The notes: generated from the sequence alone by a model not told the origin. A stretch of 32,000 nt of DNA from Xylella taiwanensis (GCF_013177435.1 NZ_CP053627.1:1560001-1592000); one strand, 5' to 3'. Counted from the first letter of the stretch, positions 1 through 32,000 are shown. A program made the numbers and translations.

Positions 1-553
1 ATGACTCTATGAAATATCAGGATGCAATCATGGAGCAAGATTCATAACTGCATCTCATCCCTTAGCGAGCCATGTTCCAAGGCATTTTCTGGCACTTCAG
101 CTTGGTTCAGAAACATTAAAAAACAGATTTTCAACCTGGACGCCTACGATTCAAGAAAAAAATCGCAACCAAATTGACTACTTGATATCACACACCAACA
201 CCACAACCAACCCAAAGGCGATCACCAAATTGACTCCCAATATCAAACACACAACACACCCAATCACTCCTGATGACAACCTCGGAAACATTTTTAACGA
301 TAATTCCATCTTCCTAAATAAAGGAACTTCTCAGATTCCTATAAGCAGTGCATCTGAGTGTGTTTGCCTGCCTTTGTTGCCTTATTTAGCCTCTGTGAAA
401 TTTCGTTGTTTTATTAGTGCCATATTTGGAGAGCATACTTGTATTCGGATCAGTGCAGTATTTTTGAATTGCCAACTCGTTCAGACCTGTCTTAAGTAAA
501 GCTGTGTATGGTAACGACCTCAAATTTAAAATCCGCAACGCTTAAGGTGACGC

Positions 554-781
554 ATGTCGATAGTCCTTTATGTCGGTGGAAGTAAAGATGGTGACAAAGG
601 TGTTGTCCCATATGGTTTCAACAAAACCCGAACAATTACTGAAACAGGGCCTGAGGTATATGTGCAACGCACGTTATCACTCGCCGAGATCGGTACCGTC
701 CGAGTGATGGCACTTGAATCTCTTCAGGAAGATATCCTGATCGAACGTGCTGCTGATCACTACGCAAGACGTGCAAGCTGA
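554..781 (+). CDS. hypothetical small protein (75 aa)
   Basis: ATG ORF with an AAGGTGA Shine-Dalgarno-like motif 3 nt upstream and an 11-bp GC hairpin starting 11 nt after the stop. No family recognised from the translation. Confidence 0.45.
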   Translation: MSIVLYVGGSKDGDKGVVPYGFNKTRTITETGPEVYVQRTLSLAEIGTVRVMALESLQEDILIERAADHYARRAS

Positions 782-791
782 ATCCACAAGC

Positions 792-827
792 GCGCCGCCC
801 ACCTCCTACTCCTATAGTGGGCGGCGC
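792..827 (+). terminator. GC-rich stem-loop after the small ORF (possible intrinsic terminator)
   Basis: Perfect inverted repeat gcgccgcccac (792-802) / gtgggcggcgc (817-827) with a 14-nt loop. No clear U-tract follows, so terminator function is uncertain. Confidence 0.4.
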
Positions 828-899
828 TGTCAACGGGTTGCACAGCTTTGCAAGGCTGCCACAATGCTGGATTCCTGACAGACGGCCATCGCCGGATTC

Positions 900-3104
900 A
901 TGCAAAACAGCCCTCTCACCCAGCAAATTGCACAGATCATTGCCGCTGAGATCTCCGCTCAGCCTAACCAGGCCCGCGCAGCCATCACCTTGATTGATGA
1001 GGGCGCAAGCGTGCCCTTCATCGCACGCTACCGTAAGGAAGCCACGGGCGGCCTAGACGACACCCAATTACGCACCCTCGAAACCCGATTAACCTACCTG
1101 CGCGAACTAGAAGAACGCCGCTCAGCAATCCTCGCCAGCATTACCGAGCAAGGAAAACTGAGCGACGTCCTACGCGCTGAGATCATCGCTGCTGACACAA
1201 AATCACGTTTGGAAGACCTGTATCTCCCATATAAACCCAAACGCCGCACTCGCGCACAGATCGCACGTGAAGCCGGCCTGGAGCCACTCGCCGACAGCCT
1301 GTTGGCTGACCCCACACTCGTTCCGGAAACCTTTGCTGCCAACTTTATCGACGCTGAAAAAGGTGTCACTGACATCAAAACCGCGCTTGAAGGCGCACGT
1401 GCAATCCTGATAGAGCGTTGGGGAGAAGATGCCGCCCTGGTCGGTGAACTGCGCGACTGGCTCATCAACAATGGCGTGATTCATGCGCGCCTCAGCGAAG
1501 GCAAGGAAGACGCTGGGGCCAAGTACAGAGACTACTTCAACCATACCGAGCTGCTCTCCAAGATTCCCTCACACCGCCTGCTGGCGTTGTTCCGCGCACG
1601 CTCCGAAGAAGTGCTGCATTTAGACCTAGATCCCGGTCATGATGTTGAAACTGGCCATCAACACTGTGAAAGTCGAGTCACACGTGCCGCAGGTGTCGCT
1701 GACCAGGGACGCCCGGCGGACACGTGGTTGATGACCGCCTGCCGCCTGACATGGCGTGCCAAACTCCACATGCATTTGACGTTAGATCTCTTCAACCAGG
1801 CACGCGAAAAAGCGGAAGCGGAAGCAATCGCAGTATTTAGCAATAACCTCAAGGATCTCCTGCTGGCCGCACCGGCCGGACCTCGCGTAGTCTTGGGCAT
1901 CGACCCAGGTATCCGCACTGGCTGCAAAATCGCTACCGTTGACACCACCGGCAAACTCATCGCCACAGAAACCATCTACCCGCACGAGCCGCGGCGCGAA
2001 TGGGACAAATCACTACACACCCTAAAGACACTCTGCACGCAACATCACGTCACGCTGATTGCAATTGGTAATGGCACTGCAAGCCGCGAGACCGACAAGC
2101 TGGTGAGTGACCTAATCAAAGCGCATCCTGCATTAAAACTGCAAAAAATCGTGGTTAGCGAAGCAGGCGCCTCCGTCTATTCGGCCTCAGAATCCGCTGC
2201 TAAGGAATTCCCCGATCTAGACGTATCGTTGCGCGGTGCCGTCTCGATCGCACGCCGGCTCCAGGATCCTCTGGCCGAACTGGTCAAAATCGAGCCCAAA
2301 GCAATCGGAGTCGGCCAATACCAGCATGACGTCGACCAATTCCACCTCGCTAAAGCGCTGGACTCACGTGTAGAAGACTGCGTGAACGCCGTTGGAGTGT
2401 ATGTCAACACAGCATCCGCTGCACTGTTGTCGCGCGTATCTGGCTTGTCTGCGGCCGTCGCTGAAAACATCATTCGCTATCGCGATGAACACGGATCGTT
2501 CAAACAACGCCAAGACCTATTGAAAGTACCAAGACTGGGCACAAAAACCTTTGAGCAATGCGCCGGCTTCCTGCGTATCGCTGACGGCAAAGAACCTCTG
2601 GACGCCTCTGCAGTACATCCAGAAGCCTACCCGGTCGTCGAACGCATCGTGCAAGCAACAGGCAAGCCGATCAAAACATTGATTGGCGATAGCCGCACCT
2701 TGCGCGTGCTCAAACCAGAACAATTCACTGACGCGAGTTTCGGAATACCGACCATACGCGACATCATCAAAGAACTGGAAAAACCAGGCCGCGACCCACG
2801 TCCGGAATTTAAAGCTGCGCAATTTACTGAAGGCGTAGAAAACATCAAAGACCTCAAGCCCGGCATGATCCTCGAAGGAGTCGTTAGTAACGTGGCCGCA
2901 TTTGGTGCCTTCGTCGATATCGGGGTACACCAAGACGGATTAATTCACATCTCAGCGCTGTCGGACCGCTTCGTCAAAGACCCGCGTGACGTTGTCAAAG
3001 CGGGCGACATTGTCAAAGTCAAAGTCTTAGACATTGATGTGCCGCGCAAACGTATCGCACTGACGTGCCGCCTACATGAAGACCCCCCCCTCACCAGCCA
3101 ATAA
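900..3104 (+). CDS. tex: Tex-like transcription accessory protein (YqgF/RuvC-like, HhH and C-terminal S1 domains)
   Basis: 734-aa ORF. N-terminal [17 protein letters not shown], central [11 protein letters not shown] (YqgF-like) and C-terminal S1 block [33 protein letters not shown] match the Tex family as I recall it. Confidence 0.93.
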
Positions 3105-3699
3105 GGCTGGTCATGAACATGACACACGCAACAGCCCAGGTCCCATCGCCAGGAAAGTCAAATCCCCTCCTCCCCCAACCGATAACACACTCGCACAAGC
3201 CTTCGCACGTGCACGACTCAAATGAATGCCCCCAGGAGGGGCTCCGTTCCGGACACATTGGTCAGAATGCGCTGCCAACCGCTTACTCAGCTGCGTCGAT
3301 ATCGCCTTCTCACACTTTGAAGCACCTGAGTACCTGCCTAACACGTGTGACGCACATTGAAATCGGGCAAGGATGATTTCGCGTCCCATCTTTCCAACCG
3401 CCGTGTCCGATACGACATGAGCTATGGATTCAGGCAACACGATTCAATGGCCAACACACACCACACAGGAAGAAAGAACCATGCTGAAAGTGACAAGCTT
3501 ATCAAAGCGCCCCAGCACCTCATACTACAGTTACGTCACCGAAAGACTGCTTCCGACAATGAACACACCATACTCGGATACGCTGGCAAGCCTGCCTATC
3601 TCCCTTTGCATCCTCCTGATATCCAACCTTGCAACACTGATAAACATACTAAACAACCAACATCATCCGGAATGTAGCATCGCCCTTCACGAATACACA

Positions 3700-3950
3700 C
3701 ACGGGATGAGCTGATATCTGATTTCGCTGAGACGATTCGGCGCAATGCCGGATTTCAAGGCTAGTGCAGAGACCAATCCAACATTAACAATGTCCTTTCG
3801 ATGCGGCCAATTTCCCGCAGTACTTTTGCCAACCCGTTCTGCTTTAGATAACTGACTCACTTTTTCAACATGAGTGATGCGGTAACTATACCCTGCTTGA
3901 TGGATGTGGCCAGACGCAGTAAGTCATTTCAGTGGGGATCTATTTTTTCA
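3700..3950 (-). mobile_element. Tn3-family transposase (TnpA) C-terminal fragment, inactivated
   Basis: Minus-strand translation reads [69 protein letters not shown]. This matches the conserved Tn3-family block ([54 protein letters not shown]...ELRRRV) as I recall it. There are at least four in-frame stops, one at the conserved Trp (TGG to TGA). Homology is lost on both sides, so the ends are approximate. Confidence 0.65.
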
Positions 3951-4171
3951 GGTTGAGACCCGTTGTGTAAATGAGCGCCTGATGGAAAGACTAAGATTAA
4001 TACTATCAATAAGAATGGTTGTAAGAAAAAGTCGAATGCTCGAGTGAACCAGGTAATTTTTAAGACAATTGAAATACTTAGTAAACCAAGTATTTCCATC
4101 ATTACAGGAGGCGGCAGTACATTCCATCATCTTTTCTAAAAAAAGAAATTTTTTGTAGTGTCATTCAAGAA

Positions 4172-4619
4172 TTAACCAGTGATGCAACGCGTTGGGGTTG
4201 GCGGCCCCATGCCATACATGCTGACGGTAGCAATCTGCTTCATGCGTGGATCGATTTTCGCTGCGCTGATAGCAAAGCTACCACTGCCACAAAATACCGA
4301 GCAGACCAATACGATGACGGTCGACATCTGAACGTGTACCCAGATAATTCACTGCCGCACTGAAATCTTCCGCATAGATATCCGGAGAGACGGCGTTACG
4401 CGATTAACCCTCGCTTTCGCCCCAGAAAGAGAGATCAATAGCCAGTGTCACAAAGCCTTGTTCCGTGAGCCTATAGGCATATAAATCCGAGCTTTGTTCT
4501 TTGAGCGCCCCCATTGGATGGCCAAAGATAATCGCCTGTTTTTTTACATTCTGACTCATATCTTTAGGCATAAAAAGATGAGCAGTGACATTCATGTGAT
4601 ACTGACTTTTAAAGCTCAC
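4172..4619 (-). pseudogene. alpha/beta hydrolase (dienelactone-hydrolase-like family) pseudogene
   Basis: The 71-aa ORF 4404..4619 (FKSQYHMNVTAHLFMPKD...IIFGHPMGALKEQSSDLYAYRLTEQGFVTLAIDLSFWGESEG) ends at an in-frame TAA at 4404-4406. The same frame continues SRNAVSPDIYAEDFSAAVNYLGTRSDVDRHRIGLLGI. A 1-nt frameshift near 4285-4295 is then needed to read the nucleophile-elbow region CGSGSFAISAAKIDPRMKQIATVSMYGMG. The C-terminal third of the family is missing. Confidence 0.7.
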
Positions 4620-4763
4620 TTTTTCTTAGTGACCTTTTACTTTTTTAAAAATTATCTGTTACGTTAAACATATCGACTGCTGTTACAGCAGCAGAAAACA
4701 AGCTCATTAACAACCAAAACAACATATTAAATGCTCTCATTGAAGCACCCTAAGCGAGTTTAA

Positions 4764-5948
4764 TTAGATATCTTTACGTGATGTCAATAAAACCAAGAAA
4801 GCAGCCATCACCAATAAAACGCCGCTGATGATGAAGGTGCTTTGATAACCACTGTGGTCAAACGCTAAGCCACCGACTGTGGAACCCAAGGCGATCGACA
4901 ATTGCACTACAGCAACCATCAGGCCACCACCTTGCTCAGCATCATCAGGCATGGTTCTGGTGATCCAGATCCACCATCCGATAGGGGCTGCCGTTGCGAT
5001 ACATCCCCAAGAGCCGAGCAAAGGTACGACAACCCAGACGTTGCGACCAAATACAATCAACGCCACAGCAATCGCGGCCATGAGCAAAGGAATCGCTATC
5101 AACGTAGGGTAAAAACCAGATTTCAGAAACGTGCCAATAAACAATGTACCAATAAATCCCATCAGACCAATCGTTAGCAAAATGAAAGACAGCACACTGA
5201 TATGCACCTGCGTGATCGTTTCCAGGAATGGACGCAGGTAGGTAAACAAAGAAAACTGACCCATAAAGAACAATCCGCAAGCCGCCAAACCAACCAACAC
5301 AAGTGGGTTAGCGAAAAGGCGAAAAACAGTGCCAGTACGTTTATCGCTTTTACTCACTGTCATTGCTGGCAAACTGAACCACTGCCAGATGGAAGCAATC
5401 ACCGCAACTGGAACGAGGCAAAAGCATGCGCCACGCCAGCCGATCACCGCACCCAGATAACTGCCTAGCGGTGGAGCAACAACGGTTGCCAAAGCATTAC
5501 CGCCATTAAAAATGGCCAGTGCGCGAGGAACCTGATGTTGAGGAACCAAGCAAATGGCAGTGGCAGCAGACAGCGACCAGAATCCCCCGATAGAAACGCC
5601 GATCAGGGCACGTCCCGCCATATAGATCAGATAACTGGATGCCAACGCCATGACAATTCCGGAAAGTGCCATCAACGTGGTGATACTCAATAGCAAAATC
5701 TTACGATTGAGATTCCCGGCAAGCGTAGAGATAGAGAGACTCGTCAGTACTGCAAACACCCCAGACATCGTGATCCCCTGCCCTGCTAGACCTTCACTGA
5801 TGCCTAAATCCATAGATAGGGGCGTAAGCAGGCTAACAGGCATAAATTCCGAAGCAACTAACGCAAAGACGCACAGCGTCATGGCGAATACACCACTCCA
5901 GTACACTTGATCTTTGTGGTGTGATGCGTCTCTCCGCAGAGTGAACAT
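4764..5948 (-). CDS. MFS transporter (DHA1-like efflux/permease family)
   Basis: 394-aa ORF, hydrophobic throughout with about 12 predicted helices. The conserved loop GNLNRKILLL after TM2 is typical of MFS motif A. Divergently paired with a LysR regulator. Confidence 0.9.
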   Translation of the reverse strand: MFTLRRDASHHKDQVYWSGVFAMTLCVFALVASEFMPVSLLTPLSMDLGISEGLAGQGITMSGVFAVLTSLSISTLAGNLNRKILLLSITTLMALSGIVMALASSYLIYMAGRALIGVSIGGFWSLSAATAICLVPQHQVPRALAIFNGGNALATVVAPPLGSYLGAVIGWRGACFCLVPVAVIASIWQWFSLPAMTVSKSDKRTGTVFRLFANPLVLVGLAACGLFFMGQFSLFTYLRPFLETITQVHISVLSFILLTIGLMGFIGTLFIGTFLKSGFYPTLIAIPLLMAAIAVALIVFGRNVWVVVPLLGSWGCIATAAPIGWWIWITRTMPDDAEQGGGLMVAVVQLSIALGSTVGGLAFDHSGYQSTFIISGVLLVMAAFLVLLTSRKDI

Positions 5949-6164
5949 AAATACTTATCTCCGAATAAACCCCAGACCGTTTTCAAGCAAATCGGAAGCA
6001 GGCGTTATTTCTAGAAATAACGTCAAAAAGATTAATCATGTAGTAAACATAAAGGCAACAGCACTTAACGTGCCGAAATTTTACACATCCAGCATACATT
6101 TAATAACTAATGAATACTTAATTTTATTATAAGCTTTACTTATTAATATCAAGACGAATACCTG

Positions 6165-7052
6165 ATGAAACGTAACCTTAACGATCTTTTTTATTTTGTC
6201 ATGGTCGCACGTCAAGGCAGTTTTACCCGAGCAGCCGCTCACCTGAACGTGACTCAGTCTGCTCTCAGCCAAGCGATTTCGGCTCTGGAAGAACGTATGC
6301 ACATTCGTCTGCTAACACGTACGACCCGTCGCGTGTCACTGACTGGCGCTGGAGAACGGCTCTTACAAGCGATCGGCACTCGAATTGATGAGATAGAAGC
6401 CGAGTTGAATACATTGACCGAACTACGCGATAAACCTGCAGGTACGGTACGTATCACCTGTGGGCCGCATATTCTGAAGACTACGCTGCTTCCAAAGCTG
6501 ACACCGCTTTTGCGTCAGTACCCGGATATTAATATTGAATTCGACGCAAATCATGGTTTGCGTGACATTGTGGCAGACCGTTTTGATGCTGGTGTGCGAC
6601 TTGGAGACACTATTGATAAAGATATGATTGCCGTGCCTATCGGACCAAAATTACGTATGGCGGCGGTGGCATCACCGAATTATTTTGCGCGTCATTCAAT
6701 CCCGCAAATACCGCATGAACTGACACAACACCAGTGTATTAATCTACGAATGATCAGGTCTGGCGAACTGTATATCTTGGATTTTGATCAGGGTGGTGGC
6801 AATTTGAATGTACGCGTTAACGGGCAGCTCACGTTCAACACATCTGAACACGTTATCGATGCTGCACTGGCGGGGTTTGGAATCGCCTTTTTGCCCGAAG
6901 AAGAGTTTGGTACGCATATTGAAACAGGTCATCTGATTCGAATGTTGGAACCATGGTGCCATCCATTTCCAGGCTATTCGCTGTATTACCCGAGTCGTAA
7001 ACATCCCTCTCCAGCATTTTCGCTGATAGTAGAAGCACTGCGGTTAAGTTAG
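6165..7052 (+). CDS. LysR-family transcriptional regulator
   Basis: 295-aa ORF with N-terminal winged-HTH LNDLFYFVMVARQGSFTRAAAHLNVTQSALSQAISALEERM and a LysR substrate-binding domain. Divergent from the MFS gene. Confidence 0.92.
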   Translation: MKRNLNDLFYFVMVARQGSFTRAAAHLNVTQSALSQAISALEERMHIRLLTRTTRRVSLTGAGERLLQAIGTRIDEIEAELNTLTELRDKPAGTVRITCGPHILKTTLLPKLTPLLRQYPDINIEFDANHGLRDIVADRFDAGVRLGDTIDKDMIAVPIGPKLRMAAVASPNYFARHSIPQIPHELTQHQCINLRMIRSGELYILDFDQGGGNLNVRVNGQLTFNTSEHVIDAALAGFGIAFLPEEEFGTHIETGHLIRMLEPWCHPFPGYSLYYPSRKHPSPAFSLIVEALRLS

Positions 7053-7645
7053 GACACATAGACCAAGAATAAAAATATAGCTTTTTACTCTAAACGCTGA
7101 TAACTCGAAAACTCATGAAATAAGCTAAACGTACAATCATTTCAGTTTTACAAGCTGCTCTCCGGATTGTTCCCATCCGATCGCTTGATCATCCATGATG
7201 CCTATGAAGGTCATCAAACACACTCATTGACGTTAGATATCTTTCAATGCAATCGAGATCTCTCCATCTCAGACGTGTTAACACGTCCTAAACCACTACA
7301 ACGATTCCCATGCAACGCCAACCTGATCCAGGCCGAACGACGCCAAGCATGATTCAACAGCACATGCAACTTGTTGCACATCATCGTCAGCCCTCCCACG
7401 GCGCATCGCAGTCCACTCGAAACAGCAATGAGCCAATACATCAACAGCAGACGTTGTTACCGTGTGTCCGCTGTCGGAACCGGCCACCATCATGGCGCCG
7501 CCCATCACAATAATTAAACTTGACTCAGCGGCATCTGATTTTTTCCACTGAGACGTTTTCTTAAGTACTGGATAACCAAACAGCATGATGCCAACGACAT
7601 CACGACGATTTGTCAGCAGCATAGTGCCGGACTTACTCCATTTGT

Positions 7646-9751
7646 TTGCACACATTGACCACTGCCCCCGAGTTCTCCATGCAAGACCAGATCATTGATG
7701 CCCTGCATCGTCAGGCACACACCGAAGCACTGACCCTGGCCCGCGCCTGGTGCGCATCTGCACCCGGTGAGGCGCAACCGCAACGCTGGCTGGCAGCGGC
7801 CCTGCAACAACATGGCGAGCACGAAGCGGCACTGGCTGCCAGCGAAGCCGCACTGGCACTAGCCCCCGAACTACCGGAACTACATCTGCAACACGGTCTC
7901 CTGTTAATCGCCCAACACGACCTCTCCGGCGCCGACGTAGCACTGTCTCGCAGTACCCGCTTAGATCCCAACCAGTTCAGCACTTATGTCATGCAAGCAC
8001 ACTTGGCAATCGCACGCGGCGCCCTGGACGAAGCCGAGCAACTCAGCCGCACTGCCGCACGCGTGATGCCGGATCACCCGCAACTGCTGGCCGTGAACGC
8101 CACCATCGCGCTGCATCGCGGGCAAAGCGACCAGGCACTGGCCATGCTCTCGCAAGCCGCCGAGCGGCTGCCTGATGAACCAGCGGTACTGTTCTCGCTT
8201 GGCTTCGCCTACCTTCAAAAAGGTCATATTGCGTTCGCCGAGCGCGCGTTTCAGCGTGTCATCGAACTCAACCCGCAGGTCATCCCGGTACGGACTCTTA
8301 TCGCCCAACTGGCACAACGCCAAGGCCGACTCAATGACGCACTGACCATCCTGGAAGAAACACTGTCCTTACCTGGAGGCGACACCCCAGCGTTACGCCG
8401 GTTGGCTGGTGAATTTGAACTGCTGGCCGGACACCCGGATCGGGCACTCACACACCTGCGCCAGGTACTGACAACCTGGCCGGCAGACCGGCGTACCCTA
8501 GAAGCACTGCTGACTGCCTGGAAGCAATTGGATACAGACGATGACGCCCGCGTCACCCTGGACGCAGCGTTAGAGACCGCACCACACGCCCATGATCTAT
8601 GGCTGGCACGCCTGGCCGTAGCACCCATCGGAAGCGAGGAAGCACGCACCGTGATCGAACGGTGGCTATTGGCCATGCCGGAGCATCTTCCAGCATTGGA
8701 AGCACTGATGGGCTTGCACGACATACAAAACGAACCTGAAGCCGCCGAGACCGTGGCACGGCAAATCGTGGCCATCGAGCCAGGCCGGCTCAGCGGCGAA
8801 CAGCGGATTGTGGAAGCGCTGCTGCAACGCGACCCACCAGCCGCGGTCGCTTGTTTGCAACAACTCATCGAGAGCGTGCCCGAACATGAACGCACCGTAC
8901 TACGACCGTGGCTGGGGCTCGTCCAAGATCGTGCCGGCCAGTTTGAGGCAGCGCTGGCAACCTGGCTGCAGTTCCAAGCCGAACAAGCTCAATACCGACT
9001 GCCACTGCCGCCACAAACCTGGCCCAACCCACGGCAATGGCCCGACTTGGCCGCAATCCCCGATGAAATAACGGCACGCCCACTGCTGATATGGGGGCCT
9101 CCCGGCAGCCACGTCGAGCGCGTCACCATGATGATGGCCTGGGCCAGCAGCATGCTGTGTACTGATCGCTATAGCGAGACACCGCCACCAGATCCACTGC
9201 AACGCTACGAAACGGTGTCCGAACTGGCATCCGGCACATTAGCACCGCAGGCCTTGGTCGATGCATGGCGGCAACACCTACCGGCACGCGGCATCGAAGA
9301 CGGCAACGTAATCGATTGGTTGCTCTGGTGGGATAACAGCCTGTTATCGGCATTGCGTCCCCACTTACCGGAAGGTCGGCTGACCATTGTGCTGCGCGAT
9401 CCGCGTGACATGCTGCTGGATTGGATCGCCTACGGCTCACCAATACCGCTTGCGTTGGAGTCACTGCAACAAGCGGCAAACTGGCTGGGAGACATCCTGA
9501 ATCAAATCGCTACCCTGCACGAACTTGACCTGTATCCACACCACCTCATCCGCCTGGATGGGATCGAAGACAATCCACCGGCACTGGCCGCCACCCTGGA
9601 AGAGATCTTCGGCTATCCGTTTCCAGTACCACCATCGCTGGAGGCGCCACGCTTGGCCGCTGGCCGCTGGCGTGACTACCAAGAAACACTCAGAAACGCA
9701 TTCGACGCGCTTATGTTGGCCGCCATGCGGCTGGGTTATCCCATTGACTAA
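7646..9751 (+). CDS. TPR-repeat protein with C-terminal sulfotransferase-like domain
   Basis: 701-aa ORF. The N-terminal ~450 aa are Ala/Leu-rich TPR-like repeats. The C-terminal ~220 aa carry LLIWGPPGSHVERV (in the position of the PAPS 5'-phosphosulfate loop) and IVLRDPRDMLLDWI (a 3'-phosphate-binding-type RDPRD motif). The start could instead be the ATG at 7676 (MQDQIID). Confidence 0.8.
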   Translation: MHTLTTAPEFSMQDQIIDALHRQAHTEALTLARAWCASAPGEAQPQRWLAAALQQHGEHEAALAASEAALALAPELPELHLQHGLLLIAQHDLSGADVALSRSTRLDPNQFSTYVMQAHLAIARGALDEAEQLSRTAARVMPDHPQLLAVNATIALHRGQSDQALAMLSQAAERLPDEPAVLFSLGFAYLQKGHIAFAERAFQRVIELNPQVIPVRTLIAQLAQRQGRLNDALTILEETLSLPGGDTPALRRLAGEFELLAGHPDRALTHLRQVLTTWPADRRTLEALLTAWKQLDTDDDARVTLDAALETAPHAHDLWLARLAVAPIGSEEARTVIERWLLAMPEHLPALEALMGLHDIQNEPEAAETVARQIVAIEPGRLSGEQRIVEALLQRDPPAAVACLQQLIESVPEHERTVLRPWLGLVQDRAGQFEAALATWLQFQAEQAQYRLPLPPQTWPNPRQWPDLAAIPDEITARPLLIWGPPGSHVERVTMMMAWASSMLCTDRYSETPPPDPLQRYETVSELASGTLAPQALVDAWRQHLPARGIEDGNVIDWLLWWDNSLLSALRPHLPEGRLTIVLRDPRDMLLDWIAYGSPIPLALESLQQAANWLGDILNQIATLHELDLYPHHLIRLDGIEDNPPALAATLEEIFGYPFPVPPSLEAPRLAAGRWRDYQETLRNAFDALMLAAMRLGYPID

Positions 9752-9838
9752 AAACCTCACCGCAAGTTCTAAGATGTGATCTCTATCCTCCCCCAGCTTC
9801 CCAAACGGACCATCTAGCACTTACTCCGGAGACATTCC

Positions 9839-10453
9839 ATGCGCTTAATGAGTGACGACTTCAAAAACGGCCAACCGATCCCGCTCGAATACGCGGCTAG
9901 CAAAGCGGACAGCTTCGCCCCCAACCGTAACCCGCACCTGACGTGGGACGATGTGCCAGGAAACACCCGTTCTTTCGCCCTGCTGTGCGTGGACCCAGAC
10001 GCACCGAGCATTCCAGAGACTGTCGGTCGTACCGATCTGGATATCCCGGTGACACAACCACGTACCGACTTCGTACATTGGGTCATGGCTGACCTACCTG
10101 CCGCCCTGCGGGTGATCGCCTCCGGTAGTTGCAGCGATGGCTTTGTGGTACGCGGCAAACCCACGCCGCCTGGTCCGGCAGGCACACGCCAGGGATTGAA
10201 CGACTACACGCACTGGTTTGCCAACAACCCGGAGATGAGCGGTGACTATTACGGCTATGACGGCCCGTATCCACCGTTCAACGACCTGCGTGTACACCGC
10301 TACTTCTTCCGTCTGTTCGCACTTGACCTGGAACGCTTGCCTCTTCCCGAGCGCTTTGACGGTCCCGCACTCCTACGCGCGATCCAGGGTCATGTATTGA
10401 CCGAAGCCGCGCTGTACGGCACCTACACTCTCAATCCCAAGGCTCAAAGATGA
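9839..10453 (+). CDS. YbhB/YbcL-family phosphatidylethanolamine-binding (Raf kinase inhibitor-like) protein
   Basis: 204-aa ORF with the PEBP signatures LLCVDPDAPS and GYDGPYPP...HRYFFRLFALD. Confidence 0.88.
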   Translation: MRLMSDDFKNGQPIPLEYAASKADSFAPNRNPHLTWDDVPGNTRSFALLCVDPDAPSIPETVGRTDLDIPVTQPRTDFVHWVMADLPAALRVIASGSCSDGFVVRGKPTPPGPAGTRQGLNDYTHWFANNPEMSGDYYGYDGPYPPFNDLRVHRYFFRLFALDLERLPLPERFDGPALLRAIQGHVLTEAALYGTYTLNPKAQR

Positions 10454-12118
10454 TGCAGCACTGTCTTCTGGCATCCCCCCAAACCATTGATCGTTGCATT
10501 GATGAGTCGAGCCCCATCTATGAAAAATCCACAGCGCAAGCGCCGTATAAGCGCAGCGCACCACATGCCAATCCACGCAGCCATGCATCGATTGAATTCC
10601 ACCACCAACAGCCCCTATGACAAAAACTCGTGAGCGCCGCCTCTGGATTTAAAGCAACAAAAGCGACAACACCTCAAATGACTTCATGCCCCTTTGAAGC
10701 GTGCCTTCGGCAATACCGCATCCTTGTCAAAGACAAAAAAGCACCTGTCATTTCCCAGGAACGATCCACTTGACAGCCAATGACATAGACATATTCAACA
10801 CCTGCAAGCGATATCCCTACTGAAATCCAAACGATAGTCCCACGGGAGATGACAACGCGATGTCACACAGGAGTTGCCGATTGACAAAACAATGACCGGA
10901 AAGATCTCTGATCCATTGAAGATGGAAAGATCGAAGATACCTGACACGTGACGGACGCACGCAACGATTAAGGCAACCAATCCCGCAATGCCTGAACATA
11001 GATCTGGAACTAACATGCCCGCTGCACACCGCAAAAACCGATGTAAAACATACGGTGCGCCGTAACTTGCGCCAATCAGTGTTTTGAAAAAATGCCCCAT
11101 CAATCGCCACAACGCGCCACAACGAAGATGCCAAGATGCATGAGCCGATACGGAGCTCTACAACAAGATCCCCATCGTTCAAATGCACCACAGCGTACGT
11201 AAACAACAAACACCGCAATGCGCTGACAATGCTGATGCTTCCCCACAAGGACAACACACGTTAAACCTTCAGTTGTGCATACAACACTCCGCTTTTGAAC
11301 GGATGCATACACAGGCGTATCGGTGGCTCCACACACAAGAGTGTCCCGTTGCTGGACAGCATTAGGAAAGCCAAACCCAGTCTCAGTTGCACAGCGTGCA
11401 GCAACACGTCTGGAGAGATCGAAAGTACTGTGTTGAGTACACCCTAATGCGCTATCCAAGGCGATTCCATTGCAATGATGCCAACTCAATCACCAGACAA
11501 AGCAATCTCCGCATCTCCCCTCCCATACCTGGACAGATTGAGAGCACACAAGATTCACCCTGGCAATACCACAACATAGCTCGATACAGATGTGCGCCAC
11601 TGTAACGTCAACACCTCATGACCAAGCAGCGAGATGAAGCACACGGTGATACAGCGCTGGCCTAACGTGCTGAGTAGACAAGGCATCGGTCGCTTGACCG
11701 GGTTAACTTTGTAAACATCCCAACATATTGGTAAACAAAAGCCGCTGGGATGATGCAAGCAATACAATCACTAAGAAGCAATCAGCACCGCCATCGGTTT
11801 CACAGACAATGACAGTGACCACCGCTTTTATCGAGATGATGCTCCAGAAGCGACTCCATATGCCCCAATCGACTCCCCTTCGCCGAGACTCCAGATCATC
11901 ACTCACATGATCAACCGTTGCGTTGGCATACAGAAAGACTTTGCAAGAAGGGCATAACGCTCATCACGTGACCCAGGTGGCTACATCAAGCGGAACGGCA
12001 GCACTGTAAAGATTGCCACGCCCTGCCGACATTCGCCGCAGCCCACTATGCTGCAACAATCGAAAGCGTAAAATCACTGCTCCTCTTTAACCTACACTCT
12101 GCCTCGGAGCGAACACGC

Positions 12119-12655
12119 ATGGGCCTGGAACTGGTCAACGCCGGCAACAACCTACCTGAAGAAATCAACGTCGTCATCGAGATCCCCAAGGACTCCGAGC
12201 CAGTCAAATACGAAGTAGACAAAGCGAGCGGTGCAATTTTCGTTGACCGCATTCTATCCACCCCGATGCGCTATCCCTGCAACTACGGTTACGTTCCTAA
12301 CACCCTGTGCGGCGACGGTGACCCCGTCGACGTGCTGGTGGTGCTGCCACTCCCGTTGGTACCCGGTTCGGTCGTGCGCTGCCGTCCGGTCGGCGTGCTG
12401 AACATGAAAGACGAAGCTGGAAATGATGAAAAACTGCTGGCGGTGCCGGTGAGCAAAATCTTTGCTGGCTACGCGCATATCGAGGACATCAACCAAGTCT
12501 CCGGTCACTGGCTGGAACGTATCGGCCATTTCTTTAATCATTACAAGGACTTGGAGAAAGGAAAATGGGTCAAGCTCGAGGGTTGGGACAACGCAATCGA
12601 AGCCAAACGGATCCTGACCGAGGCGGTACAACGGTACAGAGACAATATGCAGTAG
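12119..12655 (+). CDS. ppa: inorganic pyrophosphatase (family I)
   Basis: 178-aa ORF. EIPKDSEPVKYEVDK, NYGYVPNTLCGDGDPVDVLV and KLLAVP motifs are diagnostic of soluble family I PPase. Confidence 0.95.
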   Translation: MGLELVNAGNNLPEEINVVIEIPKDSEPVKYEVDKASGAIFVDRILSTPMRYPCNYGYVPNTLCGDGDPVDVLVVLPLPLVPGSVVRCRPVGVLNMKDEAGNDEKLLAVPVSKIFAGYAHIEDINQVSGHWLERIGHFFNHYKDLEKGKWVKLEGWDNAIEAKRILTEAVQRYRDNMQ

Positions 12656-14308
12656 GGCCCCGTACATACTCACCAGCCAGGCTCGAAAGCCCTTTCAAGG
12701 GATGCATTGCGTTTCAATCGTGATCTAGCACGGTGATAACGGTGTATGGAGGCAGGCAGGAACCACCTTCTTGGATCCGGTATGAATCCATCCGCATGTT
12801 TCCCTTGCGCCACTCAATCGGTTCAAGGGAAACGGCCGGGATGAGATCACTGCCACTACAGGCCGGGCCGGATAAAGAAGTCAGTACATCTAGTACGGTT
12901 GTGCAAAGCCAATCACACGCACGAGGAGACCACCAAGCTCACCGGGCTCAGCCCCACAGGGAACGGCAATATCCACAAACACTCAATCACTGCAAATCCA
13001 AAGAGTGATCCGACACATGCGAGGACAAGCACATCAGCAACAATCTCGTGTTCGTCTCACTTGTGGTCTATGCGCTCATCTGACGCCGCAGTGACTGATG
13101 ACCCAGCCAGCCATCCAGAAAATACTTGCCCAAACAAGCGCTGGATGTCCCTCTCACATCCGCGGGTGTGCTGATTGACAGTGTCATGCCCAAAGCACAC
13201 TGAATCTGTTGTTCCACCGTGATGCCGCGGCTCGTCGAGCATGCTCCGCTCATTGCAGCATTGAGACGTGATGGACGAACCAACCCAACAGACATGACCC
13301 CGCAGCGCAAACATGCAAGGTCACAACGATACGCCCATCCGTGAAACACGGGTGCACCATGCGAACAACACGTGCCACATGTACCAATCATCCGGACAGT
13401 ACCTCACCCCAGGTCAAGATGTGCAAGCAGATGGTTCATGGCAAGCACAGCACCGCAATCCTGCACCGCTGCGTACAGCGATAGCGGGCATAGCAACCCC
13501 TGAAGGACAGATAGCTGTGGGTACAGCTACAAGGCTTTGCTGGAAGCATAATAAAATGCACATCGCCGTCTTTTCTCTATCGGTGAATCAGCAAACACGT
13601 CTCACCGCAGGAGATGCACCACACTGGCTTGAAACAGCCGCTCACCCACCCACACGAAGCAACCCCTCGTTCACGCCACGACCAGCACTGCATGCAGCAT
13701 TCAGAGGCCAGCAAGCACTTCGAGAAAGATCCCAATGGGTATGCAGCGCGATACTCAATCCAATCATGGCGAGGCAATCACTCTCAATGCTGAGCCGTAG
13801 CAGCTGCACGCAAACAAGGGAAAACACGATGACACCCAAATCCATCTTCCAGAACGTTGGCCGCAAACCACCTGCATTCGAAACACCGTACAGTGCCTCA
13901 ACACTGACAGGTACCCCACCTTCGTTCAGTTCAAGGACAACAGCAACGACAACACTTTACTTTCGAGCAAAACGACCAACAATCCACACAAAAGTCCACT
14001 GATTCACCATCGGAATCCGATGCCTTCCAAAACACCTCATCGCTTCAGTCAAACAATGCCAGCATGACGGGTACTGCAGAGCCCCCCACGCAAGAAAAGC
14101 CATGTTGCTTCAATACATGTCCAAACTAATGAACGCTGCTATCAGCACCACGCTATAAACGCATCCACACCTGGGATTGAGCCGCGTCATTCTCACGCTT
14201 ACACGGCATCAATCTGAATGAAGCAGCCTGTGCCGCTTAACCACCAAGCACCCAAACATGGTGCCACGTTGCGATTTGTCGCACTGGCCGATGCTCGATC
14301 AATAGCAA

Positions 14309-15169
14309 TCAGAACAACAATGCCGACATCTTGCGGCGGTAACGGCCCACCAAATCTTTGTCTTCGATCACCTGAAACGCATCAATCAAAGCTTTGCGTG
14401 GCAACCCGTCGTTAAAGTCGCGATTCTGACGCAGTATCTCCAAGAAATGCTCCAGTGCCGCTTCGCTCTGCCCATCGAGCAATAACCGCACACCAAGCAA
14501 GTGACGCTTGTTCAGATCCGAAGCATCGACAGCAAACGCCGCCTGGAGTACATCCAGACTCGGTGCATCATTCAATACACCAGCAAAGCGAAGCCGCGCT
14601 TTGGCGCGTAACACTCGATCGTCTGTTGCCAGCTTCGCCGGCAACGCATCAATGAGTACCGTGGCCTCATCGATCTCATTCGTCTTTAGCAGCGCCAAGG
14701 CCAGATCGAGCTTGAGATCGTTATTGTCCGGCTTAGCCGCAAGTGCTTGACGCAACCGCGCGACCTCAGCCTGTGGATCCAGTGGAATGGCAGGCGACAC
14801 CTCTTCGGGTACTTCAGACTGAGCAGGAAAGATCCCGTGTTTAGCCAAAAACTCGCGCACCTGACCTTCAGGCTTCGCACCTGGAAAGCCATCGACCAAT
14901 TGCCCACCTTTGACCAGGTACACCGTCGGCACCGAACGGATCTGGAACGCGGCAGCCACTTGCTGTTCCTGATCCACATCGACCTTAGCCAGCTCGAATG
15001 CCCCATGATACTCGGCAGCCAGTTTCTCCAGAATTGGGCTCAAGGAGCGGCAGGGACCACACCAAGGGGCCCAAAAGTCGACCAGTACCGGGGTCCGCAA
15101 AGATTTCTTCAAGACTGCAGTCTCAAAAGCTGCGTCGGTCACGTCGAATACGTGGGGTTTGTCGGACAT
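14309..15169 (-). CDS. ybbN: thioredoxin-domain / TPR co-chaperone (YbbN/CnoX-like)
   Basis: 286-aa ORF. The N-terminal thioredoxin fold has an intact WAPWCGPC active site and is followed by a TPR-like helical C-terminal half. Length and architecture match YbbN-type proteins. Confidence 0.9.
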   Translation of the reverse strand: MSDKPHVFDVTDAAFETAVLKKSLRTPVLVDFWAPWCGPCRSLSPILEKLAAEYHGAFELAKVDVDQEQQVAAAFQIRSVPTVYLVKGGQLVDGFPGAKPEGQVREFLAKHGIFPAQSEVPEEVSPAIPLDPQAEVARLRQALAAKPDNNDLKLDLALALLKTNEIDEATVLIDALPAKLATDDRVLRAKARLRFAGVLNDAPSLDVLQAAFAVDASDLNKRHLLGVRLLLDGQSEAALEHFLEILRQNRDFNDGLPRKALIDAFQVIEDKDLVGRYRRKMSALLF

Positions 15170-15344
15170 GTCAAGGACTCTTCGATCAATGATGATTGCT
15201 CATTAAATGGTGACACACCAGAGCGATACAAGGTGAGGGGTTCACCTGATGAAGGGCAAGCATGACAATGCAGTTTAGGGGCGCGCCTGGACACAGGCCA
15301 CCTTCCAGACCCAATAGTGGACGCCAGAAACAAAGGAAACAGCA

Positions 15345-15950
15345 ATGCATATCGAAAAGATCTGGCGGAGTGCAGGAGCGATGGCAGCCATCATGTTCGC
15401 TGCATCGGTCACCGGCTTCGCGCTCACGTTGCCAGGGTACCGACACATGCTGCATCCCGTGGCCCTGCTCGGCGCGCAAGGCATGCCCCACGCCGGCTTG
15501 TTCAACGTATTCGGATTTTTGGTCCCTGGTTTGCTGGCAGCGACACTGGCCACCTGTCTGATGACACGCTCCCTCCAACATACCAGCTGGTCGTTGCGCA
15601 TCGGCATGCAACTGGTAATGCTCTCAGGATTCGCGTTCGCTGCGATGGGATTGCTGCCACTGGATATGAACGAACTGGAGGGGCGCGCCACCCAGTACCA
15701 CGCCTCTGTATGGCTACTGTGGGTGATCGCCTTTTCTGCGGCCACACTTCTCCTTGCTGTTGCACTGTTGCCTCGACCAGGCATGACAGCACTGGCGTGG
15801 GCCACGTGCATCGCTGGGTTGATCGTCGCAGCGAGTTCATTCGGGCCTGCCGAACGATTGCATCCTGCCTTCGCACAACGGATCGGTTTTTCCACGTGGC
15901 TCCTCTGGTTAATGCTGGCTGGCTGGCGTTGGCCCGCCGTGCCGCCCTGA
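15345..15950 (+). CDS. integral membrane protein (DUF998-like)
   Basis: 201-aa ORF with about 6 hydrophobic helices, ATG start, divergent from ybbN. The family assignment is from memory of DUF998-type sequences and is tentative. Long ORFs in other frames and on the other strand overlap it in this GC-rich stretch. Confidence 0.65.
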
Positions 15951-16033
15951 CTTGCCGCGCCAATCAAATATGGAGCCATCTGCCGCGCTGCGGTACGCTG
16001 TTCTGCTTTGCGCTGTTCCACATATCCGCTCTC

Positions 16034-18673
16034 ATGTCCACCGAAGCCAACACCTACGACCCACAACAGATCGAATCCGCTGCACAGCATTATTGGGACT
16101 CCACACGCGCCTTTGAAGTCAACGAGCATTCTGACAAGCCCAAGTACTACTGCCTGTCGATGCTGCCGTATCCATCCGGCGCGTTGCACATGGGGCATGT
16201 GCGCAACTACACGATCGGGGACGTCATCAGCCGCTACAAGCGTATGACCGGCCACAACGTGCTGCAGCCGATGGGCTGGGATGCGTTTGGCCTGCCGGCC
16301 GAGAACGCAGCCATCAAAAACAAGGTCGCTCCAGCTCAATGGACCTATAAAAACATCGAACACATGCGTACCCAGCTCAAGTCTCTGGGCTACGCGATCG
16401 ACTGGTCGCGGGAGTTCACCACCTGCCAACCCCACTATTACGTACACGAACAGCAGATGTTTACCCGGCTGATGCGCAAAGGTCTAGCCTACCGTCGTCA
16501 TGCGCTCGTGAACTGGGATCCGGTGGATCAAACTGTATTAGCCAATGAGCAGGTCATTGATGGACGTGGCTGGCGTTCCGGAGCACGGGTGGAGAAACGT
16601 GAAATTCCACAATGGTTCCTGCGTATCACCGACTATGCTCAGGAACTGCTAGATGATCTGAACACACTGGATGGCTGGCCGGAACCGGTCAAAACTATGC
16701 AACGCAACTGGATCGGCCGTTCTGAGGGTCTGGAGATCCAATTCGAAGTACGCGATCCCGATAACAATGCGTTGGAAGCACTCCGCGTGTTCACGACACG
16801 CCCAGACACACTGCTTGGCGTCACCTTCGTCTCGATCGCTGCTGAACACCCACTCGCCCTGCATGCGGCGAAATCTAAGCCTGAATTGGCCACGCTGCTA
16901 GCTGAGATGAAGCAAGGTGGTCTCTCCGAAGTCGAGCTGAAAACCCAAGAAAAACGTGGCATGGACACCGGTCTGAAGGCGATCCATCCGATTACCAGCG
17001 AGCCATTACCCGTGTGGGTAGCCAATTTCGTGCTCATGGCTTACGGCACCGGCGCGGTGATGGGTGTGCCTGGCCACGACCAGCGTGACCAGGAATTTGC
17101 GAATAAGTACGGCTTACCGATCCACCAAGTGATCGCGCTCAAGGCACCCAAAAACCACGATGAGCGCACCTGGGAACCAAATGTCTGGCGTGATTGGTAC
17201 GGTGATAAGACTCGCGAATTTGAGCTGGTCAACTCAGCCGAGTTCGATGGACTGGACTACCAGAGCGCATTCGAGGTGCTGGCTGAGCGTTTCGAACGTC
17301 AAGGACGTGGTCAGCGCCGAGTGAACTACCGCCTGCGCGACTGGGGTGTGAGCCGCCAGCGCTACTGGGGTTGTCCGATTCCAGTCATTTACTGCTCCAC
17401 ATGCGGCGCGGTACCTGTACCGGAAGACCAACTGCCGGTCATCCTGCCAGAAAATGTCGCATTCAGCAGTACTGGCTCACCGCTCAAAACGGATCCGGAA
17501 TGGCGCAAAACGACCTGCCCGGAATGCGGCGGCCCTGCTGAGCGTGAGACAGATACTTTCGACACCTTCATGGAATCGAGCTGGTATTACGCGCGCTACA
17601 CCTCTCCAGAGGCACGAGAGATGGTCGACAAGCGGGCCAACTACTGGCTGCCGGTAGACCAATACATTGGTGGCATCGAACACGCGATCCTGCACCTGAT
17701 GTACTTCCGCTTCTACCACAAGCTCATGCGCGATGCGCGGCTGGTCGACAGCAACGAACCAGCGATCAACCTGCTTACACAAGGCATGGTGATCGCCGAG
17801 ACCTTTTACCGACAAAACCCGGATGGTTCCAAAGATTGGATCAACCCAACCGATGTCAATGTGGAACGCGACGAGCGCGGCCGCATCACCGGCGCGATCC
17901 TCATCAGCGATGGCAAGCCCGTCATGATCGGCGCGACTGAAAAGATGTCGAAATCCAAAAACAATGGTGTGGATCCACAAGCGATGGTGAGCAAATATGG
18001 CGCAGACACCGTGCGCCTGTTCTCGATGTTCGCTGCACCACCAGAACAATCGTTGGAATGGAACGAAGCCGGAGTAGAAGGCATGGCGCGCTTCCTGCGT
18101 CGGTTGTGGGCCCAGGTGCATCACCACGCCGCTCATGGTCCGCCCACAGCCCTAGATATCACGACACTGGACGCCGCACAGAAGGCCATACGATGCAAGA
18201 CCCACGAGACTATCGCGCGCGTCGCGGACGATTACAGCCGCCGTCGCAGCTTCAATACCGCGATTGCCGCGATCATGGAGCTGTCCAACACATTAGCCAG
18301 GTTCGATGACACCAACACACAGAGCCACGCTGTACGTCAAGAAGCACTTGAGACAATGGTGTTGCTGCTCAATCCGATCACTCCACACACCAGCCACGCA
18401 CTGTGGCAGACCCTGGGTCACCCCGAAACGCTACTGGAAGATCAGCCATTCCCTAAGGTCGATAGCACTGCACTGGTGCGCGAGGCAGTCACCCTGGCTG
18501 TACAAGTCAACGGCAAGCTGCGTGGGACGATTGAGGTTGCCGCCGACGCAGCGCGCGAGAATATCGAAACCAACGCACGGGACGAGCCGAACACCGCCAA
18601 ATTTCTGCAGGGACTGACGGTACTTAAAATCATCATTGTCCCAGGCAAAATAGTGAACATTGTTACTAGCTGA
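16034..18673 (+). CDS. leuS: leucine--tRNA ligase
   Basis: HIGH-type motif ([15 protein letters not shown]) and KMSKS motif ([10 protein letters not shown]). The ORF-track frame is open from 15317, but homology begins at [14 protein letters not shown] (ATG 16034), giving 879 aa as expected for bacterial LeuRS. Confidence 0.95.
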
Positions 18674-18762
18674 ACCGATGGCATCTTAAGCACCGTTCAC
18701 GCCGAATGCAGGAAGCTAGCTATCTGTTCCCATATCGGCGTCTCCTCCAAGAGGGTCTCTCA

Positions 18763-19365
18763 ATGATCAAATTTCTTACTACTCTGGCTGCCGCCGCTCT
18801 GATCACTGGGCTAACTGGCTGTGACTTCCACCTGCGTAACAAGCTGAACCTGCCTCCCAGCCTACCCCAGCCCCCCAACCTGAATCTTCCCCCTAATGTG
18901 CCAGCGTTATTGATCCAGTCCAGTATCAAGTACAGCGAATTGGAAAAGTTCGTGCGGCGCGGCCTACATGCTTCAGGCGTCACCGTAGTTGAAGATCCAA
19001 CCACCAGCGGCGTGGCACAGCTGAAGATCCTGTCCGAACGCTGGGGCGATTTACCCACCGCGATCGACATCCAGGGGCGCGCACAAGAGTACAGTCTGCG
19101 CTACGCAGCCATCTTCACTCTGGTCGCTGCTAATGGGGAGGTGATCGTGCCACAACAAGTCATCGAATTGTCCCGTGATTACCTATCTCCTCCGGTCGAT
19201 GCAACAGGAACCACCACTGAACGCGAGATTTTGGCTAACGAGCTACGCCGTGATATGTCAGCCTCAATCCTACGCCGTATCGACAGTGTCGTACGTTCGC
19301 GTCTTGAAAAGAGCGAACTGTTGGAGCAAGCAAAACCGCCCTCGTCTGCGACGTCCGGTGCCTGA
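18763..19365 (+). CDS. lptE: LPS-assembly lipoprotein LptE (RlpB)
   Basis: Signal peptide plus lipobox MIKFLTTLAAAALITGLTG|C starting at the internal ATG 18763. About 200 aa, in the conserved position between leuS and holA. Confidence 0.85.
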   Translation: MIKFLTTLAAAALITGLTGCDFHLRNKLNLPPSLPQPPNLNLPPNVPALLIQSSIKYSELEKFVRRGLHASGVTVVEDPTTSGVAQLKILSERWGDLPTAIDIQGRAQEYSLRYAAIFTLVAANGEVIVPQQVIELSRDYLSPPVDATGTTTEREILANELRRDMSASILRRIDSVVRSRLEKSELLEQAKPPSSATSGA

Positions 19366-19375
19366 TCGAGACATC

Positions 19376-20407
19376 ATGGAACTTCGTCCAGAGCAGCTCG
19401 CCAACCTGCCGGCCAACCAACCGTTACAGCCAGCCTACCTGATCGCCGGCCCCGAAACGCTGCGCTTAGTAGAAGCTGTCGATGCGATACGTGCGCGGGC
19501 ACGTACTGACGGCATCACCGAACGTGAAGTATTTGACGCCGAGAATCGCGATTTCGACTGGCAGCAACTTGCATCCAGCTTCAACGCCCCAAGTCTGTTC
19601 AGTTCCCGTCGCTTGATCGAAATACACCTGCCAGGCGGCAAGCCTGGTAAGGAAGGCAGTGAAGTCATCAGAGCCTTCTGTGCGGCCCCGCCGCCAGACG
19701 TTGTGTTACTGATCATCTGCAACGAATGGAATAAAACACACCATGGTAAGTGGACCGATGCAATCGCACGCATCGGTAAAATCGCAATCGCCTGGACCAT
19801 CAAGCCTCACGAACTACCCGACTGGATTACACGCCGCCTGCATAGCAAAGGGCTACGCGCCACTGCGGATGTGGTGCAACAGTTAAGCACACGCCTGGAG
19901 GGCAATCTGCTCGCCGCCGCCCAGGAGATTGACAAATTGGCACTGTTAACCCAAGGCCCTCTCCTCGACCTGGAGACCATGGAATCCTGCGTTGCCGACA
20001 CAGCCCGTTATGACGTATTCCGACTTGCCGAAGCGATGCTGTCTGGCCAACCAGCTGCAGCGGTACGCATGCTCGCCAAGCTACGTGCTGAAGGCGAAAC
20101 GGTTGCAGCACTGCTGCCCATTCTGATCAAAGAACTGATCCGTGTTACTACGCTGGCATGGGTCCAGAATAGCAGCGGTAATTTAGCCGCAGAAATGAAA
20201 GCACAAGGCATCTGGGAGACACGTCAAGCACCGTTCAAGCGTGCGTTGCAGCGTCATCCCTCAGCATACCGTTGGGAGCACTTCGTTGCCGAAGCCGGGC
20301 GCATCGACCGCATCGCCAAAGGACGCAGTGACGGCAATGCGTGGCTGGCGCTGGAACGGCTGCTGGTCGCAGTGGCAGAAGCAGGTGCAGCGCGTCTGCT
20401 AGCATAA
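19376..20407 (+). CDS. holA: DNA polymerase III subunit delta
   Basis: 343 aa from ATG 19376 (MELRPEQLANL...AYLIAGPETLRLVEAVDAIR), 11 nt after the lptE stop. The ORF-track extension to 19175 overlaps lptE and is not homologous. Conserved leuS-lptE-holA synteny. Confidence 0.88.
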   Translation: MELRPEQLANLPANQPLQPAYLIAGPETLRLVEAVDAIRARARTDGITEREVFDAENRDFDWQQLASSFNAPSLFSSRRLIEIHLPGGKPGKEGSEVIRAFCAAPPPDVVLLIICNEWNKTHHGKWTDAIARIGKIAIAWTIKPHELPDWITRRLHSKGLRATADVVQQLSTRLEGNLLAAAQEIDKLALLTQGPLLDLETMESCVADTARYDVFRLAEAMLSGQPAAAVRMLAKLRAEGETVAALLPILIKELIRVTTLAWVQNSSGNLAAEMKAQGIWETRQAPFKRALQRHPSAYRWEHFVAEAGRIDRIAKGRSDGNAWLALERLLVAVAEAGAARLLA

Positions 20408-20435
20408 CGGCCCCGTCCTGGAGACAAATGATGCT

Positions 20436-21104
20436 ATGTCCAGCATGCACGTGTTTTATGGCGGAACTTTTGATCCCGTGCATACCGGCCACTTAACCAT
20501 CGCGCGCGCAGCACGTGCAGCACTGGGAGCACCCGTAGCGCTGCTCCCATCCGCTGATCCGCCACATCGTCCGACACCCAGCGCATCAAGCATAGATCGC
20601 TTACGCATGTTGTGCTTAGCGGTCTCCGACGAACCAGGTTTGTCGGTGGATCCGCGTGAGTTGCAACGCGCGGCGCGGCAGACGCAGCCGTCCTACACCG
20701 TCGACACCTTGACCGAAGTACGCAGTGAACTCGGCCCCAAAACATCGATCATCTGGCTGCTGGGTGCTGACGCCTTCCTCAACCTGAGCAACTGGCAACG
20801 TTGGCAAACATTACCGGAACTCGCTCATCTGGTCGTCGCCAACCGACCAGGCGTCACACTACAAGCACCACTGCCGCCCAAGATGGCTGCCATCTTCAAT
20901 GATCGCTGGGTCCAAGATCCTGCAACACTTCGCAGCACTGCGAACGGGCGTGTCTGGTTATTGAACCAACACCCGACCCCAAGCTCAGCAAGCAACGTGC
21001 GTGCCGCCATCGCTGCCGCCACCGACTGGGAGGCCGACCTCATACCAGCAGTTGCAGAATACATCCGCACCCATGGCCTATACGGCATCCATGACATCAA
21101 TTAA
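20436..21104 (+). CDS. nadD: nicotinate-nucleotide adenylyltransferase
   Basis: 222-aa ORF with the nucleotidyltransferase motif GGTFDPVHTGH near the N-terminus, in the conserved position after holA. Confidence 0.9.
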   Translation: MSSMHVFYGGTFDPVHTGHLTIARAARAALGAPVALLPSADPPHRPTPSASSIDRLRMLCLAVSDEPGLSVDPRELQRAARQTQPSYTVDTLTEVRSELGPKTSIIWLLGADAFLNLSNWQRWQTLPELAHLVVANRPGVTLQAPLPPKMAAIFNDRWVQDPATLRSTANGRVWLLNQHPTPSSASNVRAAIAAATDWEADLIPAVAEYIRTHGLYGIHDIN

Positions 21105-21156
21105 CCACCACGTTATCTATAATCCCCCCTCACCAACGTTCGCCTGAGTCCTCACG

Positions 21157-21558
21157 TTGACCAATCAAGCGCATCTCATCAAAACCACCATACCCACACC
21201 ACCGCCATCGCTACCGATGCTGCTGTCGACCGTCTGCGAGGCCGTTGAAACACTCAAAGCCAAAGACATCGTAAAGATCGACGTACGTGGCAAATCCAGC
21301 GTCGCAGACTACTTGGTGATCGCTTCAGGCACCTCCACACGCCACGTGAAATCGATTGCTGAGGAGGTGGTCAAGTTTGTCAAGCGCCTGGACATCATGC
21401 CGTTGGGTGTGGAAGGCAAGCGCGAAGCTGAATGGGTATTGATCGATCTTGGTGACGTGATCGTCCATGTGATGCTACCGCGCATACGCGAGTTCTATGC
21501 ATTAGAACGGCTATGGATCGTCGCTGACCAACTGACATCAAGCGACAACGCAAACTGA
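21157..21558 (+). CDS. rsfS: ribosome silencing factor RsfS (YbeB/iojap family)
   Basis: Core KAKDIVKIDVRGKSSVADYLVIASGTSTRHVKSIAEEV...WVLIDLGDVIVHVMLPRIREFYALERLW is typical of RsfS. The TTG at 21157 is the longest start; an internal ATG (MLLSTV) is an alternative. Confidence 0.88.
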   Translation: MTNQAHLIKTTIPTPPPSLPMLLSTVCEAVETLKAKDIVKIDVRGKSSVADYLVIASGTSTRHVKSIAEEVVKFVKRLDIMPLGVEGKREAEWVLIDLGDVIVHVMLPRIREFYALERLWIVADQLTSSDNAN

Positions 21559-21800
21559 GCAGCCACCACACGTGCACAGCACCAGCTGCCGCCATGCCTA
21601 TAAGATTCGCAGCACCTGTTGAATTCACAGGTGATCCAATCACTCAGACGGCCACGCCGCTCGAGCCATGGATTATGCATTGCACTTATAAACACCAATC
21701 ACCTGGAATGGGGATCCGCATTCGTATTGTTCCCTCAGCGTGAATCCAGAGCGCATTACTTTAGATACATGCCCTCGTCTGCCTTAGGATCGACATCCGA

Positions 21801-21974
21801 TTACCTACCTTTGTTGAATAACATGCCGATCCCCATTGCTACCAGCAATGCCGGCCACCACGTGGCAATCAACCGACCGAGACTAAGCTGAGTCCAACCT
21901 AAGTTATTCGCTAAAAACAGCAAACCAACCAGAATCAGAATCAGTGCGGTAACAACGTTAGATTTAGATTGCAT
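21801..21974 (-). CDS. small two-helix membrane protein (57 aa; LiaF-TM/DUF5668-like)
   Basis: Not in the ORF track because it is under 60 aa. Hand translation of the minus strand gives ATG...TAA: MQSKSNVVTALILILVGLLFLANNLGWTQLSLGRLIATWWPALLVAMGIGMLFNKGR. Two hydrophobic helices with the LxxLG...WWPxLL pattern I associate with DUF5668-type domains. Convergent with rsfS. Confidence 0.5.
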   Translation of the reverse strand: MQSKSNVVTALILILVGLLFLANNLGWTQLSLGRLIATWWPALLVAMGIGMLFNKGR

Positions 21975-22769
21975 ACCAACAACAAGACAAAACGGGCGGC
22001 CATCTTAGCCGCTACACCCGTTGCGTGGCACGCTTTTTGAAAACAGCCGCACTGAAACAACCCAGCCAATCAGTTCCCCCAGAGTACTCCAGGCCAAGCC
22101 AAGTCGCCCCAATCACGTTGGAGCGGAATAAAACCCGCATCACAATCAAATCCCTTCATTTACTGGGTATCTGGCAAAACATTTCACCATTCACCTTGAA
22201 GCCTATTGCAGAACCCAAAGGTCGGGAAGATTGAAATAACCAGCAGATGCAGAAAACACACGAAGCTCAACTCATATCTCAACGACACTCAGCACCTTAT
22301 CTCAGCGCATCACACCGCCCCAGTACCAGAACACGTCCACAAGATTGAAAAACGAACGATGCAAACATCTCATAGACGTTGCGCAGGAATCCGGTTGGAA
22401 ATGCAGCACATTTGGAAGTCCCTATGTAGCAACGAGCCGTGGAAGTCGCCAGCACCACACCGCCATCCGAATACCTACCTCCAACGCAAGACGATCCATA
22501 CGCCAGCATCCAAACACAGCGCCAAACTCATCACATCCAAAGCCTATGCGGATCGGCGGCATGACTCGACCTCATATCGAATCAAAGACTTTTAGAGAAA
22601 AAGGAAACCCAGGGCGCGAAGTACCAATTGTCATACCTTCAGTCTCATTTACGATGTGGTTTTCTCTAGAAAAACCATCGGACATTCAAAATCGAACTCG
22701 CCGAGCTTGACCGGAAACAAAAAACACCCTTTTATTAACCTATTTTTTATTTACTTTCCCTTATCGTTA

Positions 22770-23891
22770 ATGAGTATGATTAAGCGCTTAATAACTTCCA
22801 TACTGACTCTCGGCCTCGTCGCCTGTGCATCGCAACCCTCATCCAAGCGGCCAGCGAGTCCAACGCCAACAGAACCGACGAAAACGACAGAACCGCCCAA
22901 AGTCACAGAACCTCCACTGGATTTGTCCCCCGTTCCGTTTGAAATCGCTCGTACCAATTTCATACGCGATACCGCTACCAAGTACGGGTTGGACCCGCGA
23001 TGGATCGAAGCAACCCTGGCTCAAGCTCAAATCAAAGATGGGATATTGGCAGCAATGTCGCGCCCAGCCGAGCAAGTCAAACCGTGGAGCGAATACCGGT
23101 TGATGTTCGTCAATCAGCAAAGGATCGATAGTGGACGTAAGTTCTTAGCCTCTCACAAGATGCAACTGAAACGCGTTGAGGCTGCTACTGGCGTGCCAAT
23201 GGAGTTAATCGTCGCGATTATGGGTGTGGAAACCGACTACGGTACTAGTCGTGATAAATACCGGGTACTGGACGCGTTATACACACTCGCCTTTCGATAC
23301 CCACGCAGCGGCGATCCAAACAAGCTCAAACGCGAAGTGCAACGTGAGTTGTTTTTCCGCGATGAACTCGGCCAGTTATTTGCACTCGGTAAGGAAGAAG
23401 GCCTGGATGTGACCACATTGATGGGCAGCTACGCCGGTGCCATGGGCATGGGTCAGTTCATGCCCTCCAACTATCGTGACTATGCAGTAGACGGTGACGG
23501 TGACGGCAAACGTGACCTGTTCACCAACAAGGAGGACGTATTCGCTTCCATCGCCAATTACTTCGTCAAAGAAAAGGGCGGTTGGGTGCGTGGCGGTCTG
23601 ATCGCGGTACCAGCCACCCTCACTCCGGGTTACCAGGAATTTACTCCTCCCGACTGGATCCCACGTTACACCCTGACCGAGTTGGCCGCGCGTGGCTACC
23701 ATGCCAATGCACCCGTGACGGACGGCACCACCGCCACCCCGATTAGTCTGGACGGCACCACCGGTAAACAATACTGGCTGTGCTTCCAGAATTACTACGC
23801 AATTACCCGATATAACCCCTCCAAAATGTATGCGATGGCAGTATTTCAACTCTCCGAAGCCATTGCCGGCCGCGCACTCCCCAAAACATGA
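22770..23891 (+). CDS. mltB: lytic murein transglycosylase B (lipoprotein)
   Basis: Internal ATG 22770 gives the signal peptide and lipobox MSMIKRLITSILTLGLVA|C. Catalytic-region motifs IMGVETDYG and SYAGAMGMGQFMPSNYRDYAVD match the MltB/SltB family. Confidence 0.9.
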   Translation: MSMIKRLITSILTLGLVACASQPSSKRPASPTPTEPTKTTEPPKVTEPPLDLSPVPFEIARTNFIRDTATKYGLDPRWIEATLAQAQIKDGILAAMSRPAEQVKPWSEYRLMFVNQQRIDSGRKFLASHKMQLKRVEAATGVPMELIVAIMGVETDYGTSRDKYRVLDALYTLAFRYPRSGDPNKLKREVQRELFFRDELGQLFALGKEEGLDVTTLMGSYAGAMGMGQFMPSNYRDYAVDGDGDGKRDLFTNKEDVFASIANYFVKEKGGWVRGGLIAVPATLTPGYQEFTPPDWIPRYTLTELAARGYHANAPVTDGTTATPISLDGTTGKQYWLCFQNYYAITRYNPSKMYAMAVFQLSEAIAGRALPKT

Positions 23892-25129
23892 ACACACGTT
23901 GGTACTTCATAGCATTTGTTTTTGACCTGATGGCGTGCAGCACCACACCACACAAAGGTGGCACATACCCAGGTACACCCACGTCCAAGATCGCTGACAG
24001 AAAGCACTCGGAAACCGCAACTCTTTGCCCACCAACCTCTCCGTACGCACCGGCTAAAGAGCTACCCAGTACCCGCAACGGCTACACCAAAAATGGCCTG
24101 TATAAGCCTGGTATCAAAGATGGTGTGCCAGACGAGGTACCCGATGTCGCCTGTATCCCAGAGCCCCTTGTGACCGTCGAACCACGCTCGGTCATCGGCA
24201 ACCAATCACCGTACGTGGTATTAGGTAAATCCTACCGAGTACTTGACGAAGCCAAAGGCTATGTGAAGCGAGGCATTGCCTCATATTACGGAACCAAATT
24301 CCATGGCCGGCTGACCTCCAACCGCGAGGTCTATGACATGTACGCCTTCACCGCCGCACACAAAACGCTACCACTCCCCAGCTTCGCCCTGATTACCAAT
24401 TTGGACAATGGCCAATCGGTCGTGGTAAGAGTCAATGATCGCGGCCCGTTTCACGACGATCGATTGATCGATCTCAGCTACGCCGCAGCAGTGAAACTGG
24501 GCTTTACCGAAAACGGACTCGCAAATGTCGAAGTCCGTGTACTCAGCGAAGACGACAACCCAATGCTGCTGGCGCGGAATAACAGGCGTATCGCACCGAC
24601 AACCGCAAGTGCCCTCGCCTCCACGGGTCCAACGACGACGGCACAAACACCAACCAACAGCATCTCAGCCACTGTCAAGCCTGATAACCCCATCAATCGC
24701 CTGCAATCACTACCGACCAGCAGCCCCTCGGTCACCACGCTCACTCCCATTGTGCCGGTGACGACCATCACCACCCGGCCACCTGAGGCTCCTATCATTG
24801 CAGCTGCAAGCGTCTCCAAAGCAACACCACCCAGTGAAACAACGCAAGCTCCTCTTACAGGGACCCTCCATGTTCCTGAGGTCGCCACCACCACGCTGGA
24901 CAGCATCCTAGTGCAAGTGGCCAGCTTCGCAAGCCGTGAGAACGCCAACCGCGCACTGACCCAACTGACCTCCGCCGGCATTGTCGGAGCCAGCATCAGT
25001 GCTATCGTCAGCAGCGGACGCACTCTGTGGCGACTGCGCGTTGACGCACCAGACCATGACACCGCCTTAGAACTGATAAGACGCATTACTCCTCTCGGAT
25101 TAGGCCGTCCACAAATCGTTGGCCTATGA
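23888..25129 (+). CDS. rlpA: septal ring lytic transglycosylase RlpA (DPBB domain plus C-terminal SPOR domain)
   Basis: ATGA overlap with the mltB stop. Lipobox FDLMA|C. DPBB block GIASYYGTKFHGRLTSNREVYDMYAFTAAHKTLPLPSFALITNLDNGQSVVVRVNDRGPF, a Thr/Pro/Ser-rich low-complexity linker, then a SPOR-like ILVQVASFASRENANRALTQL...LWRLRV. Confidence 0.9.
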   Translation: MNTRWYFIAFVFDLMACSTTPHKGGTYPGTPTSKIADRKHSETATLCPPTSPYAPAKELPSTRNGYTKNGLYKPGIKDGVPDEVPDVACIPEPLVTVEPRSVIGNQSPYVVLGKSYRVLDEAKGYVKRGIASYYGTKFHGRLTSNREVYDMYAFTAAHKTLPLPSFALITNLDNGQSVVVRVNDRGPFHDDRLIDLSYAAAVKLGFTENGLANVEVRVLSEDDNPMLLARNNRRIAPTTASALASTGPTTTAQTPTNSISATVKPDNPINRLQSLPTSSPSVTTLTPIVPVTTITTRPPEAPIIAAASVSKATPPSETTQAPLTGTLHVPEVATTTLDSILVQVASFASRENANRALTQLTSAGIVGASISAIVSSGRTLWRLRVDAPDHDTALELIRRITPLGLGRPQIVGL

Positions 25130-25139
25130 TCGATCGATA

Positions 25140-25169
25140 CTGGATCGACATAGGCGCATGTCTATCCAG
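25140..25169 (+). terminator. imperfect stem-loop after rlpA
   Basis: ctggatCgacat (25140-25151) / atgtcTatccag (25158-25169): 12-nt arms with one mismatch and a 6-nt loop, 11 nt after the rlpA stop. No U-tract. Confidence 0.3.
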
Positions 25170-25630
25170 CTCCAAAACCCATGTTCGTTGACTCGCAGCA
25201 GCATACACCGAGCTTCGGAGTCAGCCTTGCTGACAATCCGTGAGTTAACGCCTCGGTGTTTGAGATGATCCAACACCACTCAATGTCATACGACACTGTT
25301 CGCACACCACTTCCAGCGAGCCTCACCACCATCCCGGTTCCCAGCGGTCGAACACAAAACATCCAACCCGCTCCTCAAACACCATCGCTTAGCGCGCAAT
25401 AGCAATACCAAAAGGCAGATTTGGTATACACCACACCATACATACCAAGATCACTTTGGCATCACCACCCGCACAACAGCTGCTGTGAATGCATCGCCTA
25501 GGCACCTCTCAGTTGACAATCGCCACACGAAACTCAAAAAGAAAAATACACACCCATTACAAATCTGCCTGACATATTCCACCAACCAACACCTGACCTC
25601 GCCCCAAATCAAAACACCCAACACATGAAT

Positions 25631-26239
25631 TCAGCCAAAGCGGGGCATACTCAACTGCATCAAAAATACCTGCAACAACTGCGGTTCCATACACAACATA
25701 AACACCACACCAAAAGCAGCACCAGAAAGATGTGCACTATGATTAATCCCATCACCGCCGCGGCGCCCCATCCAAATGCTATAACCCACATAAAAAACAG
25801 CGTAAAAAATCGCAGGCGTAGGGATAAAGAACACAACAATTGACGCCCAAGGCTGCAACAATACCGAAGCGAACAACACAGCAGACACAGCCCCTGAAGC
25901 GCCAAGACTCAGATATTGTGGATTTTTCTGGTTCTTGATATAGCTGGGCAGAATCGAAACCAACAGCGCCCCTAAATAAAACAAAGGGTAAGTCAATACG
26001 CTACCAGTGAGCTCACCCATTACTGCCTCAATCATGCGGCCAAAGAAATACAACGTCACCATGTTGAACACCAAATGCGAAACATCGGCATGCACAAAAC
26101 CATAAGTGATCAACCGATCGTATTGGCGATCGCGGTCAACCGCCGGTGGCCAAAAAATCAACCGATCACGCAAACGGCCATTGTTGAAAGCCAACCAGAA
26201 CACCAGCGCATTAATAGCGATCAAAATCAAAGTAATCAT
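25631..26239 (-). CDS. rhomboid-family intramembrane serine protease
   Basis: Six-helix core with catalytic Ser motif LSLGASGAVSAVLF and His motif NHSAHLSGAAFG. I place the start at the internal ATG 26239 (MITLILIAINALVF). The frame stays open to 26431, but that extension is Arg/Leu-rich and unlike the family. Confidence 0.85.
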   Translation of the reverse strand: MITLILIAINALVFWLAFNNGRLRDRLIFWPPAVDRDRQYDRLITYGFVHADVSHLVFNMVTLYFFGRMIEAVMGELTGSVLTYPLFYLGALLVSILPSYIKNQKNPQYLSLGASGAVSAVLFASVLLQPWASIVVFFIPTPAIFYAVFYVGYSIWMGRRGGDGINHSAHLSGAAFGVVFMLCMEPQLLQVFLMQLSMPRFG

Positions 26240-26871
26240 CAAACAGTCCGGAAATGGGGAAAATACCCGCGCAAGCACTCGCAACAACACGCCAGCAATG
26301 CTCAAACAAACCAATAATAGTCGACTATGCAGCAACCGACCGAACACCAACAACGCCAAACAGCGCCCAGCGGCGACGCGGCCTTGCTGAGTAGTGCCCA
26401 CTCCGGCGTCCTTACATACCCCGGCGCGCATCTCATACCAGCGTTGCTACGGTTGTAGCCGTCGCCCAGACGGCGGTAACGGTGGGTGTCTTGGAAGGCC
26501 TTCAATACTGAGGTCACCACCAATGTCGACGATGGAGAGGTCTCAGAAAACGGAAAATAAAGCACGCTAAGCTGATTGCAACAGTCGTAGTGGCCTGAAC
26601 TTGTCCGCACCGATCTTGGCTCTGCTGCGCCAGAGGTCATCGCCATTTAAATTGATGACTCCCAACCAAGCGGCAACAGATACTGCAACAGAGCGTCACC
26701 GTAGATCACGTGACTACGGAAATGCTCGAAACGACTACGAAAAAAATGGCCAACACAGAATGCACCAACCTGATAACAGTTAACGAGCCGCGAAACAAAC
26801 CAACCACATAGCGAAATACACATACTCAACATGCGCGACAGCCTGCACGTGACCTGACCGTCGAAGCCTAG

Positions 26872-26985
26872 CTTCACCACCAAATCGGCGCAGCCTATGA
26901 CGCGCTGAAAGCCGATCCCTCCAAAGCTGTCACCCCTGACCAAGTACGCGTACGCCTCGCCGCAGAACATGCGAAGCCACGATGA
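26872..26985 (+). pseudogene. ParD-like antitoxin C-terminal remnant
   Basis: Frame reads ...RDLTVEA*LHHQIGAAYDALKADPSKAVTPDQVRVRLAAEHAKPR*. Its TGA overlaps the ATG of the downstream ParE remnant (ATGA), as in intact TA operons. The N-terminal RHH part is missing or interrupted by a stop. Confidence 0.35.
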
Positions 26986-27237
26986 GCGACAAGATTGTTG
27001 TTTCGCCAGAGACCGAAAAGCAGCTTGGCGAGCTGTACCGCCACATTGCAACGGCGACTTCACCTGACGTTGCAACTCGCTACACCGAAGCAATCGTCTC
27101 TCCTGAAAGTCTAGACACGTTCCCCCTGCGCGGTACCATGCGCAATCTGGCGTGCGCATCTGGTTTCCATCATCGGCGTGTTCTAAGGCGGCCAAAATTA
27201 CGAAACGATCCTGCACAATCACGATGACGCGAACTAG
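26982..27237 (+). pseudogene. RelE/ParE-family toxin pseudogene
   Basis: MSDKIVVSPETEKQLGELYRHIATATSPDVATRYTEAIVSPESLDTFPLRGTMR matches the N-terminal two thirds of ParE toxins as I recall them (...IAAAASPDIAARYTEAIVSYCESLxTFPHRGTMRDD...). About 30-35 codons then appear deleted. The conserved C-terminus VSIIGVF*GGQNYETILHNHDDAN is found in another frame with a TAA replacing the conserved Tyr. Confidence 0.6.
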
Positions 27238-27346
27238 GACGTGATAAACCTCTTCGCCATTTAGAATCGCATACAAGCACCTGAAAGAAGACAACCCATT
27301 CCGTTTAATCATTCCACTGACGCCGCGTCACCCCAATCAAATCACC

Positions 27347-27727
27347 TCAGGTCCACTCGAAATAAAATTTTCCATTCTCCCCTTTAAGAATCCATACCGC
27401 TTCGCCGGGACACTCATCTGTAAAAAACCAGAGTCCTCCCCCGCCCAGATCAACCTCTTCATCTGAAGCGGGAAATGCTTTTCTAAATAGATCCACTAAT
27501 TCTTCCTTGGTCCCCCTAACAAATTCATCTTTTTTGGCAAGTATCAGATCTCCATCATCAAGTAATTTCCGCAATAAAAACAGGAAATCATTTTTTCTTT
27601 CTCCAAATGAATCCTTATCTACTTGCGCAGGAGAAATTCCATGTACCTCCCCGATATTAAACCAAAGAAAACTTAAAGGATGTCCTGCATCCTCATAAAT
27701 AAAATCTATTTGCTCCTGATTTAACAT
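27347..27727 (-). CDS. CdiI-type immunity protein, cassette 4 (126 aa, most divergent paralog)
   Basis: ATG 27727 lies 4 nt after the toxin-4 stop and is preceded by AGGTGA. MLNQEQIDFIYEDAGHPLSFLWFNIGEVHGISPAQVDKDSFGERKNDFLFLLRKLLDDGDL... is paralogous to the three upstream immunity ORFs. The ORF-track start at 27769 overlaps the toxin in another frame. Confidence 0.75.
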   Translation of the reverse strand: MLNQEQIDFIYEDAGHPLSFLWFNIGEVHGISPAQVDKDSFGERKNDFLFLLRKLLDDGDLILAKKDEFVRGTKEELVDLFRKAFPASDEEVDLGGGGLWFFTDECPGEAVWILKGENGKFYFEWT

Positions 27728-27731
27728 GTAA

Positions 27732-28004
27732 TCACCTGAATTTAAGTTCGACAGATTTTCTATTTGCAACAGGGGTCAAAGAGGGACTATTTAAAATATA
27801 AATCGCCCACCTCGCTTTATTCCATTTTTTTGGAGAAGGAGTAAGAGCCCTCAAATGCAAAATGGTTCCATCATCACATTTAGCCGTATAAAGGCCATGC
27901 TTAACCTCCTTTAAAGGTGCATTTCCTGACAATTGCTGCGCATAGTTTTTAATTTGATCATCGGTTAACACCTGAGAATCAAAAACCCTGAGAGTATCAC
28001 TCAT
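27732..28004 (-). CDS. stand-alone CdiA-CT-type toxin domain, cassette 4 (90 aa)
   Basis: MSDTLRVFDSQVLTDDQIKNYAQQLSGNAPLKEVKHGLYTAKCDDGTILHLRALTPSPKKWNKARWAIYILNSPSLTPVANRKSVELKFR aligns end-to-end with the C-terminal 85 aa of the other three toxin ORFs. It has its own ATG (28004) preceded by ccAGGAGAaagcaat. Confidence 0.7.
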   Translation of the reverse strand: MSDTLRVFDSQVLTDDQIKNYAQQLSGNAPLKEVKHGLYTAKCDDGTILHLRALTPSPKKWNKARWAIYILNSPSLTPVANRKSVELKFR

Positions 28005-28115
28005 ATTGCTTTCTCCTGGAACAATGAACAATGTATGATTTGGTTGACTTGTACAACCACGCCTTCCTATCGGTTCGATTCAACGGCAACGCCTGCAGCA
28101 GTATCGCATGCAGAG

Positions 28116-28263
28116 TTTTTATTCAACAACATTTAAATAAAACCCCAAGATGGGTATTCACCGTCACACCCGCACTGGCACCGGCGCCGTCCCCCCTTGG
28201 GGATGCGGCACCGCTGCAGCAACACCGCTCACCTCAAGAGGCAGTGCAATTACTGAGGCATCA
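28116..28263 (-). repeat. conserved GC-rich palindromic 3' flank of immunity gene (copy B)
   Basis: About 140 nt directly after the cassette-3 immunity stop align by eye with 29775-29908. Shared strings include ccttggggatgcggcaccg, tgcagcaac, ccgctcacctcaagaggcagtgca, catcatcaaaaacacc and ttaaataaaac. Confidence 0.75.
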
Positions 28264-28647
28264 TCAAAAACACCATCCGTAATAATCCTCACCCCCTTCT
28301 TCTCCTTCAAACAACCAGACTGCGACGAATGGACACTCCTCCATCACTAACCAAGTTCCTCTCTCTAGCGCTGCATCCGAGGCAGGAAAACATTGTCTGA
28401 ACCGCTCCACTAGGTCCTCGGTGGAACCCTCCAGGATACGCTCGTCTTTTCTGTGACCAAGCTTCAGCTTGCCCTCATCAAGTAATTTCCCCACTAAAAA
28501 AAAGAAATCATTCTTTCTCTCTTCAAATGAATCCGGATCTATTTGCTGAGGCCCAATTCCATGAGCATCCCCTATATCAAACCAAAGAAAATGCAAAGGA
28601 TGGATTAAATCCTCATAAATAAAATCTATTTGTTCTTGGGTTAACAT
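28264..28647 (-). CDS. CdiI-type immunity protein, cassette 3 (127 aa)
   Basis: ATG 28647 lies 11 nt after the toxin-3 stop, with AGGTAA 4 nt upstream. MLTQEQIDFIYEDLIHPLHFLWFDIGDAHGIGPQQIDPDSFEERKNDFFFLVGKLLDEGKLKLGHRKDERILEGSTEDLVERFRQCFPASDAALERGTWLVMEECPFVAVWLFEGEEGGEDYYGWCF. Confidence 0.8.
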   Translation of the reverse strand: MLTQEQIDFIYEDLIHPLHFLWFDIGDAHGIGPQQIDPDSFEERKNDFFFLVGKLLDEGKLKLGHRKDERILEGSTEDLVERFRQCFPASDAALERGTWLVMEECPFVAVWLFEGEEGGEDYYGWCF

Positions 28648-28658
28648 AAAATTACCTA

Positions 28659-29096
28659 TCACCTGAATTTAAGTTCAACTTTTTGTTGATTTACAACATC
28701 TTTCAAGGCCGGACTATTTCTTATATCAATCGTCCACCTCGCTTTAGTCGCTGCTTCTGAAGAAGACACAGACCTCAAATGTAAAACGGTTCCATCACTC
28801 AGGTCAGCTCTATAAACCCCTGGGCTCATTTGCTTAAAAGGTGCATTTCCTGCCAATTGCTGTGCATAGTCTCTGATGTTCTGATCAGTTAACTTCTGCG
28901 AATCCAACACCTTAGTCGTGCCGCTACTATTACTTCCCCCTTGCACTTTGGGGTCATACGGGGTGGCTTTGAACTCCACGCCTGAAATCACTAATTCATC
29001 CTTTGAGTTACGCTTGCCAAAGAAATCTTTGAACTCGTCAAATCGCTTTTTTTGCTGCTGCGCTAAAACACTGCCAGACGAATGGACACTCCTCAA
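28659..29096 (-). CDS. 5'-truncated CdiA-CT toxin fragment, cassette 3
   Basis: From ...SGSVLAQQQKKRFDEFKDFFGKRNSKDELVISGVEFKATPYDPKVQGGSNSSGTTKVLDSQKLTDQNIRDYAQQLAGNAPFKQMSPGVYRADLSDGTVLHLRSVSSSEAATKARWTIDIRNSPALKDVVNQQKVELKFR it aligns with residues ~240-377 of the cassette-1 toxin. The first ~7 codons (TTG start in the ORF track) are immunity-2 sequence read out of frame. There is no credible own start or RBS. Confidence 0.7.
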   Translation of the reverse strand: MRSVHSSGSVLAQQQKKRFDEFKDFFGKRNSKDELVISGVEFKATPYDPKVQGGSNSSGTTKVLDSQKLTDQNIRDYAQQLAGNAPFKQMSPGVYRADLSDGTVLHLRSVSSSEAATKARWTIDIRNSPALKDVVNQQKVELKFR

Positions 29097-29400
29097 ACAC
29101 TAACCACAGTCCTTTCTCTAGCGCTTCATCCGAATCAGGAAAACAGCTTCTAAACATCTCTACTAACTCCTTGGTAGGCCCCTCCATGATACGCTCGTCC
29201 TTTCTGTGACCAAGCTTAAGTTTGCCCTCATCAAGTAATTTGCCCACTAAAAAAAAGAAATCATTCTTTCTCTCTTCAAATGAATCTTTGTCTATTTGCA
29301 CAGCAGAAATTCCATGTGCATGCCCTACATCAAACCAAAGGGAATCCAAAGCGCCACCTAAATCCTTACAAATAAAATCTATTTGTTCTTGAGTTAACAT
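29038..29400 (-). CDS. CdiI-type immunity protein, cassette 2 (120 aa, chimeric C-terminus)
   Basis: ATG 29400 lies 11 nt after the toxin-2 stop, with GAGGTGA upstream. It is paralogous to immunity 1 and 3 up to ...LWLVFEECPFV, then diverges to WQCFSAAAKKAI* where the paralogs have an acidic tail (A(A/V)WLF...DY(D/G)WCF). Confidence 0.75.
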   Translation of the reverse strand: MLTQEQIDFICKDLGGALDSLWFDVGHAHGISAVQIDKDSFEERKNDFFFLVGKLLDEGKLKLGHRKDERIMEGPTKELVEMFRSCFPDSDEALEKGLWLVFEECPFVWQCFSAAAKKAI

Positions 29401-29411
29401 CCAATCACCTC

Positions 29412-29666
29412 TCACCTAAATTTAAGTTCAACTTTTTTATTTGTAATTTCTCTTAAAGAAGGATTATTGTCTATATCAATCGTCCATCTTGCTTTAGTCA
29501 ATTCATTTGAAGAAGAAACAGACCTCAAAATCACCTGCGTTCCATCACTCAGTTCAGCATTATAAACACCTGGCCTTACCTGCTTTAAAGGCACATCTCC
29601 GGCCAATTGCTGCGCATAGTTTTTAATATCCTGATCAGTTAAGACCTGGGAATCAAATACCTTCAC
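29412..29666 (-). CDS. 5'-truncated CdiA-CT toxin fragment, cassette 2
   Basis: (GTG)KVFDSQVLTDQDIKNYAQQLAGDVPLKQVRPGVYNAELSDGTQVILRSVSSSNELTKARWTIDIDNNPSLREITNKKVELKFR. The frame is open back to a TAG at 29736-29738, and those extra codons (FISGINLKHISPCSEGGSNKAGH) still align with the linker of toxins 1 and 3. No ATG or RBS. Confidence 0.7.
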   Translation of the reverse strand: MKVFDSQVLTDQDIKNYAQQLAGDVPLKQVRPGVYNAELSDGTQVILRSVSSSNELTKARWTIDIDNNPSLREITNKKVELKFR

Positions 29667-29774
29667 ATGACCCGCTTTATTACTTCCCCCTTCGGAGCAG
29701 GGCGAGATATGTTTTAGATTGATACCAGAAATAAACTATTGATTATTTAGGCGACACCAATCAAAAACACTATA

Positions 29775-29908
29775 AATTTATTCAGCAACGCTTAAATAAA
29801 ACACCAGGATAGACGGTAATACCCGCACCGGCACCGCCCCCTTGGGGATGCGGCACCGGTGCAGCAACGCCGCTCACCTCAAGAGGCAGTGCAGTCACGA
29901 AAGCATCA
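29775..29908 (-). repeat. conserved GC-rich palindromic 3' flank of immunity gene (copy A)
   Basis: Directly follows the cassette-1 immunity stop and is homologous to 28116-28263. It contains the near-palindrome gcaccggcaccgc-cccc-tt-gggg-at-gcggcaccggtgc (about 29826-29860; 13-nt arms, 11 of 13 pairable). Confidence 0.75.
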
Positions 29909-30301
29909 TCAAAAACACCAATCGTAATCATCCTCATCAGGTTCTCCTTCTACTTCGGTTTTAAACAACCAGGCTGCGACGAATGGACACTCCTCCATCA
30001 CTAACCAAAGTCCTTCCTTTAGCGCTTCATCCGAATCAGGAAAACATTGTCTGAACCGCTCCACTAGCTCCTCGGTGGAACCCTTCATGATACGCTCGTC
30101 TTTTCTGTTACCAAGCTTCAGCTTGCCCTCATCAAGTAATTTACCCACTAAAAAAAAGAAATCATTCATTCTTTCTTCAAAGGAGTCAGGATCTACTTGA
30201 TCAATAGAAATTCCATGCGCATACCCCACTTTAAACCAAAGAAAATGAAAAGGATGAATTAAATCCTCATAAATAGTATCTATTTGCTCTTGACTTAACA
30301 T
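29909..30301 (-). CDS. CdiI-type immunity protein, cassette 1 (130 aa)
   Basis: ATG 30301 lies 4 nt after the toxin-1 TGA (30306-30308), and AGGTGA is formed by the last toxin codon plus its stop. MLSQEQIDTIYEDLIHPFHFLWFKVGYAHGISIDQVDPDSFEERMNDFFFLVGKLLDEGKLKLGNRKDERIMKGSTEELVERFRQCFPDSDEALKEGLWLVMEECPFVAAWLFKTEVEGEPDEDDYDWCF. The ORF-track start at 30343 overlaps the toxin. Confidence 0.8.
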   Translation of the reverse strand: MLSQEQIDTIYEDLIHPFHFLWFKVGYAHGISIDQVDPDSFEERMNDFFFLVGKLLDEGKLKLGNRKDERIMKGSTEELVERFRQCFPDSDEALKEGLWLVMEECPFVAAWLFKTEVEGEPDEDDYDWCF

Positions 30302-30305
30302 AAAA

Positions 30306-31439
30306 TCACCTGAATTTAATTTCAAAAGTTCTTTGATTTGCAATCTTCTGCAAAGATGGATTGTCTGTTATATCAATCGTCCACCTCGCTTTAGTCGCTG
30401 CTTCTGAAGAAGACACAGACCTCAAACGCACACTGGTTCCATCACTGAGTTTAGCCAGATAAACCCCTGGGCTGACCTGCTTTAAAGGGACATCTCCGGC
30501 CAATTGCTGTGCATAGTTTTTAATTTGATTATCAGTTAATGCCTGTGAATCAAACACCTTCACATTACCCATTCTATTACTTCCTCCTTCAGAGCCGCGC
30601 GGTGTGGCTTTGAACTCCACGCCTCCAACCACTAAGCCATCCTTTGCATTGCCCTTACCAATCACGCCTTTTACGTTATCCAGGCGCTTTATGCGCTGTT
30701 GCTCTAAAACACTGCCAATCGGCTTTGAGGTGAGATCAGGCCCTTTAGGATTGTGTGCAATTTGATCAAGGGCTTGTTTCTCGGCTTTGGCAATGTCATC
30801 GGCTTTGCCGGAGATCCAGCGACCGCCGATTTTGGCCGCTCTCACGCCGTATTTGGCCAGGTTGCCGATCATCACCGAGGCGATGTATTCCTCGCCTTTT
30901 TCTAGGGCCACTTGTTCTATGGTCTTTTCCCCTGAACGAATCGCTTTGATGTCTTGCCAGGCGTCATAGGCGGTCAGGCCTTTATCGGCTAACCAAAGGG
31001 CCCCAATAAGCACGGGGACGAAGACCGCGTTGTTTTCGGTTTCTAGGCGGGCTGCTGCACTGCTCACCGCCGCGTCGCCACCGGCGGCGGCGGTGATGCC
31101 GGCCACCAGGCTGGTGACGGTATCGGTGCGCTGTTGTTTTTCCGCGGCGCTCAGGCTGGCGACGTCGGCGCCGGTGGTGCGGTCTAGTAGGTTATTGATG
31201 ACCACGGCCGCCGCCGCGCCAGTCGCGCCGGCGCCGCACCCTTGGCCTTGGGCGGCAGCACCAGCGCAGCCCAGCAGGCCTTGCAGGGCGGCACGGGCCG
31301 GTTCGCTGTCTAGTTGGTCGGCCAGTGTTTTGACTTGGCTGGCGCCTAGGCTTTGCAGGTAGTTAACCGCAGCGCCTTGAAGCATTTGGGTGGCGCTACC
31401 GGTCACGTGGCTGCCAGCGGCCAGGTTCAGGGCGGTCAC
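30306..31439 (-). CDS. orphan cdiA-CT: pre-toxin region, ETENN boundary, ~155-aa middle domain and ~85-aa toxin tip (5'-truncated CdiA/hemagglutinin-type exoprotein)
   Basis: The Gly/Ala-rich region GLLGCAGAAAQGQGCGAGATGAAAAVVINNLL...AAARLETENNAV resembles the pre-toxin (PT-VENN type) domain of CdiA/TpsA proteins. The ETENN codons are at 31029-31043. GC content drops visibly after the motif. The ORF-track start is a GTG; the frame is open to 31505, is preceded by in-frame TGA (31506-31508) and TAG (31533-31535), and has no secretion (TPS) domain or FHA repeats. Confidence 0.8.
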   Translation of the reverse strand: MTALNLAAGSHVTGSATQMLQGAAVNYLQSLGASQVKTLADQLDSEPARAALQGLLGCAGAAAQGQGCGAGATGAAAAVVINNLLDRTTGADVASLSAAEKQQRTDTVTSLVAGITAAAGGDAAVSSAAARLETENNAVFVPVLIGALWLADKGLTAYDAWQDIKAIRSGEKTIEQVALEKGEEYIASVMIGNLAKYGVRAAKIGGRWISGKADDIAKAEKQALDQIAHNPKGPDLTSKPIGSVLEQQRIKRLDNVKGVIGKGNAKDGLVVGGVEFKATPRGSEGGSNRMGNVKVFDSQALTDNQIKNYAQQLAGDVPLKQVSPGVYLAKLSDGTSVRLRSVSSSEAATKARWTIDITDNPSLQKIANQRTFEIKFR

Positions 31440-31494
31440 AATCGTTCTGCCGGTGCCGCCTACGTCCCAGGTGGCGTTGTCTTGGAGGCGTTGG

Positions 31495-31560
31495 TGTAGG
31501 GCCGCTCAGGGCCGGGTCAGGCTACCGCCGCCCTACCCTTGGGCGGCAGCGCAGCTCAGA
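31495..31560 (-). repeat. possible degenerate third copy of the post-immunity GC-rich element
   Basis: ctaccgccgccc-taccctt-gggcggcagc forms a hairpin and resembles the gccgc..cccaaggg..ggcgg core of copies A and B. The alignment is short and by eye only. Confidence 0.25.
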
Positions 31561-31590
31561 TTTAGTTCTTTTACTCAATGCATGATTTTT

Positions 31591-32000
31591 CTAACGCACC
31601 TCACTTGGAATCTGCGTCTCTGGCTTGCGGTATGAATGCAGTTTTCTTTCAAATTCCCAGGGCTTTAAAGGCTTTAGTTCATCCTCCATTTCCATTTCTT
31701 TATAAACCCATTGTTGAGTTTTTTTAATAGCATCAAGAAATTCTTGATCTAATGTCCACGCCTTGGAGTGAATCACCCAGGGATTTTCTCGATATAAAGC
31801 AAGTGTGACGTCGAAGGACTGCTCTATAGTATCTTTACCTTCATACCGGGCGATGAGGCTGTCAATCTCTGGCAAAAAATAACACAGCGCTAATTCCTGT
31901 TCCGGCACCATCATCCGGGTGTCCGTATCAAGGGTTTGTCCATATGGCTCCTTCAGAAGCAGATCAACACCAATGACAAAAATGAAATGCTTTGATGAAA
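31591..32000 (-). CDS. hypothetical protein, probable immunity protein of the upstream (off-window) CdiA-CT; partial
   Basis: The frame is open from the window edge to the TAG at 31591-31593: ...SSKHFIFVIGVDLLLKEPYGQTLDTDTRMMVPEQELALCYFLPEIDSLIARYEGKDTIEQSFDVTLALYRENPWVIHSKAWTLDQEFLDAIKKTQQWVYKEMEMEDELKPLKPWEFERKLHSYRKPETQIPSEVR. AT-rich, acidic, and unrelated to the MLxQEQID family. It sits immediately 5' of the orphan array. ATG candidates are at 31914 and 31911, but the true start may lie beyond the window. Confidence 0.5.
   Translation of the reverse strand, partial: SSKHFIFVIGVDLLLKEPYGQTLDTDTRMMVPEQELALCYFLPEIDSLIARYEGKDTIEQSFDVTLALYRENPWVIHSKAWTLDQEFLDAIKKTQQWVYKEMEMEDELKPLKPWEFERKLHSYRKPETQIPSEVR

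Follow-up and report, generated by a model that had tools for sequence, protein, structure and literature searches.

Four toxin/immunity cassettes of a single family lie at 27347-31439 on the minus strand of the Xylella taiwanensis chromosome, in a window of 32,000 nucleotides (NZ_CP053627.1:1560001-1592000) which is the whole stretch of DNA analysed here and in whose own positions all coordinates are given. The array is the far end of a CDI island in this plant pathogen. Its cassettes are 3' pieces of cdiA in which a basic toxin domain is present in full (T1, T3) or in part (T2, T4), each followed by an immunity gene. We consider it likely that the array as a whole is a set of orphan CDI toxin-tip/immunity cassettes that serves both as a stock for recombination and as protection. 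Systems of this sort are already known, while composition from a single family is uncommon.

Organization of the array

All four minus-strand ORF pairs are located where a preliminary description of this DNA had placed them, and the toxin stop codons of cassettes 1-4 are followed after 4, 11, 11 and 4 nt by the ATG of an acidic ORF beginning MLxQEQID (pI 4.3-4.8), again as described. Families of DNA repeats, in 3-4 copies that are 68-86% identical, occur in the array, so its repetition is not due to chance. The features are as follows.

27347-27727, minus strand: I4, DUF596, 126 aa, last gene of the array; P0122
27732-28031, minus strand: T4, 5'-truncated and most divergent toxin fragment, 99-aa ORF; 100% identical to P0007
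28032-28263, minus strand: the 3' spacer element again (second copy), from DNA repeats and spacer comparison
28264-28647, minus strand: I3, DUF596, 127 aa; P0118
28659-29096, minus strand: T3 ORF, 145 aa; 99% identical to P0001
28662-29075, minus strand: complete toxin domain of T3, without pre-toxin or entry region, fused into the 3' end of I2
29038-29400, minus strand: I2, DUF596 with its 3' end replaced, family homology only at 29077-29400; P0124
29412-29666, minus strand: T2, 5'-truncated toxin fragment, 84-aa ORF; 100% identical to P0002
29667-29908, minus strand: spacer element conserved at the 3' end of the cassette unit; its identity to the spacers following Im2, Im1 and I3 is 74-87%
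29909-30301, minus strand: I1, DUF596/Imm-NMB0513, 130 aa, pI 4.3; identical to P0119
30306-31439, minus strand: T1 ORF, orphan cdiA 3' fragment, 377 aa
30309-30722, minus strand: complete toxin domain of T1, about 138 aa
30797-31519, minus strand: 5' homology arm of T1 (cdiA pre-toxin region, ETENN, entry domain), from DNA identity to the upstream cdiA fragment
30807-31028, minus strand: entry domain of T1, 74 aa, followed by a linker and the toxin domain
31029-31043, minus strand: ETENN of T1, inside a Gly/Ala-rich stretch with a partial match to PF04830 (DUF637)
31591-32000, minus strand: 3' part of a 182-aa gene, which starts outside the window and has a 4-nt overlap with a 104-aa gene

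Two hairpins, one GC-rich and the other TTTATTCAA/TTGAATAAA, lie in the spacer at 29667-29908; the spacer hairpins showed no covariation. A degenerate ParE-like ORF adjoins the array. The 182-aa and 104-aa genes are putatively a further toxin/immunity pair of this island, belonging to an unrelated family; Pfam and PADLOC gave no matches for them.

The toxin domain

Over the 84-aa toxin module T1 and T2 are 76% identical, T1 and T3 68%, T2 and T3 69%, and T4 is 56-59% identical to the others, in good agreement with earlier estimates by eye of about three quarters for toxins 1-3 and about half for toxin 4. The proposed domain length of 85 aa was too short, as homology between copies 1 and 3 runs about 54 aa further upstream; judged by this alignment the toxin domain is about 138 aa, is complete in copies 1 and 3 only, and has lost its 5' part in cassettes 2 and 4, which keep roughly the C-terminal two thirds. 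Homology of T2 begins at about 29699, at GGSN, and no Shine-Dalgarno sequence was found before its GTG; translation signals were likewise not found for T3. T4 is preceded by an AGGAGA Shine-Dalgarno sequence of its own, and its annotated start is the ATG at 28004 (27732-28004, 90 aa). The ETENN reported for copy 1 does follow a Gly/Ala-rich, DUF637-like stretch, but T1 is an orphan fragment and not the end of a full cdiA. Being truncated, T2, T3 and T4 lack a VENN-type boundary, which in relatives reads ALDNN or AVDNN.

Matches to the toxin profile are the C-termini of proteins of 1000-2500 aa with Fil_haemagg_2, PT-VENN or DUF637, and the same domain ends a 3539-aa protein of X. fastidiosa. 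This context makes the conserved module the toxin domain at the C-terminus of CdiA-type (TPS/filamentous-haemagglutinin) proteins, and its initial identification as a CdiA-CT toxin tip holds. The family is widespread, with members in Xylella, E. coli, Serratia, Ralstonia and one Bacteroidota species, and falls into 260 clusters at 50% identity. In the LR motif the Arg does not vary among the 260 family representatives; this Arg and the C-terminal E-x-K-F-(R/K) are candidate functional residues. NCBI names the toxin ORFs "DUF769". However, neither they nor their close homologues match Pfam PF05590 (DUF769) at E<=1, and hhalign of PF05590 against the toxin profile gave a probability of 0.2%; PF05590 instead matches an unrelated 273-aa lipoprotein upstream (E=3e-107).

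Immunity genes

The suggested likeness of the immunity family to DUF596 was borne out. In a PF04591 scan of long ORFs, I4 scored 40.7 bits (E=2.8e-10), above the gathering score of 25, and I3 (24.9), I1 (22.6) and I2 (20.0 bits) fell just below it, while the exact database proteins P0118, P0119, P0122 and P0124 all have precomputed PF04591 matches; P0119 is named 'DUF596 domain-containing protein [Xylella taiwanensis]'. A profile of the four copies also matched 2o5h_A in the PDB at E=1.5e-6 over residues 54-133, and the Imm-NMB0513 family (DUF596, PDB 2O5H) has a winged-helix fold (PMC3482391). From family and position, and from the same pairing in X. fastidiosa and E. coli, the downstream ORFs can be regarded as CdiI-type immunity genes, as first proposed. 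Identity is 71-79% among I1-I3 and 54-59% for I4. Two conserved Trp residues mark the Imm-NMB0513 family, and W36, W113 and W142 are invariant here. I2 is chimeric: its homology ends at ECPFV (29077), the T3 toxin domain begins at 29075 in another frame, and about 22 C-terminal residues are lost. The Shine-Dalgarno sequence of I1 and I4 is AGGTGA, made by the last codon and stop codon of the toxin, and those of I2 (GAGGTGA) and I3 (AGGTAA) lie just 3' of the toxin stop.

The island and its relatives in Xylella

The array runs on past the window, and six of the eight pairs there belong to the same toxin/immunity family. At the start of the island is a 982-aa cdiA fragment that lacks a TPS domain and is preceded by lipoprotein genes. 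A full-length cdiA or cdiB was not found beside the X. taiwanensis island, nor was cdiB seen in any stretch examined. The island is syntenic with an X. fastidiosa locus, closed by the same rhomboid gene, in which a 3539-aa ESPR+TPS haemagglutinin ends in AVDNN and the same toxin domain and is followed by DUF596 and then by another 5-6 cassettes as far as the rhomboid gene. Linkage of the cassettes to a full-length cdiA was found only in this syntenic locus. Since it starts with a haemagglutinin bearing the same toxin, the single-family array is genus-wide. Xylella loci hold 4-7 diverged variants of the toxin family each, and every Xylella genome examined has a stock of diverged toxin/immunity variants. 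The observation that all four cassettes are of one family holds, but such an array is the rule in Xylella rather than a peculiarity of the window.

Recombination and proposed function

The T1 arm (725 nt) is 97.2% identical to positions 3004-3728 of L001, in the cdiA fragment 5.8 kb upstream, and the two proteins are near-identical as far as GRWISG. Pair-specific identical DNA tracts of 41-71 nt (p<=0.0035 in a column-shuffle test, which takes no account of variation in constraint between sites) suggest gene conversion between cassettes. In the mechanism that we propose, each acidic immunity protein would bind and block its cognate toxin variant, the charges being +8 (pI 10) for toxin and -18 (pI 4.3) for immunity protein. 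The orphan toxin pieces would not be deployed from the X. taiwanensis array, because the secretion domain is missing and the upstream gene, a cdiA fragment, makes local deployment impossible. They would instead be recombination material for an expressed cdiA, either through the 725-nt, 97%-identical pre-toxin/entry arm or through segmental gene conversion within the toxin and immunity genes, which would leave pair-specific identical tracts. The intact immunity genes would guard against toxin variants from neighbouring Xylella cells. The toxin would act in the target cytoplasm. In the weakest step of this mechanism, its charge, along with an entry domain that T1 has in common with an Endonuclease_NS_2 DNase toxin of the same locus, suggests that its target is probably nucleic acid.

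A more far-reaching reading, which we find rather doubtful, is that Xylella arrays use gene conversion to generate diversity in a soluble CDI toxin whose fold has not been seen before. Silent, variously truncated cassettes would then pass short segments to one another as well as to the 3' end of the expressed hxf/cdiA, much as pilS cassettes feed pilE in Neisseria. Between the hypervariable toxin end (aa 105-132) and the hypervariable immunity start (aa 9-36) lies a conserved junction of about 200 nt, so a single conversion tract could move both halves of a new toxin-immunity interface together. CDI nuclease families are reported to be >90% identical within type (PMC11630599). If true, the reading would account for the high polymorphism of this soluble toxin family.

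The Xylella haemagglutinins HxfA/HxfB have been studied as adhesins and 'antivirulence' factors, and Xylella is a quarantine plant pathogen. Our results suggest that full-length Xylella haemagglutinins carry a CDI toxin of this DUF596-paired family; given that toxin and the variant stock in each genome, strain antagonism or kin recognition is possible and could influence biofilms and mixed infections, both in xylem and in insect vectors. With 260 clusters and no PDB relative found, the toxin family is a target for structural work, and the six pairs of a single locus, closely related yet distinct, are a natural series for mapping toxin-immunity specificity.

Alternative explanations

The toxin might be an RNase of the BECR fold (barnase/EndoU/colicin E5-D/RelE) related to Ntox7, which is also given as a partner of Imm-NMB0513 (Zhang et al. 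2012). The module is small, basic and alpha+beta, with one helix and then antiparallel strands in the predicted models; DGT...LR...N loosely resembles the Ntox7 motif 'DGx+xhR, N' (PMC3482391), and RelE-family HigB2 and HP0894 appear low in the Foldseek list. However, the spacing of DGTxxxLR misfits the 7-residue Ntox7 motif, and in the table of Zhang et al. (2012) gammaproteobacterial Imm-NMB0513 is paired with Ntox20, not Ntox7 (PMC3482391). The AF2 model of T1 is confident (pLDDT 86, pTM 0.80) and the 84-aa module is predicted to fold alone, yet in Foldseek searches with the 153-aa and 84-aa models (pLDDT 86 and 88), a method that is weak on small domains, nothing in the PDB reached E<0.1. 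The best match was EspG (E=0.11), and HigB2 (E=0.6) had a TM of 0.23 and an rmsd of 12 A. The models had no match in BFVD, and nothing was found when PDB sequences were searched with the toxin profile. A BECR-type fold, as speculated in the preliminary description, thus gained no support from the two Foldseek searches, and we regard it as unlikely.

It is also quite improbable that the array is inert debris, the decaying remnants of recombination at a since-lost X. taiwanensis cdiA locus. Such decay would fit an upstream cdiA reduced to 982 aa without a TPS domain, the 5' truncation of T2 and T4, the 3' truncation of I2 and a scan of the array that gave no promoter or terminator signals above chance. 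Against it, five of the island's six DUF596 ORFs are full-length and have conserved start codons and Shine-Dalgarno sequences; dN/dS of the immunity genes is 0.26-0.62, not about 1 (and, being below 1 overall, gives no sign of diversifying selection); these genes are identical across 32 assemblies, P0124 being on 32 contigs; and X. fastidiosa keeps the same organization behind an intact haemagglutinin. That the pairs, T4/I4 especially, are free-standing toxin-antitoxin-like modules for addiction or phage defence, independent of CDI, seems to us very improbable. T4 does have its own Shine-Dalgarno sequence and ATG, the 84-aa module may fold alone, the immunity family is winged-helix (PMC3482391) and the ParE-like ORF is adjacent. 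Yet the great majority of family members occur at the C-terminal end of haemagglutinin-repeat proteins, the gene order and VENN-type junctions are in the style of polymorphic toxins, T2 and T3 are without translation signals, and PADLOC gave no matches.

Comparison with known systems

Although no activity can be assigned to the toxin, as first noted, its family is not a new one: a survey of E. coli lists CdiA-CT 'toxin type 1', DUF769, 'activity unknown', with entry domain #11 (Halvorsen et al. 2024, PMC11630599). By homology to E. coli proteins with that annotation, the Xylella family is probably this 'CdiA-CT type 1 / DUF769' entry, whose reference is the C-terminal region of E. coli DEC9E CdiA (EHW54111.1). 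Homologues P0043-P0054 are 47-62% identical, some with the NCBI name 'DUF769 domain-containing protein', the DUF596 partner lies directly downstream, and short orphan ORFs of about 85 aa occur on hundreds of E. coli contigs. In E. coli, however, the family supplies a single cassette of an orphan array that is heterogeneous and lies behind an Endonuclease_NS_2 CdiA. The family is probably also Ntox20 of Zhang et al. (2012), as the partner table indicates: the immunity family is the same (DUF596) as in Ntox20/Imm-NMB0513 of Neisseria tpsA/maf islands, and the toxin fits the description of Ntox20 as mostly beta with one conserved Arg, in T5SS proteins with FilH repeats of gammaproteobacteria.

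The orphan cdiA-CT/cdiI arrays of E. coli EC869 and the N. meningitidis tpsC cassettes are likewise 5'-truncated cdiA 3' fragments with their own immunity genes, in which pre-toxin homology is the recombination arm. Arrays of this type mix unrelated toxin families, as was also seen in the E. coli array with the DUF596-paired toxin, whereas the Xylella array is dominated by one, and several Xylella cassettes lack the pre-toxin arm, so that for these recombination is possible only inside the toxin domain. The single-family composition had been described as unusual, but homogeneous polyimmunity loci are already an established concept, with the families SUKH, Imm6, Imm11, Imm28, Imm33, Imm36 and Imm41 (Zhang et al. 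2012). Like the Xylella array, these loci have tandem immunity paralogues of one family in one orientation, thought to pre-empt toxin variants of non-kin. Unlike them, it is built on DUF596, which is absent from the families given there, and each of its immunity genes retains a cognate toxin piece. Because these pieces are kept, the Xylella locus is an orphan-cassette array and not an immunity-only operon.

Organization of the cassette array

The preliminary description claimed four consecutive toxin/immunity gene pairs on the minus strand, and the ORF coordinates, the identities between copies and the DNA repeats bear this observation out. Each cassette (C1 to C4) consists of a toxin-like ORF (T1 to T4) with a conserved C-terminal block and an acidic ORF (I1 to I4) that starts with MLxQEQID:

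30306-31439, minus: T1, toxin-like ORF with conserved C-terminal block
29909-30301, minus: I1, acidic ORF
29412-29666, minus: T2, toxin-like ORF with conserved C-terminal block
29038-29400, minus: I2, acidic ORF
28659-29096, minus: T3, toxin-like ORF with conserved C-terminal block
28264-28647, minus: I3, acidic ORF
27732-28031, minus: T4, toxin-like ORF with conserved C-terminal block
27347-27727, minus: I4, acidic ORF

The immunity ORF follows the toxin ORF at a distance of 4 or 11 nt in all four cassettes. Over an 84-aa block T1 and T2 are 76% identical, T3 is 68-69% identical to these two and T4 56-59% identical to the others, while identity among the immunity proteins is 71-79% for I1 to I3 and 54-59% for I4. 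DNA repeat families with three to four copies at 68-86% identity confirm the cassette periodicity. The G+C content is 42-45% over the cassettes (window 27000-31000), compared to about 50-60% in most of the window, and returns to 56% in the pre-toxin region (31001-32000). Here the ETENN motif (31029-31043) lies behind a Gly/Ala-rich stretch that is a partial match to PF04830 (DUF637). T2, T4 and I1 each match a Xylella taiwanensis database protein at 100% identity, and the region 27347-31439 is identical to CP087686.1.

The preliminary description had likened the acidic ORFs to DUF596 proteins, correctly so. I4 matches the Pfam family PF04591 (DUF596) with E=2.8e-10, I1 to I3 score slightly under the gathering score, all four are assigned to PF04591 in their database copies, and a profile of the four proteins matches PDB 2O5H (E=1.5e-6). 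DUF596 corresponds to the Imm-NMB0513 family, defined as immunity proteins with a winged-helix fold that are paired with Ntox20 in beta- and gammaproteobacteria and with Ntox7 in betaproteobacteria (Zhang et al. 2012, PMC3482391). In X. taiwanensis, DUF596 proteins form at least nine clusters that are more than 10% apart.

The surrounding island and its counterpart in X. fastidiosa

The X. taiwanensis locus L001 extends the view of the island 8 kb past the window's end. The genes of the island are, in order:

982-aa cdiA fragment: haemagglutinin repeats, ETENN, entry domain and Endonuclease_NS_2 toxin
141-aa immunity gene of the 982-aa cdiA fragment
109-aa toxin piece with a DUF596 gene
436-aa orphan (ALDNN boundary, different entry region, same toxin family) with a DUF596 gene
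window 31591-32000, L001 7852-8711, minus: unrelated 104-aa/182-aa gene pair
the four cassettes C1 to C4
26982-27227, plus: degenerate ParE-like ORF
25631-26431, minus: rhomboid protease gene

From this gene order one toxin family therefore accounts for six of the eight pairs of the island. No full-length cdiA or cdiB was found adjoining it in the window or in L001.

The 104-aa and 182-aa genes lie between two island cassettes, share an overlap of 4 nt (ATGA) and resemble a further toxin-end/immunity pair; neither has a Pfam or PADLOC family match. What reads as a 107-aa ORF at 31591-31914 is in fact the last 107 codons of the 182-aa gene, which starts outside the window. The 81-aa ORF at 26982-27227, between I4 and the rhomboid gene, has a weak match to the ParE toxin family (E=5e-4, under the gathering score) and adjoins a different, unassigned 107-aa ORF (26647-26970, minus); this may be a decayed toxin-antitoxin module. 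Ordinary housekeeping genes occupy window 900-25129, encoding a Tex-like protein, an MFS transporter, a LysR regulator, a TPR protein, leucyl-tRNA synthetase, DNA polymerase III delta, an SLT_2 lytic transglycosylase and a DPBB/SPOR protein.

X. fastidiosa encodes a full-length ESPR+TPS haemagglutinin of 3539 aa, which has AVDNN, an entry region and this toxin domain at its C-terminus. The haemagglutinin gene is followed by a DUF596 gene and then by five or six more toxin/DUF596 cassettes, variously truncated. With arrays of the same make-up in both species, the single-family array is characteristic of the genus; in the X. taiwanensis version the expressed gene has been lost. The array of X. 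fastidiosa ends at the same rhomboid-family protease gene as the X. taiwanensis island, so the island lies at a conserved chromosomal position.

Extent of the toxin domain and truncation of cassettes

A 725-nt arm (window 30797-31519) is common to T1 and the 982-aa cdiA fragment, with 97.2% identity. It takes in the pre-toxin region, ETENN and 74 aa that run from AVFVPVLIG to GRWISG; only past GRWISG do the two diverge. Used as a database query, ETENN with the entry-domain segment returned no candidates, and the modularity of the entry domain is therefore argued solely from comparison within the locus.

Conservation across the toxin family begins near PIGSVLEQQ, about 54 residues upstream of the block that had been described as an 85-aa toxin domain. 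AlphaFold2 gave a confident model for a 153-aa stretch (pLDDT 86, pTM 0.80), with a long helix, a hairpin and a strand followed by an alpha-beta module, as well as for the C-terminal 84 aa alone (pLDDT 88.5, pTM 0.79). The start of conservation together with these models therefore puts the toxin domain at about 138 aa instead. T1 and T3 contain the whole of it; T2 and T4 start at a GGSN/GESN linker and consist of the C-terminal module only. T3 lacks a pre-toxin or entry region and begins at 29075, where the family homology of I2 ends (29077). T3 and I2 have therefore been joined by a deletion, which left I2 short of about 22 residues.

The toxin family and its names

The toxin ORFs gave no Pfam or NCBIfam model match and no meaningful PADLOC result. 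A word-indexed search found 117 relatives, mostly from Xylella and named 'hemagglutinin' or 'DUF769 domain-containing protein', the others being from E. coli, Salmonella, Yersinia, Serratia, Klebsiella, Ralstonia, Microvirgula and Herbaspirillum. An exhaustive profile search yielded 260 representatives at 50% clustering, many of which are the C-termini of 1000-2500-aa proteins with Fil_haemagg_2, PT-VENN or DUF637; a PKD protein from the Bacteroidota genus Emticicia is also among the representatives. Scanning a genome collection with the toxin alignment recovered only four loci, enterobacterial and from Rhizobium, with no Xylella among them.

An identity of the toxin with DUF769 was rejected: the current PF05590 model describes an unrelated lipoprotein family and has no match in the toxin. 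It does match a 273-aa lipoprotein encoded directly upstream of the island, where two tandem lipoprotein genes of about 270 aa (L001 1-1273) match with E=3e-107. Judged from these matches, the name 'DUF769' on the toxin ORFs is misleading. NCBI applies 'DUF769 domain-containing protein' to these unrelated ORFs, the E. coli family members included, and the E. coli literature has inherited the label: 'toxin type 1, DUF769, activity unknown, entry domain #11' is one of 21 E. coli CdiA-CT types (Halvorsen et al. 2024, PMC11630599).

Toxin fold and activity

Foldseek searches of the PDB with the full and the 84-aa model, and of BFVD with the full model, gave no match below E=0.1. The best match was EspG (E=0.11); the RelE-family HigB2 came out at E=0.6 with a TM of 0.23, and a sequence-profile search of the PDB gave a chance match only (E=0.59). 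The BECR fold speculated on in the preliminary description thus finds no support, neither model having a significant Foldseek relative in the PDB; Foldseek is too insensitive on small domains to rule this fold out. Invariant or nearly so across the family are the Arg of LR, the following S-x-S, the Trp of (R/K)WT and the terminal E-x-K-F-(R/K). A reading as an ADP-ribosyltransferase-like R...STS...E motif was rejected, as it has no Foldseek match and neither the motif spacing nor the domain size fits. An ionophore or membrane toxin was likewise rejected, since toxin and immunity proteins are all soluble, the former basic and the latter acidic.

The toxin domain is strongly basic (pI ~10, charge +8) and the immunity proteins strongly acidic (pI 4.3, charge -18). 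T1 has its entry segment in common with a DNase toxin encoded in this island; given the accepted modular view of CdiA-CT regions, this argues for delivery into the cytoplasm. Our best guess is that the target is cytoplasmic and probably a nucleic acid.

Translation signals and the conserved spacer

All four immunity ATGs are preceded by a Shine-Dalgarno-like AGGTGA or AGGTAA, which in I1 and I4 consists of the last toxin codon and the stop codon. Among the toxin ORFs, T4 alone comes with an AGGAGA and an ATG; T1 to T3 are without such signals. The conserved AGG TGA at the toxin end (30306-30311, 27732-27737 and equivalents) is the Shine-Dalgarno of the immunity gene 4 nt downstream, and because of this double use part of the C-terminal K-F-R conservation may be an RNA rather than a protein constraint.

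Promoter and terminator scans did not rise above chance level. A conserved spacer of 140-240 nt follows four of the six immunity genes in the island:

window 29667-29908, minus: conserved spacer after a DUF596 gene
window 28032-28263, minus: conserved spacer after a DUF596 gene
L001 5482-5630: conserved spacer after a DUF596 gene
L001 7694-7851: conserved spacer after a DUF596 gene

It has two hairpins, one long and GC-rich and the other 9-bp and AT-rich (TTTATTCAA...TTGAATAAA). The copies are 74-87% identical, with no covariation or compensatory changes seen among them; candidate roles are a terminator, a recombination site or a relic.

Selection and signs of recombination

Sliding-window comparison of the cassettes shows a mosaic, in which tracts of 41-71 nt that are identical in a particular pair stand beside windows of ~60-75% identity. 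For example, C1 and C3 share 59 identical nt, and C1 shares 71 nt with another cassette, Cm2 (p<=0.0035 by column shuffling, a test that takes no account of uneven constraint between sites). Such tracts are as would be expected from gene conversion among the cassettes. With a dN/dS ratio of 0.26-0.62 the immunity genes are under selection; for the toxin modules the ratio is 0.35-1.09. Most of the variation falls in residues 105-132 of the toxin and residues 9-36 and 94-104 of the immunity protein, and these variable regions flank the conserved stop/Shine-Dalgarno/start junction on either side.

Comparison with known systems

With these corrections, the interpretation in the preliminary description is essentially right. 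The Xylella haemagglutinins already figure in reviews as probable CdiA proteins (PMC5422565), and the concept of 'homogeneous polyimmunity loci' is established (Zhang et al. 2012, PMC3482391); our literature search found no paper on the toxin family of the Xylella haemagglutinins or on these arrays. The interest lies in a toxin family without known activity or structural relative, in its link to the Xylella haemagglutinins of the Hxf type and in the signs of segmental recombination inside a single-family cassette array. Compared by description only, the toxin fits Ntox20, which is mostly beta, has one conserved Arg, occurs in a T5SS context and is partnered by Imm-NMB0513 in gammaproteobacteria. 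In E. coli, by contrast with the Xylella arrays, the family member occurs as one orphan paired with a DUF596 gene, and the orphan array to which it belongs is a mixed one that follows an Endonuclease_NS_2 CdiA.
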